A stretch of DNA of 64,000 bases from a virus. Location: positions 1 through 64,000 of the IMG/VR virus record IMGVR_UViG_3300025312_000002; one strand, written 5' to 3'. Shown here one piece after another: positions 1-64,000 of this stretch (positions are counted from its first letter, which is position 1; each line of letters starts with the position of its first letter). The notes beneath the pieces were generated by a model, which ran no database searches, had not been told where the DNA came from, and saw only the letters and a program-made list of their open reading frames with translations. The position numbers and the translations under genes are program-made.

Positions 1-296
1 CACCTGCTGAGTATGCAGAACTTGAATTGAACTTTGAAGTTGTAGGTGCTGAAGCAGATGCTAACTATGCAACATTTACTTTAGGTGTTCCTAACCCATT
101 AAGCAAACTATTCCCTTTGCATAGGTACATTGCTAATCATTGCAATTGGGTTAGTAGATTTAAAGGTGTTGAGTGTGGGTATGCAGGAGCAGCTACGGTT
201 TGTGATGGAACTCTTACAAATTGTAGAATCTTGCTTAACTCAGCAAGGTTTGGAGGATTTATAGGTCTTGATTTAGGAGGAGTGAGATTTGCTTAG
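1..296 (+). CDS. Phage minor tail protein L-like (C-terminal part, truncated by window start)
   Basis: C-terminal Cys pattern (C-W...CGY...CD.T...C...RFGGF) like lambda gpL; directly upstream of NlpC and J genes. Confidence 0.75.
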   Translation, partial: PAEYAELELNFEVVGAEADANYATFTLGVPNPLSKLFPLHRYIANHCNWVSRFKGVECGYAGAATVCDGTLTNCRILLNSARFGGFIGLDLGGVRFA

Positions 297-708
297 ACCT
301 TTTTATTCCTATCTTTTGGAGAAGCCTATTCCTTATGTGCAGGGGGGAACTGACCTTAATGAAGGTTTGAATTGTTATGGGCTATGCAAAGAGTTTTATA
401 AGGGAATGGGGCTAGACATTCCTTATTATAACCATCCAGATGAAAGAAGCTTAATTAACCTAATGTTTGTTAAGGGAATAGAGCTATGTGATACAATAGG
501 CAATCCCGAACCATATTGTATGGCATTATTTGCATTAAGACGCCCTGAACAAATTAACCATATCGGGATTGTTTTAGAGAATAAAGATAATTTTATACAC
601 ATCTTGATTAATAAGTGTGTTTCAATTCAGCGGTTGAGTGATCCTTTTTACAAAGCAAGAATTAAAGGGTTTTATAAATGGAAAAACAATATCAGCTCAT
701 TAAGATAG
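289..708 (+). CDS. NlpC/P60-type tail tip assembly protein (gpK-like)
   Basis: PY..GG.D..GLNCYG and HIGI...FIH motifs; L-K-I/J synteny. Confidence 0.8.
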   Translation: MLRPFYSYLLEKPIPYVQGGTDLNEGLNCYGLCKEFYKGMGLDIPYYNHPDERSLINLMFVKGIELCDTIGNPEPYCMALFALRRPEQINHIGIVLENKDNFIHILINKCVSIQRLSDPFYKARIKGFYKWKNNISSLR

Positions 709-3700
709 AGAATCCTTTCAAAAGGGATTGTAAAATCGTTTCTAACAGGTCAATTTTAGACGATCTTACAATTCTCGATCTCTATTGTGAAGAATTTCCT
801 AATGCACAAGAGGTTACTATATCAGTAAATGGGAAAACCATTGCTTCAGCTCAATGGGAGTATGTGCGTATTAAAGAAGGAGATGAAATTTTAGTTGTTC
901 CTGATATTCAAGGAGGAGGGGACGGTAAAAATCCTCTTGGATCAATTTTAATGATTGTTGTTGCTGCCGTTGCAATCTATACAGGGCAATATTATTTATT
1001 GAAGTATCCTGGTGAATACTTCATGGCTGCTGTTATTACTACATCAATAATGACAGTAGGCTCTAAGTTAGTAAATGCAATTGCTCCAAATACTCCTCCT
1101 TCTCAAACAATGGACGCTTTAGATACAAATTCTTCTCAGACATACTCTTGGAGCCCACAAACTGTTCAACAACAAGGTATTGTAATTCCTAGAATATATG
1201 GATTAAATAAAGTTTATGGAAATGTCATTACAGGATTCCTTGAAAGCACAGGAAATAATTACACAGCTAAGGTTTTAATAGGGCTTGGGTGTGGGCCTAT
1301 CAATAAAGTTTATGATTATAAACTAAATGATCAATTAGTAAAAACGAGTGAAAACGGAGTAGCTTCAACTAATTTTGATGGAACAGAAATCTATGTAAAG
1401 CTTGGAACAGTAAATCAAACGGTTATTCCTGCATTTAATGACACAAAAATAGAGTTTGTTGTTTCTAACGGATTATTACAGTATAATACAGCTTATACAT
1501 ACACAACAAACGGATCTACTTTTGATGGTTTAGAAATTGATGTTTCTTTTCCTCAAGGTCTTTATCATTTTACAGATGCAGGAACATATGAAAATTATTC
1601 TGTTGATGTAAAGGTGGAGATTAAAAAGCAAGGGGATGTTTCTTGGACAAATATCAGCTCTTCTTGGCTTTCTACTGCAACTGTTACAGACGGGGAAGTA
1701 TCAGGAAGATGGTCAAAAGGATATTGGTTTGTAGTGGATGAAGACCCATACTATATATGGGTTGAAAAGGGAATAGATACTAATGTTTATGAAGATCATT
1801 CAGACGGAGAAGCAACGGGAGAGACAGAAAACGGAACTCCTTTGATTTGGTCGTGGGTAAAAGGAAGTATTTACAGTACAGCGGATCTTGTAGTAGGACA
1901 AAATGATTATGCTACTTTACAAGGGAATAAATCAACTTCAATAACAAAAAAATTTATAGCTAAAAGTCTTCCTCATGGAATTTATGATATAAAAGTAACA
2001 AGATTAACAACAGAAAATACTGATATTCGGTATGGGGATAAACTTCATTTTCCAATGGTTAGAGAAGTTTATTATGATGATTTTTCTTATCCTCGGATTG
2101 CTTTAGTTGGAATCAAATCTCTTGCAACACAGCAAATATCAGGCTCATTGAGATTTTCTTGTTTAGTTGAAGGTTTGAAATGTAGGGTTTATAATTCAAG
2201 CACAAGCACATGGAGTGTTGCTTATACAAATAATCCTGCTTGGGTTTGTTGGGATATTCTTACTCAGCCTGTTTTTAATGAGAATGAAACAGTAAATAGA
2301 TATGATGGATATAATCCCGCTTATCTTGATCTTATCAAATTTGCTGAATGGGCTGATTGGTGTGATGAAATTGTAGTAGGAACAAAACGAATTACATTTA
2401 ACGGAATATTTGATAGTCAATTTGATGTTTGGGCTGCTGTTCTTAAAGTATGTGAAACAGGCAGAGCAATTCCTATTTGGAATGGAACTAATATTACGAT
2501 TGTTATTGATAAGGCAGGAACAGAAACACAGCTATTTACAATAGGGAATATAGGAGTTGATTCATTTAAAGAGGTATTTCTTTCTGAAGCTGAACGAGCA
2601 GGAGAAATTGAAATTGATTTTATTAATAGTGAACGGGATTATGAAAAGGATAAATATACTTTAATAAATACAACAATAGGAAAACCTAGTAATAAAGCAT
2701 CAATACAGATGATGGGCATAACTTCTCCTTTAGAAGCTTGGAGAGCTGCTAAATACAAATTGCTTTGTAATCAATATCTTTTGAGGATGATTGAATTTAA
2801 TGCCGATGTTGATGCTATTGCTTGTACTGTAGGGGATATTGTTAGAGTAGGGCATTCTGTTCCTGCGTGGGGAACAGGAGGAAGGGTTGTTTCAGCAACA
2901 ACAAATACTATTACATTGGATCAATCTGTGACGATTGAAGCAGGACATACTTATGAAATACTTGTGAAATTATCTGATGACTCAATTGCTGATAAGGTCA
3001 TTGCTACTTCTATTGCTGGAAACTATACAACTTTAACAATAAGTGGAACATTTGCAACAATTCCTTCTCAGTTTGATGTTTTTACATTTGGAGAAACAAG
3101 CATTTCTTATAAGCCTTTTAGAATTATTGGGATGAGGAAAACTGCTGATCTGCGAATAACTCTTACAGGCATTGAATATAATGAATTAATTTATGATGGA
3201 GATGGAGAGTCTTATATTCAGCCTGCAAATAATTATTCTTCGTTAGAGCCTTTTGTGCAGGTGACTAATTTACAGTTGATGCAGGAAGTAGCTGTTGATA
3301 ATTCAGAAGCATTGATTGCTAATATTACAGCCTTTTGGGCAGTAGGTGATAACACAATATATTCAGGAGCAAAGGTTTATGTTAGAGAAGTACAAGTTGA
3401 TGGGTCTTATACTAATTGGCAATTTGATGGAGAAACAAGAACAACTTCATATCGGGTTAAGAATGTTGTTTTAAGTAAAACATATCAAATTGGAGTTTTA
3501 GGAATTAATTTTACAGGATTAACAGTTCCGTTCACGAGTATTGTAACAGCAAATATTACAATCCAAAGTGATCCTTCGTTCTTTTCAGAGTTTTTGAAGA
3601 AAAGAGTTTCAGGGCTTCAGTTAATTGATGATCCTAACGGAGATGAATTTGACGGGAAGGATTGTAAAATACAATGGAATTCTGTTTCGGGAGTTGATAT

Positions 3701-4364
3701 TTCTGTTGGAGCAGGATATGAGGAAATGGGTGCAGGGTATAGAGGGCCTAATGCTTGGCTTAAAGATTATGAAGTTAAGGTTTTGACTACAGCAGGAGCT
3801 ACTTTAAGTACTCATTATGTACAGGACACAAAATTTGTTTATTCGTTTATTCAGAATAATTTTGATACAGGCAATGTTCCAAATGCTTCATTCAAATTTG
3901 AAGTAAAAGCAAGGAGTAAGCTTTCCGATGTTTCATTGCTTCCGGCACGATTAACTGTAACAAATACTTCTCCTAGTGCTATTACAAATTTAACAACAAA
4001 TGCAACTGTTGGAGGAGTTGTTTTTAGTTGGGATGCAAACACTGAAGAAGATTTGTTGGGGTATTATGTTAGAACAAAAGCAGGTTCAGGAAGTTTTAGT
4101 TCTTGGGAAATTATAACTGATAATAAATATACAAGAATTTTAACAGCAGCAGAAATAACAGCCCAAACAAATAAAGCTTTGGTTTACATTGAAGTTCAAG
4201 CAATTGATGTTTTTAGTCAAGTTTCTTCTTCTGAGACTGCTTCAGCAAAAGCAGACACAATTTCAGATAATATCTTCCAGTTGGTTGCGACGAAATCAGG
4301 TGGAACAGGAAATGCTTCAGATTTATATGATGGGAATAAAACTTCAGGGGGAGTTACAATATGA
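678..4364 (+). CDS. Tail tip/host specificity protein J with fused N-terminal gpI-like (ubiquitin-like) domain
   Basis: 1228 aa; IPRIYG, TNNPAW, C.VGDIV motifs and FN3-like C-terminus; N-terminal ThiS-like segment ending GGG. Confidence 0.9.
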   Translation: MEKQYQLIKIENPFKRDCKIVSNRSILDDLTILDLYCEEFPNAQEVTISVNGKTIASAQWEYVRIKEGDEILVVPDIQGGGDGKNPLGSILMIVVAAVAIYTGQYYLLKYPGEYFMAAVITTSIMTVGSKLVNAIAPNTPPSQTMDALDTNSSQTYSWSPQTVQQQGIVIPRIYGLNKVYGNVITGFLESTGNNYTAKVLIGLGCGPINKVYDYKLNDQLVKTSENGVASTNFDGTEIYVKLGTVNQTVIPAFNDTKIEFVVSNGLLQYNTAYTYTTNGSTFDGLEIDVSFPQGLYHFTDAGTYENYSVDVKVEIKKQGDVSWTNISSSWLSTATVTDGEVSGRWSKGYWFVVDEDPYYIWVEKGIDTNVYEDHSDGEATGETENGTPLIWSWVKGSIYSTADLVVGQNDYATLQGNKSTSITKKFIAKSLPHGIYDIKVTRLTTENTDIRYGDKLHFPMVREVYYDDFSYPRIALVGIKSLATQQISGSLRFSCLVEGLKCRVYNSSTSTWSVAYTNNPAWVCWDILTQPVFNENETVNRYDGYNPAYLDLIKFAEWADWCDEIVVGTKRITFNGIFDSQFDVWAAVLKVCETGRAIPIWNGTNITIVIDKAGTETQLFTIGNIGVDSFKEVFLSEAERAGEIEIDFINSERDYEKDKYTLINTTIGKPSNKASIQMMGITSPLEAWRAAKYKLLCNQYLLRMIEFNADVDAIACTVGDIVRVGHSVPAWGTGGRVVSATTNTITLDQSVTIEAGHTYEILVKLSDDSIADKVIATSIAGNYTTLTISGTFATIPSQFDVFTFGETSISYKPFRIIGMRKTADLRITLTGIEYNELIYDGDGESYIQPANNYSSLEPFVQVTNLQLMQEVAVDNSEALIANITAFWAVGDNTIYSGAKVYVREVQVDGSYTNWQFDGETRTTSYRVKNVVLSKTYQIGVLGINFTGLTVPFTSIVTANITIQSDPSFFSEFLKKRVSGLQLIDDPNGDEFDGKDCKIQWNSVSGVDISVGAGYEEMGAGYRGPNAWLKDYEVKVLTTAGATLSTHYVQDTKFVYSFIQNNFDTGNVPNASFKFEVKARSKLSDVSLLPARLTVTNTSPSAITNLTTNATVGGVVFSWDANTEEDLLGYYVRTKAGSGSFSSWEIITDNKYTRILTAAEITAQTNKALVYIEVQAIDVFSQVSSSETASAKADTISDNIFQLVATKSGGTGNASDLYDGNKTSGGVTI

Positions 4365-7300
4365 CCTGGGTTAATGTAGAAAATGTATATCCAAACTCTC
4401 ATCTTTTTCATAAGGAATTGTTTTGGGTTGATAAAAACTGTAATTGCTATTTTGCTTTCAAATTGAATGAGGTTGATGATTGGACATTTTATGCAGGCAA
4501 TGCTGCTCATGCTTTAGATACAGGAAGCTACCTTACTTCATATGGAACATCTGAAGCTTTAGCACAAACAAACTACTTAACGACAGTTAGAGATAGCAAT
4601 GGGAAAGTGTTGGCTATCCTTCCTGCTAATTTTCAAGCAAAGTATGTAAGGATTTACATTGAATCAGGGAATACTACTACTATACATGAATGGCAGCCTT
4701 CAATATATATTACAGCACATGAGATTATATCTGGAACATTAGAAATCACTGATCTATTAACAGACGCTCCCTTAATTAAAGTAGTTGCTTCTTCTATTGA
4801 CAGAATTAAAATAGGAAAAGTAGGTTCTGCTTATGGGTTATTTGGATATGACGGGTCAAGTAATAAAGTATTTGAAATTTCTGATTCCTTAATTAATATT
4901 GCAGGATGGTCAATAAATGCAGCTTACTTAGCTAAGGACACGGGGATTGATTCTACATCTTCAGGCATGTCACCTACTGATTTTCCTTTTTATGCAGGTT
5001 CCACTTATGCTAATAGAGCTACAGCACCTTTTAGAGTAGAACCTTCAGGAGCTTTGACTGCAACTTCAGCAACTATATCAGGAACGATAACTGCAACTTT
5101 AGGATATGTTGGAGGGTGGGTTGTTGATGCCACATCTATTAAAGATGCTGCTGGTACAGTCGGGTTATCGTCTGCTGTTACAGGAGGAGATGACATACGG
5201 TTTTTTGCAGGCCATATCACACCTGCTTCTGCTCCTTTTAAAGTAACTGAGGCAGGTGTTCTTACTGCTACTTCGGGAAATATAGGGGGTTGGTCTTTAG
5301 GAGCAACTTCTTTGACAGGAACGGGAATTACATTCTCAAGTACAGGAGATGCTTATTTAGCTATTGGGACAACTCCTCCGACATCACCAACTGTTGGAAC
5401 AGGAATTTTTATTAATAAGACAGGGCTATTTGGATTAAATGCAAATAACCCAAGATTTAAAATACTTGAAGACGGATCAGGTTTTCTTGGAGCTTCAGAT
5501 GTTTTATCTTGGACTACTGCTGGGGTTACTTCCCTTTCTGGCTTTGGGCTCACTGCTTCTGATTTGACAAAAACAGCTTCAGGGAATACTACAATAGTTT
5601 CTTCTGGAGCAACAGCATTTACAGCCGGTCCGACAGGTTCGCCAACATTTACTGTTACCCAAGCAGGTGTTCTTACTGCTACTTCGGGATATATAGGTGG
5701 AGCTACAAACGGATGGGCAATAACAGCAGGATTATTGACTGCTATAGGAACAGGAATTATTCAAACTTCTGCAACAGCGAACACAGGAATCAAACTAGAT
5801 TCTACTTCTATTAGAGGATATAATGGAACTGCTCAAACAATAAACATTGCTGCTGATGGTTCTGGATGGTTAGGGTTGACAGGAACACGAGCATTGTCGT
5901 GGACAACTGCTGGTGTTGCTACTATCGGTGGTTACACAACAACAGCAACAGCTTTATATGCAGGCACAACTTCTACAAGAATACAATTGGACACTACTGC
6001 CGGTATTCACTTAGGCGCAACTGCTTTTGCTGACGCTCCCTTTAGGGTGTCGTTAGCAGGTGATTTAGTTGCAACATCAGCTAATATCACAGGAATAATA
6101 ACAGCAACTTCTGGCTCTTTTACTGGAACAGTCAATGCTACTTTTGGCAAATTCGGAACATCGACAAATTATTGGGGCGTTGGTGCAACTGGATTAACTG
6201 CGACTTCAGCATCTACAGATGTAATAATCAATTATGGAAAAACAGATTTTGATAATACCATTTCTGGATTTATTTTGGGGTATGACTTCTCTGCATCAGC
6301 AGCTAAATTCTATGTTGGTGATGCAACTTCTTATCTGAATTGGGATGGAACAGCTTTAACTTATACTAAAGGTACATTAATTGAAACTATTATCCAAATG
6401 TACACTTCTGTTGCTTCATTAGCTACTTCTGCAACTGCTGGTGATGGATCAGCTAATTCGGCTGGAATCAAGATTACTTATGAGGGATTGTTCGGATGTG
6501 GAGCAAATCAGACGGCTACTTTGGCAGCAGCAAATGCTAATGTGAGAATATTGGCAACGGGGGCTGCAATCCTAACTGATGTTACTTTAACAACTTCAGC
6601 AGTAAACGCAATCACAGTTAATTATGGTTCTAATGTTTTATTGAAAGAGGGGGGGTCACTTCGTTTTACTTCTGTAGCTGCACCAGGTGCTTGCACAGCA
6701 ACTTTAGTAGCAACAGGAACAGGCAACGTCACTGACGGAAGCCACGAGTATTGTATCACATTTGTAACTGCAACTGGAGAAACTAGTATAGGAACAACGT
6801 CTAACTCGGTTACTGTTGATGCTTCCCATAAACAGATAGACTTAACAAGCATTCCTGTTAGTAGTTCCTCTTCTGTTACAGCGAGGAAGATTTACCGGAC
6901 TTTAGCAGGAGGTTCAATACATTTTTATCTTGCGACTATTAGTGATAACACAACTACTGTTTATACGGATAATATTGCAGACGGTAGTTTGGGGACATAT
7001 TCGTGGGATACAAGACAAAACGATACATTCGGCAAAATAATTAATGATTCAATTGAGGTTTTTAGTGTTGGAAGCACAAACACCCTTTTGGGGTATAATA
7101 CAGCACAGGCAACAAATCTTGGGAAGAATATAACTTTTATAGGAGCAAATGCAGGATATTCTAATACTATAGGTGGTGCTTCGGTTGCTGTTGGCGGAAA
7201 TGCTCTTTATTATAACATTACAGGCAATTATAATGCTTGTGTTGGTTATGATTCTTTAAAAAAAGCAACTGCTTCGGGCAATGCTGCTATTGGTGCTTAT

Positions 7301-7795
7301 TCGGGATGGGCTATAACGTCTGGAACAAATAATGTTTTTCTTGGATATGGTGCGGGCCAGAATAGTCAATTAGCAACGGCAACAAATAGTGTTGCAATCG
7401 GATATAATACAGCAACATCTGCATCTAATCAAATAGTGCTTGGAAATAGTTCTGTTGTTGAAACTTTGTTACAAGGCAATATTCTTATTGGAATAACAGC
7501 AGTAGGCACATCGGCTGCGAAAGTATTGGGAATAGGCAGTGGAACCACACCTACGACTGCACCCGCTAATATTGCTCAATTGTGGGTAGAGGACATCAAT
7601 GCTGCTGCCGGTTATGCCGGCTTCCATATGCGAGTAGAAACCAACAACACTAAGCTAGTTGTACCAGGAGTTGCAATCAAGACTGATGCAGGACAAACAG
7701 CGAATCCGTTTGAAGGTTTAATTGAAATCAACACAAACGAGAACAAAATTTATATATATGGAGATGCAGGATGGAGACAAATCGCAACATGGTAA
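4361..7795 (+). CDS. Long tail fibre protein
   Basis: Gly/Thr/Ala-rich with repeated APFRV..G.LTATSG.IGGW units and N..IG beta-roll repeats near the C-terminus. Confidence 0.8.
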   Translation: MTWVNVENVYPNSHLFHKELFWVDKNCNCYFAFKLNEVDDWTFYAGNAAHALDTGSYLTSYGTSEALAQTNYLTTVRDSNGKVLAILPANFQAKYVRIYIESGNTTTIHEWQPSIYITAHEIISGTLEITDLLTDAPLIKVVASSIDRIKIGKVGSAYGLFGYDGSSNKVFEISDSLINIAGWSINAAYLAKDTGIDSTSSGMSPTDFPFYAGSTYANRATAPFRVEPSGALTATSATISGTITATLGYVGGWVVDATSIKDAAGTVGLSSAVTGGDDIRFFAGHITPASAPFKVTEAGVLTATSGNIGGWSLGATSLTGTGITFSSTGDAYLAIGTTPPTSPTVGTGIFINKTGLFGLNANNPRFKILEDGSGFLGASDVLSWTTAGVTSLSGFGLTASDLTKTASGNTTIVSSGATAFTAGPTGSPTFTVTQAGVLTATSGYIGGATNGWAITAGLLTAIGTGIIQTSATANTGIKLDSTSIRGYNGTAQTINIAADGSGWLGLTGTRALSWTTAGVATIGGYTTTATALYAGTTSTRIQLDTTAGIHLGATAFADAPFRVSLAGDLVATSANITGIITATSGSFTGTVNATFGKFGTSTNYWGVGATGLTATSASTDVIINYGKTDFDNTISGFILGYDFSASAAKFYVGDATSYLNWDGTALTYTKGTLIETIIQMYTSVASLATSATAGDGSANSAGIKITYEGLFGCGANQTATLAAANANVRILATGAAILTDVTLTTSAVNAITVNYGSNVLLKEGGSLRFTSVAAPGACTATLVATGTGNVTDGSHEYCITFVTATGETSIGTTSNSVTVDASHKQIDLTSIPVSSSSSVTARKIYRTLAGGSIHFYLATISDNTTTVYTDNIADGSLGTYSWDTRQNDTFGKIINDSIEVFSVGSTNTLLGYNTAQATNLGKNITFIGANAGYSNTIGGASVAVGGNALYYNITGNYNACVGYDSLKKATASGNAAIGAYSGWAITSGTNNVFLGYGAGQNSQLATATNSVAIGYNTATSASNQIVLGNSSVVETLLQGNILIGITAVGTSAAKVLGIGSGTTPTTAPANIAQLWVEDINAAAGYAGFHMRVETNNTKLVVPGVAIKTDAGQTANPFEGLIEINTNENKIYIYGDAGWRQIATW

Positions 7796-7797
7796 AC

Positions 7798-8139
7798 TTA
7801 TTCTTCCTTTCTAAGTTTTTTTACATAGTTAATGATGCTCCATTCAGTAAGAGGAGTAAAGAGGTCTTGATTCCCTACATAACAATCTTCACCCATCATA
7901 TAAAGCCATTGCCATTCTTCATTAATTTTTGCTTTAGCTTGAGCATGAGAAATTGTTTGAGGAAATGCTTTTGTTGGGCCAGTAACAATAATTGTTTCAT
8001 ATTTTTCAGCAGCTTCAAGAGCACAATAAACAGCTCGATTTCTGCAATTTCCAAGCGGATCAAAAAGGATAGGGTGATTGCATCCAATAGTGATAATAAC
8101 AGTAATCAAAGCAAAAACAACAATCATAGCTTTTTTCAT
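7798..8139 (-). CDS. Putative lipoprotein (moron-like, antisense to tail genes)
   Basis: MKK + hydrophobic stretch + lipobox-like TIGC. Confidence 0.55.
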   Translation of the reverse strand: MKKAMIVVFALITVIITIGCNHPILFDPLGNCRNRAVYCALEAAEKYETIIVTGPTKAFPQTISHAQAKAKINEEWQWLYMMGEDCYVGNQDLFTPLTEWSIINYVKKLRKEE

Positions 8140-8202
8140 ACTTTAATTTCCTATTTAATTAACTATAGCATAATTTTTCAATTATTAGAAAAACATTTTA
8201 AC

Positions 8203-8231
8203 TTGACGATGGTACTATAGTAAAGTAAAAT
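8203..8231 (+). promoter_or_regulatory. Sigma70-type promoter for the second fibre/lysis genes
   Basis: TTGACG-N17-TAAAAT followed by AAGGAG RBS. Confidence 0.65.
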
Positions 8232-8250
8232 AAAAGACAAGGAGAATCAC

Positions 8251-10167
8251 ATGAGCCAATATCGCTTGGGTACAATTAAGATGATCAATGGCGATGCTAC
8301 TGTCGAAGGAACAGGAACATCTTGGTCTGGAGAAATTGACATTTCCGATCTTTTTAAAGCAAAAGATGAGGATGTTATTTATCAGGTAGCTTCAGTGACA
8401 AACAATACAAATCTTGAATTGTCAACACCATATTCAGGAATAACAAGATCAGGGGAATTATATCAAATCAATCGGGATTTTACTCCTAATTTAAATCTTC
8501 CTTTAATAAGTGCAGGAGATATTGATTGGCCTGCTTTTCTTAATAATGCAATTACTTTGATTGATGCAAGGATAAATCAATCATTGCTTACTTCTTCTTC
8601 CCCCACATATGTAGGAGTAACTTTAAGCGGGTTGACAGCTTCTCTTCCTGTATTTACTAATGCTTCTAAAGCCCTTGTTTCTAATCCTATGACAGGAACA
8701 GGCAGTGTTGTAATGTCTATTTCTCCTGCTCTCGTCACTCCTGCCCTTGGCACCCCTTCGTCAGGCGTGTTATCAAATTGCACCGCTGGGACTGAAGGAG
8801 CCAAAGGCGTGCTTGCTTTAGCCACAACCGCAGAGGTTGTTACCGGCACAGACACAGCAAAGGCTGTTACTGCTGCTGGGGTACAAGCAAAGATCGCCTC
8901 CTCCATCTCCGACGGCGACACAACCCATGCTCCGGATGGGAATTCTGTCTTTGATGCACTGGCACTGAAGGCACCATTAGCGAGTCCCACATTTACAACT
9001 CAGATTACCACTCCCGTAGTTTATGGATCATCTGCCGCCGATGGAGATATTACCATTGAAGGGACATCATCAGCAACGAAGACGACTAGTTATGTAATCT
9101 TACAACCAACAACCGGCAACGTCAGCATCGGGACGACGGCAAATGCTTGGGATGGAAAGTTAGGAGTACATACAGCAACAACAAATAAAACAGCCTTTGT
9201 CGTCTACTCAAATAGTTCAAATACTGTCCCGTTAGCGAGAATACATCAGGATGGGTCTGCTGCAAGCGGCGATGCTCTATGGATAGATAATGACGGAAGA
9301 GGATTGTCGTTAGATGTGGTTAAGGGAACATCTTATTTCGGCGGCAATGTCGCCGTCGGGACGACGGACTTAGACGGAACACCTGCTGTGGGTCAACTTA
9401 CTGTCAAGGGAGCCACCGCTGACGGCTCTACTCTTATCTTCGTAGGTCGTGATTCTGCTGAAGCTAACGTAATCACCATCGACACTGATGGAGACATCCT
9501 CAACTCTGCTGGCGTGTATGGAACCATCTCAGATGAAAAGGTTAAGGACAACATCAGGGATGCAACCGCAAAGTTATCCGACATTCTGAAACTCAAGGTT
9601 AGAAACTTCAACCTTATCGGTAGCGATCTTAAGCAGATCGGCCTGGTAGCGCAGGAGATGGAAACAGTATTCCCCGGCCTTGTCAAAAGTGCCCCTGATA
9701 TGGAGCGTGTTCCCGACCCCGACTGGAAGCCGTCCATTAAGACCCGACAAGTGGAAGAAGTTTCTGAGGTGGAAAAAATCAAGACCGAGATCGTTGAGGT
9801 TGAGGGAAAGTATGTCAGAAAGACCATCACAACTACAGTAGAAAAGAAAACTCCTCTGTTTGATATTTTTCCGCTTTACGACGAAGAAGGCAATCAGATA
9901 TTCGACACGATTCCGGGAAAGCCCGAAGTGCTTGATGAAAATGGAAATGTTCTTGAACCTGTAACACCGGATGTCATTACCCCTGTACTACACCGAGTTC
10001 CTCGGACGGAAGAATATACTGAAGATGAATCCGACAGACCCATGATTCTCAGACCTACTGGAACGGTAACGAAGGCAATTAAGCAATCTGTTCTTATCCC
10101 GATCCTGTTGAAGGCTGTGCAGGAATTGGCCGCTGAAGTTGCGACACTAAAGAAAGCAAGGAAATAA
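8251..10167 (+). CDS. Tail fibre with C-terminal intramolecular chaperone (peptidase S74-like)
   Basis: N-terminal V.G.GT.W anchor; SDEKVKDNI...IGLVAQEME...LLKAVQEL chaperone motifs. Confidence 0.85.
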   Translation: MSQYRLGTIKMINGDATVEGTGTSWSGEIDISDLFKAKDEDVIYQVASVTNNTNLELSTPYSGITRSGELYQINRDFTPNLNLPLISAGDIDWPAFLNNAITLIDARINQSLLTSSSPTYVGVTLSGLTASLPVFTNASKALVSNPMTGTGSVVMSISPALVTPALGTPSSGVLSNCTAGTEGAKGVLALATTAEVVTGTDTAKAVTAAGVQAKIASSISDGDTTHAPDGNSVFDALALKAPLASPTFTTQITTPVVYGSSAADGDITIEGTSSATKTTSYVILQPTTGNVSIGTTANAWDGKLGVHTATTNKTAFVVYSNSSNTVPLARIHQDGSAASGDALWIDNDGRGLSLDVVKGTSYFGGNVAVGTTDLDGTPAVGQLTVKGATADGSTLIFVGRDSAEANVITIDTDGDILNSAGVYGTISDEKVKDNIRDATAKLSDILKLKVRNFNLIGSDLKQIGLVAQEMETVFPGLVKSAPDMERVPDPDWKPSIKTRQVEEVSEVEKIKTEIVEVEGKYVRKTITTTVEKKTPLFDIFPLYDEEGNQIFDTIPGKPEVLDENGNVLEPVTPDVITPVLHRVPRTEEYTEDESDRPMILRPTGTVTKAIKQSVLIPILLKAVQELAAEVATLKKARK

Positions 10168-10613
10168 TGGATAAATACAACCACTGGCTAGGGAAGTTAT
10201 TCAGCAGATTATTCAACAATGGAAAACCCTATGCGGTTACTGCCATTATTTGTGCGTGTTTGCTGTCCTCCTGTGCAACAATGCAGGAAGCAAACAAGAA
10301 AGGCACGTGGACGCACGCAGACACAACTGTTCTCGTAGTTGGCACTATCGTCTCTGCTATGGATTGGAGCCAGACCCTGCACATAGCGGACTATCCCAAT
10401 GATCACAGGGAAATGAACACGCTCATGGGAGGGAATGGGCACCCATCCAGGGGCCAGGTTAACACCTACTTTGCCCTTAATTTATTTGTTCTCCAACCCA
10501 TCGTGCTTTACTTTTGCCCACCGAACTGGAGACGATACATCATAGGGGGCAATGCAGCAGTTGAAGGCACAATGGTCTTGCATAATCAGGGAAAGGGGAT
10601 TCACCCGTTTTGA
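10167..10613 (+). CDS. Membrane/lipoprotein-like hypothetical protein
   Basis: LLSSC lipobox-like segment and hydrophobic helices; D...T and E.N.L.G motifs. Confidence 0.55.
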   Translation: MDKYNHWLGKLFSRLFNNGKPYAVTAIICACLLSSCATMQEANKKGTWTHADTTVLVVGTIVSAMDWSQTLHIADYPNDHREMNTLMGGNGHPSRGQVNTYFALNLFVLQPIVLYFCPPNWRRYIIGGNAAVEGTMVLHNQGKGIHPF

Positions 10614-10645
10614 GTTAACATCTTTGACTTGAGGAGGACGATGTA

Positions 10646-10981
10646 ATGGCGACAGAATACGAGACACTTTTAAGCACAATGCACGACGGCTTTCACGGGG
10701 TACACAACCGGATAGATGCCTTTAACGCTGAGTTCAATAATCATCGGCTATCCTGCGCAAAGTTGTTTGAGGAAATTCACTTAGACGAGGCTAACCGAAA
10801 AGGGATAGCGACGGCAACAGCTAATGCCTTGAAAATCCATGAAGAAAACAAGGCAGTAGAACTAAGAAACCGAATTAATGTGGGTACGGTAAAGACGTAC
10901 ATAGTCGGGCTGCTCTTGGGGGTGATAACTCTTGGGGCGCTGAAAATCCTTTTCACAAACCTTGGACAATGGAAATGGTAG
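10646..10981 (+). CDS. Coiled-coil protein with C-terminal TM helix (lysis-module protein)
   Basis: GGAGG RBS; single C-terminal hydrophobic helix; upstream of endolysin. Confidence 0.55.
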   Translation: MATEYETLLSTMHDGFHGVHNRIDAFNAEFNNHRLSCAKLFEEIHLDEANRKGIATATANALKIHEENKAVELRNRINVGTVKTYIVGLLLGVITLGALKILFTNLGQWKW

Positions 10982-11170
10982 AGGAGGCCAAAGTGGAAAT
11001 TACAACTCATAACCAACCGTGGAGCGAGCAGTGGAACAGGCGTCTCTGTACGAATGGAGACGAGGTTGTATTTATAACCTATAGCAACAAGACCCTTAGT
11101 TCTAGTCTCATAAAAACAACCAATATATGCGCGCCCATCAAGGCGTTTGTTGCGTGGGAGAGGCCTTAAA

Positions 11171-11326
11171 ATGGAAAACAAGGCCTGTTGCCCCCGCTGC
11201 CAGAGTGACCGCATAGGCCATAACATAGGCATGTATTTCGTGGCCTATGAATGCCATGATTGTAAGTACCAGTGGGTTGAGCGGTTCGAAATCAAGAATG
11301 ATAAGGAGAATTCGGTATGTGGCTGA
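11171..11326 (+). CDS. Small Zn-ribbon protein (51 aa, not in ORF track)
   Basis: Translated by hand: MENKACCPRC...ECHDC; GAGAGG RBS. Confidence 0.55.
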   Translation: MENKACCPRCQSDRIGHNIGMYFVAYECHDCKYQWVERFEIKNDKENSVCG

Positions 11327-11477
11327 ACAATATACACGCAAACCAACCATCACCTCCGGATGGATTTGGTGGCGCCATGTGTTCGTGTGCGGAATGTACA
11401 AAGGCAAGATGTAAATCAATAAAGATTTCAGTGTTAGAAATATTGCAGGAAGCGAACGGGATAAAAGGAGGCGACAG

Positions 11478-11786
11478 ATGTCAATAGGGAATGATCAGCG
11501 AGTGTTCACTAAACTTGTAGGAAAAATGATTCTGTGGGCTTACGAGCAAGGATATGAGCTAACCTTCGGTGATGCTTGGGCCAAGACCGGGCACGTCGCG
11601 GGCAGCTTTCATTATTCTCGGTTAGCCGTTGACTTAAATCTCTTTAAAGACGGCGTATGGCTTCAAACAACTGAGGCACATAAGTTCCTTGGAGAGCATT
11701 GGGAAAGTCTTGATCCTAAATGTACATGGGGCGGGCGCTTTAAACGGGCCGACGGCAATCATTACAGTTACGGGGAGGGCAAGTAA
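11478..11786 (+). CDS. Endolysin, peptidase M15 family
   Basis: SFH...LAVD and DGNH Zn-peptidase motifs, WGG.F. Confidence 0.85.
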   Translation: MSIGNDQRVFTKLVGKMILWAYEQGYELTFGDAWAKTGHVAGSFHYSRLAVDLNLFKDGVWLQTTEAHKFLGEHWESLDPKCTWGGRFKRADGNHYSYGEGK

Positions 11787-12230
11787 ATGGGAATATCATT
11801 AGCAAATTTAGATATTGGCGGTTTGTTTAGCGGCATAGGAACTTTGGCAAAAGATATTCGTACCGCCATAACTGGCAAAGAACCGATTAGCTCCGATAAA
11901 GCAGCCGAAATTTCCCTTAAGCTCGCGGAGCTGGAAGGCAAGATAGAGGAAGGCAGGGTGTCCGTTCTCGTCGCAGAAGCTTCCTCAAGTGATAAATTTA
12001 CCTCCCGCGCAAGACCATCTTTCATGTACGTTTTTTATATAGTTGTTCTATGTCTGACATTAGCAGCTCCATTCGTAGGGGTATTCTTCCCTGCACAGAT
12101 GATAAAATTTTATGCTAATGTTCAGTACGGATTTAAGGCTATCCCTGATATTATGTGGCAAACATTTGGTGTCGGATACCTCGGATATGTGGCCGCAAGA
12201 GAATACGGCAAAACTAAAGGTAATGGTTAA
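11787..12230 (+). CDS. Holin (3TM / GTA-type family)
   Basis: AEA.S...F..RARP motif, TM helices, GYLGY...R..GK end; adjacent to endolysin. Confidence 0.8.
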   Translation: MGISLANLDIGGLFSGIGTLAKDIRTAITGKEPISSDKAAEISLKLAELEGKIEEGRVSVLVAEASSSDKFTSRARPSFMYVFYIVVLCLTLAAPFVGVFFPAQMIKFYANVQYGFKAIPDIMWQTFGVGYLGYVAAREYGKTKGNG

Positions 12231-12362
12231 AATAAGCTAAAGGAGAATTATCAAAATGGCTAAGACAGGCAAGGTTGCCGTGTTGCCAGATGATTGGATT
12301 CACGCTGGGGATGGTCGGTATGGGTGGGTTGCGTAGCTTTGATAAGCTAAAAGGCGCAGCAG

Positions 12363-12543
12363 CTAAATAGATGGGTTCTTGCTGACCAGCGAACTGTTCA
12401 ACTCCTCCGATTTCCGCCTGGCATATTCAGCATCGAGCATGGCCTTCCTTGCCCGATCCTCAAACGTACAGCGGTCTGTATGGTTTATCCTGTTTAATTC
12501 GTTTCCGATTTCCTCCAGAGACATTTTTGTAAAGTCCATCATT
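12363..12543 (-). CDS. Small hypothetical protein (cassette-like)
   Basis: GAGGAGG RBS before MMDF; start trimmed relative to ORF track (approximate). Confidence 0.5.
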
Positions 12544-12560
12544 AGTTCCTCCTCTCCTTT

Positions 12561-12635
12561 CAAAAACCGTGCCCCCGCAATAGGCAGAATTATCATATCC
12601 CAATATCAATAATTATGCCTATTGCACTGTTATCT
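12561..12635 (+). repeat. Degenerate attC-like palindrome
   Basis: GCAATAGGCA.AATTAT...ATAATT.TGCCTATTGC inverted repeat ending in R'-like GTTATCT. Confidence 0.5.
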
Positions 12636-12830
12636 GTCTATAAATTTTGTACTGGCAACCATCGTAGTCGGAAGGCTGTCTCCGTGTGGAGCTATCCGTA
12701 CATTACCGCATTGACACCTTTCCAGTATGGTCATTAGGTGCGTCGGGTTTGCTGTGGGCTTCTCGTCATACTGGAGTTCCCGCAATATGTATTTATGTAT
12801 CCCTATCCGGCATAAAATATTCATAGTCAT
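12630..12830 (-). CDS. Cassette ORF, hypothetical (C..G.H...C.CG Zn-ribbon-like)
   Basis: GGGAG RBS; stop codon lies in the GTTA of the attC-like R' box. Confidence 0.55.
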   Translation of the reverse strand: MTMNILCRIGIHKYILRELQYDEKPTANPTHLMTILERCQCGNVRIAPHGDSLPTTMVASTKFIDR

Positions 12831-12882
12831 CTCCCTATCTTTCAAGTACCGAAAAAACCATATAACAATCAATTAACTCCAA

Positions 12883-13119
12883 CTATGGCGTGACTCTAAA
12901 TGCTTCTCTTACTGTTTCCAGAGTCGCTTCCAGTGGCCCCAGGCGCAAGCAATATTGTCTCCGTAGCTCAAGTATGGACGGTATATCAAAGCCGAACAAC
13001 TTGAACGAATGCCTTTTCAACTGCTCGTAGAGGGACAGGCATTCCACGGTAAAAGGCCGACCTTCAACATCTGTAAAAACCATGTATTCCATTTTCGCTC
13101 CTTTTCTGGGATCAATCAC
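12883..13119 (-). CDS. Cassette ORF, hypothetical
   Basis: AAGGAG RBS before the internal MEYM start; bounded by attC remnants. Confidence 0.55.
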   Translation of the reverse strand: MIDPRKGAKMEYMVFTDVEGRPFTVECLSLYEQLKRHSFKLFGFDIPSILELRRQYCLRLGPLEATLETVREAFRVTP

Positions 13120-13129
13120 AATAAAACCC

Positions 13130-13217
13130 CCATAACAATTAAATCAAGCGGAGTGGGAATGTCGCTGGTCGCATTTCTATTCATATTCGTGGCCGCCCGC
13201 TTATTACTGCGTTATAC
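13130..13217 (+). mobile_element. attC: Integron attC site (canonical)
   Basis: R'' CCATAAC, 5 nt, L'' AATCAAGC (extra C) ... L' GCTTATT, 5 nt, R' GTTATAC; same architecture as aadA-type attC. Confidence 0.85.
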
Positions 13218-13445
13218 CACCGCTACAAGAATTTTAGCTTCTTTGAATCCTGGCCACATGCGTTTAAACCACGACTTAAATCCTCCATCGGCAGGTGCTA
13301 ACATGCACAGATGATGGTCTAAGAAACTATATCCCTGTTTTTCTGTCAAACAATGCTCCTTAACAAGGGTCCCAATGGTTGCAGTCATAGCACCCGTAAG
13401 AAGATCGTTTATTTCGTCTTCACCGGTTATTGATCGTACTATCAT
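13212..13445 (-). CDS. Cassette ORF, hypothetical
   Basis: GGAGG RBS; TAA stop is the complement of the R' GTTA. Confidence 0.65.
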   Translation of the reverse strand: MIVRSITGEDEINDLLTGAMTATIGTLVKEHCLTEKQGYSFLDHHLCMLAPADGGFKSWFKRMWPGFKEAKILVAVV

Positions 13446-13465
13446 TTCCCCATCCTCCTATAACG

Positions 13466-13552
13466 TATACACAATTAAATGAAGGCGACAGGAATAGCCG
13501 CCGTGGTTTTCATTGAAAGTATGAGGCCCACCGCCTCATCTCATTGTTATGT
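13466..13552 (+). mobile_element. attC: Integron attC site (R'' slightly degenerate)
   Basis: TATACAC-AATTA-AATGAAGG...CCTCATC-TCATT-GTTATGT. Confidence 0.7.
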
Positions 13553-13556
13553 GCCA

Positions 13557-13757
13557 CTAATAATCCCTACCCTGACCATCTTTTATGAGTTTACTTTCTT
13601 GTTTGAACCGTTTCCACTCATCTCTCAACTCGTCTATGGAGTCAAAGAAGTCGATTCCCTTTTTATCCATTTCCTCAAGGCGGCCATGGACTTTATTGAG
13701 AACATTCCAGCGAGCATCAGTCATCGGGCAAGAATTTTTCATAAAATTACCTCGCAT
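13557..13757 (-). CDS. Cassette ORF, hypothetical
   Basis: GAGGT RBS before the internal MKNS start; lies between two attC sites. Confidence 0.55.
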   Translation of the reverse strand: MRGNFMKNSCPMTDARWNVLNKVHGRLEEMDKKGIDFFDSIDELRDEWKRFKQESKLIKDGQGRDY

Positions 13758-13809
13758 AACCAGTCACTATAGTGGACGCCCAGGAGCGCCGCTTACCTTT
13801 GCGTTAACT
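13754..13809 (+). mobile_element. attC: Integron attC site (short, 56 bp)
   Basis: R'' GCATAAC...AGTGG-A-CGC loop GCG-CCGCT...R' GTTAACT. Confidence 0.7.
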
Positions 13810-13959
13810 TCAATGCCAACTGTGATCATGGTGCCCCTCTCCGTATGTTCCGTCCTCATTAAATCCGTGCATTGCCGCATTAAAGTGATCTACAATTAGT
13901 AGGGCTACATACAACACTGCTGAAATAATAAAGATAATCCATCCCGCCCCTATGTCCAT
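13810..13959 (-). CDS. Cassette ORF, small membrane peptide (~49 aa, not in ORF track)
   Basis: AGGAG RBS; MDIGAGWIIFIISAVLYVALLIV... Confidence 0.5.
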   Translation of the reverse strand: MDIGAGWIIFIISAVLYVALLIVDHFNAAMHGFNEDGTYGEGHHDHSWH

Positions 13960-13981
13960 TTCCGATCTCCTGTAGCAAAAC

Positions 13982-14068
13982 AGATAACAATAAAATCAAG
14001 GCGACGGGGATTTCCTCCGTCGCATTTCAGGCACAGGCATTGGTTCGTGCTTTATTACTGCGTTAGCA
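13982..14068 (+). mobile_element. attC: Integron attC site (canonical)
   Basis: R'' AGATAAC-AATAA-AATCAAGG...CTTTATT-ACTGC-R' GTTAGCA; ends nearly identical to the 13130 site. Confidence 0.8.
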
Positions 14069-14419
14069 CTCACAAAAAGATACGCCCTCGCTATAGTATC
14101 CGCTGTCGCCATACCATCGGATTGTCACAAATCCCTTTACCGTGGCAAATTTGTAAAACGTCCAAGTAAAACTACGATTCTGCTCTTCTTTTGTTATTCC
14201 TTTGGGATTTTTGACCTCTTCCGCTTCAATCATTGGAGATCCGACTAAATCAGAGAGGCCCCCAATGATTTCCTCAACAGAGACGTTTTCGCAGCCTTCC
14301 GGTTCATGGTACAATTTGTATTTCTTTCCTTCGTCTGTCGTGAATATGATTTCCTCATTATGGTTGTTCTCAACTCTTGCCATCGTCTTGCCTATCAAAT
14401 CCCTTAATTTTGCTCCCAT
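14063..14419 (-). CDS. Conserved phage hypothetical protein (YH..C.E.V...TWTFY...RWYG family); cassette ORF
   Basis: GGAGG RBS before MGAKL; stop overlaps R' GTTA. Confidence 0.7.
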   Translation of the reverse strand: MGAKLRDLIGKTMARVENNHNEEIIFTTDEGKKYKLYHEPEGCENVSVEEIIGGLSDLVGSPMIEAEEVKNPKGITKEEQNRSFTWTFYKFATVKGFVTIRWYGDSGYYSEGVSFCEC

Positions 14420-14518
14420 CTCGTCCTCCTTGTGGTAAAATAATAAAAATGCCAAATCGGGTAGCCGGGAGACCAGTGCTATCATGACATTCTTTATCCA
14501 TAGTGGCTTTCCTCACAC

Positions 14519-15133
14519 CTAGTATGAAACAACGGAAACTCCTTTTGTTTGTTCTACAAAAAATATTTTATCAGCTTTCTTTAGGATGTTTTTTTGATCA
14601 GAAATCATTATTATTTGAAGATTTAATTTTTCTGAGACTTCTTTTATCAATAAAGATGCTTTTTCTTGGTACTCAGGATTATGAAGAAACTTGCTTGGCT
14701 CATCCCACAACATTGTATTTCTTGTTTTTCTGATACTCCAAATAGCAAGAGGAAATGCAACATTTGCTACTACATCAGCAACTCCTCCTCCTCCTACAGC
14801 AAGTATATCATCACACTCATTCCCATTCTTAATAAACAGCAAATCTGCTTCAGTTTTATTTCTTCTCTGAACAAATTTGAGTTTAAATTCATAAGGCTCA
14901 GGAAATACAGCAGCTAAAGCAGAAGAAACTACTGTGCTGATTTGTATCTCAATATGCTGCTGGGTCTGTTCTGCTACTGCCTGGATAACACTCCTTGCTT
15001 TTTGGGCATTTTCGTAGCGTGTGTTTTGTTCTTCTCGTTTATCAAAAACTTCTTGTGCTTGGGATTGATAAACTTTTCGTTTAGCCATTTCCTCAATCAA
15101 TCTATTTTTTATTAGTTGTAATTTACCATTCAT
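14519..15133 (-). CDS. SbcC/Rad50 C-terminal half (ABC signature + Walker B)
   Basis: Coiled coil, GGGVAD signature-like motif, MLWDEP Walker B/D-loop. Confidence 0.8.
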   Translation of the reverse strand: MNGKLQLIKNRLIEEMAKRKVYQSQAQEVFDKREEQNTRYENAQKARSVIQAVAEQTQQHIEIQISTVVSSALAAVFPEPYEFKLKFVQRRNKTEADLLFIKNGNECDDILAVGGGGVADVVANVAFPLAIWSIRKTRNTMLWDEPSKFLHNPEYQEKASLLIKEVSEKLNLQIIMISDQKNILKKADKIFFVEQTKGVSVVSY

Positions 15134-15359
15134 ATTGAGCCTTCAATACAGAGTATTTTCCCTCAATTTCTTTTTCAAGCTTAGTGAGTTCTGCTTGCTG
15201 AGAAACAAGAGCTTTCTTAGCCTCTACAATCGAACGGAACCCTAGTTCCTTGAGAGTTTTCATCTGCTCTTCCAATTTCCCTGTCAAAGAAGCTTTTTGC
15301 ATCTTTGAACTTTCAATTTGCTTTGATAACTTTTCCAAATCATTTATAATATTATTCAC
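15123..15359 (-). CDS. Small coiled-coil protein within the SbcCD cluster
   Basis: Heptad pattern; translationally coupled to neighbours. Confidence 0.6.
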   Translation of the reverse strand: MNNIINDLEKLSKQIESSKMQKASLTGKLEEQMKTLKELGFRSIVEAKKALVSQQAELTKLEKEIEGKYSVLKAQYEW

Positions 15360-16245
15360 TCACAACCTCCTTTAATAGATCAGCAACACCTTTTTCAACC
15401 TTATTTTCTTTTAAATACTGAGTTAAATTATCTTCAAAAGATAAGGACATACTTTTAGTGTTTGATAATCCGCTTATGAAAGAAGCAAATTTATCTGTTC
15501 TTTCCTTCTTTTCTTTTATTCTTTCAAGATTAAAAACTTCTGAAATCGGTTTGATTGGTACTTCAAATTCTTTATATTTGCTTGTTTCAGTGTCGAACAG
15601 AACAACTTTTGGGATGTGTTCTAATTGAGCTGTTGTTGCTCTCATTAAACTTCCGCAATTGAATAAATGTTTATTGCCTACTTGAGCATGAAAATAATTA
15701 TGATTGTCACCTGAAACAATCAAATCAAACTCATGCTTTCTAAGCAGATTTTCAGCATAATCAAAACCTTTTTGAGCATCCCAAATCTTATCATTATGAA
15801 TAATCATTCTGTGAGTAAGAAGAATACTGTACATATGGAAATCAAGTATTTCTGGAATCTCTTCTCCAAATGAAGCCCTATATATATGCAACCCATCATA
15901 AATAGGAGTGTTGTTTGGAATGATTTTTAAAACATTTGCAGCTTCAAGAACTGCAAGAGGAGTGTCATCAGTATCATCGGAATGATATTTCATATCATGC
16001 TGCCCTAGCACAGTAAAAATAGGAACTTCTGAACATGAAAATATGTTGATATATGTTTGGAGAACTAAATTTGATTGCTTATAAGAATCAAAAACATCTC
16101 CTGGAAGAAGTAAAGTAGCTTTGTTCTGAACAGCTAAACCCACAATATAATTTATTTTTTGGATTTGGGTTTCAAAATAATTGTCTGTTCGATTCTCTGG
16201 ATTTTTAGAAGTTATATGTAAATCACCTGCAATAAGATATTTCAT
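15352..16245 (-). CDS. sbcD: SbcD/Mre11-like metallophosphoesterase nuclease
   Basis: GDLH, GDVFD, GQHD, SGDNH, NCGS motifs. Confidence 0.88.
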   Translation of the reverse strand: MKYLIAGDLHITSKNPENRTDNYFETQIQKINYIVGLAVQNKATLLLPGDVFDSYKQSNLVLQTYINIFSCSEVPIFTVLGQHDMKYHSDDTDDTPLAVLEAANVLKIIPNNTPIYDGLHIYRASFGEEIPEILDFHMYSILLTHRMIIHNDKIWDAQKGFDYAENLLRKHEFDLIVSGDNHNYFHAQVGNKHLFNCGSLMRATTAQLEHIPKVVLFDTETSKYKEFEVPIKPISEVFNLERIKEKKERTDKFASFISGLSNTKSMSLSFEDNLTQYLKENKVEKGVADLLKEVVSE

Positions 16246-17336
16246 ATATTAGCCTCTATATATTTTAAAGAAGTAGGTGTTATGGGTTCAAAGCAGATAG
16301 GACAAACGTCAGCTTTACTTAACAGTGATTTATATTGGGAAATAAATCGTTCCAATTTCAATTCTTCTTCTGTTTCCGCTTTAGTTGTTTCTTCTAAAAA
16401 AATAAGAGTTTTAAATAGAACTGCATTTTTCTTTTCTTTTTCTTGAATAAGAGGAAATAAAGAAGAAATCTTTTTATGCTCTTCTTCAATTTGAAGCCAT
16501 TCAGACTCAGCCTGTAAAGTTTCTTCTGATTCTGAAATTGACATCAGAAGGTTATCAAGAGTAGAAATTGCTTTTTGACTATCTGTTCGAATAGAAATTA
16601 ACTTCAAAATCAAGTCTTTTTCATTTTCAAGAGTTTCATCATAAATAAGTTCTTCAATTTGTCCTTGCAGAGTTTCTATAGATTTGATTGTCCCATCAAT
16701 TCTAAGGTACTCGGAACTGCTCTTTTCCTGATTTGCAGTCAGGAGTTCAAGTTTCTCTACAATGACCTTTATTTCATTTAAAAAGGCTAATTCTTCGACT
16801 TTAGTGTTTAACTTAGTAATTTCAATATCATAGTCAGTTATTTTTCCTTTTGCTATGCTTACAATTGAGTTTATCTTGGAAAAAGCTCGATCAATAATAT
16901 CAAGACCCACCCACTCATTAAACTTTCGTGCAACCTCTCCGGGAGTGTCTTGAAGAAGAAAATAAGGTTGATGTTGGGTTTGAATGTTGTAGTCCACAAT
17001 ATTTGTGATCTTTTTTAAATCTTCAGGAACATCAGATTTTAATGCTTCAAATTGTGTACCATTTAGATCGTAAGTATTTTTATTGTTTTTTCTTTCTTTG
17101 GAAATGTAAGTTCCTTCTGCAAACTCTATTCCTACATTGACGGACTCTTTATCTTTAGAAAACCAAGAATTAAATTCATTTCCTAAAGGTCTATTATTTA
17201 AAACCCAAAATAAAGCCCTAAAGATTGCACTTTTTCCAGAATCCGAGGCACCCGTTATGATATTTACTCCTGGAACAAACTCAAGGAATGTGCTTTTATG
17301 ACTTTGGAAATTTGATATTTCGCAGGTCTTAATCAT
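16242..17336 (-). CDS. SbcC/Rad50 N-terminal half (Walker A to Zn hook)
   Basis: NFQSH, GASDSGKS Walker A, Q-loop, coiled coil, terminal CPIC hook. Confidence 0.85.
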   Translation of the reverse strand: MIKTCEISNFQSHKSTFLEFVPGVNIITGASDSGKSAIFRALFWVLNNRPLGNEFNSWFSKDKESVNVGIEFAEGTYISKERKNNKNTYDLNGTQFEALKSDVPEDLKKITNIVDYNIQTQHQPYFLLQDTPGEVARKFNEWVGLDIIDRAFSKINSIVSIAKGKITDYDIEITKLNTKVEELAFLNEIKVIVEKLELLTANQEKSSSEYLRIDGTIKSIETLQGQIEELIYDETLENEKDLILKLISIRTDSQKAISTLDNLLMSISESEETLQAESEWLQIEEEHKKISSLFPLIQEKEKKNAVLFKTLIFLEETTKAETEEELKLERFISQYKSLLSKADVCPICFEPITPTSLKYIEANI

Positions 17337-17346
17337 TTTTGTTTCC

Positions 17347-17976
17347 TCAAGTAAATAGCTTTTGCTGTTTTTTCAACAGCACAGGTTTTTTCTGTTCTAT
17401 TCTGGAATGAAGAAATAATGCAGGTCTAATATCCACAATCCATTCAAAAAAGTCAGTAAGAGACAGAATAACAAGGTTCATGGAACAAATATAAACAGGA
17501 CATTGACCTCCAAAGAAATCAAGTAACACATAAAAATATTTATCAGTAAAGCAAATACAAGGTGTTCTATTGTTTCTTCTAAAGATAAGAACAGGAATTT
17601 TGTTTGTCAAATCAGCATCTCGTTTACATTGATTCCACATCTTTTGTAAAACAGGCTTTTTTTGTGTTGAATCAAGGAAATCCAAAACATCCCATCTAAC
17701 TATTTCTGTTTTTTCTTCTTTCTTCTTTTTTATTCCATACCCTGTTTTTATTTCTATTGACCATGATTTAATTAAAAGTTCTCCTTCTTGATCTGAACAA
17801 GTAATGTCTCCGCTTTGCAAAACAGTATCTTTCCCCGTTTTTCTCCTTGATGTAAATCTTGCTCCTGAAGATTGGCTTCGATAAAAAACATTATCATTAT
17901 TTCCTTGACTAAACCAAAGAGACAACACTTTTGCTATAGCTCTTTCAAAATCATGTCCTTTTCCTGAACTACTCAT
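17347..17976 (-). CDS. Holliday junction resolvase-like PD-(D/E)xK nuclease
   Basis: KG..FER, SGA, GDI, IEIK, PVLIFRRN motifs. Confidence 0.75.
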   Translation of the reverse strand: MSSSGKGHDFERAIAKVLSLWFSQGNNDNVFYRSQSSGARFTSRRKTGKDTVLQSGDITCSDQEGELLIKSWSIEIKTGYGIKKKKEEKTEIVRWDVLDFLDSTQKKPVLQKMWNQCKRDADLTNKIPVLIFRRNNRTPCICFTDKYFYVLLDFFGGQCPVYICSMNLVILSLTDFFEWIVDIRPALFLHSRIEQKKPVLLKKQQKLFT

Positions 17977-18364
17977 TTTTTATGCTCCCTACAATTGAGG
18001 CTTTTCTTATTCTAGGAGCATCTCCGTCTAGCTGCAACCAATCTTTTTGAATGTTATTAAAACTATTCTTTCCCCTTATTTGAAAAGCAACTATAGCCAA
18101 ACATCCCCAAGCAGCATGGGCTAAGTGATGTAACTCACTCTTCTTATCAAACCCTTCTCCTAGAATCCAAGATGTAATATGTCGAAAAATAGCTGCAATG
18201 ATTCTTGAGAACTTTATTCCCTTTTCCCAGTTCCTGTCTCCGTATTCTTCTGCCCCCTTTGTATATACTTTTGCAAGTTCTTCAAGGGCATCAAATGGGA
18301 GCAGATCGTATCTTAATTTCCCCTCGTCATCTTTCCTGCCTTCAATTCCGATTTCAATTTTCAT
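17969..18364 (-). CDS. dATP/dGTP diphosphohydrolase-like protein (DUF5664 type)
   Basis: K.D.GK.RYDLLP, GA..YG..NW.KG, RH...GE..D..S.L.HLAH motifs. Confidence 0.8.
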   Translation of the reverse strand: MKIEIGIEGRKDDEGKLRYDLLPFDALEELAKVYTKGAEEYGDRNWEKGIKFSRIIAAIFRHITSWILGEGFDKKSELHHLAHAAWGCLAIVAFQIRGKNSFNNIQKDWLQLDGDAPRIRKASIVGSIKNE

Positions 18365-18588
18365 AATTCATACCCCAATATTTGTGATTCTGATTGAATA
18401 CTTCTTAAACAAACTTGACATAAAAACTTGTTTGGTGGACGAACTAAACGAGAACATATTTTTTCCTTTCCTGTGTAAAAACCATCATCAATTATGTTTT
18501 GGCATCTTCGTATAGGAGGAATATTTTTTCTTTTCCTAAGAACAGGGGCAGGAACTATTTTTCTTTTTCTTAAAATGGGTTTTTCCAA
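18361..18588 (-). CDS. Small basic Cys4 protein
   Basis: Tandem KPILRKRK/APVLRKRK followed by four Cys. Confidence 0.55.
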   Translation of the reverse strand: MEKPILRKRKIVPAPVLRKRKNIPPIRRCQNIIDDGFYTGKEKICSRLVRPPNKFLCQVCLRSIQSESQILGYEL

Positions 18589-18745
18589 TTATCCAATCCT
18601 CAATAAAACCCAAATTAAAGTTGATAAATAGTTTCATCCTTCCCCAATTCCTTCTCTAGCTCCTTTATTTTCTTTTCCAAAGTGACCTTTGCTTTAGAAT
18701 TTTTTGTCAAAGAAAGAATTTGTCTTAATTCAAACAAGCGAGTTT

Positions 18746-19588
18746 TTACTGAAGTGATAGAATTGTTTTGCATTTTTCTAAATACTCCTTTTCTAGCATT
18801 GATCGAAAACCATATTGAGCAAGTATAGTAACAAAATTTTTATAAGAGAGCACAGGTTTTTTATCAGGAAGTTTAATTGCTGTTGTTCCAGGGTAAGGAA
18901 GAGAAACTAAAGGTAAATTAAAATCAATTAATTCCTTGTTCGATACTATTTTCTGATGTGCTGCTGAAGTTATTTTCAGCTCTTTCTTCAGATACTTGAT
19001 TGCTGTTTTAGTTCCTATTGTAGGAATTCCGGGTATGCTGTCACTATCACATCCCGCTATAGCTTTAACATAAATCCATTGATTAGGAGGAATATTATAC
19101 TCATCTTCAAAATTACCCTTGGAGAATTCTACTTTATTGTACAGAGAAACTCTGTCTGATAATAATTGGTAAAGATCATTATCAGTTGAAATAATAAGGA
19201 ACGGAATGTCTTTCTTTTCGTTTTGGATAATGGAAGCTATTAAATCATCAGCTTCATATCCTTCTTGGGAATAACTAAGAAAACCTATATTTGGAATAAC
19301 TGATTCTTTCAGCTCATTGAATTGTCGATAGCAAAGAGCATCAAACTCTTTTTCTTGTTCTGTTCTTTCCTGATGTCTTTTTCCTTTGTAACCAGGAAAA
19401 TGTTCTTTCCGAATAGATGTTTTACTGTCCCAAGTAAATATAAAATCATTTGTTTTGAATATTTTAGCAAGAGAAATGATTTTTCTAAGGAAACCAAAGA
19501 CAACTCCTACCTCATTTCCTTCGTAAGAAAGATCAAGCGTGTGTTTTGCTTGGTAACAAATAGAACTGCTGTCAACTATGATTGTCAT
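18746..19588 (-). CDS. 5'-3' exonuclease / flap endonuclease (T4 RNase H-like)
   Basis: IIVD, YK..R, YEADD, STDNDL.QL, GCDSDSIPG motifs. Confidence 0.9.
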   Translation of the reverse strand: MTIIVDSSSICYQAKHTLDLSYEGNEVGVVFGFLRKIISLAKIFKTNDFIFTWDSKTSIRKEHFPGYKGKRHQERTEQEKEFDALCYRQFNELKESVIPNIGFLSYSQEGYEADDLIASIIQNEKKDIPFLIISTDNDLYQLLSDRVSLYNKVEFSKGNFEDEYNIPPNQWIYVKAIAGCDSDSIPGIPTIGTKTAIKYLKKELKITSAAHQKIVSNKELIDFNLPLVSLPYPGTTAIKLPDKKPVLSYKNFVTILAQYGFRSMLEKEYLEKCKTILSLQ

Positions 19589-19601
19589 ATGTTCCTTTTA
19601 A

Positions 19602-19670
19602 AGAAGAGGAAGGCTGGTACATACTTTCGATTTTGCCTTTCAGCAGACACCGCCAGTTCCTTCCTCTTCT
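19602..19670. repeat. Intergenic hairpin
   Basis: AGAAGAGGAAGG / CCTTCCTCTTCT 12-bp perfect arms plus inner CTGG/CCAG. Confidence 0.65.
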
Positions 19671-19673
19671 AAG

Positions 19674-19850
19674 TTATTTTGTTTTTGCTTCTTGGATTTT
19701 AATTCGCACTTCTTGAGCAAGTCTTTTTACATCCTGTAAAGCAACTCTTGCTTTTGTTCCTGCTGATTTATTGCCTTTCCTCTCAAACTTTTCAATATTT
19801 TCTTTTGTTTCTGTTAAAATGTCTATCATTACATTAATCGTCTCAAGCAT
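19674..19850 (-). CDS. Histone H1-like (Hc1-type) small DNA-binding protein (58 aa, not in ORF track)
   Basis: Translated by hand: ...EKFERKGNKSAGTKARVALQDVKRLAQEVR...; GN.AAG.RAR-type motif; GGAGG RBS. Confidence 0.75.
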   Translation of the reverse strand: MLETINVMIDILTETKENIEKFERKGNKSAGTKARVALQDVKRLAQEVRIKIQEAKTK

Positions 19851-20911
19851 TACAGCCTCCTTTTTGATGTTCTGTTTTGATTAAATTGTTTCTGAATACT
19901 TTCCCATAAATCAATTGTTTGCTCCCTCAGTTGTTTTTCTAGTCCCTCACTTTCTATATGTTTTATTGCACTTTCCATTGACATAAACTCTTTTGTGAAA
20001 GCATTGTATTTTGCTGCTTTTGTCATATCTTTAAAATATTGTAAATTTGATCGAACATCATCTAATCCATAGTTGAAAATTATAGAAATAGGAGCTGTTC
20101 GATAAGGCTCATCAATGGAACTTTTTGCAATTGTGCATGTGCTTTTAATCCCAATCACTTGTTTGACTTTTACTCCTGATTCAAGGGTGATTTCTTTTTC
20201 TATTTTACTTCCTTGAAATTGTGGGGTAATCTGAATTCGTAATGAAGCATAGAAAGGAAGTCCTAAACCTCCCGGAGTCACATTTCTTCCGTCTGTTCCT
20301 TGTCTGATTTGATTCGTAAAAGCTATAACCCAATTATTATTAGCAATCAATCTACAGTTTTTTCTTAATCCAGCAGATATGTCTTTTGCTCTTTTCATGC
20401 CCATCTTATCTCCTTCTCCCATTTCTAATTCAGTAGAAAGAGCCGCAATTGAATCTCCTGCAAAAAGATTAAGTACTTTTGGGTTCTTAGGCTTCCATGT
20501 TTCAATCAGACTGAAGATTTCTTCAACTGTATCGGGTCTGCTGTAATCAAAGAAGTCTTCTTGAACAATTACCCCATAAATTTGAGAATAAGCTTGATCC
20601 AGTCTTGCTTCAGGATCAGCAAACCTAACTTCACCTCCTCTCAATTGAGCTGAACCACATAATTCAGATAACACACCCGTTTTACCTGCACCTGAAGGAC
20701 CAAAGATTTCAACAAGAATCCCTCCCGGAACTCCCCCTCCTCTAACCTTCTTTCCTGAGATAGCAAGATCAAGGAGAGTGGAGCCTGTTGAGACAGTTAA
20801 ATCAAAGTTTCCCTCGTTAGGCTTAAAGTCTAAATCAGTTTTACTCTCTTCTTTGGCACTTTCTTTGATCTGCTCAATGTCAGATTTTTTCTTCTTTAGT
20901 AGGAGAGGCAT
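19850..20911 (-). CDS. recA: RecA/UvsX recombinase
   Basis: STGS..LD, EIFGPSGAGKT, DSIAAL, NQIR, TPGG..L.FYAS.R motifs. Confidence 0.92.
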   Translation of the reverse strand: MPLLLKKKKSDIEQIKESAKEESKTDLDFKPNEGNFDLTVSTGSTLLDLAISGKKVRGGGVPGGILVEIFGPSGAGKTGVLSELCGSAQLRGGEVRFADPEARLDQAYSQIYGVIVQEDFFDYSRPDTVEEIFSLIETWKPKNPKVLNLFAGDSIAALSTELEMGEGDKMGMKRAKDISAGLRKNCRLIANNNWVIAFTNQIRQGTDGRNVTPGGLGLPFYASLRIQITPQFQGSKIEKEITLESGVKVKQVIGIKSTCTIAKSSIDEPYRTAPISIIFNYGLDDVRSNLQYFKDMTKAAKYNAFTKEFMSMESAIKHIESEGLEKQLREQTIDLWESIQKQFNQNRTSKRRL

Positions 20912-21981
20912 TAGCGGCCTGGCCTTCTTCTTGGCCCTGTAGTTTCGGGTTCTTTTGTTTTAGGAGCAGGAGCTTTTGTTTTAGGTTTTGCTGCTTCGAG
21001 CAATGCTTTCTGCTTGTCTTCACAATAAAGACGGATTTCACATGTGTTGCAATCTTCAAACTCATCAAATTGCTTTCCGAACTCAACTCCTTCAAAAATA
21101 CACTCTGTCGGAAGTTCTTCTGTTGCCTCTTCTTTTACGTCAGGTTCAAAAGGAGGAACATCTTCATTATCTTCATGTCTAATTGTTTCTTCTTCTTCTG
21201 AACGAACAACAGTGCTTTCAGGCTCTTCCTGATGCAAAGCTTTGTAAACTTCTTCATAGGTCGGGATGTAGAAAAGCTCATCTAAGCAATGAGCGGACTC
21301 AAGGAGTTCATCTGTAAGAGGCTCCCTATCAAGGAAGTGGAAAGAAGTATAATCAACTTTATTCCCTGTCTTTCCTGTTTTTTTGTCTTTAAAAGTTCCT
21401 CCTTTTACTTTAAAAGAAATTGTTTTTCCGACTGTCTTGCCTGCATAATTAACAACACCTCCGCCTTTAGGAAGTTCTGCTGCTTCGTCAAGAGGCTTAC
21501 TAAAAGAAAATTGTGCAACTTCAAAAATCTGAACCCCCTTTGCTTGTTCTTTCGGAGAGTCAATAACTTCAACATTGTAAATCATTCTTCTCTTAGGATA
21601 GAAAGCATTTACTATGTCATTATCTTCTCCGTCCTCTCTAAGTTTTGCTTGGTATTCACAAACCGGACATGCTTTCTTATAGGCTCTTGCAAGGCAAATG
21701 TAGGAGTCTTTTGTTGGGCCTATATTTGTATGAACAGGAACTTCTACATAATGGACAATCTTGCCTTCTGAATGAATCGGATCAAATGCTCCTGCAATAT
21801 AGGGAATGATATTTATTTGATGTTCATCTTCTGCAAACTTTTTGATCATCTTTTCTTTTGGAGCATCATCCTTGAAAATAGTTTTATATATCCCTCCCGC
21901 ATCTTCTTTTCTTGCATGGGATTCTTTTACGCTTTCTGCTGTTCCCTGATCCCAAGCTTTGTTGTCAAATTTAGATTTCAT
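20911..21981 (-). CDS. Single-stranded DNA-binding protein (gp32-like) with C-terminal Cys4 domain
   Basis: H.N.G...C...CPVCE Zn site, acidic linker; between UvsY-like gene and recA. Confidence 0.7.
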   Translation of the reverse strand: MKSKFDNKAWDQGTAESVKESHARKEDAGGIYKTIFKDDAPKEKMIKKFAEDEHQINIIPYIAGAFDPIHSEGKIVHYVEVPVHTNIGPTKDSYICLARAYKKACPVCEYQAKLREDGEDNDIVNAFYPKRRMIYNVEVIDSPKEQAKGVQIFEVAQFSFSKPLDEAAELPKGGGVVNYAGKTVGKTISFKVKGGTFKDKKTGKTGNKVDYTSFHFLDREPLTDELLESAHCLDELFYIPTYEEVYKALHQEEPESTVVRSEEEETIRHEDNEDVPPFEPDVKEEATEELPTECIFEGVEFGKQFDEFEDCNTCEIRLYCEDKQKALLEAAKPKTKAPAPKTKEPETTGPRRRPGR

Positions 21982-22114
21982 TTTTTATGCTCCTTTTCTT
22001 CTAATTTTTTTACTTGAAAATATGCTTTAAATACTGCCCATGCTCCTATTTTGATAATTAGATAAAAACCAGATATTCCTACAATTGCATAGAAAAAATA
22101 GCCCCACTTCATAT

Positions 22115-22618
22115 TTATGCCTTTCTTTTCAGTGAAGGTTTGAGAGGTTCAGCATTTAAAGCCTCAACCTGTTTTTCCCTTGATTTTTCTGATATGTTGT
22201 CTCTAATACTTTTTCCTCTATTGGCAGAAAAATATCCTGCTGTGAAGAGTTTAGCAGTAATATCCAAAGCTCTTCCCCTTTGTTCAATAGCATCTTTTGC
22301 AGCTTGATAAAGATTGACTTCATATTGAAGATCAATTAAGTGAAGTTGTGCATCTGATACCGATTTATGAAGAGGTATCTTAGAATTGATAAATGTTTCT
22401 GTTGGCGCTTTATCAGCATCCCATCCATACTTCTCTGCATTTTTTCTAATATCAGCAGAAGCATCAGCAGTAATTACAGTTAAATTTTCTTTTGCTTTAT
22501 CTCTAGCAAGAACAGCTTGAGCATGTTTTTCCGCCCATTCATAATAAAGACTTGCTTGTTCTAAAGCTTGATCATCAAGGTTGCCCTTGTCAAGTTTAAG
22601 GCTTTCTTTTAAATCCAT
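22115..22618 (-). CDS. UvsY-like recombination mediator
   Basis: Helical protein with PTE..I motif and L...GYF end; position next to SSB/RecA. Confidence 0.55.
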   Translation of the reverse strand: MDLKESLKLDKGNLDDQALEQASLYYEWAEKHAQAVLARDKAKENLTVITADASADIRKNAEKYGWDADKAPTETFINSKIPLHKSVSDAQLHLIDLQYEVNLYQAAKDAIEQRGRALDITAKLFTAGYFSANRGKSIRDNISEKSREKQVEALNAEPLKPSLKRKA

Positions 22619-23299
22619 TTATTCTCCTCCTTCTATGTCTTCAAACACAACAGAGACACTACTTTTTAATTCTTTCAATAAAGGAATCATCAATTCTCTC
22701 ATCTGAGGATGGGCAGCTTTTGAAGTTCTCTGTTTTAGAATAAGTCTCCATTCTCTTAAATTTGCCGTTATTACTAGTTCTGTTTTTAATGAGTTAGGAA
22801 GAACAGCTCTAGCTTGTTGAGGAAGCCAGTTATATTTTAAAAGAGATAAATAAAGCTCCTCCGCTTTAACCATAGCTTCTAACCATATAGAATCTTGAAA
22901 ATATGTAGGATATGAGCTGTATTCTTTTTCAGGAACTTTTTGTAAGAAATCTTTTTTGTAAAGACCTTCAGAAAGATTACTCCATTGAGGGATAATAAAT
23001 GTAACTCCTCCGTTATAATCACAATATCTTGTACTTTCCTGAGAAAAGGAACAAAGTCTATGCCGCACAAGTTCATGTGAAACTCCACGATCACAAATGA
23101 ATTTGATTGAAAGAAATTCATGTTCAATTACAGACTCATGTCCTGATTTAATTATTTTTCTTACAAACTCTTTTGCAGAACTAGAAGTTATACTCTTCTC
23201 AGATTTATAACAAATCCTTCCTGCTCTTTCAATATTTTCGAGAATTGTTGAAGAGTCAATGCCTGTTAAAATCTTATAATTTGGTTTTATTAAGAACAT
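22619..23299 (-). CDS. thyX: FAD-dependent thymidylate synthase
   Basis: GHESVIEH, ELVRHR..SFSQESTRY, ARAVLP, NLREW. Confidence 0.95.
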   Translation of the reverse strand: MFLIKPNYKILTGIDSSTILENIERAGRICYKSEKSITSSSAKEFVRKIIKSGHESVIEHEFLSIKFICDRGVSHELVRHRLCSFSQESTRYCDYNGGVTFIIPQWSNLSEGLYKKDFLQKVPEKEYSSYPTYFQDSIWLEAMVKAEELYLSLLKYNWLPQQARAVLPNSLKTELVITANLREWRLILKQRTSKAAHPQMRELMIPLLKELKSSVSVVFEDIEGGE

Positions 23300-23402
23300 T
23301 TATTTTTCCTTCCCCACAGAAAATAGAGCTGTTATACAAATCCCTATTCCCATCCCTAAATAAAATGCAAGTATCATCCAGTTCCAATGAAGCATAATTA
23401 CC

Positions 23403-24362
23403 TCATATTTTACAAGCATAGTAAAACGATCTGATCATTCCAGACTTTCCTAAATAAAACCAAGAATCAGTGAAACATCCTAACAGTTCAGCTACCCGAT
23501 CATCTGAGGAACGATTAAGTAAAACAGCACCCAAATATCCTAATGTAGAACGCCTTACTTTCTCAGGCTCAAGATCAATTTCTTTAATGGTTGCTCGTAT
23601 TCTATCCCATTTCCCTGTTGATTTAGTCTCAAGCAGGATTTGAAACACTTCTTTCAGCTCTTTAATATCATCAGCAATAAAGGAACTGACAGCCTCAACA
23701 GCTTCTTGTTCATCAGTAATATCTATAACCTGATCTAGAATAACCAATGCTTGTCTTGGACTTCCTTCTGAAGCCTGAATAATTTTATCAATGACTTTTC
23801 CTGAAAAATCATCAATTCCTTCTCCAACAACAACATCATTGAGAAATTGTTTCATTGTGTTATTCAGTAAAGGATGAACTTGATATGTAGAACATCGTGT
23901 ATGGATTGTTTTTAAGAGTTTTTCAGGTTCCGTTGTACAAAGAATAAAGAAAACATGAGACGGGGCATCCTCAAGAAGTTTGAGTAAAGAGTTCTGGAAA
24001 TCAACAGTTGTTCTGTGAACTTCGTCCAGAATATAGACTTTTACACTTCCTGAAGAAGGAGCATATCTGCAATTCTGATCTATTTCCCGAACTGTATCAA
24101 TCCCTCTCATGTTAGCAGTATTGTATTCAAAAAGATCATCAGGACCACATTTTAAAAGAGAAGCAATGATTCTTCCAAAGGTAGTTTTCCCGCACCCACT
24201 TGGGCCGGTAAACAGGTAAGCATGAGGGAAATCTGACTTCCTTGCAAAGATTGAAGCCAAGGAAGTCTTGATTGAATCATTTCCATAAACTTCTTCTAAT
24301 GAAGAAGGACGTAATGAAATGTGCAAAGGCATATTACTTTCCCTCTTCTTCTTTGGGCTCAA
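23403..24362 (-). CDS. Clamp loader, DnaX (gamma/tau)-like AAA+ ATPase
   Basis: RP..L.EV.G, GPSGCGKTT, ILDEVH, N.LLK.LE, T..RC motifs; likely start at MPLH. Confidence 0.88.
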   Translation of the reverse strand: MSPKKKRESNMPLHISLRPSSLEEVYGNDSIKTSLASIFARKSDFPHAYLFTGPSGCGKTTFGRIIASLLKCGPDDLFEYNTANMRGIDTVREIDQNCRYAPSSGSVKVYILDEVHRTTVDFQNSLLKLLEDAPSHVFFILCTTEPEKLLKTIHTRCSTYQVHPLLNNTMKQFLNDVVVGEGIDDFSGKVIDKIIQASEGSPRQALVILDQVIDITDEQEAVEAVSSFIADDIKELKEVFQILLETKSTGKWDRIRATIKEIDLEPEKVRRSTLGYLGAVLLNRSSDDRVAELLGCFTDSWFYLGKSGMIRSFYYACKI

Positions 24363-24801
24363 TAAACACTACAATGCACTCAACCTCATTCATACTCGCT
24401 GCGGAAAGAGTGTTTTCAGGAAAGGTAGCAAGATCAATGATGATCTTTTTGAAAGGAAGTTCAGCTTCTTCTTTTAAAAGAACTGTAAATTCTTCTTCAA
24501 ATTTTATTCTTTCTGCATCGGGAATAACAAAAGAGCCGTTCTTTTCTTTTTTAGGTTTTCCATTCTCGTCTTTTTCTGAAATTATGTTTAATCGTTCCAT
24601 TCGTAATTCTTCAATAGTTTTTGTTATTGAAATTAACTCATTCCTAAAACGTCTGAGCCAATACTTAATAGAAGCAGGAATTACTTCATTGTTAACCAAA
24701 GAATTAAATCCCCTGCTATTCATTAAAGCAATAACTTCTCCCTTTGTTAGTGTAACATCTTGAAACTGTGGAACTTCAATAACATTTGATTTTTTAGTCA
24801 T
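24334..24801 (-). CDS. Hypothetical phage protein
   Basis: GGAGG RBS, own promoter, KDENGKP motif. Confidence 0.6.
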   Translation of the reverse strand: MTKKSNVIEVPQFQDVTLTKGEVIALMNSRGFNSLVNNEVIPASIKYWLRRFRNELISITKTIEELRMERLNIISEKDENGKPKKEKNGSFVIPDAERIKFEEEFTVLLKEEAELPFKKIIIDLATFPENTLSAASMNEVECIVVFIEPKEEEGK

Positions 24802-24807
24802 AGCTTC

Positions 24808-24851
24808 CTCCTTTTATTTTTAATATAACACATTTTCCTAAAAACTGTAAA
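24808..24851 (-). promoter_or_regulatory. Leftward promoter + RBS, copy 1 of a 44-bp exact duplication
   Basis: TTTACA...TGT-TATATT...AAGGAG; identical to 38103-38146. Confidence 0.7.
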
Positions 24852-24856
24852 AATAC

Positions 24857-27445
24857 TTACATTTTAAGTTCTTTTTCATGGTACCAGCTCTCATCAATTT
24901 CGGTGATCGAAAACTCAATTTCTAAAGGTACAATTATCCAAGGAAATACTTTTCTAATCCTTATGGTTGCTACTTCTATTGATAAAGCAACTATTTCTTC
25001 CTGTTCTTCTGGAACTAAATCATAAATACAACAATCATGGATTTGTGCAATTATCTTAGTTTTTAACCTCCTTTTCTTTATTTCTTCAGCAATTTCAATT
25101 ATAGACCAAAGCAGTCTATGAAAGGCCGTGCCTTGAAAACGGTAATTAATTATTTCATTTTTACCTAAATACCCTCCTACCCTGAATCCGTCAAACATTT
25201 CAACGAGACCTGTATTAGCAAACTCTTTTATTGCCTGATCTTGCCACTTCTTAAACACATTGAATTTAATCCAGTAATTTTTTTCAACCTTCTTAACATG
25301 ATCTTCAAACTGCTGATAAGTCAAAATTCCTTTGGAATTTAAATGTTGAAAAAGAGAAGTTCCGTCAACTAATTTAAGCTTAGGAACTTCAGCCCAAAGA
25401 GTCTTGGCTGTACTAACATAGTATGATCCATAGAATTCAGGAAATACAAATCCGTTCTTTGCATAAAATCTTATGTCTTTAGAAACTTGCTTTTGATTGA
25501 GTTTAAACAATTCTGCTGCCGTATCTCTGTGCATATCTGTTGAAGGATCATTAATATAAGCAATTAATGTTGGGTCTTTCGTGTAACATGCTGCTGTCCT
25601 GACTTCAATTGATCCATAATCCCAATCTAATAATTTATTTCCTTTACTTGGAATAATCCCTAACCTAGTAACTTGTTTAGCTTCTTCATCTCTTACTGGA
25701 ATGTTTTGCCAGTTGGGAGAATCTGCACTTGAGCGAAAAGTAATGGGAATATGCAGATTGAAAAAAGGTCTGATTCGATCATCATCGTTAATTTCCTTGA
25801 GGAATAAACCTACATAGTCTCTCATTTTCTTAATTCTACGCTTTGCAAGGATTATTTTAGCAATTGGATGATTGATTTCATTGACTGCTGTCTTATCTGT
25901 TGCATCTAAGCCTGTTGTTGTTTTGTTCTTGGAAGCTAATTTCATTACAGTGAAGAAAAGTTTTCGTAAATCAGTTGTTGACTCAAAATCAAGCTCTTTG
26001 TGAAGCATTGTTTCGAACTGTTGAACTTCAGGAAATTTCCTTAGCTCCTGCTCTTTCTCTTTTAGCTGTTCAGTCAAATCAAGAAATTCTTGGGAGTAAT
26101 ATCTTGTGTTTGCATTTATGCCTGTAATTTGAATATCTGCAAATAAATCTAAACCTTTCTGGAAAAACTGCCTTGCTGATTCTTGCTTCGGATGTCTCTC
26201 AAAAAACTCTTTTTGTTTATTAAAAAGCCATTTAGTCATTAATGAATCTGTTGCAGAATAAAGCAAGAGTTCATCAACAGGAGCTTCCATTACTTTATTA
26301 AATCCTTTAGTATCAGTTGTTTCCAAATACTTCTTGATTGATTTACTATAATCATCAATCCCAAAGTTTATGTATGCTTGGAATTTTAAACTTGTTCCTT
26401 TCTGAGGATCAATAATATGAGCAGAATTCATTGTGCAATAATCCAAATTGCTTATCTTAGGAATTTTGAACACCCATCTACTCCATACAGATTCAAATTT
26501 ACTGTTGGCTGCTATCTTTTTTATATCAGGATCAAGTAGTATTTTTATCCAAAGATCAGTAATAGTTTTAAATTCTTTAAAGTGCCAAGGATGTTTAAAA
26601 TGATCATAGAGAAAAGAAAAAGCATACTCGTCATTATCACAACCTGAAATAGCAGCAATTGTATGTCCTTCATTGAATGGTTTTAGCCCTGTTGTTTCAT
26701 AATCAAAAGAAAAGTGTTCAGGCTTTTCTTTTAATATGATTTCTAGGATGTCTGTAATGTCAGCAAAGGACTTTAAAGGGAAAAGGTAGTCAAGGTAAGG
26801 CTTGTGTTCAAAAGGCTCTAATTTAGTTCCTCTCACAGCAAAATCTAAATCTCTATTGAATACCCCATTTGTTACAGGATCATTTTCATTCCTAAGCAAA
26901 TAGGAAGGATGATACATCGGGAAAATGTATGCCCCTGTCTTTTTATCAGGGATACAAAGATTTCTCCAATTCCCAACTTCCAAATCAGAAAATCTATCTA
27001 GGAAAGTAGATTCTAAAGCAGACTTCCCAAACAAGAAAATATAATCAGGCTTCAGTTCTTTAATAGATTTATCAATTTTATCTTTACAGCATTTGATTTC
27101 CTGCTTTGTTGGTTTTCTATTCTCTCCATTTTCTGTGACTCGGCAGCGAATGGAATTGTCTTTCCAACAATCTAAATCTAAATCTATTCCTCTTTCAGCT
27201 AATCTTTCTCTTAGTAATTGACCTGCTCTCCCAACTAATTGAGTGTTCTGCTTGCTTTCAGTTTCTCCAGGAGCTTCACAAAGCATATAGATTTTCTTAG
27301 CCCCTTTTCCAGATACAGGCATTCTAGGATTGATACAGCTTTTATAAGCTCCACATTTAATACAAGCATCTTCAACAATGTTCTTCCCGACATTCATTTC
27401 AGCAAGATCATCATTGTCAAAAAAGCCTCTTCTAACAATTGTCAT
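24857..27445 (-). CDS. polA: Family A DNA polymerase with N-terminal family-4 uracil-DNA glycosylase domain
   Basis: C..C...C, EAPG..E, YHPSYLLR (UDG); DYETTG exonuclease; PNWQNIP, DYGSIEVR, R..AK...F...YG, QIHD. Confidence 0.93.
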   Translation of the reverse strand: MTIVRRGFFDNDDLAEMNVGKNIVEDACIKCGAYKSCINPRMPVSGKGAKKIYMLCEAPGETESKQNTQLVGRAGQLLRERLAERGIDLDLDCWKDNSIRCRVTENGENRKPTKQEIKCCKDKIDKSIKELKPDYIFLFGKSALESTFLDRFSDLEVGNWRNLCIPDKKTGAYIFPMYHPSYLLRNENDPVTNGVFNRDLDFAVRGTKLEPFEHKPYLDYLFPLKSFADITDILEIILKEKPEHFSFDYETTGLKPFNEGHTIAAISGCDNDEYAFSFLYDHFKHPWHFKEFKTITDLWIKILLDPDIKKIAANSKFESVWSRWVFKIPKISNLDYCTMNSAHIIDPQKGTSLKFQAYINFGIDDYSKSIKKYLETTDTKGFNKVMEAPVDELLLYSATDSLMTKWLFNKQKEFFERHPKQESARQFFQKGLDLFADIQITGINANTRYYSQEFLDLTEQLKEKEQELRKFPEVQQFETMLHKELDFESTTDLRKLFFTVMKLASKNKTTTGLDATDKTAVNEINHPIAKIILAKRRIKKMRDYVGLFLKEINDDDRIRPFFNLHIPITFRSSADSPNWQNIPVRDEEAKQVTRLGIIPSKGNKLLDWDYGSIEVRTAACYTKDPTLIAYINDPSTDMHRDTAAELFKLNQKQVSKDIRFYAKNGFVFPEFYGSYYVSTAKTLWAEVPKLKLVDGTSLFQHLNSKGILTYQQFEDHVKKVEKNYWIKFNVFKKWQDQAIKEFANTGLVEMFDGFRVGGYLGKNEIINYRFQGTAFHRLLWSIIEIAEEIKKRRLKTKIIAQIHDCCIYDLVPEEQEEIVALSIEVATIRIRKVFPWIIVPLEIEFSITEIDESWYHEKELKM

Positions 27446-28491
27446 TAATCCTCCAAGGGCAACATGATTATGTGGGAAAACCCGTCAGATTGAAATAAAG
27501 CACAAGTATCAGACAAAATCATTGAGGTTGTTTTTGAGAGAACTTGAGCAAGGAATATCGGATTAACAAGAAATTGAATTGCTGCCCCTTTATATTTGAA
27601 GTCAAGTTTCTTTTCAATCCATCCAGTTTGTTTCTCTGCTCTACAGATAATTTTGTTCTTGTCAATCTTAATAGAGATTGTTTTATTCATATCAACATCT
27701 CCATCACTTAGGAAGGTGATAGAATTTAGCGTTTCTGCGAGTTCTGAGGGCAGTTCTATAGGAGTTCCTTGAATATTGAACCTCTTTCTTAGGTTTTTAA
27801 AAGTCCCTAGTATTTTCTTCGCTGAGAAGGTTACATCATCTGCTGTTTTAAAATGTATCCAATTATCAGATTCACAATAATGAGTTAGATTTGTAAATTT
27901 GACAAGCTCTTGAACATCTTTTACCGGAATAAGGAATTCAGGCATTTCACCTGAAATAACTGCCCATGAAGCTCGAATACTATCCGAGGAAAATATATTT
28001 TCCTCCTTCACATAAATACAAGAGAGAGTTCCCATTGACAAATCTTTAGCAGCAGAAAACATACACAGGTATAAGCCCTGAATAAAATCTTCAGGAAGTT
28101 CAGCCCATTCATTCATTTCCTTTTTGAGATTGTTGACAAGTTTTTCAACTTTATCCTTATCATCAAGCAAGGTAGGCATACCGGCACTTGTGCTTTCAGA
28201 AGTGATTGTGAGCTGATCATCTTCAAGTGTGAAATTCAATTCACCTGCTTCAGTACCAGATATGATCTTGTAGAATTCATCTCCTTTAACAGAAAAAGAA
28301 ACTCTTTCATCAGCATCTTTTCCTATTTCAAAAGGGTGGATAATTGCAATCTGATCTGAAAAAGTAGCAACATCATCACCGAGAAACATAAAGTGAGTTG
28401 ATTGTTCTACAATACCCTTAGAAGCTAATCCAGGCTTTAATTTCTGTAATGTGCCAAATAGTTCATTTCGATCAATTTTAAAAGCGTTCAT
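27445..28491 (-). CDS. DNA polymerase sliding clamp (beta-like)
   Basis: 348 aa; SSD..R, NP.FL...L, HIIMLP patterns; adjacent to polymerase and clamp loader. Confidence 0.75.
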   Translation of the reverse strand: MNAFKIDRNELFGTLQKLKPGLASKGIVEQSTHFMFLGDDVATFSDQIAIIHPFEIGKDADERVSFSVKGDEFYKIISGTEAGELNFTLEDDQLTITSESTSAGMPTLLDDKDKVEKLVNNLKKEMNEWAELPEDFIQGLYLCMFSAAKDLSMGTLSCIYVKEENIFSSDSIRASWAVISGEMPEFLIPVKDVQELVKFTNLTHYCESDNWIHFKTADDVTFSAKKILGTFKNLRKRFNIQGTPIELPSELAETLNSITFLSDGDVDMNKTISIKIDKNKIICRAEKQTGWIEKKLDFKYKGAAIQFLVNPIFLAQVLSKTTSMILSDTCALFQSDGFSHIIMLPLED

Positions 28492-28730
28492 TTGTTCTCC
28501 TTAATTAAGTGTAGGATTTCCAGAACTATTTTCTTCATCATATACGTCATTTTCTTGTTTTACTAAATCAGCAATGAGATTATGAGCTACGTTAGTTATA
28601 AACTCACGGCTGAAGTATCCGTCTGAATAAACATCAAATGTATCATTGTCTTTGTCTATTCCTACAGCAACTATAAAATTATCAACTTCTGCGGTTTCTA
28701 ATAACCCTCGAATTTTTGTAAGAACTTCAC

Positions 28731-28928
28731 TTACTTATTTAACCTCTTTTTTAAAATCAGTTTCTTTTGTAAAGCAATTCCGATTTCTGCTTCTTCTCGA
28801 TGGTAGAAAGTAACAAGTCTATGATACTCACAACCGTAATCTTTGATCTTTTTAATCAATTTCTTTTCCTCAGCAGGATTTGAAAGAGAGGGGAAATTGC
28901 CGGACAAAAACAGGATGATTTTACTCAC
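28731..28928 (-). CDS. Small hypothetical protein
   Basis: Coupled to HNH gene; ILFLSG...RLVTFY. Confidence 0.5.
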   Translation of the reverse strand: MSKIILFLSGNFPSLSNPAEEKKLIKKIKDYGCEYHRLVTFYHREEAEIGIALQKKLILKKRLNK

Positions 28929-29569
28929 CTCCTTTTAATTAAATTAGGCTTAGCAAATTTTCCGAATAACTCTTTCGCTTTTTTATTATAAGCAAGTCCG
29001 GCTTCTTCTTTTGTATCAAAATAACCCAAATGAAACCTATGATGATTAAAATAGATTTGTGCCATCCATCTACTTGTTTTTCCAGGGTTTACATACCATG
29101 TTACACCTCTAAGTCCTGATGTATTATTATTTTGCATTTTCTTTTTTAGTTGATTTTGTTGCATAGTACAGATTTGTAAATTATTACTCCGTCTATTGTT
29201 TAACGTATTTCCATCAATATGATCAACACACATCATTCTTGAAGGTTTAAAACCCATTAAAAATGTATTTAAATGACCTACTTCATTATTCATTACTCTT
29301 TCATTACCATAACTATCTGTATATTGACACCATTTATAAGGTTTACATTTTTCATAATCTTCAGCATCTATAATAGCTTCACCTTTTGGATTAGAATATT
29401 TATCATATAAAATAATTCTACAAATATCTCCCTCAATAATAAATTCGTTTGGATCTCTATTGTTCCTTGTTCTTGTTTCACCATACCTTTTAAATTGATT
29501 TGCATGTCTTTTACAAAAACCATGAACTAAATGTTTTTCATTACATCCTTCAACTATGCATACTCTCAT
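28925..29569 (-). CDS. HNH homing endonuclease with AP2 domain
   Basis: C.V.GC...G.C..H, VDHIDGNTLNNR, NNTSG.RGV, HLGYF...EA..AYN. Confidence 0.9.
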   Translation of the reverse strand: MRVCIVEGCNEKHLVHGFCKRHANQFKRYGETRTRNNRDPNEFIIEGDICRIILYDKYSNPKGEAIIDAEDYEKCKPYKWCQYTDSYGNERVMNNEVGHLNTFLMGFKPSRMMCVDHIDGNTLNNRRSNNLQICTMQQNQLKKKMQNNNTSGLRGVTWYVNPGKTSRWMAQIYFNHHRFHLGYFDTKEEAGLAYNKKAKELFGKFAKPNLIKRR

Positions 29570-29592
29570 AAGAAAATTCCTCCTTATGAAAA

Positions 29593-29621
29593 ATGATACA
29601 GGAAAGAAAATTGTTTGTCAA
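29593..29621 (-). promoter_or_regulatory. Sigma70-type promoter upstream of HNH gene
   Basis: TTGACA-N17-TATCAT on the minus strand. Confidence 0.6.
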
Positions 29622-29659
29622 GAAATAATATTACCTATTTTATAACAAAATTATTGTAA

Positions 29660-29857
29660 TCACCTTCCTTTCTTAGTTTTCTTTACTTTTGGAAACAATC
29701 TTCTGATCGTTCCTTTTTCATCAACTTTATAATTTCGATCTGAAGCTATTAACATGTTTGGATCTTTTTCTGAAGGCTTCATAAGGAAAACAGCTTTATT
29801 CCTATTAATAGTTCGTCCATCATCAAGTGTGATTATATCAATTTGAGCAGATTTCAT
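29660..29857 (-). CDS. Hypothetical protein
   Basis: AGGAG RBS, co-directional. Confidence 0.55.
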   Translation of the reverse strand: MKSAQIDIITLDDGRTINRNKAVFLMKPSEKDPNMLIASDRNYKVDEKGTIRRLFPKVKKTKKGR

Positions 29858-29859
29858 AT

Positions 29860-30198
29860 TTAATCTCCTGTAACGTATGCTCCGTTTTCACCGTCTTCAT
29901 TACACTCAACTTTTACAACAGGCATATCACATACTTGTAAAAAATAAAAGATTTCAGCAGCTACCATTTCACAAGATTTTTGTCCTAAATTATTTTTGTA
30001 TTCGTAATGGATATGCCAATCAAGAAGTTTTTTCTCCTGAAAAAACTCAATTTCCCGATCATTATGTTTGACTTCAAAATCAACTCGTACATGAAAAATA
30101 TGTCTATGAGGGTTTTTAAGGAAAGCAACATCATCAGGAGCATCTTTCCAATAATGTGTAGCAATGAATTGTGTTTGGATGTAGATAAAAGTGCTCAT
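29860..30198 (-). CDS. QueD paralogue, DpdL-like (putative CDG decarboxylase)
   Basis: T-fold features with LxxxHRHxF (LKNPHRHIF), SCE..A and EDGENGA; start at MSTF after AAGGA RBS. Confidence 0.7.
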   Translation of the reverse strand: MSTFIYIQTQFIATHYWKDAPDDVAFLKNPHRHIFHVRVDFEVKHNDREIEFFQEKKLLDWHIHYEYKNNLGQKSCEMVAAEIFYFLQVCDMPVVKVECNEDGENGAYVTGD

Positions 30199-30363
30199 AT
30201 ATTCCTTTCTAAACAATAGAAAATGAATTATTTTTGTGATTAATATCAATTGATGCATCTTCTAAATCGTCTGTGTCGAATCCACAATTAATGTCAATAT
30301 ATTCAATTTTCATATCGTTTGTTACTCCCTTTTCTTCAAGAGCTTTTTTAAATTGTCCCCATG

Positions 30364-30552
30364 TCATAATTTCAAATCCCAATCCTTTCGATATTTTAAC
30401 TCTTTGTCAACAAGAGGAACTAAATCTTTAAACTTTTTACTGAACCAACCTTGTTCTAAAAGCCAGTTCAAATAAGAATCAGGAATGTCAGCAATTAAAG
30501 TTCCTTTCCACTGCCCGAAAGGAACTACTCGATCAACATATTCATCTTTCAT
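30364..30552 (-). CDS. Small PFG.W/YKG-domain protein (DUF3820-like)
   Basis: PFGQWKG..I.DIP..YL.WL motif. Confidence 0.65.
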   Translation of the reverse strand: MKDEYVDRVVPFGQWKGTLIADIPDSYLNWLLEQGWFSKKFKDLVPLVDKELKYRKDWDLKL

Positions 30553-30597
30553 AAAAACACTATAACATCCTTTTCTAAAAATTAGAAAATCCGTTTG

Positions 30598-30726
30598 TCA
30601 GTCAAATAAGGTCTTGCTTCTGATTAATTCTTTTTTCACTTTTTGGGTTGGAGTAATATTAAGATAATCATAATCTTCATCATCTACTAAAGCATATTGA
30701 TTTTGAGTTAATTTAATTTGTTTCAT
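30598..30726 (-). pseudogene. Truncated HNH-AP2 endonuclease remnant (42 aa)
   Basis: MKQIKLTQNQYALVDDEDYDYLN matches the N-terminus of the 35525-36004 HNH (MKLIPLTQGVFAQVDDEDFEYLN), then diverges and stops. Confidence 0.6.
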
Positions 30727-30728
30727 AG

Positions 30729-31655
30729 TCAAAACAACCTCCTTGTTTTGTTATAATATGCCCAAGGGTACTCCGGAATTTGCTTTTCCATATCAAGAAA
30801 GAAATAAAGATTGGCATCATCCCGTTTCCGATAATCATTACAAACACCTGCTTCTATAATAATCTCAACTTCATCTTTCTTTTTAAAATCAAGCCATTTT
30901 TCATTTTCTTGCAGTTTATAACCTTTTTCTACTTTTTTGTATTCAGAAATTCCAAGAGACAGCCCTCTCATTTCAAAATAGGAAACAAGTTCTTTCTTCT
31001 GAAGTGCTGTTACGTTATCAATATGAGTTCCAGGAATATTGATATGCCAGTTCCTCCAAGATGTTTTGATTAAATAAGGAGGTATTGAGTAATCATATTT
31101 TCCTTTTGTTTTTCTCGGAACAATAATTCCTCCATATTTCCCATAAATGACCCAGCTTGCGCTGTCGATACTCCACCATGGGTATTTAACAATCAATTCA
31201 GGCGCTCCAATTGCAAAGCCATGAACTTTAACTCTAGGAAGTCGATCAGGAGTGTCACAGATAATATTGAAAATAGGATCACCCATAGTTTTAATCCAAG
31301 TCTTCTTTCCTACAGTTTGTCCAATTCCTCCTATTCCGATATAATCATAATTATCAATGTATTTATATAGCCATTTAAAATCTTCATAAGAATGAAAGAC
31401 AGGAAGAGGATGAAGCTTATGCGTGTTTTCTAAATACTTTTGTACTTTCCACGTCAATTCGGAGTTAAATATTACATCTATGTTGATATATGTTGTGACT
31501 GTGTCTTTGTGCAGCTTGATAAATTCTGCATACTCATCAACATATTTCCAGAAGGCATCAGTTTCATAAAAACTAAAGTCATTCTTATAAGCTGTTTTTG
31601 TGAACTCCTTGTAAAGACTATGTGCTCCACTGTCTAACATAATCATATTGTCCAA
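30729..31655 (-). CDS. dpdA: DpdA-like 7-deazaguanine DNA transglycosylase (TGT fold)
   Basis: LDSGA.S, N.DVI, PVFH, IG.GG, VHGFA, YPW.S.DS.SW motifs; folE/queD/queE nearby. Confidence 0.85.
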   Translation of the reverse strand: MDNMIMLDSGAHSLYKEFTKTAYKNDFSFYETDAFWKYVDEYAEFIKLHKDTVTTYINIDVIFNSELTWKVQKYLENTHKLHPLPVFHSYEDFKWLYKYIDNYDYIGIGGIGQTVGKKTWIKTMGDPIFNIICDTPDRLPRVKVHGFAIGAPELIVKYPWWSIDSASWVIYGKYGGIIVPRKTKGKYDYSIPPYLIKTSWRNWHINIPGTHIDNVTALQKKELVSYFEMRGLSLGISEYKKVEKGYKLQENEKWLDFKKKDEVEIIIEAGVCNDYRKRDDANLYFFLDMEKQIPEYPWAYYNKTRRLF

Positions 31656-32293
31656 AGCCCTTCGTCAGCAAATTGTAACCCATCACAATTCTTACATAGA
31701 TCATAATTACCTTTAGGAGCAACCCCTTCCCAAATAGTGCCTATTATTTCTTTCCCATCATAATCGCAGCAACAAGGAACAATATCTCCGTTCCAAAGCA
31801 CACATACATAATTATACTTTTTGAAATAACAGGTTCCAGATACTTCAGATTTGCCTTCAATAGCTCCTGCAAAGTTTATAAAAGGTTTACTGCCTTTATC
31901 TACACTGTGATAGCGAAATTTTACGTTCTCAATTTCACATATTGCTGAATAGGTTTTTATGATGTTCTCTGTTTCAAACGAGTCTGTAGCTAATTGGACA
32001 AGGTAAGGGTGAGCTAAGATAGCTTTAGTTAGTGCTGAAAGGTTTGACCCGTTTGTAGAAAACCCTACCTTTTTATTGCTCCTGTTTGCTAGCCGAATAA
32101 AATCAGGAAGCAACGAATTCAGAGTAGGTTCTCCAAAATGATGTAAGGCAAAATAATCATTGTCCATGACTTTCAAAACCTGAAGAAAAGTTTTATGGGG
32201 CATATTGCCTTGTTTTCTTGTCATCTTACTGTGTGGGCAATAAGAACAAGCGGCATTGCAGTGAGCTGATGTTTCTACTTGATATATGTTCAA
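31643..32293 (-). CDS. Radical SAM enzyme with SPASM/twitch-type Cys cluster
   Basis: CNAACSYC, GEPTL, STNG, C...WNG.IVPCC.D...C..C. Confidence 0.85.
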   Translation of the reverse strand: MNIYQVETSAHCNAACSYCPHSKMTRKQGNMPHKTFLQVLKVMDNDYFALHHFGEPTLNSLLPDFIRLANRSNKKVGFSTNGSNLSALTKAILAHPYLVQLATDSFETENIIKTYSAICEIENVKFRYHSVDKGSKPFINFAGAIEGKSEVSGTCYFKKYNYVCVLWNGDIVPCCCDYDGKEIIGTIWEGVAPKGNYDLCKNCDGLQFADEGLWTI

Positions 32294-33294
32294 AATGATT
32301 TTATCTCCTTAATCATTTTTCCAATTGCTGAAGAGCCGATAAGCTCAAGTTTTTTCTTTTGTCTTACTCGTGCTTCTTCAAAAGCAAAAGGAGCTTCCAT
32401 CATTGTAGATAAAAGATGAACACCTTCTTGTTTAGAAGTATATTTAAAAACAGACTCATAGAGTTCAGCATATGCAAGAGCATCAGGAACTAAAACAAGA
32501 CAATCAGCAAAAACAGCTTCAATCATAGCAAACCCGAAGGTTTCCTGCTCTGCAAAGGAAACCGCAATTTTAGATTTTTGGAGCAGATCATAATATTCTC
32601 TTTTATTGTGGCATACTTCTTTTGTTTTGATAAATTTATAATCAGTTCCTTTCATTCGAGAACTCGTTTCAAGTTCATTAAACAAATGAGGGTTCTTTTC
32701 GGAATCAAGTCGATGTGGAAAAACAACAATGTTTTCTTTAGGAGCTGTTCTGTTAGGAACTTCCCAATACACAGGATGTCCTGTTACAATTAATTTCTTC
32801 GGATCACAATCTCTATGCTCAAGTATTAATCTCTTGTGAAACTCAGTAGCAACAAATATTTTATCAAGGATTTTAAACCAGGAATTTTCTAAGTCCTTCC
32901 CCCAATAACCCATTCCTCTTTTGAAAGTAAAATCATAGGGATCATAAGTTCCTGCAAAAATACATCCACATATCTTTACATCTCGATTTAATCCGTCTCT
33001 CATATAAGCTGCTGCTTCAAGTCCTGGATGCCAAATATCGTGGAAGAAAAGAACATCTCCATCAGTAATTTCATCTTTATAGAACATTGATGCAATGACG
33101 GCATTCTGAGTTGCCTTGAAATAATTTGTTGCAGCTACATCTAAAAAACTCCCGCGTTCAATTTTATTTGTAAGTGGAGTTGGATGAATCGTAATAAAAG
33201 GAAAATCATGCTTTGTAAATTCTTCTGGAAACCATGAATTCCACTGTTGGGAATAGCGTTCTTCTAAACTTTCGATCGGGATATTTATAAGCAT
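32290..33294 (-). CDS. GT-B (GT4-like) glycosyltransferase
   Basis: HR...EK.P and ETFG.AM.EA motifs; likely start MLINIPIE. Confidence 0.8.
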   Translation of the reverse strand: MLINIPIESLEERYSQQWNSWFPEEFTKHDFPFITIHPTPLTNKIERGSFLDVAATNYFKATQNAVIASMFYKDEITDGDVLFFHDIWHPGLEAAAYMRDGLNRDVKICGCIFAGTYDPYDFTFKRGMGYWGKDLENSWFKILDKIFVATEFHKRLILEHRDCDPKKLIVTGHPVYWEVPNRTAPKENIVVFPHRLDSEKNPHLFNELETSSRMKGTDYKFIKTKEVCHNKREYYDLLQKSKIAVSFAEQETFGFAMIEAVFADCLVLVPDALAYAELYESVFKYTSKQEGVHLLSTMMEAPFAFEEARVRQKKKLELIGSSAIGKMIKEIKSF

Positions 33295-33295
33295 A

Positions 33296-34207
33296 TTACA
33301 AATCCCATCCTTCTCTGATTTTAAGAACTTTAGGCATCCTTGGCTTATCAATACTTCCGTACTTTTGATACTTGATGGATACAATACGACCAATGAAATC
33401 TTCTTTATGATTCCAAATATCTTGTTTCAGAACATCAGTAAAACCTGAACCTGGGCCTGCTTTGAATGATTCAACAGTAGGCCACATAGGTGATCGACAA
33501 ATAAAATTGCCTAAAGTTCCTTTTGGATGTTTGTTCTCTTGATGGGAAGAACGATGACTTAATCCTCTACTATCAGTAATCTTCTCATTAAGATTTTCCG
33601 TTGCTTCTTCAAAACCAATTATTTCTGCATCACATTCTTCAAAGGGTTTCCGTTTGAAAATATTTTGCTCTCTCAGAGTAGTTCTCCCTTCTTTATATTT
33701 TCCCCATAAAGAACGGATCATAGCTCCTTCGTATCCTTTTTCTACCATTTCTTGCTCAAAAGCTATGACTTCATCAGCATTCTTAAGGAATTTTTGTTCT
33801 AATACAATTATTCTTCCTTCTTCAGTAGGAAGAGATTGTATCCATCTATCATTATAAGATGATCCTCCATACTTCCAATTATCAAAGACAAACAGTTTGA
33901 AGTTAGGTTCTCCGTCAAATCTCCGAATAGGGCCAGATGTTCTATGAAAAACATCATCGTCATCATTTTCTTTATATGGAGCACCGACTACTATCTCCCC
34001 ATCAAGTCCTAAATAGGTAGGATTTTTTAGTGTTTCAGCTACAAAACGATTTGTAAATGGTTTCATGGAAGAAGTTAATCCTCCTCTTTCGTCAACAAGA
34101 CATCTGAATCCATCTAGTTTAGGACTTCCTACAACGGGAAATTTGATTGATTTGAGTTCTGCATCTGTAATTGGATCGGTGGGTGCTTTCATAGGCCGAA
34201 GTAGCAT
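33296..34207 (-). CDS. ATP-dependent DNA ligase
   Basis: KLDGFR, LDGEI, VFD, EGAMIR, K.K motifs. Confidence 0.92.
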   Translation of the reverse strand: MLLRPMKAPTDPITDAELKSIKFPVVGSPKLDGFRCLVDERGGLTSSMKPFTNRFVAETLKNPTYLGLDGEIVVGAPYKENDDDDVFHRTSGPIRRFDGEPNFKLFVFDNWKYGGSSYNDRWIQSLPTEEGRIIVLEQKFLKNADEVIAFEQEMVEKGYEGAMIRSLWGKYKEGRTTLREQNIFKRKPFEECDAEIIGFEEATENLNEKITDSRGLSHRSSHQENKHPKGTLGNFICRSPMWPTVESFKAGPGSGFTDVLKQDIWNHKEDFIGRIVSIKYQKYGSIDKPRMPKVLKIREGWDL

Positions 34208-34238
34208 ACATTTTCCTTTTTCACCTGTAAGATGATTG

Positions 34239-34811
34239 TTATTTTGTCATTTGGATAAGAGCTAAACCTTTTGCTTCAAGTTCCCGACTTGTTCTAAAAA
34301 CTCCCCGTGTTATTGATGTAGTTAATCCTGCATTTAATCCTGTTTTTACTCCTCTGGAAGACATACACGAATGAACAGCTCTCATAACTAACATACAGCC
34401 TTTAGGAGCAATTATTTTTTCAAAGGCATCAACAATCTCAATTCCTAAATTCTCTTGAATTTGAGGCTTGCTGCTGTAAAAATTGATGAGTCTTGCAACC
34501 TTTGAAGCACCTATCAACAGTTTGTTAGGAAGATAAAGAAAATAAGCAAGGCCACTGAAGAAAACTAGATGATGAGAACATAGAGAAGTAAAGGGAATAT
34601 TATCTAGCATTATAATTTCATCATAGTTTTTATCATTTGAGAAGGTTGTAACTTCTTCTTCCGTCGGCTCATCTGCATCAATGTTTTTAGTAAGTTCGAT
34701 CAGCATCTTTGCTACTCGCATTGGGGTTTCTTTTAGATTTGCATCCTCAAGATTTAAACCCAATGCGAGTAAAGCATCACTAATTGATTTTTCAATTAGT
34801 TGTTGTTTCAT
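34239..34811 (-). CDS. folE: GTP cyclohydrolase I
   Basis: ETP.RVA, SLCSHH, G.SK..R, QIQE, H.CM..RG. Confidence 0.95.
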   Translation of the reverse strand: MKQQLIEKSISDALLALGLNLEDANLKETPMRVAKMLIELTKNIDADEPTEEEVTTFSNDKNYDEIIMLDNIPFTSLCSHHLVFFSGLAYFLYLPNKLLIGASKVARLINFYSSKPQIQENLGIEIVDAFEKIIAPKGCMLVMRAVHSCMSSRGVKTGLNAGLTTSITRGVFRTSRELEAKGLALIQMTK

Positions 34812-35476
34812 TACTTCTTACCTTTCGGAGCAGGCTTCGGAGCTAGAGCTGCTTTCTTCTTCATTCCTTCAGGCTCATAATAAAATCTGCCTTCTCTTTG
34901 AACAACCGGAATTTTTTTCAGGTGGATAATAGCATATAAATGAGAATTAGCAGTTCTTCCACTTGCTGCTTCCATCTCGGCTTTTGTTGTTCCTGCATCA
35001 CCTGAATCAATGATTGCCCTATTGATCAGATTTGCTCCTGTTCCGACAACATAACCAAATTCATCCTTTTCAAAAACTCTCGGAGCAGGCACTTTACGTT
35101 CTTTCTTTTCTTTAACAGGAGCTTCTTCTTTTGCTTTAGGAGCAGGCTCAACTTTTTTTGCTTCTTCTTTTGCTTTAGGAGCAGGCTTCTTTGCAGCAGG
35201 AGTCGGAGCTTTCTCTTCAGCAGATTCATCATTAGCTGATTCATCATCAGCAGATTCATCATCAGCAGTAACTTTATTGTAGAAAACAATAACTTCCGAA
35301 GGAAGGTCATTAGCTTTTTCATCAGGAATGCTCTCTACTGTTGAAACAAAAAGGGACAACAAATCTTCTTTCTTTTTACCAATTACAATGATCTTCTTTT
35401 CAGCAAGGCCACTTTCATTAAGAAGTTTGATGGTGCTTCTCACCTCACTCAAATCTACTGTTTCTGCATTTACCAT
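34811..35476 (-). CDS. Hypothetical protein with Lys/Ala/Pro linker and C-terminal putative DNA-binding domain
   Basis: Low-complexity PAPKAKEE repeats; FGYVVGT domain similar to 51584-52210. Confidence 0.65.
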   Translation of the reverse strand: MVNAETVDLSEVRSTIKLLNESGLAEKKIIVIGKKKEDLLSLFVSTVESIPDEKANDLPSEVIVFYNKVTADDESADDESANDESAEEKAPTPAAKKPAPKAKEEAKKVEPAPKAKEEAPVKEKKERKVPAPRVFEKDEFGYVVGTGANLINRAIIDSGDAGTTKAEMEAASGRTANSHLYAIIHLKKIPVVQREGRFYYEPEGMKKKAALAPKPAPKGKK

Positions 35477-35524
35477 TGTTCTTTCCTCCTTAAAATTGTT
35501 AATAAAATTAGATTTCTAGGAAAT

Positions 35525-36004
35525 CTATTGACTGAAATTCAAACAAGCAAATTCACCAAATTCTTTTTTAGCTGCTTCATTATATGCTAAAGCTGCTTCA
35601 ATTTCTGTGGTATAAAGACCCAAATGAATTTTTATTTTATTTATTCTAATTTGGGCTCTCCATTTTTGAGAGAATAAATGCCAAGAAACACCTTTCAAAG
35701 GTGATGTTGCTTTTTTTGTTTTTCTTCTGTTTCCTTGATTTTGCTGATCAGTACAACGCCTTAAATTGTATTTTTGATTATTTAATCCATAATGATCTTT
35801 ATGATCCACTTTTTGATTCCTCGGAGTATTCATAAGAACTCTGTGCATACGAATAGTTGTCCACATTCCTTTTATTTGGATGTTTCTAGAAGCATAGAAT
35901 GTGTATTTTGTTTTAAGAGCAAACCAATTAAACTGATTCAAATATTCAAAATCTTCATCATCGACTTGAGCAAATACTCCTTGTGTTAATGGAATTAGTT
36001 TCAT
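35525..36004 (-). CDS. HNH homing endonuclease with AP2 domain
   Basis: MHR, VDH.D..GLNN...NLR, S..KGV.W, HLG.Y...EAA.AYN. Confidence 0.9.
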   Translation of the reverse strand: MKLIPLTQGVFAQVDDEDFEYLNQFNWFALKTKYTFYASRNIQIKGMWTTIRMHRVLMNTPRNQKVDHKDHYGLNNQKYNLRRCTDQQNQGNRRKTKKATSPLKGVSWHLFSQKWRAQIRINKIKIHLGLYTTEIEAALAYNEAAKKEFGEFACLNFSQ

Positions 36005-36093
36005 TTTTTATTTTCCTGTTTCTTGATTACTTATATCATAGCATAGTCCACTCAAAATTGTAAAGATTTATTTGGGCTTATAATGTATTGAAA

Positions 36094-36759
36094 TCATGTA
36101 GGTTCCGCAATATTCAAAAGCTTATGTAATTGGACATTTAAAATTGCATCATTTAAATTTGCTTCTTTCATCCAATTTAGAAGATCATTAGGCTCTATTT
36201 TTCCAAATACAGGAGAAAATGAAAAATCACAATAACCAAAAGAAGTATATTTTATTTTTTTCATAGCTGTAAGAGCCTCCGCAAAATCATCCTTTGTTTC
36301 TATAACAAACTTTACAGTGTCTTTGGTGCGAAGTTCAGAAAAAGATGCAAGTTTCATCAGAGCAGAAACACTACTACTTTTTAATTTCCAATCTATAACG
36401 TAACGGCTCCTTAAAAAAAGGGCAGGAAAAAGAGTACCGTTTGTTTCAATTACTACTGAATACCCTTGTCCTTCTAGACTCTTTACAAGATTTTCAAGTT
36501 CTTTTCTCTGGAATAATGGTTCTCCCCCTGTTATCGTGATATATTTACAATTCAATAGTTTTACTTTTTTTATAATTGAAGGAAGAGACATACTTTTTCC
36601 TTCTTTTGGATCAAATGCAAAAGGTGTATCACAATAACTACATTTTTTTCCTTCTGAGTAAAGGTTACATCCCTGCATCCGAATAAATGTTGTCATTCTT
36701 CCTTGTCCATTGCTTGATACTTCTCCATTTATTGATTTAAAAATGCTGTTAATTCTCAT
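36094..36759 (-). CDS. queE: 7-carboxy-7-deazaguanine synthase (radical SAM)
   Basis: F.SI.GE, FIR..GCN(L)...CSYCDT, TGGEPL, ETNG, QLHK. Confidence 0.93.
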   Translation of the reverse strand: MRINSIFKSINGEVSSNGQGRMTTFIRMQGCNLYSEGKKCSYCDTPFAFDPKEGKSMSLPSIIKKVKLLNCKYITITGGEPLFQRKELENLVKSLEGQGYSVVIETNGTLFPALFLRSRYVIDWKLKSSSVSALMKLASFSELRTKDTVKFVIETKDDFAEALTAMKKIKYTSFGYCDFSFSPVFGKIEPNDLLNWMKEANLNDAILNVQLHKLLNIAEPT

Positions 36760-36780
36760 TTTCCTACTCCTTTACATATT

Positions 36781-36981
36781 TTATGGTCTTTCTTTTAAAT
36801 CGTAAACTTTATCGTTAAGAACAACTCCTCCGAGTTTAACAGAATCAGACAATCTCTTTTCGATAATAAATCTATTTGCTCCGTATCCTCCAACAAAACA
36901 GCCTAGTAAAAATACAGATAAAAACCAGAAGCATATTTTATGAACTATTTCAGATGTTAGTTTCATGCCGTGTAAATTCAT
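36781..36981 (-). CDS. Small membrane protein
   Basis: One hydrophobic helix; GGAGG RBS. Confidence 0.55.
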   Translation of the reverse strand: MNLHGMKLTSEIVHKICFWFLSVFLLGCFVGGYGANRFIIEKRLSDSVKLGGVVLNDKVYDLKERP

Positions 36982-37463
36982 ATTACCTCCTTTAGTTTTC
37001 TTGTTAAGCTCAAAACTTTTTGAGCTTCTTGTTTTCCTCTTTGGCTAGTTATTGGCCACCCCTTGTAAAGAATTAACGCCAATGTTAAATTTCCTTTGGT
37101 TTGGATCAGTTTGTTTGCCAGGATATGGCTTCCTTCTAATGTATTGGCTGTCAATGATTCGAGTCTTGCCGGTATCTGCATCAATCCCCGATAATTCTTG
37201 CTGCTTATTGCTTTGGGTTGGAATCCTGATTCCGAGTGCATTAATGCTAGGATAAGTTCTTTTGAAATTCCTGTCTGAGTTGCTGAGATTGATACAGCTT
37301 TTGCTATCCGCTCTCCTGGATCGGGCAATCCCGCTTTGATTGCTGCTAGTCTCAATGTTTCTGTTGTTTTCACAGCCATCATTACTGGTGTTATTGCCAC
37401 ACTCATTATGTGTGTTTGATAGAGTAGGGCTGTTAATAGAATTATTACCAAAATGGGTTTCAT
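36978..37463 (-). CDS. Soluble lytic transglycosylase (SLT) domain protein with N-terminal anchor
   Basis: ALMHSESGF...A.S...GLMQI...AL..Y motifs. Confidence 0.85.
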   Translation of the reverse strand: MKPILVIILLTALLYQTHIMSVAITPVMMAVKTTETLRLAAIKAGLPDPGERIAKAVSISATQTGISKELILALMHSESGFQPKAISSKNYRGLMQIPARLESLTANTLEGSHILANKLIQTKGNLTLALILYKGWPITSQRGKQEAQKVLSLTRKLKEVI

Positions 37464-37585
37464 CTATTCCCTCCTTACGATTTAGAATTTTGCCTAGAAA
37501 TAAATTAGTTTTATTCCCACAGAAAGGGCAGTATCTTGTTTGAGAATAATCAAAAACTTCTGAACAACCGGGGCATAAAAAAGTA

Positions 37586-37963
37586 TTAGCTAATTTCATT
37601 ATTTCTCCACTCAGCATAAGAATCTTCTGTTTCCCAAAGCTTAACATTCACTAGTATTATTTTGTGTTTTATACATTCCGCATATAAATTATGTACAATG
37701 AATAAAAGCATTTCTTCTGCTGTGGGATTGTCAAAAAAAGCATTTAAGTCACTATGATCTAATTTACCAACTATACCCGCTACAATTTTTTTAAGATCAA
37801 CAAAATCAATGATCATTCCTTGTTTATGTCCTTCTTTAATAATATTTCCTGTTACAGACACATCAAGAAAAAAACGATGTCCATGTGGTCTAAAACATTT
37901 TCCTTCATAATAAGGAAGATGATGGGCAGCATCAAACTTAAATCTTTTTGTTACTGAAAGCAT
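37586..37963 (-). CDS. queD: 6-carboxytetrahydropterin synthase
   Basis: FDAAH.L, C...HGH, DF..LK, LDH..LN, PTAE, WET; start at MLSV. Confidence 0.93.
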   Translation of the reverse strand: MLSVTKRFKFDAAHHLPYYEGKCFRPHGHRFFLDVSVTGNIIKEGHKQGMIIDFVDLKKIVAGIVGKLDHSDLNAFFDNPTAEEMLLFIVHNLYAECIKHKIILVNVKLWETEDSYAEWRNNEIS

Positions 37964-38096
37964 AGTTTTCTCCTTTTTCCCTAAAAACAGAAATTCTTTT
38001 TGTGAAGCATTTTGGACAAAGAAAATTCTCTTCCGCTTGTTCATACTCTTTTTCAGTTATTTCGTAACTACAGTTTGGACAAAGATGAACTGACAT
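37938..38096 (-). CDS. Small rubredoxin/Zn-ribbon-like protein (52 aa, not in ORF track)
   Basis: Translated by hand: MSVHLCPNC...FLCPKC; AAGGAG RBS after promoter. Confidence 0.55.
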   Translation of the reverse strand: MSVHLCPNCSYEITEKEYEQAEENFLCPKCFTKRISVFREKGENYAFSNKKI

Positions 38097-38102
38097 ATTG
38101 CT

Positions 38103-38146
38103 CTCCTTTTATTTTTAATATAACACATTTTCCTAAAAACTGTAAA
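38103..38146 (-). promoter_or_regulatory. Leftward promoter + RBS, copy 2 of the 44-bp duplication
   Basis: Identical to 24808-24851; heads the queD-SLT-queE block. Confidence 0.7.
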
Positions 38147-38176
38147 TTAACCCATTAAAGTTTTCTTACACTTTCA

Positions 38177-39715
38177 CTATCTCCCCCCCTTTGCTTTTAC
38201 AATTTCTGAATCTAACACAGATTGCCCAATGCTTAAATTTTGTAACACATAACAAGTTTCCAGTTCATTAAAATCATTGTGTCTATCAGCAAGTTTGTTC
38301 CATCTCAACAAACCCCTTACTTTTTCATCCTTCTTTTGATTCAAAGCAAAAGATTTATCCACATGTCCTTCTTGTCCAACCCATCCTGCTAATCCTCCTT
38401 CTTCAATATTCCCTTTTGATAATTCTCCTCTATTAATCTGGGAACCTGTAATTATTAAAGCATGACGTTCCTCTCCTAATCCAGCAACTTCTTTCCACAT
38501 ATTATCAAGGGCTAGATAGTCCTGGGAATACTTCTTATCAGGCTTAATTATTCCTAAATAATCAATTGTTATTATATCTGGAACATACCCTTCAGAATAT
38601 TCTAATAAATCAAGGTCACGTTTTATGTCTGAAATTGTTGCTGAGAATCTTGGGTAGGAAATAGCTCTGTAATTATCTCCCCGCATTTCTCTAAAGCCCT
38701 CTATAGCTTTTAAAACATTCTGCTCAGTAAATTTTTCTTTTACAACAGTCTCCCACCAGGTTGTAAGTTCATAGTTACCAGGTTGCTCATAATCTTTCAA
38801 ATTTCTACACGCTGTACAAGGCTTATAAATTGATGTCGGATTGTATGCTGTTCCAACTAAAGCATGAAAATTAGTTCTTATTTGAAGATCACAAGTTCCT
38901 TCCTGATTCGCTTGACAATCAAAACAAGGAATCACAGTATCCCCCCCATCGTCTGAGAAGGCCGTTATTCGTTTATATAGTCTTTTATTAACATTCGTAG
39001 CATTCATTTCTAAAGAGACAGCAGCGACCTTTATATTCGATGTAGAGGTTGCTTGCTGAATAGCTCCCCTAAAAGCAAGTTCCATCATACCCCAGCTTTT
39101 GCCTCTTTTAAATCCTCCTATAATAGAAATGAGCCATCCTCTCTCAAGAGGGCCTATAAATTCTCCTAATCTGCCCGGCATCTGTAAAACCACATCTGAT
39201 GATGTATCAAATGCTCTTTTTACAGTTTCAGGTGTATATGGATCAATCCACATAGAAACTTGTTTTGCTACTTTTTTGAAATTTACAATCTCTGCTTCAG
39301 CCTCATCAATTTTCCCGTTAAGCAGGAATTTGCCCATTCGATCATTTACAATTTCCAGTTCTCTTTTCTTGAAAAAACTAATAACCTTATCAATAAAATA
39401 CTCTTCATTAATTTCTTGCTCTTCTGTGTACTGTTTGGACAGCTTGGACAAATATACTTCAATTATTTTTTCGTCTGCTTCTTCAATTCCTGCTCGTTCA
39501 ATTTCAAAAACATCTTTGATGTGGAATTTAGGAGCTTCTTCATATCCTTCATAATACTCTATAACCCAATTACAAATAATCTTTGCAAAGGAGTTAGTCA
39601 TATATTCGGGTTTATATAATGGAACTATATCTTTTAAGAACCTTGTTGACATAATCATGCCTATTATGACTTTGTCTTCTAATGATTTTTCCACTGTTTT
39701 TCTAGCAATAACCAT
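38177..39715 (-). CDS. Replicative helicase (DnaB/gp41-like) with inserted Cys4 domain
   Basis: GGFKRGKS Walker A, SLEM, IDYL, SQ.NR; CFDC...CTAC insertion. Confidence 0.85.
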   Translation of the reverse strand: MVIARKTVEKSLEDKVIIGMIMSTRFLKDIVPLYKPEYMTNSFAKIICNWVIEYYEGYEEAPKFHIKDVFEIERAGIEEADEKIIEVYLSKLSKQYTEEQEINEEYFIDKVISFFKKRELEIVNDRMGKFLLNGKIDEAEAEIVNFKKVAKQVSMWIDPYTPETVKRAFDTSSDVVLQMPGRLGEFIGPLERGWLISIIGGFKRGKSWGMMELAFRGAIQQATSTSNIKVAAVSLEMNATNVNKRLYKRITAFSDDGGDTVIPCFDCQANQEGTCDLQIRTNFHALVGTAYNPTSIYKPCTACRNLKDYEQPGNYELTTWWETVVKEKFTEQNVLKAIEGFREMRGDNYRAISYPRFSATISDIKRDLDLLEYSEGYVPDIITIDYLGIIKPDKKYSQDYLALDNMWKEVAGLGEERHALIITGSQINRGELSKGNIEEGGLAGWVGQEGHVDKSFALNQKKDEKVRGLLRWNKLADRHNDFNELETCYVLQNLSIGQSVLDSEIVKAKGGR

Positions 39716-39730
39716 TCAAAAACCTCCTGA

Positions 39731-41023
39731 TTAGTTAATTTCTCTTATTGATCGTTGCTGTAGTAAATATTGTGGAAAGTATGTTTCATAGGTTTTTTTA
39801 TCTACAAAGTAAACCGGATGAATTTCCATTCCTGTATTGCTTTTCTTTTGGAAATATTCGCAAAGCTCTCTTGCAAGACTTACTTCAGTAAATCCCACTG
39901 AAGTAAATTGATGTTTATATTCTTTATAAAATTCTGTTACCTTGTTTGCTCCTTTAACAAACTGATTTTCTTGTTCTGCGGTAAAATTCCCTCCTATCCC
40001 GCCTAGAACAGAATGTCTGTACCAATCAACAATTGTTTTGTGAACAACAGGATTGATGGGTTTTAGATTGTTGTCAAAGCTTTTCAACAATTGAGGTTCA
40101 GTTTCAAGATACTTCTGGAACAATGATCTATCTCCATTAGTTGAGTAGTTGTTCCAAACAAACTGATGGAAATATTGCTTTTGCAAGAAATCTTTATTCA
40201 TAGGTTGAAACTTTAAATTCAATGCTGCCAAACTATAATTTTCAATTGCTTTCAAAATGTCCTGTTTTGAATATTGCTTATCAAATAATTTCCCATTCAA
40301 GATGTTTTTACAAGAGGCAAGGTTTGTTTTAGATGTTTCTGTAGTTTCTTTTGGAACCTTCAAACCTTTGTTTTCCCAATAATCAAGGATTGATTTTACT
40401 TCAGCAGCATAGTTTGTTTGTTTAACAAGAACTTTATTCTTTGGGGTGGGTTTAGATTTAACAAGTGTTTCTTTTCTTTTCATTAATATAGGTCTTGCAA
40501 TATTAGCAATACAAGAAGTGTTGGAAGAAACTTGTTTCTTTACACTTTCTTCTTTAGAAGAAAGATTATTTATATTCTTATTATTTATATTCTTATTAGG
40601 ATGTAAAACAGAGTTGTCATTAGAGTGTAAAATGGGTTTGTCTTCCTGATGTAAAATGGACTTTACATCTGAAACACTACTCTCAGGTAAGATTTCAAGA
40701 ATGGGATGAAGAAGAAAAGAGTAAGAATTATTGAAATGGAGTAGAACTTCTTGTCCTTGAGGTTTATTAATCTTAATAAACTTTGCTTGGACAAGCTCCC
40801 TAATTAAATTGTTAATTTGTTGTCGGGATAAACTCATCTCTTCAGCCAGTAGCTCTTGGGACGGAAAACATTTTCCGTCCCTTCCTGCATGATACACTAA
40901 AATTGACCATAAGATTTTTGCTGATGAAGATAAACCAGGAAATTTTGTAAGACAAAAAGGCAGATTAAAACTATTATAAGTGCCATAAGGATTAAATGTT
41001 TTTTGGGTATCGTTTTCCATATT
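39731..41023 (-). CDS. HTH-containing replication initiator-like protein
   Basis: LS..AK.L...L, CFPSQE.LA, S...I...I.EL wHTH; adjacent to helicase; likely start MENDT. Confidence 0.65.
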   Translation of the reverse strand, partial: NMENDTQKTFNPYGTYNSFNLPFCLTKFPGLSSSAKILWSILVYHAGRDGKCFPSQELLAEEMSLSRQQINNLIRELVQAKFIKINKPQGQEVLLHFNNSYSFLLHPILEILPESSVSDVKSILHQEDKPILHSNDNSVLHPNKNINNKNINNLSSKEESVKKQVSSNTSCIANIARPILMKRKETLVKSKPTPKNKVLVKQTNYAAEVKSILDYWENKGLKVPKETTETSKTNLASCKNILNGKLFDKQYSKQDILKAIENYSLAALNLKFQPMNKDFLQKQYFHQFVWNNYSTNGDRSLFQKYLETEPQLLKSFDNNLKPINPVVHKTIVDWYRHSVLGGIGGNFTAEQENQFVKGANKVTEFYKEYKHQFTSVGFTEVSLARELCEYFQKKSNTGMEIHPVYFVDKKTYETYFPQYLLQQRSIREIN

Positions 41024-41153
41024 TGCTTTTATCCTCCGTTGAATCGAAACAAACCGAGTGACATTTGGGACACATGTGAACCTCATATTTTCTAGGAAGC
41101 CATTTGTGAGTGCACTGCAAGCATTTCATTTCTTTGATTGTCCGTAGTTTCAT
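40992..41153 (-). CDS. Small Zn-finger protein
   Basis: CLQC.H.W...CPKC; GGAGG RBS and TTGACA-N17-TATAGC promoter at 41183-41211. Confidence 0.6.
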   Translation of the reverse strand: MKLRTIKEMKCLQCTHKWLPRKYEVHMCPKCHSVCFDSTEDKSKYGKRYPKNI

Positions 41154-41221
41154 AGTGTTAGCTCCTCCTTTCATTATCTATAGCTATACCTACGTTTAAA
41201 TTGATTGTCAAGCAAATATTT

Positions 41222-42115
41222 TTAAAATCCTAAAAATGCTTTTAATTTCAATGCTTCAATAGGGGACATATCAGCAGGATCGCCTTTGTCCAACGACAGA
41301 ATTTCAACAGAGCCAATAAAGCAAGAAAGCTCATTTGCAAGTTTTTCAGATTGAGCAGCAGCATCTTGATCATAAAGAACAAACACTTTCTTTAACCCAA
41401 TCAATAAAGATAGTTGCTGTCGAGTATATTGAACACCAAAAGTAGCAATAGCTCCTGCACCCAATCTCCAAACATCAGTAACACCTTCAACAATAATTGC
41501 TTTGTCTCGAACAGCATCAAGATTATAAAGACATTCTTTAATTGGAATCTTGCTTAACTCAACGGGACAATTCAGATATTTTAGAGTGTTTTTTTCTGTG
41601 GCATCTCTGCCCAAATAGGCAACAAGTTCATATTGTTGATAAATAGGAATAATAATTCTATAAGCAAAATCTGTTCCAATTGCTCCTGCATACAAATCAT
41701 AGGTTTTAATGATTGTATCAGGTTGAAAATTCCTCTTAAAAAGGTAATTCGTAAAAACTCCAGTAAAATTCTTACTGCTTCCTTTGGGTAGATCAACTGA
41801 ACTTTGGGGCCTCACTTCTTCTTTTGGGTTCAAATAAGCCAAAGAAGAGTCTTGGAATTTATAGAAGATGGCTATAGCTTGGTTATAAGAAACTAGGGAT
41901 ACTTCTTGGATCAGTTTAAGCACATTGCTTCTCACCCCACACTTCCAGCAGGATATGGTTTTGGACTGCTTATGTATTCCTAGATGGAAGGAATTGTCAT
42001 CACAGAAAGGACAGCAAACCCCAATATAGTTCTTGCTGATATTCTTTCCAGATTCCCGATATTCAATTCCAAGAGATTCAAGGTATGCAATTGTGTCAAA
42101 TGATTCCAGGTTCAT
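41222..42115 (-). CDS. DNA primase (Zn-binding domain + TOPRIM)
   Basis: CPFC...H...CWKC, RIIIP, GR, EG..D, D.D motifs. Confidence 0.85.
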   Translation of the reverse strand: MNLESFDTIAYLESLGIEYRESGKNISKNYIGVCCPFCDDNSFHLGIHKQSKTISCWKCGVRSNVLKLIQEVSLVSYNQAIAIFYKFQDSSLAYLNPKEEVRPQSSVDLPKGSSKNFTGVFTNYLFKRNFQPDTIIKTYDLYAGAIGTDFAYRIIIPIYQQYELVAYLGRDATEKNTLKYLNCPVELSKIPIKECLYNLDAVRDKAIIVEGVTDVWRLGAGAIATFGVQYTRQQLSLLIGLKKVFVLYDQDAAAQSEKLANELSCFIGSVEILSLDKGDPADMSPIEALKLKAFLGF

Positions 42116-43471
42116 CTACATCCAACCTTGATCCATGTAAGTGCAAATACGTTCTCCTGAATGCTCAATTAAAAATCTATGGCTAACATCCCAAAGGTCA
42201 TAAATAATAACATCTTTCTTATCCTTTGTTACTCGTAAGCCTCTTCCGATTGTTTGGAGCGTTCTGATTTCTGATTTCCCTCCCGCAGCATTGATAATCA
42301 CGTTAAGAGAACGGATAGAAATTCCTTCATACCATATTACTGTCGAAATAACGCATTTGATATGTTTAGCATCTAGTGCTTCTTTAGTTTCCACACGCAC
42401 ATCATTGCCTGTACTCCCTTGAACAAAAAGGATAGGTAGGTTCTTCTCTCTCCCAATTTCAAGTAAATTATTTCCGTGCTCAATGTGATTAACAAGAATG
42501 AGAACGCTGTCACCTTTATTAACATGTTCCAGAGCTTTATCAATAATCAGATTGTTTCTTACTGAACTGTGGACAACCCCTTCTGCATAAACGTCTTGAT
42601 ATTGTCGCAGTTCATTAACAGAATGATTTTTAGGCACTCTGAGAAGGCTTATAACAGGCTTTGCAATAATGCCTAAGTCATTGCCTTCTTGAACTGATAA
42701 AGAAGCTACAAGAGGCCCTATAAGCCCTTCCGAGGCAAGTTTTCCTTCTTCTGTATCAATAGGAGTAGCAGTTAAACCAAATCGTAAAGGTGCAGGCAAT
42801 TTCGTAAGTATGTCAAAATAATCCGATTTAAAGGAATTACAATGATGGGCTTCATCCACAATGATCATATCATAATCGTCTTGATTGACCTTCTTGAATG
42901 TTTGACGGGTAGCAATTGTTATTTGCTTATTCAATTCTAGCTTCCCATCACCTACTAAACCTATTGAAGTGAAACCAAACTTCTTGAATTCGTTTGCTGT
43001 TTGGATCATTAAATCCTTTGTGTGACAAAGCCAAAGGAGTTTACAATTATCGAAACAGGAGTAAAGGGCAATCCCTATTATGGTTTTTCCACTGCCTGTG
43101 GGTGCTTGTATGATTCCTCTCTGGGCAACACAAGCTTGTTGGATTAACTTTTCCTGATCTTCTCTTAGGACTAGATTTTTTACTTTGTACTTATGATGCT
43201 GAATAGGTGCAGATATGCCTAAACTTTCAACTGAGAGCGTCGGCAAGGGGCTTATCTTTTTTAAATGAGCAATGACCCTAGGCAGCAATCCTGTAAGGAA
43301 ATAATATGATCCACTATCATCTTTAGTTAAAGATGATTTTTGGTACTCTTTTCTTATTTTCCTAAAAGCTGTTTGTTGGTAAAAAACAGATGTGTAAGAT
43401 AAGATGGGTCGGATTAAAGTTGCTGTTTTTGCATCTACTTTACATTCTATTGGATTAAGATAATTAATCAT
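42116..43471 (-). CDS. SF2 DEAH helicase (UvsW/T5 D10-like)
   Basis: PTGSGKT, DEAHH, LTATP, Q.IGR.LR. Confidence 0.9.
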   Translation of the reverse strand: MINYLNPIECKVDAKTATLIRPILSYTSVFYQQTAFRKIRKEYQKSSLTKDDSGSYYFLTGLLPRVIAHLKKISPLPTLSVESLGISAPIQHHKYKVKNLVLREDQEKLIQQACVAQRGIIQAPTGSGKTIIGIALYSCFDNCKLLWLCHTKDLMIQTANEFKKFGFTSIGLVGDGKLELNKQITIATRQTFKKVNQDDYDMIIVDEAHHCNSFKSDYFDILTKLPAPLRFGLTATPIDTEEGKLASEGLIGPLVASLSVQEGNDLGIIAKPVISLLRVPKNHSVNELRQYQDVYAEGVVHSSVRNNLIIDKALEHVNKGDSVLILVNHIEHGNNLLEIGREKNLPILFVQGSTGNDVRVETKEALDAKHIKCVISTVIWYEGISIRSLNVIINAAGGKSEIRTLQTIGRGLRVTKDKKDVIIYDLWDVSHRFLIEHSGERICTYMDQGWM

Positions 43472-43473
43472 TG

Positions 43474-43719
43474 TTACTCCTTTGCTGCTGTTATGGCATC
43501 AATTGTTTCTTCAAGGGAATTTTCTGCTTCGTCCATACTGTCTATTGCAGATTGCATTTCTTCCCCCCGTTCCGCTTGCTGTAGTCCTTCTGGAAGATTA
43601 TCGTATGCTTCTTGTTCCCCGTTTCTAATCTCTCCCAATTGGTTTTTAATTTCATCAAGTTTATCGCTCAATTGTTGAAGCTGTGAACGTCTAGATTTAT
43701 TCATGGTTTTCCTTTCCAC
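43474..43719 (-). CDS. Conserved phage hypothetical protein (EQEAYDNLPE family)
   Basis: MNK.RR...EQEAYDNLPEGLQ..ERGE motif. Confidence 0.65.
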   Translation of the reverse strand: MERKTMNKSRRSQLQQLSDKLDEIKNQLGEIRNGEQEAYDNLPEGLQQAERGEEMQSAIDSMDEAENSLEETIDAITAAKE

Positions 43720-43932
43720 ACCTTTCGGTGTTTGTCAAAAATGCAATCTGTATCATAACTACCATTAGGGAAGAAGATAGAAAATGTGTCTTTTTCTTTT
43801 GGAATGATAGCAGCTACAGTTTTTATAGGATCGCTAAATATATCATGTTCAAAAAATATGGTTTTAACTGTTATATCTTTTAAAAGAATCACGGCAATTT
43901 CTCCTTTTATATTATAACCTCTTTTTTCAAAG

Positions 43933-44235
43933 CTAGAAACTCCGAGAGAATTCTTTTAGTTCTTCTATTACAGAAAATACTTTTTTAAATGCCCAACCTT
44001 GATCTCGAAGCATTTGACGGATTTTCATATGTCGCAGTTTTCCATTTCCTAAAAAACAATCATCTGCTGCTTCAATGAAAATATCCAGAGCTTGTTTAGC
44101 ATCTTCAGATAGACCTTGCAAAATTTGACTTCCAATAAGAATTGATTCCGGAGTTTCATTTGAAACTAAATTAGCATCTTCGATAGGAACAAATTCTCCA
44201 AAATAAACATTAGCAGCCATTTCTAAATCCATCAT
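43933..44235 (-). CDS. Hypothetical helical protein
   Basis: GGAG RBS, co-directional. Confidence 0.55.
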   Translation of the reverse strand: MMDLEMAANVYFGEFVPIEDANLVSNETPESILIGSQILQGLSEDAKQALDIFIEAADDCFLGNGKLRHMKIRQMLRDQGWAFKKVFSVIEELKEFSRSF

Positions 44236-44588
44236 AGTGTCCTCCTTTTCTTCAAAATGATTGATTTAACTTCTGCCTCTGCACGTTTTCTCAACACAGG
44301 TTTTGGGACAGCAAAATCATTGATTGCTTTTTTCTGCTTGCAGGTTTTACATCCAATAGACTCATGCTTTTGGGATGATAAACAAGCTGTTATATCTTTC
44401 CAACAAATAAATATATCACACCAAAAGATTGTTGCAGCAGAAAAATGTTCACATCTTTTATTATGCTTATCAAACATATTGTCTTTTGAAGGACAATATC
44501 TTGTTTGATAGATAATAGCTCCTTTCCCATTCCTGCTATTTTCTCGCAGTTCTGCTTCTTGGAATTTCTTACAATACTGACAGGACAT
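44232..44588 (-). CDS. Cys-rich hypothetical protein
   Basis: Many Cys; basic C-terminus; GGAGG RBS. Confidence 0.6.
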   Translation of the reverse strand: MSCQYCKKFQEAELRENSRNGKGAIIYQTRYCPSKDNMFDKHNKRCEHFSAATIFWCDIFICWKDITACLSSQKHESIGCKTCKQKKAINDFAVPKPVLRKRAEAEVKSIILKKRRTL

Positions 44589-44599
44589 TTCCTTTCCTC

Positions 44600-44848
44600 C
44601 TATTCCAATTCATAATTTTTCTGTTTGTTAAATTTCCGAGGAATTTTTGGCACTTCCCTTTGGATTTTAAAGTTGTCCTTCTCACCTGAAAAATAATTTC
44701 TGATTGTCCAGTGAATAACACCCAGCTTTTTTGCCAAGGCGTTTGTCAGAGTCATCCATTCCTGTCCTTCGGGGGCATGTCTATATAAGACATGAGTTTC
44801 CCCTTGGTAGTTAAATTCGCCCTTGAACAAATCGTTTTGTCGGCTCAT
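44600..44848 (-). CDS. Hypothetical protein
   Basis: N-terminal QNDLF (clamp-binding-like). Confidence 0.5.
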   Translation of the reverse strand: MSRQNDLFKGEFNYQGETHVLYRHAPEGQEWMTLTNALAKKLGVIHWTIRNYFSGEKDNFKIQREVPKIPRKFNKQKNYELE

Positions 44849-44993
44849 TGCTCTCAAGCTCTTCCAGCACTTTAACTATCCCTTGACGTATCAAGGCTGA
44901 TTTGCTTGTGGACATTCTTTCAACTTGGAGATCAAGTCGATCATCTAAGCTTTCTGGCAATCTCAAAAAAATACTTTTTCCTGTGCTTTTCAT
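44811..44993 (-). CDS. Ribbon-helix-helix (CopG-like) DNA-binding protein
   Basis: IFLRLPESL...SKSALIR..I. Confidence 0.7.
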   Translation of the reverse strand: MKSTGKSIFLRLPESLDDRLDLQVERMSTSKSALIRQGIVKVLEELESNEPTKRFVQGRI

Positions 44994-45199
44994 CTGGTTC
45001 TCCTTTTAAGGTAGTTGATGGTAAGTTATTCTTCTTCATTACAAATGGTTTCAAGCTGTGCTTCTGTCACACCTTGCATCAAAGCAGGAAACTCTTGTTT
45101 TAAGGCAAGGTAAAGGATTGTAAAAGGCACTTCTTCAACACCTTTAGACATAGCAAGCTTATTAAAAACGATCTCAACAGCTTCTTTTAAATTCATATT

Positions 45200-45388
45200 T
45201 CACCCCTTTGCCCAAATGATAGATTTTTCAGTTCTGTTCAACTCAATTGCTTCATGCTGGGCTTTTTCTTCTGTAGTGAATGATTTGGCTATTGTGTATT
45301 TAAGATAATCATATACATGGGTTTTAAAAGCTATGAATCTTTCGGTTTTGCTTTTGTAATGCTCTTTAAAATTAATTTCTTTTTCCAT
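45200..45388 (-). CDS. Hypothetical protein
   Basis: Coupled early ORF. Confidence 0.5.
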   Translation of the reverse strand: MEKEINFKEHYKSKTERFIAFKTHVYDYLKYTIAKSFTTEEKAQHEAIELNRTEKSIIWAKG

Positions 45389-45582
45389 TAGCTTCCCCTT
45401 TTCTTTAATGTGGGTTTAACTTCTTTTCTTGATTCCATAAAAGCAATCATGTCTTTTTGTTCTGACGGATGTTTCTTCCAGTAATCAAACCAGTTCTTCG
45501 TTCCGGGAACTAATTGCTGAAAAGCAATCTTTTCTTCTTCTTCAAGTATTCTTTTGGTTCTCATGTCTTCACCTGTAATCAA
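45388..45582 (-). CDS. Hypothetical protein
   Basis: Ends KPTLKKRGS. Confidence 0.5.
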   Translation of the reverse strand: MITGEDMRTKRILEEEEKIAFQQLVPGTKNWFDYWKKHPSEQKDMIAFMESRKEVKPTLKKRGS

Positions 45583-45600
45583 GAATATAATTACTAGCTA

Positions 45601-45873
45601 TCAATTGTCAAGGTACTTTTTCAATTCATTATCTTTAGCAGCAATTCTCCAGGTGCAGTTATTGTGTTTAGGACTTCCTTGAAATACACCGGGCTTTTCA
45701 AAGTCAACACAACTAAATTCTGAATGGGAATTTACTGATGGAACATTTATTACTTTTATTTTTCCTACTTCTCCTGGCTGAATAACAACTTCTGGGTTTC
45801 CTCCATAAGAGGAGTAATATGCAGTTATCGGCTTTGTTATTGTGACTTTATCTCCCACTTTAAATTTTGTCAT
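45601..45873 (-). CDS. SH3/KOW-like hypothetical protein
   Basis: FKVGDKV...G.VG.I; AAGGAGAGG RBS. Confidence 0.6.
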   Translation of the reverse strand: MTKFKVGDKVTITKPITAYYSSYGGNPEVVIQPGEVGKIKVINVPSVNSHSEFSCVDFEKPGVFQGSPKHNNCTWRIAAKDNELKKYLDN

Positions 45874-45896
45874 TTTTCCTCTCCTTCTTAATTGGT

Positions 45897-46073
45897 TTAA
45901 ACATCGTATTTTCGGGAATCACAATGCTTGAAAGAATCTCTCCCATTATATGTTCCCATATACATGTAATCTCCGGCAAAATTCTTATCCTCCAGATTTA
46001 TTGTTAATCTTCCTTCTGCAATAGCTTGATTAAATGCTTCATTTGGATTTCTATTTGTATACTCTTTTTTCAT
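45897..46073 (-). CDS. Hypothetical protein
   Basis: AAGGTG RBS before MKKE; YMYMG motif. Confidence 0.55.
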   Translation of the reverse strand: MKKEYTNRNPNEAFNQAIAEGRLTINLEDKNFAGDYMYMGTYNGRDSFKHCDSRKYDV

Positions 46074-46090
46074 AGACTTCACCTTATTTT

Positions 46091-46408
46091 TTAGTATATT
46101 AATCCAGCTAAAAAATCTCCTTCTTCTACTGATAGCTTTCCTACAAACCAAGGAAAAATTTCCACATTGTAAAACACTTTCTTTTTGAAGGTAATGGTTG
46201 TTTCTTTTCTGATATACAAAAGAGCTCCAATTAAAGACTCATAACCCATTCCTGAATCTAAAGCACCCGTTTTGAGCATTTCCTTTGCTTCGGTTTTTAA
46301 TGCTCTTAAAGAAGAAAACCCAGACAGCTCTGTTGCTGCATATCTACACTTTCCTCCTCCCCAACAATTTCCATAAACAACTCCTGTTGCTGAATAACTT
46401 TTGCTCAT
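46091..46408 (-). CDS. Conserved phage hypothetical protein (G..WGGG...LD.GMG.E)
   Basis: GGAGG RBS; conserved-looking motifs. Confidence 0.6.
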   Translation of the reverse strand: MSKSYSATGVVYGNCWGGGKCRYAATELSGFSSLRALKTEAKEMLKTGALDSGMGYESLIGALLYIRKETTITFKKKVFYNVEIFPWFVGKLSVEEGDFLAGLIY

Positions 46409-46444
46409 TTTCTTTTCCTCCTTTCTGGTTGATGGTATGCCCCT

Positions 46445-46588
46445 CTACGAGTTAAAAAACAACACCACATATGCCAACGCACCAACCCCCAGGAGCAAGA
46501 TCACGCCCCCGGCAATGTCCCGCCACGAGTATTTTGGCAAGGGGTCCATGTACGGATGCCTCATATTTTTTAGCTCATTTTTTGTCAT
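46445..46588 (-). CDS. Small membrane peptide (47 aa, not in ORF track)
   Basis: MTKNEL...IAGGVILLLGVGALAYVVLFF; ATGA-coupled to upstream ORF. Confidence 0.5.
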   Translation of the reverse strand: MTKNELKNMRHPYMDPLPKYSWRDIAGGVILLLGVGALAYVVLFFNS

Positions 46589-46731
46589 TGGTATGCCCCC
46601 TTTTCAGCAAGTACCCGTTCCATTAATTCAAGATCCCTCTGCGCTATTTCGATTTGATTTTTCTGCCGCCTTATCATCGCCTGTAATTCTTCCTGTGTCC
46701 TGTCCCGCAATCTATCAATAAAATGTTTCAT
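46585..46731 (-). CDS. Small coiled-coil peptide (48 aa, not in ORF track)
   Basis: AAGGAGG RBS; MKHFIDRL...EKGAYQ. Confidence 0.5.
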   Translation of the reverse strand: MKHFIDRLRDRTQEELQAMIRRQKNQIEIAQRDLELMERVLAEKGAYQ

Positions 46732-46952
46732 GGTATGCCCTCCTTGTCATCGTTTGATTTTCATTCTCCATTATATCTAACAAAAGCTTCTTGTGTTTTT
46801 GCTTGGGAAATAAAAGCAAAAGGAGGCCAATGCCTCCACCTTCCTAAAATCATTTTTAAGCAAGCACCCCTTGTTTGCCAATCTGTCATTATAGAATATT
46901 TCTCATTCATGTTTTTTGTCCAAACTCTATATATAATTTTCTTCTCCTTTCA

Positions 46953-47141
46953 TTAGCAGTAGGTATCATCCCACAATTTGATTTCATCCTTCTCATCCAT
47001 TGTCAATGTTTTTCCCTCTTGGAGCAGAGTGTGAATGTGTTGCAAAACCAGCAATTCCGTTTCCCTTTGTTCTTCTGATTTTTCAATTTCTAGGGACTTT
47101 TTTGCTAATCTCACAAGAGTATCAATAGTTACAAACTCCAT
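46953..47141 (-). CDS. Hypothetical protein
   Basis: AAGGAG RBS before MEFV. Confidence 0.5.
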   Translation of the reverse strand: MEFVTIDTLVRLAKKSLEIEKSEEQRETELLVLQHIHTLLQEGKTLTMDEKDEIKLWDDTYC

Positions 47142-47380
47142 TTCATTTCTCCTTTTACATCTCAATATAAAGCGTTTTTAAATAGCTGTCAGTTCTTCTG
47201 AATGGATCAGACAGATCACCCTCTTTTGATCGGACAAGGCATTTTTCTTTTCATATTGACAAAAGACAGGATTAAAATTCCCGATCGCTTCTGCTCGGAG
47301 CACTCGCTTTATTGTTTTTATGAGTTCTCCGGGTTCAAAATAGTTTTCTCCTTTTTTCCGAACTTCTACAGTATGGCGTT

Positions 47381-47860
47381 TCATATTTTTCTCTCCTTCT
47401 CTTTAAGGTTGGCTTTTCCTTTCTTTACTTTGAAAATAGGATAAGGAGCTTTCCCACTTTCAAACCAATCATCACCAAAACAATAAGTTTTAGGCCCAAG
47501 ATTATCAGGAGACATTAAATCCCCTGCACCAGGAGCACAGGGAGAACAATAAGCACAACGGGTGTAGAAAGGTGATCTGAGTATGAAAATATCCATATCA
47601 TCATAATCCTGGGTGCAAATGTAGCCTTCTTTTTCATACTGAAAACCGTCTGCTTCACAATCAGGACACTCGTCATATTGAACATCACCACTACTGTCGG
47701 GCTTGTGTTCACAGTTTCCACAAATGTAAATAGGTTCTGAACTATCTGCCCACACTTGAAGAACTTCCTTTTGGTTAATAACTCCATAATGAATAATTCC
47801 TGTTTTTACATCTACATTTGTTGTTCCATTTCCATAGTGATCTACAAGTTCTTTTTTCAT
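47381..47860 (-). CDS. Cys-rich conserved phage protein (CSPCAPGAGD motif)
   Basis: TGI.YGVI, SP.YT.C..CSPC.PGAG.L; start after repeated RBS element. Confidence 0.7.
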   Translation of the reverse strand: MKKELVDHYGNGTTNVDVKTGIIHYGVINQKEVLQVWADSSEPIYICGNCEHKPDSSGDVQYDECPDCEADGFQYEKEGYICTQDYDDMDIFILRSPFYTRCAYCSPCAPGAGDLMSPDNLGPKTYCFGDDWFESGKAPYPIFKVKKGKANLKEKERKI

Positions 47861-47941
47861 TTTTATTCTCTCCTTCTCTTTATTGGGAACGTAAATGTTC
47901 CAGCGAATTGCAAAAGTTTCCCTTTGCAATTCAAGCAACAT

Positions 47942-48220
47942 TTACAGACTCTTTAGAACCCAGGACAGGAAATATTTGAGCCACTCAAAACCTTTTGGAG
48001 CAGAAACACTTATTCCTGTTCTTACTTTTCCATCATGACAAAGTACAGCAGTTGAATAATTCTTCCAAAGAGCATAATTTTTGTTGAGTGTATAATACCT
48101 ATACAAGATTTTCCCGTAGTAAATCTTTTTGTGGTTTGCATGTAAAACTATTTTCATTCCTTTTGGGTAAAGAGCTGAACTTATTTTATGCCAATTTTTA
48201 TTTCTTGCTTTATGTTCCAT
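47942..48220 (-). CDS. Hypothetical protein
   Basis: GGAGGAGAGG RBS. Confidence 0.55.
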   Translation of the reverse strand: MEHKARNKNWHKISSALYPKGMKIVLHANHKKIYYGKILYRYYTLNKNYALWKNYSTAVLCHDGKVRTGISVSAPKGFEWLKYFLSWVLKSL

Positions 48221-48234
48221 TTTCCTCTCCTCCT

Positions 48235-48447
48235 TTAAAACATTGAATGAAGTAGGTCCAGGAAGTCCTGGGCTTCTTGCTGTGAATTAAAACCCCCAAA
48301 ATTGAAGCTGTTAGTTTCATTGTACCAACCTTTAACACTCCAGATTCCGGGATAGGCGGCACTTTCTTCCACAGTAAACTCCTTGAGCTTTGCCAGAACA
48401 ACACTGGCTGTTTTCTTTCTGTTCCATGCTACTCTCTGTTTTAGCAT
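48235..48447 (-). CDS. Hypothetical protein
   Basis: Start MLKQ after repeated leader element. Confidence 0.6.
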   Translation of the reverse strand: MLKQRVAWNRKKTASVVLAKLKEFTVEESAAYPGIWSVKGWYNETNSFNFGGFNSQQEAQDFLDLLHSMF

Positions 48448-48528
48448 TTTCTCTCCTATTCTTTTGTTGGGAACATAAGTGTTCCAGGAAAAGCACATCT
48501 GTTTCTTGATATGCTTAACCCGCAGCAC

Positions 48529-48735
48529 TTATATTACTGACGATTCTTCTAAAATAAAATCAGGACATTGTTTTCTAAGCTTCTTGTGGAATGCTTTTTC
48601 TTTCATCGAGGAAGATGTTTGTATTGGCATTGTACTTCCTTCCTGATAAACAGCAATGTATAATCCCATTTCATACTGCTGAGTAATGAACTTGTTTTTT
48701 CCATCAGGAGCAGGAATAACGGTTATCATGGACAT
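48529..48735 (-). CDS. Hypothetical protein
   Basis: AAGGAG RBS before MSMI. Confidence 0.55.
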   Translation of the reverse strand: MSMITVIPAPDGKNKFITQQYEMGLYIAVYQEGSTMPIQTSSSMKEKAFHKKLRKQCPDFILEESSVI

Positions 48736-48789
48736 TTCTTTTCTCCTTTCTTGAATCATAAATTTCCCAGGGAAATCTAAATAACATCC

Positions 48790-49233
48790 TTATGGCATCA
48801 AACCTTCTTCTCGAAAACTAAAAACTGCATCATCTAAACCCAAAATGATATGATCATACACACTAATATCCAGTGCTTTTGCAACATCCGCAATCTGTTT
48901 GGTCATCCGAATATCAGATTCAGATGGGCGTAAGTGACCAGAAGGATGATTGTGTACAAGGATCATGGCACATGAGCAGGAAACAATGCTTGTTTTTATG
49001 ACTTCTCTTGGGTAAATACCAGCTTGATTTAATGAACCAACAGCCACTTGCACACAATTCAGCACATTTTGTGCATTTAGATGGAGAACAATGAATTTTT
49101 CTACATCAGAATCTTGCAATGATCTACAAAAGTTTAGTGTATCTTTAGTAGTTCCAAGAGTTTCTCGATTGTATGGAAAATCCTGCTCCCTAACCATTCT
49201 TGTTTGCAACTTTACAGCATACTTGGTTGTCAT
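48790..49233 (-). CDS. RadC-like JAB-domain protein
   Basis: E.F.VL.L, YPREV, HNHPSG...PS..D, DHIILG. Confidence 0.9.
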   Translation of the reverse strand: MTTKYAVKLQTRMVREQDFPYNRETLGTTKDTLNFCRSLQDSDVEKFIVLHLNAQNVLNCVQVAVGSLNQAGIYPREVIKTSIVSCSCAMILVHNHPSGHLRPSESDIRMTKQIADVAKALDISVYDHIILGLDDAVFSFREEGLMP

Positions 49234-49314
49234 TTTTCTCTCCTTCTCTTTAGTTAGTCCTTAATTGGACTATCAAGCTCTCTACTCCTCCAAGTAAAGA
49301 GCAAGACACTACAA

Positions 49315-50151
49315 TTAATGAACCATCTCAAACGCTCTTGCAATAGCAGGTTCCAATTCAGCTCTTCTTACTTCTGAAGTAACATTGTGGGTTACAAACT
49401 GTGTTAAAACAGAATTGAAATCCCACATTGTAGCTTCACCTTGAGAAATTGCATCAGGTAAAAGCAGATTTGAAGAAATCTCCGGCAATTTTTCGATTTT
49501 TTCCTTTTCTCCTCCAGAAAAGGGAAGAGCCTCCCACATAGCTTGATATGTATCAGCCGTCAATTTCTTTTCAGCCCACTGCTTCCACAATCCTACTTGA
49601 TCGGAATAGGATTGCATTCCGTCTTGTATGCTTTTTGTTAATTGTTCGGGATCAAGTGATAGGATGTGACGCTTGGCAAACTTGCTGAAAGTTTTACCTA
49701 CTGCCATCCCGTTTGAACACACAATCCTGAAAGCTCCAAACATCGAAATATATTTCCAACCTAAATCGTAGGATGTCCGGATTGTGATTTGGGGGTTAAC
49801 AAAATCATCTTTTTTAATCTCATACTTTGTATCACCCATTAAAGCTTTGATTGACATCTTGCCTCCATCAGCAATAATATTGGGTTCAACTGTGATTGTC
49901 CCAAATTCAGGAAGTTTAGCTACAGAATCTTCCACCATTTTGATAATATCTTCATAGTGGACAACTCTGTACTGATCAGAACAAATTCCAAACACAGTGT
50001 TTGTGTTCTGATCTACAATAGCTTTCTTTCCATCAATCCTGAATTCAGGACGCTTCCCAAACCAAACAGGCTCCAATACAGGATCAGGAAATTCTAGTGT
50101 TGCATACCTTGTTCTTACTTCCATTCTTTGTTCTTGTGTTAAACTTTCCAT
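49315..50151 (-). CDS. DUF932/DUF945-like phage early protein
   Basis: S..Y..V, SYD, FRIVCSNG, T.W...N..T motifs. Confidence 0.75.
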   Translation of the reverse strand: MESLTQEQRMEVRTRYATLEFPDPVLEPVWFGKRPEFRIDGKKAIVDQNTNTVFGICSDQYRVVHYEDIIKMVEDSVAKLPEFGTITVEPNIIADGGKMSIKALMGDTKYEIKKDDFVNPQITIRTSYDLGWKYISMFGAFRIVCSNGMAVGKTFSKFAKRHILSLDPEQLTKSIQDGMQSYSDQVGLWKQWAEKKLTADTYQAMWEALPFSGGEKEKIEKLPEISSNLLLPDAISQGEATMWDFNSVLTQFVTHNVTSEVRRAELEPAIARAFEMVH

Positions 50152-50246
50152 TTTTCTCTCCTTTTCTTTAAATTGTTTTTACACCTCCAGCAAGACTTTG
50201 GACTTGCTTGTGCATTAGCAGGAATTTTGCTATTCCTGCCCATCTG

Positions 50247-50969
50247 CTATTCAGTTACTGTGCTAAGTACATGAATTGTTCTTGCTCTCCATTTGTTGCC
50301 TGCTTTGTGAATATCAATTATTCTGGCTTTTACTTTAATAATTTCATCCCTATTCCAGTCAAAAGCAGCTTGATAAGAAGGCCAAAGGTACCAACCGGGA
50401 TGGCATTCTGTATCTGCTGTGGAAAATACTTCACATCCGTAGATTCGATCATTAACTAAAAATTTTCCTGCTATTGGAGAAGTTCTTAATCTATATCCAA
50501 ACACATAAGCATCATCCACTTCTTTGAAATCAGAAACATCAGCATTTGGAATATTATTCGGATCAAGGCAGGTTTTTTCTAAGTTTGCACCCCACAAGTC
50601 TGCATTCCGCAAGTTTGCACCCCACAAGTTTGCATTCTGCAAGTTTGCATTCTGCAAGTCCGCATTCCGCAAGTTTGCACCCCACAAGTCTGCATTCCGA
50701 AAGTTTGCATTCTGCAAGTCCGCATTCCGCAAGTTTGCACCCCACAAGTCTGCATTCTGCAAGTTTGCATTCTGCAAGTCTGCATTCTGCAAGTTTGCAT
50801 TCCGAAAGTCTGCACCCCACAAGTCTGCATTCTGCAAGTTTGCATTCTGCAAGTCTGCATTCTGCAAGTTTGCATTCCGAAAGTTTGCATTCTGCAAGTT
50901 TGCATTCCGCAAGTCTGCTTCCGGCACACTAAAAAGCACTGCTCCAGTATTTTTATGCTTGATTTCCAT
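50247..50969 (-). CDS. Pentapeptide-repeat protein with C-terminal C..G(W/I)Y domain
   Basis: 15-bp tandem repeats encoding A[DN]L[QRW][NG]; CHPGWY...KWRA tail. Confidence 0.9.
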   Translation of the reverse strand: MEIKHKNTGAVLFSVPEADLRNANLQNANFRNANLQNADLQNANLQNADLWGADFRNANLQNADLQNANLQNADLWGANLRNADLQNANFRNADLWGANLRNADLQNANLQNANLWGANLRNADLWGANLEKTCLDPNNIPNADVSDFKEVDDAYVFGYRLRTSPIAGKFLVNDRIYGCEVFSTADTECHPGWYLWPSYQAAFDWNRDEIIKVKARIIDIHKAGNKWRARTIHVLSTVTE

Positions 50970-51068
50970 TTTTCTCTCCTTTTCTTTAAATTGTTTTTAC
51001 ACCTCCAGCAAGACTTTGGACTTGCTTGTGCATTAACAGGCTGTTTCCACAGCCTGCCCATCTGCTAT

Positions 51069-51509
51069 TTATTTGTTGATTGGAAAATGTTTTTGCTTTT
51101 CCTTTACTGCTTGGATAAACAGTAAATACAAAGCAATACGTTCTTTTGGTGTGTTGTGGGGGGTGAGTATTTTCTCAATAGAGGAATCCCATTCCTCTAT
51201 TGAGTGTATTTCACACCCTATTTTCACAAACCCTTGGGAATATTCATTTGCTATGAATATTCCACTGCTCACTAATATGCTGTTGTTTTTTCTAACAACA
51301 ACATTATTGCCAAGCTCAACATTATTGCCAAGCTCAACATAATTGCCAAGCTTAACACCTTTGCCAAGCTTAACACCTTCGCCAAGCTCAACATAATTGC
51401 CAAGCTTAACACCTTTGCCAAGCTTAACACCTTTGCCAAGCTTAACACCTTCGCCAAGCTTAACATCTACTACATCTCCACCAGGATTCGTGTGCTTCTT
51501 GTTTTCCAT
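51069..51509 (-). CDS. Hexapeptide-repeat (left-handed beta-helix) protein
   Basis: 18-bp repeats encoding V[KE]LG[KEN][GYN]; IGC..H...W tail. Confidence 0.8.
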   Translation of the reverse strand: MENKKHTNPGGDVVDVKLGEGVKLGKGVKLGKGVKLGNYVELGEGVKLGKGVKLGNYVELGNNVELGNNVVVRKNNSILVSSGIFIANEYSQGFVKIGCEIHSIEEWDSSIEKILTPHNTPKERIALYLLFIQAVKEKQKHFPINK

Positions 51510-51583
51510 TTTTCTCTCCTTTTCTTTATGAAGCAGAATTGCTCCAGCAAATGCTCCTCCGAGAAGGAGCATTTAAGCAACAA

Positions 51584-52210
51584 TCATGCAACCGTTCCTT
51601 TGTAAATCCCATGTACATCCTTAACAATCGTAATTCCATGCAACTTTTTAAGATCATCAAAATGGCGCATAGTTCTCATCCAAAGGTCATAATCAGGTAA
51701 AGCATTCTTATTCAACCCAACATCATTGATGTGCTTTAGAATGTCCACTTTGGACATCCCTGCTTGTAAACAAACATCAATAGCAGCCGCTTGTGTTCCT
51801 TCAACATGACCAAATCCTACCTTAACACGCCCAGAAGGTCTTCCTGTTCCTGTTTTCGACGCTTTCGGAGCTGATTTTGCTGCTTTCGATTGTAAAGCAC
51901 ATTCCGAAGTTTTTGCTTTGCAGACAGCCGTCGTATCAGGAAAATCTTTTTCGCAGGCGGAACAGTACTTAGAATCAGGATTATAACACTTAACATCCTT
52001 ACCCCATTCATCCTGCAATTCTTGACAAGCATTACTTGGGCATTCCTGATTTGCAGAATTTTCCGAGGAAGTCTCGTCAACAACCTTTGGAGGCAGAGCA
52101 TTTTCAGCGGTTGTAACTGCAAGCTGAATCCGCTCAAGAGTCCAAAACTTACTGACTTTAATTCCAAGTTCATCTGCACGATCCATCAACTTCTTTTTCG
52201 CTTCATCCAT
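51584..52210 (-). CDS. Modular hypothetical protein (small helical domain, Cys4 domain, FGHV.GT domain)
   Basis: A.ELGI N-terminus; C...WG...C..C...C; C-terminus resembles 34811-35476. Confidence 0.65.
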   Translation of the reverse strand: MDEAKKKLMDRADELGIKVSKFWTLERIQLAVTTAENALPPKVVDETSSENSANQECPSNACQELQDEWGKDVKCYNPDSKYCSACEKDFPDTTAVCKAKTSECALQSKAAKSAPKASKTGTGRPSGRVKVGFGHVEGTQAAAIDVCLQAGMSKVDILKHINDVGLNKNALPDYDLWMRTMRHFDDLKKLHGITIVKDVHGIYKGTVA

Positions 52211-52292
52211 TTTCTCTCCTTTTCTTTAGTTTTGGAGTATAATTACTCCATCAATTCCTCTATCCCAAAGGATAAAGGAAAAGATGCAATCT

Positions 52293-53009
52293 TCATGCTC
52301 CGAGCTGTGCAGCAGACTTTGAATTTCCATTGCCTATTGGACGTGACAAATTAACTCTGTGTCCATCATCTCGACCTCTTGAATAAGCAGCCGAATCTTT
52401 CCCGATAGAGATACTTGTCATCTTGAGGTTTGGGTATTGCTCCTTCATAAATGAATCCAACTCCTTACCTTTGACAACCATCAACTCTTTACAATCACTC
52501 GGGATAAACTCTTCCCTACGCGCAAAGAGATCATCCAACCTATCCTTTAAAGTCATAGTCATCCCAAAAGCGTAAGTGTTAGCAGAATTTTTGTTGGAAT
52601 AATATTTGCTTTCACTCATTTTTCCAACAGTCCTTCTCAGGTATTGGAAAAAGAAGATTGCAACATCCAAATCACCTTTCGTTCCCAGAAAGGAGAAGCC
52701 CCAAATGTTTTTTACCCATTCAGTTCTTCCAACAATCTTACAATCAAAAACTTTTGCAATACATCCTGCAAGATTGAATTCCCAATTCACTCTGACACCC
52801 TCAGCTCCATCAACATCAATTTTGACAAAGTTCTCCGATTTGTTGATATTAGCTTTGAGATCAGCAAATTCCAGGGAATAATCAGCCATAAGCTTTGCTG
52901 CCATTCTTTTTGCGCTTTCAGCTTCATTGCTATTGGAATTCTTATCATCATTCCCAAGCTCCAACAACTTCAAAACCTTTTGGATCATTTCTTGCTTCTT
53001 GTTTTCCAT
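52293..53009 (-). CDS. DUF2786-like protein
   Basis: KV.KLL.L...EA..A...A.KLM..Y and AY.RG..DG motifs. Confidence 0.75.
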   Translation of the reverse strand: MENKKQEMIQKVLKLLELGNDDKNSNSNEAESAKRMAAKLMADYSLEFADLKANINKSENFVKIDVDGAEGVRVNWEFNLAGCIAKVFDCKIVGRTEWVKNIWGFSFLGTKGDLDVAIFFFQYLRRTVGKMSESKYYSNKNSANTYAFGMTMTLKDRLDDLFARREEFIPSDCKELMVVKGKELDSFMKEQYPNLKMTSISIGKDSAAYSRGRDDGHRVNLSRPIGNGNSKSAAQLGA

Positions 53010-53088
53010 CTTTTCTCTCCTTTTCTTTAGTGGAACATAATCGTTCCAGAATTGCTTCATACCTTAGCATGAAACAACTCCGCAATGA

Positions 53089-53205
53089 TTACTTTTGGAT
53101 GATTTTGTAAATGAAATATGCAAGTACATAGCTGATTCCAAACAGAACCAGAAAAGCAAGACTGTAGCCCATAATCACTTTACTGCAAAGCATTGTGTTT
53201 TCCAT
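53089..53205 (-). CDS. Small membrane peptide
   Basis: GGGAG RBS; hydrophobic helix. Confidence 0.45.
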   Translation of the reverse strand: MENTMLCSKVIMGYSLAFLVLFGISYVLAYFIYKIIQK

Positions 53206-53207
53206 TG

Positions 53208-53387
53208 CTATTCTCCCAGGGTCTGTGCAAGGCCATTTATTTTCCGACACTCTTCTTGAACAACAGGGTGCCAAACAGGATTGATTTCTGAGCCAACGAC
53301 ATATTCCTTGTGAGCCCACATTCTGAATTGTTTTTCCTCTTTGTTCGACAAACTACGAAACATTGGATTATTACTTTTGTATTCCAT
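53208..53387 (-). CDS. Conserved small phage protein (FR.L...E...FR.WA...WHPV...EC)
   Basis: First gene of the leftward arm; repeated RBS. Confidence 0.65.
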   Translation of the reverse strand: MEYKSNNPMFRSLSNKEEKQFRMWAHKEYVVGSEINPVWHPVVQEECRKINGLAQTLGE

Positions 53388-54039
53388 TTTTCTCTCCTTT
53401 TCTTTTTCATAAGTTTCCCAGGACAATTACTGTAATTGTCCTTTTGGGATTCAAGCACCTCAATAGACATCCGAAAAGATGTATATTCAAGAACTTGGGA
53501 TATGAACTCTATCTAAGCAGTTCATACCCTTCAGCCCCAAAGAAAAAAGAGAGAGAAAACCCTACCCATCATGTTGTTCCTTCCTTCCGGTTCGCTGCAA
53601 GCTCAAAAACTTTAAGAAAACCTTTGGAAATCCTGTCAATTCAGGCGCATTCTCGGGAAACTACCCTTCCCTGCTTTGGATCAATTTTGTTGTAGGACGG
53701 GACTCAGGCTCACTGGAGGCTACTGCCTGACGACATAAAAGGGAAACAATGTCATCATCCCCTTATGGGTGCAAGCTGTTTATTCAGGAAAAAATCCTTA
53801 TTGACAACTTACAGAATGAGAAAGACAATTGAAGTGGGCAGCACGATTATTACCTGTTTCACCCTTACTTACATGGGAAAGTGTTATCCTGTATCTCATG
53901 TTTTCATGAGCGCTGATAATAATCTAAAGAGCCTTGACTATGACACGGATAAAGTGTCATAGGAACGTGTCAATCGCACGTCCTATAATTGATAACCTCT
54001 TAAAATATTGACTATCAATTACCTATCTAATATACGCCC

Positions 54040-54075
54040 TATATATATATAGTCTATTTCGTTGTCAAGCGTTTT
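54040..54075 (-). promoter_or_regulatory. Leftward early sigma70-type promoter
   Basis: AAAACGC-TTGACA-N17-TATATA. Confidence 0.6.
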
Positions 54076-54247
54076 TTTTACTTTCCTTAGTATTTCTTTT
54101 GGAGCTCAATTATTTCCTATACATAGCAAGGTTTATGGGCTTCTAATATAACAAATTCCGAACTCGTAAAAACCCCAGCAAAATTACACAATTTACCCTT
54201 TGCTCCACTTCTCGGCCCTGAATTCCTGCTCCAAAACCTGAAAATGC

Positions 54248-54344
54248 AAGCTGCTAACTTATTGATTTTGCTAAGATATAAAATGCATAGCAAAATCAAT
54301 AAGTTAGCAGCTTATGAATAAAATCAATAAGTTAGCAGCTTATG
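54248..54344. repeat. 26-bp perfect inverted repeat plus 25-bp direct repeat, each copy containing an IHF-consensus site
   Basis: Arms 54248-54273 and 54288-54313; direct copies 54292-54316 and 54320-54344; AATCAATAAGTTA fits WATCAANNNNTTR. Confidence 0.8.
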
Positions 54345-54388
54345 TCCAGTATAGCCCCTAGCTATAAAAAATATATCAAAATGCAAAG

Positions 54389-54424
54389 AAAACGCTTGAC
54401 ATCCTATATAATAGCATGATAAAG
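54389..54424 (+). promoter_or_regulatory. Rightward sigma70-type promoter
   Basis: AAAACGC-TTGACA (same 13-mer as the leftward promoter); -10 element less clear. Confidence 0.45.
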
Positions 54425-54583
54425 GAAAAGCGTAAAAAATAATGATCTTTGACAATAAGCTTTTGATTGCAAGAAACTGCACTCAGAACGATATATTGAG
54501 AAAGGAAACAAGCAAGCTCTAAATGCTTGCAAAAGCCTTTTTACGATACTGTATAAACAAACTATGAGAAAAGGGGAAAAATC

Positions 54584-54925
54584 ATGACAAAAATCGTAAA
54601 AAGAGGCGAAAAAGGGAATTTGATTGTCGTATCAGGTGATGCTAGTGATAATGCGATTAGAGCGTTTTTTTCTAAAGCGTCTGTTACTAACTATAGACTC
54701 AAAGAAACCTCTAAAGTGAGCCAATGCAGTGTCATTAATAACATGATCAAGGCTGAGAAAAAAATTTCTGAGATTGCAACAAAATTGATCAGTATGAAGT
54801 TATTCCCTGCTAATCCTGAAAAGTACGAAGGGCAGGAAGAAACAAGGATTTTTAAAGCTTGCGTGCAAAGAGTCAACACGCACTTAGCAGCAAGCAGAGC
54901 AAGGGGAATTGATTTGAGAGCATAG
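54584..54925 (+). CDS. Isolated basic hypothetical protein
   Basis: AAGGGG RBS, upstream promoter, downstream terminator. Confidence 0.65.
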   Translation: MTKIVKRGEKGNLIVVSGDASDNAIRAFFSKASVTNYRLKETSKVSQCSVINNMIKAEKKISEIATKLISMKLFPANPEKYEGQEETRIFKACVQRVNTHLAASRARGIDLRA

Positions 54926-54933
54926 AGTAAACT

Positions 54934-54973
54934 AGGGTAATATCAAAGATAAATGATATTGCCCTTTTTCTTT
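54934..54973 (+). terminator. Rho-independent terminator
   Basis: AGGGTAATATCA / TGATATTGCCCT stem followed by T-tract. Confidence 0.8.
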
Positions 54974-55605
54974 GCCTAAAAAACAGGAAAAGAAGACCTC
55001 ATAAACACCTAAAATTAGCAATTCTTGACAACAAACCTAAGCATAAAACAGGGTAAACGATAGAAGACAAAGGTAAGAAAAAATAAAGCCTTTAAGGGGC
55101 ATTAGAATTGATTGCCCTCTGTATTGCAGTGATAGCAAGGATTGTAGAAGGTAAAAAACGAGGTAAATTTGAGTTATCAACAGCCTAAAACAGCCTAAAA
55201 CAGTAAACTACCCTCTTAAAGGCACTTTTAAGGCGCGGGATAGGCTAATATAGCTAATAGATAGCTGCAAAGAAAATAGAGAAAAGCTCAGGTCTAAAAG
55301 AAGGAAAAGAGTAAAAGGGGAAGCATAAGAGTAAAAGGGAATAGATACTGAGAAGAAAAGGAAAGATCGTAAAAGCTTTTGAAGAAGTGATGCTAAGAGA
55401 AATGTAAAAGAGAAAATATAAATGTAAAAGAGAAATGACTAAGCAAAATGCTTGAGAGTCTTTTTCCCCTTCTTTTATCCTGTTCTTCATTCCAGAATAG
55501 CATAATGATATATATTTGATAGTCAAGGCAGGGTAAAAAACAAAAAACCTAGTAATATCAATGAAGTTTACATAATGTATCTTATAGGACGCAACATCTA
55601 AGTCC

Positions 55606-55674
55606 CTGTTATCATTACCTTAGTGTTTAACTGTCTGTTATCATTCCCTTCGTATCTAACTATCTGTTATCATT
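55606..55674. repeat. Three CTGTTATCATT repeats at 29-bp period
   Basis: Copies at 55606, 55635, 55664. Confidence 0.75.
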
Positions 55675-56128
55675 AGCTTTCCACCCCCCTCGATCTATCT
55701 GGATATGGGGGCGGAAGTTTTTTCAGACAGGGACCACCCCACAATTTATTTCCCATTACTACTAGCCCTTCTTACCTATTCCGTTCTATTAAAAGGAGTA
55801 AAACCATACTCTACTATCTAGAGCAATACATCTATTCCCGACTCAATATAAGATTCCCAGAACAGAAAAGAAACAATTGCTTCTATCTCCTCTACTGCTC
55901 TGTTTGGAACAATGTATATTCCAATTGCATAGAACACTTAAAAATGAAACCCAAAGACAATAAAATAAAAGAGCTTAAAATACTCAACCTTCCCCTCTGT
56001 AGTTTGCAAAATTTTATTTCTTTAAATCAAGCACTTACAAACGGGTCATTTTTACCTGTTATCCTTTTTCACTATCGTTAATTTTAACGGAAATGCAGTT
56101 TTATGATATAATGCTTTTACAGGAAGAT

Positions 56129-56157
56129 TTGACATTAAGTGTCCGTTGTGTTATCTT
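56129..56157 (+). promoter_or_regulatory. Promoter for packaging genes
   Basis: TTGACA-N17-TATCTT. Confidence 0.6.
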
Positions 56158-56197
56158 GCTCGTGAATAAATTTTTTATTGGAAAAGGAATCTTGATT

Positions 56198-56785
56198 ATG
56201 GGAATGGACTTAACTAAAAACAGTTTTGATTTTAATAAAGGGGACATCCGAGAAGGGATGAAGTTGTTTGCCTGGGATGGGATACAAGATTGCTCTGCTG
56301 TCCTCTGCTGTGTTTTTGATAAGTGTTTGTTTCTGAAACGCGGGAAGTGTGCAGTGCATGTAAACTATATCCGTCAACTTACAGACACAATTGCTTGTTC
56401 TTATAAATACCTTGATGAGATGCAGTATTTTAAGATTGGGATGCAGATAGTTCCTTTGTATTCCCATTTGCTTAGATTGAAATTACTCGAAATGTCTTTA
56501 TCTCAAATCGTGTTTGAGAATAATAAAGGGATTAAGTTTATTCATCCTGTGTATAAAGAGATAAGGCAGACGTTAATCACAATTCATATGATGTGGAAAG
56601 ACTTGGAAATAACTCCACACATAGCAGACCCTTCATTAGTTCCTCTTTCTTCTAGCAAGATGGAATCCGATCATCTGAAAAGCGAAGAGGATATGATGTT
56701 GAATGGAGACGGGACACATTATGAGCGGATTTCTCAATTAAGTGAAACTAATCCCGACGGAACGCGGAAAAGGAAGATTCGATGA
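56198..56785 (+). CDS. Putative terminase small subunit
   Basis: Coupled (ATGA) upstream of TerL; HP..KE motif; Cys cluster; start trimmed to fit promoter/RBS. Confidence 0.6.
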   Translation: MGMDLTKNSFDFNKGDIREGMKLFAWDGIQDCSAVLCCVFDKCLFLKRGKCAVHVNYIRQLTDTIACSYKYLDEMQYFKIGMQIVPLYSHLLRLKLLEMSLSQIVFENNKGIKFIHPVYKEIRQTLITIHMMWKDLEITPHIADPSLVPLSSSKMESDHLKSEEDMMLNGDGTHYERISQLSETNPDGTRKRKIR

Positions 56786-58908
56786 CAATTGCTAAGACTC
56801 TTTGGAGTCCCACTGAAGGTATAAGAAAACCTGTGCTTAAGAAAAGAACTAAAGAACAGCGGGTTTTGAAAGGTAAGTCTATTGAAGATGTTTTTCATGA
56901 TCAACGAGTAGCTGAAGAGGTCTTGGAATCAAAGGTGAAGCACACGGAAGCTCTTGAAAAAGAAAATGCAGTAGATGACCTGCCTATTGATGATATTCCT
57001 TCTCTTGACGTTCTTGATTCAGTTGTTGCTGACGGGATTGATATTGATACTCTTCCTCCTTATGAGATATATGAACCTGAGAATTATAAAGATGGGCCTG
57101 AAGGATTTATTCGCTGGGTTGAAGATAATGTATCTATTCCTATTTATCCTGAAGGAAATGACATTGCTGTTTGGACTCCTGTGAAAGATTTGCCTAAAGA
57201 GCTTAGTACTGAGACAGGCAGAAGCTATTGGGGCTTTTGGAACTCACAAAAACCTGTTTTCCGTCAAGCTTTGCGAATGATTGATAGCAGGTTTATTTAT
57301 AAGTTGATTATCTTATGCTGGCCTCGTGGGGACGGGAAGTCCCTCATTGCTTGTTTAATTCAACTCTGGAAGTTTTGTAACTGGCCTAGACAGCAGATTG
57401 TTTTGGGTGCTAATTCTAAGGAACAAACTAAATTTGTCCATTACGATATAATCAAAGATATTATTCTCAACAGTCCTCCTCTTTTGAGAGTTATTGGGAA
57501 ACGAAATATCTTAGAAAAAGAAATTCGTCTTAAAGACAGCAAAGGAAATGTATCTTCTGTTATTCGGGCAATATCTTCCTTTTCGGGTATTGTTTCTAAT
57601 ATAACAGGATACACCTTCTCGGAAATGTTTGATATGAAGAACCCAAAGTTCTTTGTACAGCTTGACGGGTCAATGAGAAACGTCCCAAACTCGTTAGGTG
57701 TAATTGATTCTACAGTATCAACTAAAACTCATATCCTTTATTCTCTGTTTACCTCTTTTGTTAAGAAGCAGAGCAAGACATTGTATTTTAGTTATCGGTA
57801 CAGTCGGGAAGCAAATTATCAAGACTATTGGTCACCCAATATGACCCAGAAGCAGCTTGATGATTATAAGATAAAGTTTCCTTTAGGTGATTTTGAAAGG
57901 TACTTTAAGAACACCTGGGGTAGTGTTGCTGATAAAATATTTTCTGAAGAGATAATTGAATCTATGGCTTATGCTGGGTATAATAATCGAGTCGGGAATT
58001 TTGAAGAAATCAATAAAGCTGTTACTACTCGATCAAAAACGAGAGAGCAGATGGAAATGCTTATTATGGAATCGCAAGGTGCTTTTGCAGGAGAAGATTA
58101 TTTACTTTCCAATAGAAAAGTAATTGAGGAAACAACCCAAGGACTTATTCCAATTGAAAAGTATTATAAATTAACAGACGGGTTCTCTCCTAGCTTTGCT
58201 TCTGTTTCTGATCTTCAAGTAATGAGCGATCTATTTGATACGAACTGGGCTATATTATGTGGATTTGATAGAGCTGATCCTATGAAGGGAAGTAAACACG
58301 GGGCAAGAACAATGTTTACTTGTGTTGCTAAAGGGCTTCCGGGAAGCAGAACTCATTATAGACCTTATGATGAACAGGGAGTGACACCAAATTATATATA
58401 TTTGTTGATTCATTTGGTTAATGTGGAAACTCATTCTTCTGAAGATTTAAAAGCAGTGATTGAAACTTGCCATAAGGAGTATGATGGGATTGATTCAATG
58501 TGTTCTGAAAGATGGGCTTCTTGGGACATTGATCCTTGGTGTAAGGAAGAGGATATTCCCCTTGAGATTATTTTTCCTGTTTATGATAAACAGAAATCAG
58601 CTTTTTCGGATTTATTCCTTGCTGTGTCAAAAGGAAGATTCAAAGCACCTACAGTTTATATTTCTGGAAGCAAAGAAGAAGACATCCTGCGGGAAGAAAT
58701 GACTATTTTTTACCATGATCCTGATAAACGATGGTTTGGAAGTCCTGAGAAGAATGAAAAATATGGTGTGCAGGATGATACAATGTTTGCTCTTGCTTGG
58801 ACTGTGTATGGAGGGAGAAATCTCTTTGTTGATAATTTTAGAGTACGAAAAGGGAATGTTTGGTTTGGAAGTATGATAGAGAACAAACAATTACTAGGTA
58901 AATGGTAA
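56782..58908 (+). CDS. terL: Terminase large subunit
   Basis: PRGDGKS Walker A, AN..EQ, F.RYF.N.W, C-terminal nuclease G.D...DD..FA. Confidence 0.85.
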   Translation: MTIAKTLWSPTEGIRKPVLKKRTKEQRVLKGKSIEDVFHDQRVAEEVLESKVKHTEALEKENAVDDLPIDDIPSLDVLDSVVADGIDIDTLPPYEIYEPENYKDGPEGFIRWVEDNVSIPIYPEGNDIAVWTPVKDLPKELSTETGRSYWGFWNSQKPVFRQALRMIDSRFIYKLIILCWPRGDGKSLIACLIQLWKFCNWPRQQIVLGANSKEQTKFVHYDIIKDIILNSPPLLRVIGKRNILEKEIRLKDSKGNVSSVIRAISSFSGIVSNITGYTFSEMFDMKNPKFFVQLDGSMRNVPNSLGVIDSTVSTKTHILYSLFTSFVKKQSKTLYFSYRYSREANYQDYWSPNMTQKQLDDYKIKFPLGDFERYFKNTWGSVADKIFSEEIIESMAYAGYNNRVGNFEEINKAVTTRSKTREQMEMLIMESQGAFAGEDYLLSNRKVIEETTQGLIPIEKYYKLTDGFSPSFASVSDLQVMSDLFDTNWAILCGFDRADPMKGSKHGARTMFTCVAKGLPGSRTHYRPYDEQGVTPNYIYLLIHLVNVETHSSEDLKAVIETCHKEYDGIDSMCSERWASWDIDPWCKEEDIPLEIIFPVYDKQKSAFSDLFLAVSKGRFKAPTVYISGSKEEDILREEMTIFYHDPDKRWFGSPEKNEKYGVQDDTMFALAWTVYGGRNLFVDNFRVRKGNVWFGSMIENKQLLGKW

Positions 58909-59080
58909 AAGGAGGCACAAGATGGGTTTTCTAATCAAATTGTTAGGTTTTTTCTTAATTTACAATTGGCAGTATAAGAAACGCGGGCCTGTTAAAAGAA
59001 AGAAAATTCCTTTTATTTTAAGGTAAAAAGGCTTAGAAAATAGGTAAAACTAAGATTTTTTAAGAAAAAGCAATCTTTTC

Positions 59081-59109
59081 TTGACTTTGGCAGCAAACCC
59101 TACTATTGT
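59081..59109 (+). promoter_or_regulatory. Promoter upstream of portal
   Basis: TTGACT-N17-TATTGT. Confidence 0.5.
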
Positions 59110-59138
59110 TTTCTCACTAGACTTTGAGAGGAAACAAT

Positions 59139-60764
59139 ATGGTTAAACAAAAAGTAAATTCTTCTTTACAAGCTCTCAATAAGCTTTCTGATGATGATCT
59201 AGCTCTACTTTCTTTTTCTTTGCCTTTACAGTATGGTTCAGGTGTAGAAGTGGATAGTTCTAAAGATGCAGATGGTTTTTCTATCTCCGGAAAAGATAAG
59301 TACATAAAATACACAAGAGAACAATTACAAGAAGAGTGTTGGAACAAATTCAATACTTCTCCTCATTTAAATACGGCTGTTCGTGGAGAAGTGGGAAGAC
59401 ATGCAGGATTCGGATTTGAAATCACTTCTGAGTTACGAGAGATTCAAGATGTTATTGATGAAGAATACTATGATCAGAGAAATAGGCTTTATAATTTTCT
59501 TCCTAAGTATGTTGGAAGAGCAATCATTGAAGGGGAGCTTTTTCTTAATCTGACCGTCCATGATGATTCATTTATTGAAATAGATTTTGTTGATCCCGGT
59601 GTTATTTCGGGGGGAACAGGATGTAAGGACGGTATTCTTTATCATCCTTCAAAAACATTAATGCCTGTTATTTATAATGTAAATGGACAGGATGTTAATG
59701 GTTTGGCAGTTAATGAACAAATTCCCTCTATAAATGTTGCTCGGTATCCTAATATTCTTAGTGAAATAAAAGGAGCTGTAGGAGCAGGAGCAATAAGTGA
59801 AGAATTATTACAGAACAGCAAGACCCCAAAAACAAAGTTTAAAGGAATAGGCGGATTTAAAAGGTTTATTGTTTCTTGGGATCGTTCTTTTATTTCTGAT
59901 CGAAACATTCCTTATTTAAGAACAGTCATTGAATGGTTGAATTTTTATGAGCAATTAAAGAAGTATGAGATTGATCATAAGAAGTCTTCTGGTTCTTATT
60001 TATGGATTGTAACAATTGAAGACCCAAAAGCATTTAGAACTTGGTTGGGCATGACAGATGAGGATAGACGGAAGACGGGGATTATGGCGAAGAAGTCTCC
60101 TGGCTCTACTATTATTCTTCCTCCTGGAATGAAAATGGTAGCTTCTAATCCTAATCTGCCAAAGATTTCTGATTCAGACACAGACATACTTCATATGATA
60201 ACTTCAGGATTAAATGAACCTGAAGATATTGCTACCGGGCAATCAAAAGGCACATTTGCTTCTGTTAAAGCAAGCAGAGGGCCAATGTCTGATCGTACTG
60301 CTGATGAATTATCTTATTTTGAACGATATTTGAAGCATGATTTATTTAGTGCTATTTTCTTTTTGAAGTCAGCAGTTGGAAGTTTTCCTTCTGAGTTTAA
60401 GAGGAGAGAAGCAATTGACTTTAAGAAAGGAGGGGAACCGGTATTTGAGAATGTAAAGAAAAAGCCTGAATTTTTGATTGAGATTCAATTTCCTGCTTCT
60501 GAAATTAATGATTCGGCTGATAAAGCTTCTGCATTGCTCGGAGTTAAGCACGGTTCTCTTTATGATACGCTAGGAATACCTAATCAAAGGATTGCTAAGA
60601 AACTTGGGTTTGGCAATTATAAGAAAATGAGGTTAGAACAACAGACAGAAGAAGAAATCTACCCTGAACTTGCTCCTCCTGTGGATGCAGGTAATCAGCA
60701 ATTAGAACCAAATGCAATAAAACCCACATTGAAGAAAAAAGCAAAAGGAGGAGCAAATGAGTAA
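59139..60764 (+). CDS. Portal protein
   Basis: Between TerL and protease; ~540 aa; GE.FL, LPPG, I.SG...P motifs. Confidence 0.75.
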   Translation: MVKQKVNSSLQALNKLSDDDLALLSFSLPLQYGSGVEVDSSKDADGFSISGKDKYIKYTREQLQEECWNKFNTSPHLNTAVRGEVGRHAGFGFEITSELREIQDVIDEEYYDQRNRLYNFLPKYVGRAIIEGELFLNLTVHDDSFIEIDFVDPGVISGGTGCKDGILYHPSKTLMPVIYNVNGQDVNGLAVNEQIPSINVARYPNILSEIKGAVGAGAISEELLQNSKTPKTKFKGIGGFKRFIVSWDRSFISDRNIPYLRTVIEWLNFYEQLKKYEIDHKKSSGSYLWIVTIEDPKAFRTWLGMTDEDRRKTGIMAKKSPGSTIILPPGMKMVASNPNLPKISDSDTDILHMITSGLNEPEDIATGQSKGTFASVKASRGPMSDRTADELSYFERYLKHDLFSAIFFLKSAVGSFPSEFKRREAIDFKKGGEPVFENVKKKPEFLIEIQFPASEINDSADKASALLGVKHGSLYDTLGIPNQRIAKKLGFGNYKKMRLEQQTEEEIYPELAPPVDAGNQQLEPNAIKPTLKKKAKGGANE

Positions 60765-61089
60765 GATAAGACCTAGTTTTGTTGCTGATGGACATGGGGA
60801 AGCAATTCAAGGAGTGTTAAAACCCACAGTTGCACAGAAAATGACACTTAGCGGTCTTCCAAACGCAAGAACATCAGTTGACTTAACAACAATGATTGTG
60901 GAGGTAACACCTACAGTAGCTTGCAATTTTGATATAGGAGATGCTTCCATTGTTGCAAAGAGCGGGGAAGGTTTTTACCTAGCTGCAAATGTTCCTCAAT
61001 TATTTAATGTTGGGGAACATACTAGAATCGGAGCACAGGCTTCTGTTTCTGGAGAAATAGGAACTTTGTTTATTACTGAATTGTCTTAA
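60757..61089 (+). CDS. Small beta-rich virion protein (hypothetical)
   Basis: GGAGG RBS; head gene cluster. Confidence 0.55.
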   Translation: MSKIRPSFVADGHGEAIQGVLKPTVAQKMTLSGLPNARTSVDLTTMIVEVTPTVACNFDIGDASIVAKSGEGFYLAANVPQLFNVGEHTRIGAQASVSGEIGTLFITELS

Positions 61090-61154
61090 AATAAAATTTT
61101 ATTTGACAGTGGTTTTAAATAAGTGTAATAGAATAATCAACGGGGGTAGAGAGC

Positions 61155-62297
61155 ATGAACAAAGACAAAAAGGGAAAACAAACTGTTCCTGTTTCCGCTT
61201 TTAGTTTTACGGATTCAGACGCCTTTGCTAAGGTAGATGCTGAAGGGAATGTTGACATTCTTGCTTATTCGGGAAAGCCCTTTCAGCATTGGTACTGGGG
61301 AAATTTTGCAATTGATGTAAGTGGAGCTCTGTTTGCACAAAAATTTTATCCTGTTTTAGAGCAACACAGTGTAATGGCAAAGGTTGGTTTTTCAACGAAG
61401 CCTTTGATCGACAATGGTCAACTTTCTATTAAGAGTATGTCTTTTTTAAACACTCCTGAATCTTTAGCTTTTCAAGAAAATAGTAAAGCGGGCTTTCCTT
61501 ACCAGGCAAGTATTCAGGGAAGACCTACAATTCTGGAGGATATTGCAGAAGGGGAAAGTGTTGAGGTAAATGGGCATACTTTAAAGGGGCCGGGTACTGT
61601 TTGGCGTAAATGGTCTTATATGGAAACTTCAGTTTGTGTGTTCGGAGCTGATCCTAATACAAAATCGAAAGCTCTTTCTGATGAACAGGAAGAGATTGAA
61701 GTTGATTTTCTGAAAAAAGAAGACCTCTTTGATTCAGAAGAGGAAGAAGTGGAGAATAATAAATCAAAGGAGGTGACTAGAGTGGACTTAAAAGAGTTGA
61801 AGGAAAAAGATTTAGCTGCTTACTCTGCATTGATGCAGGAAGCAAGAGATTCTGTTAAGCTGGAAGTTAAGACGGAGATTGAAACTCCTCTTACTGCTAA
61901 ATTGACGGAATTGAGCACAGTGGTTTCTCAGCAGTCCGAGAAGATTCTTTCTTTTGAAAAGACTGAATTGATTCGGAAAGAGGGGGAGAGGAAAGCAAAG
62001 GCTGATTCTATTTGGGCTAGCAAACTTGCTTCTTCTGATATTCCTGAACATCTTTTTGCTAAGGTACAGGCACATGTATCTTATGTGAAATTTGTTTCAG
62101 AGGCGGGTTTTGATGAAACTGCGTTTGCTGCTGCTATTGATGCAGAGATTGCAGATTGGACGAAGGGCGGAGTGAGCAAATCTATCATTGGGATGGGCTT
62201 TACTCAAAAAGAAGTAGAGGGACAAACTGCTCAGTTCGTAGCTGATAATGTTTGGATAAAGGACATGGCTAAGTTAGCTGGTCAGACAATTCAATAA
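61155..62297 (+). CDS. Prohead protease with C-terminal scaffold
   Basis: AY.G, H, G.PYQAS, ETS...FGAD..T; internal AGGAGG-GTG start near 61782 suggests nested scaffold. Confidence 0.8.
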   Translation: MNKDKKGKQTVPVSAFSFTDSDAFAKVDAEGNVDILAYSGKPFQHWYWGNFAIDVSGALFAQKFYPVLEQHSVMAKVGFSTKPLIDNGQLSIKSMSFLNTPESLAFQENSKAGFPYQASIQGRPTILEDIAEGESVEVNGHTLKGPGTVWRKWSYMETSVCVFGADPNTKSKALSDEQEEIEVDFLKKEDLFDSEEEEVENNKSKEVTRVDLKELKEKDLAAYSALMQEARDSVKLEVKTEIETPLTAKLTELSTVVSQQSEKILSFEKTELIRKEGERKAKADSIWASKLASSDIPEHLFAKVQAHVSYVKFVSEAGFDETAFAAAIDAEIADWTKGGVSKSIIGMGFTQKEVEGQTAQFVADNVWIKDMAKLAGQTIQ

Positions 62298-62320
62298 TAT
62301 AAAAAGGAGGTGAGCTTTAG

Positions 62321-63019
62321 ATGACGATACATGGAGAAACTCCTTATCAGGTTCAGGGTGCAGAAGGCTCTTACAAGAGACTTTTTTATTCTAATCCCGA
62401 AAACGCTTTGATAAGAGAAGTAACTATTGCAGCGGGATATGGTATATTAAGGGCAGGTACTCCTCTTGCAAAGAATGTGAGTGCTGCCGGTAATGTTGGG
62501 AAGTATGTTCCTTATGCTCCTTCTGTTCCTGATTCTTCTAGTGAGATTCAGAAAGCAAATGCTTTCATTGTTTCTGATGGAACTGCTGCTTTGTTTTGTT
62601 ATGTAACGATGGAGGATAGCTACAAATTTGTTGTTGGGGATGATCTGATTGCATATGATACTGATTCAGCAACGTCAAGTGCAGTAAACATGGGTGCAAT
62701 TACTGCAATCGACCGGACAACGCATGTTCATATGGCAAAGATCACTGCAACAGCAAATATTACGACGGGCATCACTGTTGCTTTGAGCGGTGCTGTTCAT
62801 GTTGAAATGGGTGCTGACAATACGAATGGTTGGAGTGACTGTGCAGGCATTTTAATGAGTTCAGTTGATACTGGAACAGGTGTAAATGCTAAAGGGGCGT
62901 TAGCTCCAATGCTGTTGTCCAATGCTATTTTGTATGAGGGAAGTTGTGAAGGACTTGATGCTGCTGCTAAGACGGATATTTCTGCTACTAGCAACGGTAA
63001 TTTGCTTGTAATTAAATAA
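62321..63019 (+). CDS. Head decoration protein (gpD-like) with inserted domain
   Basis: TI.AG.G.L.AGT.L...GK..PY and GIL...VD motifs; between protease and MCP. Confidence 0.7.
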   Translation: MTIHGETPYQVQGAEGSYKRLFYSNPENALIREVTIAAGYGILRAGTPLAKNVSAAGNVGKYVPYAPSVPDSSSEIQKANAFIVSDGTAALFCYVTMEDSYKFVVGDDLIAYDTDSATSSAVNMGAITAIDRTTHVHMAKITATANITTGITVALSGAVHVEMGADNTNGWSDCAGILMSSVDTGTGVNAKGALAPMLLSNAILYEGSCEGLDAAAKTDISATSNGNLLVIK

Positions 63020-63037
63020 AAAGGAGGTGAATTCTAC

Positions 63038-64000
63038 ATGCCGACAGGTAAAAGTGATATTCCTGATCTAAGACTTGAGCGACTTCAGGGACTAATAACC
63101 GCGTTCACGACTTCTCCCAATTTGGTTTTGATGAATATGTTTTCTGAAGAAGATGCAGATTCAGATACAATTAAGTGGGAAAGTCAGGTAGGGAATAGAG
63201 GGATGACACCATTTGCTGCTCCTGGTGCTCCTTCTCAAACTGTTGCTCCTATAGGGGTGAAACAGGAATCAGCTATGACAGCTTACTGGAAAGAGAAGAT
63301 GTACTTTGATGAAGTGTTCCTGAATAACCTTCGCAAAGAGGGAACTGTTGATCAGTATTTTTCTTCTCAGGCTCGTCTTGCAAGAGAGACTTTGATGTTG
63401 CGGAATCGTTGTGATCGTCGTAAAGAGTGGATGTTTGCTCAAATGCTTTCAGGCGGAACAATGACTTATTCCGCTCCCGGCGGAGTAAAAATCTCCCTTG
63501 ATTATAGTGTTCCTTCTGCAAATCTTGTGACTCTTGCTGCTGCATATCAGTGGGATACGGGTTCGTCTGTGAATGTTCTTCAGGACATCATGGATGCTCA
63601 GTTAGTTCTTCAGAATTCGATAGGGGCAAAGATTGATTATGCTTTGTGTACGACTGAAGTTCTACAGATGTTGATTATGGATAAGGGAATTCAGACCTTG
63701 CTCTCAAAATCTACTTTCGGTCAGGGGGATTTGTTTACCCGTCCGGTGGCAGTTCTTGGTTCTTTGCTGAATATTCCTAATCTAATGATCTATGATGAGC
63801 AGTATGTAATTTCTGCGTGGTTGACTGCAAAAGTTACAGGAGCTTCTACCACGTCTGTAAGTGTAGATGATGCTACGGACTTTGTTGTAGGGGAAACTTT
63901 GAGATTTCATGACATTTCAGCAGGCACATATGAAGATGAAACGATTGCTTCTATAGATGTTGAGGCTGGAACGGTTACTGTGTCGTCTGCTCCTACAGCG
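63038..64000 (+). CDS. Major capsid protein (lambda gpE-like), truncated by window end
   Basis: Open frame MPTGKSDIP... after AAGGAGG; MTPF, RRKEWM.AQ.L..G, DY..P, W motifs. Confidence 0.85.
   Translation, partial: MPTGKSDIPDLRLERLQGLITAFTTSPNLVLMNMFSEEDADSDTIKWESQVGNRGMTPFAAPGAPSQTVAPIGVKQESAMTAYWKEKMYFDEVFLNNLRKEGTVDQYFSSQARLARETLMLRNRCDRRKEWMFAQMLSGGTMTYSAPGGVKISLDYSVPSANLVTLAAAYQWDTGSSVNVLQDIMDAQLVLQNSIGAKIDYALCTTEVLQMLIMDKGIQTLLSKSTFGQGDLFTRPVAVLGSLLNIPNLMIYDEQYVISAWLTAKVTGASTTSVSVDDATDFVVGETLRFHDISAGTYEDETIASIDVEAGTVTVSSAPTA

Follow-up and report, generated by a model that had tools for sequence, protein, structure and literature searches.

A cluster of integron recombination sites (attC) without an integrase (CALIN), comprising about five single-gene cassettes, is present in a phage genome, and its genes lie on the strand opposite to the attC top strand, a reversed polarity that characterizes the whole attC family to which the sites belong. 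The array lies in a 64,000-nucleotide stretch (IMG/VR record IMGVR_UViG_3300025312_000002, positions 1–64,000; hereafter the window) of a complete double-stranded DNA genome of 82,511 bp (82.5 kb) with 99-bp direct terminal repeats. The reading that we favour, with a probability of about 0.6, is that of a reversed-gene CALIN whose cassettes were once exchanged at a conserved hairpin by the integron integrase (IntI) of a host and which is now partly decayed. The observation made in a first-pass annotation, an attC array in a phage with its genes antisense to the attC polarity, is confirmed. Its interpretation, that the phage captures or shuffles reversed cassettes by means of a host IntI, is partly supported: the sister phage C264 speaks for turnover, and the partial decay of the sites and the constancy of the cassettes in close relatives speak against it. 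An attC family with mostly reversed genes that are fitted exactly to the cassette edge raises questions of origin, of expression and of a phage-specific currency, and the two phages form a concrete pair for testing integrase-mediated gene exchange in viruses.

The array is situated where the leftward arm of the genome, at its 3′ end, meets the convergent rightward late arm, and its genes are on the − strand, as had been annotated. It forms part of a compositional island (Table 1), which also holds the C-terminus of a tail fibre, the lysis genes and the genes c1 and c7. The TIGR02249 and PF00589 profiles found no tyrosine recombinase candidate in the whole of the complete 82,511-bp genome, and the array is therefore classed as a CALIN. 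Cury et al. (2016; PMC4889954) define such a cluster as at least two attC sites that share a strand, are spaced by less than 4 kb and have no integron integrase in their vicinity; the window has four + strand sites within 940 bp. A complete integron has intI and attI beside its array; here there is no intI, and the array starts at a hairpin that no attC model scores. The absence of intI from the phage likewise separates it from the Treponema-type (reverse) integrons. Neither a megablast search of positions 9000–19000 against deposited phages nor a scan of viral contigs with the cassette gene c4 gave a match. A distant relative (L001), with an ATPase 53% identical, carries no array at the locus and shows a weak 50-nt match on the other strand.

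attC sites of the window

Three covariance models, distinct from those of IntegronFinder and yielding only rough E-values, were made in this study. R1 was built from 11 authentic attC sites of the integrons in three deposited phage records, namely Shewanella M16-3, a V. anguillarum prophage and P1 with class 1 integrons; short and long sites fell out of register in MAFFT, and the model was therefore seeded with 11 alignable sites and the rest were realigned with Infernal. An automatic attC picker based on fold energy was dropped, having chosen coding stretches. On its three source records R1 gave 36 matches, 25 of them to sites outside the training set, and all 36 lay on the cassette-sense strand. 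Among these non-training controls the attC sites of aadA1 and aadA2 scored 24.3 and 19.7 bits, and the scores of window sites A and D fall in this range. R2, rebuilt from the 36 matches, was run over both strands of the whole 64-kb window with filters off and ranked site A (E = 3e-5) and site D (E = 0.02), both on the + strand, as the best two matches, the third reaching 11 bits; it misses sites B and C. R1 likewise has its two top matches in the window at A and D. The family model R3, made without window sites from 24 sites of other contigs, recovers exactly four sites, all on the + strand (Table 1), with a runner-up at 12.7 bits and no match over the remaining genome (64001–82511). These are the four sites of the first-pass annotation, with coordinates that agree within 1 nt (site B had been placed at 13466–13552); A and D pass a model trained on canonical sites, whereas B and C are recognized by the family model only.

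Table 1. Features of the cassette array and its surroundings in the window
Feature	Position	Strand	Description
Compositional island	8800–14400		GC 42–50% versus 31–39% in surroundings (composition profile)
Segments 91–92% identical to C264	8890–9137, 10260–10613, 11189–11483, 12407–12543		
c1	12363–12542	−	59 aa, SD; backbone, not cassette; 92% nucleotide identity to C264
Array-proximal hairpin site	12561–12635	+	17-nt arms, 94% complementary; DNA fold z −4.67
c2	12630–12830	−	66-aa cassette ORF; stop is TTA of GTTATCT; strand test 'both'
Collapsed site	12860–12888	+	R″-like ATATAAC and degenerate R′ (A)CTATGG, almost no interior
c3	12883–13092	−	69-aa cassette ORF, SD; orphan
attC site A	13130–13217	+	Long type, best formed; R1 23.7, R2 31.3, R3 54.4 bits
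c4	13212–13445	−	77-aa cassette ORF, SD AGGAGG; stop is TTA of site A R′
attC site B	13465–13552	+	Long type; R3 25.1 bits, E 0.0012; missed by R2
c5	13557–13742	−	61-aa cassette ORF, SD
attC site C	13754–13809	+	Short type; R3 32.9 bits, E 1e-5; missed by R2
c6	13810–13959	−	49-aa cassette ORF; N-terminal half hydrophobic, tail His-rich
attC site D	13982–14068	+	Long type; R1 18.4, R2 19.8, R3 38.0 bits
c7	14063–14422	−	DUF7448/phrog_2650; Pfam E 4.9e-25, PHROG E 6.3e-37

Inverted core sites R″ (RYYYAAC) and R′ (GTTRRRY) are present in A (CCATAAC/GTTATAC), C (GCATAAC/GTTAACT) and D (AGATAAC/GTTAGCA). In B the R″ carries a one-base insertion (GTATAcAC), which the R3 alignment reads just as the first-pass annotation did; the 3′ arm of this site is divergent and its 5′ arm resembles those of A and D. 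The L′ arm of D is mutated. In the model alignments of each of the four sites, the unpaired L″/L′ position falls in the 5′ arm of the + strand.

The attC family, which is distinct and widespread, comprises a long type (about 87 nt) and a short type (about 56–63 nt), and its range covers two phages, one complete integron and 72 metagenome stretches. Site A is 81–82% identical to two sites of C264, the second phage, and site D is 79% identical to C264 4509–4603. Site C shows 83–90% identity to short sites at ten metagenome loci, the matches listed including L057, L062, L081, L090, L100, L103, L106 and L116, with L090 and L106 being duplicates. The pattern match at locus L007 and seven of the nine pattern matches in genome contigs were set aside as chance, being without model support.

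The array-proximal hairpin and the sister phage

C264 is a 55-kb contig with a terminase (E = 7e-98), portal/adaptor and major head genes and a 141-bp overlap of its ends; its GC content is 49%, versus 36% in the window phage. The lysis module and c1 of the two phages are 91–92% identical, c1 keeps its place beside the array in both, and the hairpin site is common to both. This hairpin terminates in an R′-like GTTATCT (12629–12635) and is 85% identical to its C264 counterpart, and the homology stops directly past the GTT. Beyond this point C264 has at least ten attC sites with other cassettes and none of the cassettes of the window. The hairpin is a candidate for the docking site at which the variable part starts. 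An initial reading of the hairpin as an IS200/IS605 end was prompted by the TnpB gene that comes after it in C264; that gene has matching R′/R″ boxes on both sides, as in a cassette.

Different cassettes behind the same site and flank amount to the turnover that the first-pass annotation had predicted, and lead us to infer exchange by an integron integrase at the hairpin. No tyrosine recombinase was found in C264 either and, since neither phage encodes one, the enzyme would have to be supplied by the host. Among close relatives of the window phage, by contrast, the cassette content is constant. Copies of identical proteins occur on 16, 17 and 14 contigs for c4, c5 and c6, similar to the 14–15 contigs of the backbone genes, and thus give no sign of variation among these relatives; the count of two for c3 is low because its 69-aa form was queried, and the 78-aa members of its cluster are on four and three contigs.

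The match between the R′ upstream of a cassette and the next R″, the footprint of cassettes inserted as circles that the first-pass annotation had reported throughout the array, averages 1.8 of three variable positions in the window, as compared with 0.67 for the two boxes of the same site. With a permutation p of 0.064 (n = 5) it is only suggestive here. It is significant in the sister arrays of L006 (2.71, p = 0.0004) and C264 (2.2, p = 0.00025), and canonical controls show three of three throughout.

The signs of decay in the window are the insertion in B, the mutated L′ of D and one collapsed site. The latter was proposed, together with the hairpin and a remnant R″ at 14477–14483, as a degenerate attC site, and the three fared differently. 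The hairpin is real and conserved, though unscored as attC; the collapsed site has a basis in repeat similarity only (repeat families D2 and D4 align 12842–12872 with 13112–13142), with no model match; and 14477–14483, the sole trace of attC past c7, is a bare 7-mer without support.

These features also bear on the strongest alternative, in which the array was built outside this phage, be it in a bacterial integron or in a different phage, and arrived en bloc within a tail-fibre/lysis module of about 5.6 kb by ordinary homologous recombination between phages, so that an integrase never acted here and the sites are decaying passengers. The GC island that joins the array to the tail-fibre and lysis genes, the backbone segments shared with C264 (Table 1), the decayed sites with their weak footprint and the constant cassettes of close relatives would all fit such a history. 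We nevertheless consider it unlikely, although it deserves to be taken seriously. The two phages share the site and its flank and no cassettes, and a homology that stops exactly at the GTT, with differing cassettes beyond, requires that cassette-level exchange took place there in phage genomes at some time; moreover, sites are well formed and footprints significant in the sister arrays. Integrase-driven exchange, which may have operated in the window phage as well, has probably ceased there.

Orientation of the cassette genes

Gene strand was assigned by a rule that combines the interval between sites with a Shine–Dalgarno (SD) sequence and that called none of the 32 control intervals of canonical arrays antisense (18 sense, 14 without a call). 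Four of the five window intervals are antisense and one has ORFs on both strands; none is sense. The first-pass annotation had placed all ORFs on the − strand with their own ribosome-binding sites, which holds for these four intervals, the fifth being ambiguous. Antisense calls were made for all seven intervals of L006 and for five of the nine in C264 (one sense, three without a call). For the family, 98 intervals were dereplicated to 77, with 51 antisense, five sense, three both and 18 without a call. The antisense share among decided distinct cassettes from other contigs is thus 51/56, versus 0/18 in the canonical controls. The reversed orientation is real, and it is a trait of the entire attC family rather than the result of a phage picking odd cassettes.

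With a median of 63 aa, the family ORFs are very small. In 31 of 52 antisense ORFs the upstream G|TTA core supplies its TTA as the stop codon; in the window c2, c3, c4 and c7 stop in this way within the TTA of an R′, as had been noted for several ORFs. Pfam matches above cut-off among the antisense ORFs are to TnpB, Lar and DUF7736. A greedy longest-ORF count would instead give the window three + strand ORFs (771 nt) and none antisense; these ORFs cross attC sites and lack an SD sequence, and because this method called the window 'sense' it is unreliable for arrays of tiny genes. At the metagenome loci, a test of ORF length alone downstream of R′ gave 26 reversed, 29 forward, 12 none and eight near an end. 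The notion that reversed cassettes are an order-wide trait was rejected, as ten IntI-linked arrays of other genomes have more sense than antisense ORF length (greedy method). Two order-level loci with Treponema-type geometry (L029 and L032) also have sense ORFs.

IntI similarity was found in only one of the 72 metagenome loci. The complete integron of the family (L023) has a full IntI (431 bits, cut-off 265) and an attI-like region, in which three ATAAGTGGAA repeats accompany the half-site G|TTATCT. This half-site is on the + strand and adjoins intI at its 5′ end; transcription of intI leads away from the region. The attI-like region is followed by a reversed 61-aa ORF and then by an attC on the + strand, so that the first attI-adjacent cassette of a complete integron is also reversed. 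The link of this integron to C264 is by MAG binning only. Locus L116 carries an N-terminal remnant of IntI, large sense ORFs and attC sites on the strand of a canonical integron.

Were the polarity mis-assigned, with − as the functional top strand, the cassettes would be ordinary and the extrahelical base would merely sit on an unusual arm. On the − strand, the xxTAAC at the end of an ORF leads to a palindrome, GTTAxxx and an SD sequence in a canonical-like order, and the R′/R″ footprint is, by our reasoning, symmetric and blind to strand. We hold this to be very improbable, since all 36 matches on authentic arrays had the right strand, and the four window sites score on + only (best − strand match 4.8 bits in a 3.4-kb search). 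Furthermore, L116, with an equal strand call, has its large sense ORFs and intI remnant in canonical geometry, and the half-site of L023 lies on + beside the 5′ end of intI. The top strand is the one whose AAC arm bears the extrahelical base (Nivina et al., 2016; PMC5027507), and here the unpaired base is on this arm of the + strand. The assignment of + as attC top strand in the first-pass annotation is accordingly upheld.

Five intrinsic terminators were found, as compared with 2.1 ± 1.6 expected, three of them inside site B and two left of the array (12465–12482, and 12570–12586 on the 5′ margin of the hairpin site); A, C and D contain none. A Rfam search, in which no attC family exists, returned noise only. 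Intergenic phage hairpin repeats that resemble attC and have no tie to integrons (terminators, RNA processing sites or T4-like recombination hotspots) would suit elements that sit between co-directional small genes, and on the − strand the DNA of A and C folds no more stably than shuffled sequence (z +1.12 and −0.57), but this is scarcely credible given that models without phage-array sequence detect the sites, that the same site types adjoin IntI and attI elsewhere, and that terminator-like hairpins are confined to one of the four sites.

Proposed organization and exchange of the cassettes

Under the favoured reading of a reversed-gene CALIN with past exchange by a host integrase, a cassette read in the direction of its gene would consist of an attC, an SD site, a small ORF and a stop codon from the TTA of the G|TTA crossover, with the gene normally on the attC bottom strand. 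The array begins at the conserved hairpin ending in GTT, where cassettes would be swapped. Expression could come from read-through of the leftward transcript of the phage, with a separate ribosome-binding site for each gene. A promoter borne by attC for each reversed gene was considered and rejected, as a σ70 scan gave no promoter-like excess (8 versus 5.3 ± 2.1). To see which attC moves together with an ORF, 28 similar pairs were compared; none joined two arrays with a common ORF and different flanking sites, and the mobile unit is thus presumed.

According to integron theory, strand selection by the integrase serves to bring genes without a promoter into position downstream of the cassette promoter. 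A tentative extension, to which we give somewhat less than even odds, is that phages of this kind keep a pool of 'attC-first' cassettes, with tiny bottom-strand genes that stop precisely at the crossover, which are swapped at a phage-borne docking hairpin with the aid of a host integron integrase. Because their genes face the cassette promoter, such cassettes could cross host integrons unexpressed and be read only in a phage operon. If true, this would constitute integron-based shuffling of phage accessory or anti-restriction genes.

Comparison with known integrons

The sites share with canonical integrons (class 1, Vibrio and Shewanella) the R″–L″…L′–R′ order, an unpaired base that the top strand carries on its AAC arm, the G|TT crossover, the complementarity of an upstream R′ to the next R″ (suggestive in the window, significant in the sister arrays) and the use of one strand per array; they differ in the antisense share given above, in the very small size of the ORFs and in a stop codon that comes from the core-site TTA, not from the R″ TAA. 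Sedentary chromosomal integrons contain reverse-oriented cassettes with their own promoters (e.g. toxin–antitoxin), which are a minority within their arrays; reversed cassettes are also mentioned in PMC6557892. The gene opposes the array direction in those cassettes as it does here, whereas here reversal prevails across a whole attC family and the search for promoter-like signals was negative.

The reverse integrons of Treponema, Chlorobium and Blastopirellula, in which intI is transcribed toward attI and the cassettes have normal polarity with respect to attC, likewise have intI and cassette genes that are co-directional (Wu et al., 2013; PMC3607928; Tansirichaiya et al., 2019; PMC6557892). 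In contrast to these, intI of L023 points away from attI, and the cassette gene is the reversed part.

The attC array in a phage was rightly recognized, but phage CALINs had already been published: Qi et al. (2023; PMC9892861) reported 17 CALINs and three complete integrons in 10,705 phage genomes, and IntI1 recombined five of the six sites tested. Like the CALINs of virulent phages described there, the present array has at least two attC sites, no integron integrase and small cargo genes. It differs in that the TJE1 and PH101 cassettes are oriented, according to the same account, as in typical bacterial arrays, whereas the window genes are on the attC bottom strand, and in that a conserved array-proximal hairpin is common to two phages with different cassettes; recognition by IntI1 was established by assay for the sites of that study. 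The main texts of the literature searched describe no attC family with reversed genes. The newer points relative to published phage CALINs are the family-wide antisense ORFs with SD sequences, the TTA stops and the comparison with C264. Surveys restricted to the top strand would miss reversed genes, an example being Pereira et al. (2020), where the ORF prediction described is only upstream of attC and on the top strand.

Cassette and flanking genes

Neither c1 nor c2 belongs to a Pfam or PHROG family (no significant one in the case of c1). The ESM Atlas suggested no function for c3 and c4, and among 5.8 billion clusters the sole match to c4 was its own cluster. c7, which stops at the TTA of the R′ of site D and has an island-like GC content, is either the last cassette or a backbone target. 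The cargo of the family cassettes includes a Lar-like protein and a Dam-like fragment. The 90% cluster of c6 is represented by a protein from the MAG Candidatus Wunengus sp. YC61.

Position of the array and identification of its attC sites

The window covers the initial 64 kb of an 82,511 bp IMG/VR virus record, which is complete and has direct terminal repeats of 99 bp. Seven small ORFs, all on the − strand and each with a Shine–Dalgarno (SD) site, lie within 12363–14485 and are separated by imperfect palindromes whose 5′ and 3′ motifs are shared (repeat families D1–D3). To the left of the array, a tail-fibre-like protein, an M15 peptidase and a holin are encoded rightward; to its right, an ATPase and an SbcCD-like nuclease pair are encoded leftward. 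The sign of the GC skew flips at about 12400 in the composition profile, which, with the directions of the flanking genes, bears out the earlier placement of the array where two convergent arms meet.

Since Rfam holds no attC family, a covariance model was built from authentic integrons. The training records, chosen by way of passages in Qi et al. (2023; PMC9892861), were Shewanella phage M16-3 (intI with an array, and a CALIN), a V. anguillarum prophage (intI with an array) and P1 with class 1 integrons; CALINs, attC clusters without an integron integrase, are defined in a passage of Cury et al. (2016; PMC4889954). Eleven sites lying between annotated cassette genes were aligned and given a structure of R and L helices with an unpaired position (model R1). 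On the three training records R1 returned 36 sites, all on the cassette-gene strand and 25 of them outside the training set; the classic aadA1 site scored just 24.3 bits and that of aadA2 19.7 bits. Model R2 was rebuilt from these 36 sites. In searches of the whole window, on both strands and with filters off, the top two matches of both models were sites A and D at full model length, and all remaining matches scored 11 bits or less. The first-pass annotation had proposed four sites; the other two, B (there 13466–13552) and C, were missed by the canonical-site model even when the search space was cut to 3.4 kb, and were recovered only by R3, a family model made from 24 sites of four other stretches (L006, L008, L014 and L023) and none from the window. 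R3 returned exactly the four proposed sites, with the next best match at 12.7 bits, and had no match in the 18.5 kb of phage genome outside the window. R1 and R2 constitute the independent test, and R3 shows family membership. The observation of an integron-type attC cluster in this phage is confirmed.

attC sites of the window and their covariance-model scores (bits)
Site	Position	Strand	R1	R2	R3
A	13130–13217	+	23.7	31.3	54.4
B	13465–13552	+		no match	25.1
C	13754–13809	+		no match	32.9
D	13982–14068	+	18.4	19.8	38.0

Relatives of the sites were sought in IMG/VR and in species-representative genomes with a pattern made from shared site motifs. The IMG/VR fragment L006 has eight model matches, all on +, and two of the nine matching species-representative stretches have arrays (L014, ten matches on +; L008, three on −). 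A pattern match in L007 was rejected as a chance match within a tail-fibre gene. Sites A, C and D have close sequence relatives among the L014 sites, which bring out two site types, long and short; an 18 nt motif of the short type occurs in 72 metagenome stretches, which contain 156 R3 matches (136 by nhmmer). A 50 nt match to the canonical attC model in a distant relative phage (L001 5082–5131; 17.3 bits; strand opposite to that of the window's sites) is probably due to chance.

Strand of the cassette genes

The first-pass annotation had also placed every ORF antisense to the attC sites. Passages of Nivina et al. (2016; PMC5027507) define the top and bottom strands by the placement of the extrahelical bases, and state that cassettes facing the promoter have not been observed. 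Each interval between neighbouring sites was scored for ORFs with an SD site, of at least 90 nt and covering at least half of the interval, and by this rule the antisense placement is borne out, with four of the five window intervals antisense and one both.

Intervals by strand of the cassette ORF (sense, attC top strand; antisense, bottom strand)
Set	Intervals	Sense	Antisense	Both	None
Canonical controls	32	18	0	0	14
Window	5	0	4	1	0
L006	7	0	7	0	0
C264 (sister phage)	9	1	5	0	3
All family, dereplicated at 90%	77	5	51	3	18

Dereplication reduced 98 family intervals to 77; their antisense ORFs have a median length of 63 aa, and their sense ORFs one of 177 aa. Of 52 antisense ORFs, 31 end in a stop codon formed by the TTA of the upstream G|TTA. 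The median distance between the start codon and R′′ is 21 nt, and three antisense ORFs have Pfam matches above cut-off (TnpB, Lar and DUF7736). Some results go against the antisense reading: a greedy longest-ORF count makes the window sense, a length-only test downstream of R′ splits 26 to 29, and the gene strand of L008 is ambiguous. L116, a stretch with the same site family, provides an internal control: the strand call gives its sites the orientation of a canonical integron relative to an adjoining intI remnant, and its ORFs (181–378 aa) are sense. The antisense genes, the most unusual part of the observation, are real and hold for this attC family in general.

The phage CALIN as a class is already known, passages of Qi et al. 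(2023; PMC9892861) reporting such clusters and naming phage records with real integrons. In the main texts of the literature searched, no attC family with reversed genes was found described; its novelty might be affected by the further phage CALINs that Qi et al. list. According to a passage of Pereira et al. (2020; PMC7370490), ORF prediction was confined to the top strand upstream of attC.

Pfam and PHROG searches gave no family for the cassette ORFs c2–c6; c4 has no relatives beyond its own cluster, and the Atlas returned nothing for c3 or c4. The adjoining c7 (14063–14422) is a DUF7448 phage protein. The 90% cluster representative of c6 (49 aa, 13810–13959) comes from the MAG Candidatus Wunengus sp. 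YC61 (Brocadiaceae), a possible hint of host or habitat that is at odds with the sister phage falling in a Syntrophales bin. In the sister arrays (L006 638–826, L006 2968–3144 and L014 2891–3280) the cargo suggests an anti-restriction role: one Lar-type restriction-alleviation protein scores 31.2 bits against a cut-off of 28.6, another Lar-like zinc ribbon is weaker, and a Dam-like fragment stays below cut-off.

The sister phage, probable cassette exchange and condition of the window's array

The contig C264 (55,360 bp, L014 being its start) has ends identical over 141 bp, encodes a large terminase, portal/adaptor, major head and tail proteins, and is a second phage; a JGI metagenome contig matches it at 100% identity. 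It shares 91–92% nucleotide identity with the window at 8890–9137, 10260–10613, 11189–11483 and 12407–12543 (the backbone gene c1), and 85% over the hairpin at 12543–12631. The alignment stops just past the GTT of GTTATCT (window) or GTTGAAC (C264), beyond which the sequences are wholly different: past the hairpin site C264 has ten or more attC sites with a different set of cassettes, then leftward exonuclease and ERF recombinase genes. This identity and the GC-rich island of the window (about 8800–14400) point to the array being part of a module exchanged between phages, and from the sister phage we infer, with good support, integrase-mediated exchange in the window's phage lineage. The island comprises the tail-fibre C-terminus, a 148 aa protein, the lysis genes and the array; with parts 91–92% identical to a phage of 49% GC, it looks like a host-range/lysis module swapped between dissimilar phages.

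The first cassette of C264 (L014 94–1425) encodes a 387 aa TnpB (OrfB_IS605 and Cas12f1-like TNB). With GTTGAAC at one boundary and its complement GTTCAAC at the other, this TnpB looks cassette-borne and not like an inserted IS. About 5 kb past the first array, C264 has another cluster, made up of three attC sites that are all on + (47.5, 36.5 and 30.5 bits; 10554–11221, L027 2554–3221).

The R′/R′′ footprint of circularised cassettes noted earlier is weaker in the window than in the sister arrays. One site has collapsed, B carries an insertion and part of L′ is missing from D. Exact protein copies of c4, c5 and c6 occur on 16, 17 and 14 contigs, and those of backbone proteins on 14–15; c3 in its 69 aa form has exact copies on two. 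Given the weak footprint, the damaged sites and cassette proteins as frequent as the backbone, we read the window's array as one that is probably no longer exchanging.

Link to complete integrons

Two integron integrases in the MAG containing C264 exceed the TIGR02249 cut-off; C264 and L023, a stretch with intI, are tied by MAG binning only. The 5′ side of intI in L023 is an attI-like region (3246–3420), in which ATAAGTGGAA occurs as three direct repeats and as an inverted copy next to G|TTATCT. A 61 aa ORF with a strong SD site follows on the intI strand, its stop codon being the TTA of that core, and then an attC site on the opposite strand, ended by the contig edge. This arrangement indicates a canonical platform geometry with the gene reversed. 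In the attI-like region of L023 (Syntrophales bin) a short SD-led ORF, which we take to resemble ORF-11 of attI1, reads into the first cassette.

The geometry differs from that of Treponema-type reverse integrons, in which, according to passages of two papers (PMC3607928, PMC6557892), intI is transcribed toward attI. Among 151 genomes sampled from the order of G001, the MAG of C264, 54 encode an integron integrase that exceeds the TIGR02249 cut-off. Of the 20 loci inspected from this order, two (L029 and L032) show the Treponema-type geometry: their attC sites lie on the 3′ side of intI and share its strand.

Follow-up and report, generated by a model that had tools for sequence, protein, structure and literature searches.

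The early genes in the DNA analysed here (the window, 64 kb of a complete 82.5-kb phage genome) are separated by a repeated junction element whose RNA, as transcribed, is predicted by structure modelling to form a rod some 22 pairs long, and which occupies the slots filled in related phages by twister ribozymes. We propose, with about even confidence, that this rod acts between cistrons as a signal for mRNA processing and stabilisation, with a double-strand RNase of the host as the probable cutting enzyme.

Structure of the early-gene junctions

The early operon runs leftward and the junction elements lie on the minus (mRNA) strand, with candidate promoter(s) ca. 640 nt upstream of the first early start codon (Table 1); several of the small early proteins have no family assignment. 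In six junctions the stop codon is followed by U-G-C, hairpin 1, CUGG and hairpin 2, and then by an A-rich leader that contains GGAG. An earlier sequence-only reading had described these six double-hairpin units, and the minus strand bears it out: all hairpin arms that it gave are present, and the six junctions are the six best matches of covariance model R2 in the window when searched on both strands with filters off (E 1.8e-14 to 0.036; next match 0.37). The anatomy proposed for the unit stands as regards the two hairpins and the leader but had missed a lower stem, P1, in which the stop codon and about 5 nt pair with the 5' arm and "loop" of hairpin 2. P1 is present in the MFE fold of all six units and lengthens hairpin 1 into a 22-pair model rod with a near-invariant G.G mismatch. 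Since P1 draws its partners from hairpin 2, the latter is an alternative fold and not the neighbour of the rod; in some copies hairpin 1 plus hairpin 2 is the MFE choice, the two folds being near in energy there. The upstream stop codon thus forms the base of the rod, and in its middle lies a near-invariant core, where the G.G mismatch is joined by a C-G pair and by an internal loop containing U/U. The "TTGC" noticed earlier is part of this core (U-A pair, G.G mismatch, C-G pair), and in junction U7 the pairs flanking the mismatch are swapped (A-U and U-A). Junction U3 was not recovered by model R1 at E<=0.1. The element ends 20-40 nt ahead of the ribosome-binding site.

Between 47391 and 53406 the minus strand carries 10 copies of the leader, TAAAGARAAGGAGAG, each with 0-2 mismatches; the whole window has 14 matches for 0.99 expected. 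Where three variant units had been counted, four were found instead, two being Twister-P5 ribozymes and two degenerate copies, together with one leader-only copy. The first two bases of the twister located after the pentapeptide gene are the last two of a TAG stop codon, and its long stem differs from that of the other twister by compensatory changes. The degenerate copy ahead of the first early gene has no upstream ORF and keeps U-G-C-U-U and CUGG around a different hairpin, with neither lower stem nor hairpin 2, followed by the same leader as in the units. The one found after the RadC gene is reduced to one hairpin of 9 bp, tipped by CUGG, and a variant of the leader, and has no match with R1 or R2. 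In the leader-only copy, stop and start overlap as ATGA.

Hairpin 1 comes right after the stop codon, as would be expected if each unit simply carried a plain intrinsic terminator followed by a promoter, and by eye the junctions of two relatives (L006 and L008) do carry a hairpin with promoter-like repeats. A consensus scan of 47000-56200 for sigma-70 promoters and intrinsic terminators nevertheless placed none of its 14 terminator-like and none of its 36 promoter-like sites in the six junctions, and no U-run follows hairpin 1 or the rod, so that the match to plain terminators contemplated in the sequence-only reading was not found and this explanation is scarcely credible.

Table 1. Junction elements and associated features of the early region, with the loci carrying an element directly upstream of the DUF932 orthologue
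Feature	Position or loci	Strand	Evidence
Candidate sigma-70-type early promoter(s) of the leftward operon	54029..54068	minus	TTGACA read; one consensus match 54056-54029
Degenerate copy ahead of first early gene	53385..53460	minus	Sequence, fold; R2 score just 9.7 bits
Junction U2: rod unit (stop codon; P1, G.G core and hairpin 1 as the rod; hairpin 2 as the alternative fold; leader) including start codon of DUF2786/DUF7168 gene	53007..53091	minus	Sequence, MFE fold; R1 19.4 bits; R2 20.5 bits, E 0.001
Junction U3: rod unit with weak lower stem	52208..52295	minus	MFE fold; R2 15.9 bits, E 0.036, sixth best match in window
Junction U4: rod unit upstream of hexapeptide-repeat gene	51507..51586	minus	R1 58 bits; R2 51.5 bits; fold
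Twister-P5 self-cleaving ribozyme, junction after hexapeptide gene, followed by shared leader	51009..51066	minus	Rfam RF02684, 49.6 bits (gathering score 37.6)
Twister-P5 ribozyme, junction after pentapeptide gene	50191..50248	minus	RF02684, 48.0 bits (gathering score 37.6)
Junction U7: rod unit after DUF932 gene	49231..49317	minus	MFE fold; R2 16.5 bits, E 0.023, fifth best match in window
Degenerate short copy after RadC gene	48733..48792	minus	Sequence, fold
Junction U9: rod unit	48445..48531	minus	R1 22.7 bits; R2 43.2 bits; fold
Junction U11: rod unit	47858..47944	minus	R1 42.4 bits; R2 51.9 bits, best match in window
Leader-only copy inside 3' end of 159-aa gene, no hairpins	47382..47405	minus	Leader match
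Twister directly upstream of DUF932 orthologue	window, L005, L009-L012, L033, L034, L037, L041, L050
Rod directly upstream of DUF932 orthologue	L036, L042, L043, L045, L047, L048, L049, L051, L055

Conservation of the rod in other phages

The rod matches no Rfam 15 family (E<=10) and is found well beyond this genome. In 876,240 bases comprising the window and 99 loci, R1 gave 67 matches at E<=0.1, of which 60 (58 distinct) are full-length, on the gene strand and spread over 14 sources, the remaining 7 being weak antisense or partial matches. The rod-carrying contigs are mostly fragments; in the two complete genomes (G000 and G001) matches are confined to the early region. An alignment of 53 distinct copies, drawn from 13 sources, has changes on both sides in each of the 22 modelled pairs, and 93.0% of its cells are paired. 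In this alignment, which was fitted to the model and whose 18 seeds were picked by a descriptor demanding pairing, the covariation score is 0.855 as compared to 0.255 for shuffled alignments, none of 500 shuffles reaching the real value; sliding the 3' partners gives 0.128 at most. Covariation is thus significant, and the earlier observation that pairing is kept while sequence changes extends to other phages.

The core is conserved at the nucleotide level in the same 53 copies, with G12 in 50, C13 in 45, the loop U in 45 on the 5' side and 50 on the 3' side, G45 in 50, G46 in 52 and the C-G pair inside hairpin 1 in 50-51. About eight nucleotides are kept in this way although the DUF932 proteins of the phages concerned share only 30-50% identity. 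Purine/pyrimidine orientation is kept in three rod pairs. The distance from G12 to G45 is 33 nt in 29 of the 58 copies and 31-35 nt in 50. The second fold is conserved as well: in this set, which was not chosen for hairpin 2, a hairpin starts at the GG in 43 of 58 copies (at least 5 bp in 40 of these), against a mean of 8.7 and a maximum of 15 in 200 chimeric controls, and for 53 of the 58 the predicted fold of an RNA begun at G45 has a hairpin within the first 4 nt.

Such a core, lying in a groove widened by the G.G mismatch and the U-containing loop, with the oriented pairs and the near-invariant C-G pair inside hairpin 1, could be read as the repeated operator of a putative sequence-specific RNA-binding protein of phage or host, for instance a global translational repressor shutting the early genes off or a phage-encoded hairpin-specific endoribonuclease. 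The early proteins lacking a family assignment leave room for one; yet no candidate was found, and the rod stops well short of the ribosome-binding site, which makes this reading improbable.

The position of the rod relative to the upstream gene is also fixed, the stop of the upstream ORF lying 5-16 nt before G12 in 54 of 58 copies, 7-9 nt in 42 and exactly 8 nt in 30. This spacing also fits an uncut switch or insulator operated by the ribosome, which on terminating at the embedded stop codon might melt the lower stem and let hairpin 2 form; the change might set the context of the next ribosome-binding site, by translational coupling or insulation, or protect the untranslated gap. That both folds are conserved and mutually exclusive, and close enough in energy in some copies for the second to be the MFE, speaks for such a device. 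Against it, predicted GGAG accessibility barely changes (mean unpaired probability 0.67 for the whole RNA vs 0.79 without everything 5' of G45; n=56), complementarity between GGAG and the 3' arm of hairpin 2 is confined to copies of the GGAG/CUCC type and lacking in the 17 of GGUG/CACC type, and twisters, whose action is cutting only, occupy the same slots. We therefore regard the switch as unlikely, if a serious alternative.

The earlier suggestion of single-stranded DNA junctions for modular gene exchange, whether as recombination sites or as folded strands resembling integron attC or T4 PeSL boundaries, finds some echo in the early gene order, which is shuffled gene by gene among relatives, and in other contigs of the source metagenomes, whose matches are limited to junction or leader segments of 35-45 nt between dissimilar flanks. 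The strand asymmetry of the pairing (114 G.U vs 24 A.C cells, of 1259) and the poor antisense scores of the R1 search point instead to RNA, as do the link to stop codons and ribosome-binding sites and the interchange with a ribozyme, an RNA-only element; no GTTRRRY-type box was read by eye in the 3' strands of the six lower stems. In the PeSL cassettes of T4-type phages, a repeated module of promoter and stem-loop flanks each small early gene, and gene order is shuffled among relatives. The present junctions likewise recur at each small early gene in a shuffled order, but the six have no sigma-70 promoter match and are therefore not PeSL-like, and their conserved features are RNA pairings rather than promoter boxes. 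A DNA-level role is thus very improbable, recombination at conserved junctions being, given the shuffled order, a possible side effect.

Twister ribozymes in equivalent positions

Rod and twister are equivalent in position. In the window, Twister-P5 fills two junctions of the same operon, and relatives carry twister arrays of up to 13 copies (13, 11, 11, 7, 2; 8, 6, 5, 4, 3; 1, 1, 1). Six sources contain both elements (window, L011, L043, L045, L050 and L055). A twister lies immediately ahead of the DUF932 orthologue in 11 loci and a rod in 9, two pairs among the latter carrying identical copies. The layout is shared too, the stop codon abutting an element that consists of a hairpin, the predicted cut (for the rod, proposed), a second hairpin and the leader. 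Arrays of Twister-P5 (RF02684) and hammerhead ribozymes flanking single genes have been described in phages and prophages (PMC3088659, PMC6765202). The rod resembles these in operon, slot, strand and neighbouring gene kinds, an anti-restriction-like gene set; it differs in matching no ribozyme model and, as compared to Twister-P5, in being a single rod and not a pseudoknotted multi-stem fold, self-cleavage being only a candidate property.

The shared slots and operons raise the possibility that the rod is itself a candidate new class of small self-cleaving ribozyme replacing twister, in which the internal loop (G.G, C-G, U.U) might be the active site and formation of hairpin 2 might drive product release. 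Three known classes came from searches near twister and hammerhead ribozymes, according to PMC5737381 and PMC6765202, and rods neighbour twisters in just this setting; the near-invariant core, the nearly fixed stem lengths and the lack of an Rfam match are in keeping with this. However, the secondary structure, a single rod, offers neither a junction nor a convincing pseudoknot from which to build an active site, and the loop of hairpin 2, 4-6 nt long, is unable to close its hairpin and at the same time pair fully with the stop region. The apical loop also tolerates large inserts (L045 463-567), so that one small internal loop would have to support any catalytic fold, and published supplements may already list a similar motif along with its test. 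On balance we consider a new ribozyme class rather unlikely.

Proposed processing of the early message

The RNase III signals of the T7 early mRNA, R0.3-R1.3, are irregular hairpins that span roughly two turns of helix and are interrupted halfway up by a mismatch or an internal loop. A review (PMC3867540) places five such signals in a precursor of ca. 7000 nt and gives an idealised substrate of 22 bp, degenerate proximal boxes, and mismatches or loops at the target that permit cleavage of one strand, leaving a stabilising 3' hairpin. The rod, with its 22 pairs, mismatch and internal loop, has the shape associated there with single-strand cutting; like the T7 signals it is an irregular hairpin of about two turns, interrupted at mid-height, between cistrons of a phage early operon, and a single cut leaving a 3' hairpin on the upstream mRNA would be expected. 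Unlike them, it has the stop codon as part of its stem, at a set spacing from the core, keeps core nucleotides across distant phages and has a second, mutually exclusive conserved hairpin, its enzyme and cut being so far a proposal. The rod conserves more sequence than RNase III sites usually do, which a ribozyme core or a specific binding protein would fit at least as well. No RNase III gene was found in the phage itself, and the cutting enzyme would therefore have to be that of the host.

The RNA processing or stabilising motif put forward in the sequence-only reading is thus the best-supported explanation, through the twisters in the operon and in orthologous slots and the 22-pair shape, which speak for a cut indirectly. 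In the processing model, a double-strand-specific endoribonuclease, most simply host RNase III, would nick only the strand on the 3' side, at the core or close to it. The message upstream would then terminate in hairpin 1, right behind its own stop codon, and the freed 3' strand of the lower stem would snap into hairpin 2, releasing the downstream message and capping its new 5' end ahead of the A-rich leader and a strong ribosome-binding site. The rod would in this way act on the polycistronic early mRNA like the co-resident twisters, splitting neighbouring cistrons into individually stable messages. Given that it lies in the slot of the twister ribozymes of related phages, the rod most likely marks where the long early message would be cut into single-gene messages.

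Phage and early operon

The record that holds the window corresponds to a complete virus of 82,511 bp with direct terminal repeats, the source of which is metagenomes of soil, sediment and groundwater. Family searches identify it as a tailed phage whose plus strand encodes a J-like tail tip and tail fibres, and which also codes for a family-A DNA polymerase fused to a UDG domain, DnaB- and DnaD-like proteins, an SNF2 helicase, a large terminase, a portal and a protease. In the phage record collection, no match was retrieved for the early region as DNA or for the terminase as a protein query, and the SNF2 helicase as a single query gave no related viral locus. Relatives were found via DUF932 homologues, which are many and lie on contigs of 80-94 kb; 28 of them were aligned and led to 19 viral and 80 metagenome loci, designated by L and a number.

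The six double-hairpin junctions lie where a long leftward operon begins, past an ORF-poor region (53.5-56.1 kb) in which sigma-70-like promoter matches occur near 54.03-54.07 kb; from their location, the first early gene would carry an untranslated leader of ca. 640 nt. The ORF-poor region itself (53470-56090, 2.6 kb) separates the divergent early and packaging operons and displays an 11-nt word directly repeated three times around 55600-55690, short repeats at 55330-55430 and a direct-plus-inverted repeat of ca. 24 nt at 54260-54340. The first dozen early genes are small, and the families assigned to them are DUF2786/DUF7168, hexapeptide repeat, pentapeptide repeat, DUF932 and RadC-type JAB. 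As a set, the genes of 47178-53387 (minus strand) resemble the anti-restriction or establishment genes of conjugative elements.

Gene junctions and leaders

The sequence-only reading had described early genes separated by units of two successive hairpins, and this layout is indeed present on the minus strand in six units, with the arm sequences quoted (see table). The A-rich GGAG leader that follows is repeated near-exactly: the pattern TAAAGARAAGGAGAG occurs 14 times in the window (expectation 0.99), including 10 occurrences on the minus strand from 47391 to 53406, and the exact leader was found in only two other viral contigs. A full copy is located at 47382-47405 within the coding 3' end of the 159-aa gene, where an ATGA stop-start overlap occurs, which indicates that the leader is used there without a hairpin. 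In four relatives (L009, L011, L036 and L048), all early genes of a given phage are preceded by near-identical long leaders specific to that phage, whether these come after an RNA rod (see below) or a twister ribozyme. Such uniformity suggests either within-genome homogenisation of junctions or selection for one optimal leader.

Coordinates of junction features in the window
Feature	Position	Strand	Basis
Double-hairpin junction	53091-53007	minus	sequence reading
Double-hairpin junction	52295-52208	minus	sequence reading
Double-hairpin junction	51586-51507	minus	sequence reading
Double-hairpin junction	49317-49231	minus	sequence reading
Double-hairpin junction	48531-48445	minus	sequence reading
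Double-hairpin junction	47944-47858	minus	sequence reading
Twister-P5 (RF02684)	51009-51066	minus	49.6 bits (gathering score 37.6)
Twister-P5 (RF02684)	50191-50248	minus	48.0 bits (gathering score 37.6)
Junction-only contig match	50141-50175		source metagenomes
Junction-only contig match	50215-50250		source metagenomes
Junction-only contig match	51069-51113		source metagenomes
Junction-only contig match	47402/47843		source metagenomes

The view that the units are not plain intrinsic terminators holds, since none of the 14 terminator-like sites (G+C-rich hairpin with a U-run after it) of 47000-56200 falls in the six junctions. A PeSL-like promoter cassette was rejected on similar grounds (0 of the 36 sigma-70 promoter-like sites of the same interval), and a sigma-54-like or sigma-70 promoter in the CUGGAAC..UUAU stretch was dropped after inspection by eye and the promoter scan.

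A stop-anchored rod at each junction

Folding from stop to start codon revealed a lower stem that had been overlooked and that results in a structure longer than hairpin 1 in all six junctions. In this stem, the stop codon, the next few bases and a U-G-C pair with C-U-G-G-A and with the supposed loop of hairpin 2, and cognate 5' and 3' flanks pair more strongly than non-cognate ones (mean of -7.7 versus -4.1 kcal/mol, for 6 and 30 combinations, respectively). Lower stem and hairpin 1 together form an irregular rod. In its middle, two G always face each other, between a U-A (or A-U) pair and a C-G (or U-A) pair. All six units have ca. 22 pairs, the G.G mismatch, a lower stem anchored at the stop codon and an alternative hairpin on its 3' strand. 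Since hairpin 2 reuses that 3' strand, rod and hairpin 2 are mutually exclusive.

Several known structures were considered and rejected for the six units. The geometry is wrong, by eye, for a tRNA-like element or RNase P substrate, tandem G.A pairs expected of a kink-turn are absent, and no CUGAUGA/GAAA hammerhead core occurs. The outer boxes of integron attC sites are of the RYYYAAC / GTTRRRY type, and inspection by eye found no such boxes in the 3' strands of the six lower stems.

Distribution and covariation of the rod

Look-alikes of the double-hairpin unit were first found in many loci with a Python pairing-based descriptor, and 18 copies of equal length were aligned without gaps into a covariance model, R1, of 58 positions and 22 pairs. 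Searching the window and the 99 loci (876,240 bases, both strands, E<=0.1) returned 67 matches, 60 of which are full-length and on the gene strand (58 distinct) while 7 are weak antisense or partial. The sense matches occur in L048 (15), L036 (13), L043 (7), L051 (6), the window (4) and L011 (3), with two each in L045, L047, L049 and L066 and one each in L029, L042, L050 and L055. A second model, R2, built from 54 matches and run unfiltered over the whole window, places the six junctions in the top six positions, with E-values between 1.8e-14 and 0.036; the next match has an E-value of 0.37. In two complete genomes, rod matches are confined to the early region.

The claim that pairing is kept while sequence changes is borne out in 53 distinct copies, in which both partners vary at 22/22 pairs and 93.0% of cells retain pairing. 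The covariation score is 0.855, compared to 0.255 after shuffling (the observed score being reached in 0/500 shuffles) and to at most 0.128 with slid partners; selection of the seeds by pairing and fitting of the alignment to the model bias these figures in favour of structure. Results for the seed alignment agree. Independent signals come from strand, position and invariant unpaired bases. As regards strand, G.U cells exceed A.C cells (114 versus 24, of 1259) and antisense scores are low, which indicates that selection acts on the mRNA strand. Near-invariant positions comprise the two mismatched G (50 and 52 of 53 copies) and the adjacent C-G pair (45 and 50), an internal-loop U on each side (45 and 50) and a C-G pair in hairpin 1 (51 and 50), and in three rod pairs the purine is always on the 5' strand. 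Spacing is also constrained: the two core G are 33 nt apart in 29/58 copies and 31-35 nt apart in 50/58, and the stop codon of the upstream ORF precedes the 5' mismatched G by 5-16 nt in 54/58 copies, by exactly 8 nt in 30 and by 7-9 nt in 42.

The rod models exclude the 3' arm of hairpin 2. This hairpin begins at GG in 43/58 copies and has at least 5 bp in 40 (chimeric controls: mean 8.7, maximum 15); in most of the other 15 it starts two bases further on, as judged by eye. When an RNA starting at the first core G (G45 of the model) is folded, a hairpin starts within its first four bases in 53/58 copies. Three rods (L045:463-567, L011:7158-7229 and L055:2064-2135) carry an insert of 35-53 nt in the apical loop of hairpin 1 and keep a normal lower stem, G.G core and hairpin 2. 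The word CUGAUGAG is present in one of these inserts, and those of L045 and L055 match no Rfam family at E<=1.

Rod and twister share gene junctions

Among the junctions that had been read as variants of the double hairpin, two prove to be Twister-P5 ribozymes that score above the Rfam gathering threshold. They are the only gathering-level Rfam matches in the window and differ from each other by compensatory changes in the long stem. Rfam scans, which covered 42 of the 99 loci, detected further Twister-P5 arrays on the gene strand in L010 (13), L009 and L012 (11 each), L011 (7) and L005 (2), for a total of 44, and in L050 (8), L041 (6), L033 (5), L034 (4) and L037 (3), for a total of 26, as well as single copies in L043, L045 and L055. 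The same scans found no twister in L006, L007, L008, L013, L036, L048, L051 and 12 further loci; the more distant L016, L020 and L022 have single type II hammerheads.

Six sources (window, L011, L043, L045, L050 and L055) combine rods and twisters in one operon, and other operons have one kind only, either rods (L036, L048) or twisters (L009, L010, L012). Directly upstream of the DUF932 orthologue, a twister is found in 11 loci (window, L005, L009-L012, L033, L034, L037, L041, L050) and a rod in 9 (L036, L042, L043, L045, L047, L048, L049, L051, L055), counts that include identical rod copies in L045/L055 and in L047/L048 and twister loci some of which may be near-duplicates. Twister junctions share the layout of rod junctions: the ribozyme's first bases adjoin the stop codon or overlap with it, a stable hairpin precedes the cleavage site and another hairpin follows it, and the last element is the A-rich leader specific to the phage.

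By eye, L006 and L008 junctions have neither element and instead display a hairpin with promoter-like repeats after it. Those of L006 (e.g. 2964-3095, 4957-5082, 7882-7976 and 12049-12150) carry repeats in which 16-18 nt separate GCTTGCA from a TATAAT-like sequence, and those of L008 a hairpin and then a conserved AGAAGTT(A/C)AAT word. These repeats suggest one promoter per early gene, and the outcome shared by rod, twister and promoter-like junctions would be one message per gene.

Possible exchange of early genes

Early-gene homologues occur in differing order among relatives. In the window the order is DUF2786, 208-aa, hexapeptide, pentapeptide and DUF932, and in L032 it is 208-aa, DUF2786, the 68-aa gene, DUF932 and the 159-aa gene. 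Contigs of the source metagenomes (four DNA runs) comprise low-depth contigs of the same phage and short junction-only matches; the latter are restricted to leader or junction pieces of 35-45 nt, with both flanks unlike the window (see table). Other phages in the same samples apparently share junction modules. Judging from sequence comparison, order changes and junction-only matches would fit an exchange of single-gene cassettes at conserved junctions, for which folded DNA would not be needed.

A putative intercistronic processing signal

The rod is most economically read as an intercistronic processing signal, the steps beyond rod formation being an inference. According to one account of RNase III (PMC3867540), the idealised substrate consists of two turns (22 bp), mismatches, bulges or loops at the target lead to cutting of one strand and leave a stabilising 3' hairpin, and the T7 early precursor carries five such signals. 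As far as shape is concerned, the rod corresponds to such a substrate, with its 22 pairs, 1x1 G.G mismatch and internal loop. We infer that it would be cut once, on the 3' side of the core, so that hairpin 1 would be left directly after the stop codon and the freed 3' strand of the lower stem would allow hairpin 2 to form at the new 5' end. This scheme would explain why two mutually exclusive folds are both conserved. Searches of the phage for an RNase III gene were negative with both PF14622 and PF00636, so the host enzyme would act.

Conservation of the core exceeds what is expected for RNase III and leaves room for a small ribozyme or a dedicated protein. The rod could be an undescribed, very small self-cleaving ribozyme, or one whose folding is gated by the terminating ribosome, that replaced twister at many junctions; we regard this as unlikely. 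The fixed distance from stop codon to core is what a ribosome-operated switch would require: given the length of mRNA that a ribosome unwinds ahead of the A site, melting by a terminating ribosome would extend roughly to the end of the lower stem. A simple coupling switch is disfavoured by the predicted accessibility of GGAG, which barely shifts, from 0.67 in the whole element to 0.79 when the 5' part is removed, and by the 3' arm of hairpin 2, which has no complementarity to GGAG in the 17 GGUG-type copies; an anti-Shine-Dalgarno role of this arm was rejected for the same two reasons. The rod is best placed among the signals for intercistronic processing that phage early operons are known to contain, and the odds of it being something more unusual are modest.

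Novelty and significance

The Rfam search proposed by the earlier reading, run over 47300-53600, assigned no family to the six units at E<=10. Rfam 15, which includes twister, twister-sister, pistol, hatchet, hammerhead and RAGATH families, likewise has no match on the 13 rods of L036, nor on the rods of L043, L045, L051 and L055 at E<=1; the RAGATH entries are described as being within this release (PMC13085918). The rod is absent from Rfam 15 and from the literature searched, supplementary motif lists (PMC5737381, 2015 ribozyme paper) lying outside this scope, and is a genuine, widespread and uncatalogued RNA element.

Arrays of self-cleaving ribozymes around single prophage genes, including an anti-restriction gene, were described in 2011 in a hammerhead paper that reports ribozymes flanking ardA and proposes that such arrays cut long phage transcripts to gene-length mRNAs (PMC3088659). 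The two twisters of the window are therefore ordinary. Later reviews still call the function of such arrays unproven, and section 13 of one of them describes the purpose of bacterial and phage twister and hammerhead ribozymes as largely unknown (PMC6765202). What the present data add is a second, unrelated RNA element that alternates with twister at orthologous junctions, at times in one operon, which argues for selection of an outcome rather than of ribozyme chemistry as such. This outcome is most likely the production of separate, end-capped single-gene messages with a standard leader.

Rod and twister constitute a matched pair for direct experiment, and the rod, as a natural part of ca. 60 nt that may insulate genes in operons, represents either a candidate for a new ribozyme class or a portable nuclease site. 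If the ribozyme reading were true, the rod would have replaced twister in a widespread group of soil and sediment phages. Finally, the genes punctuated in this way (DUF932, RadC-type JAB, pentapeptide repeat and DUF2786/DUF7168) look like an anti-restriction or takeover set, so the rod may matter for the speed at which these proteins are made after infection.
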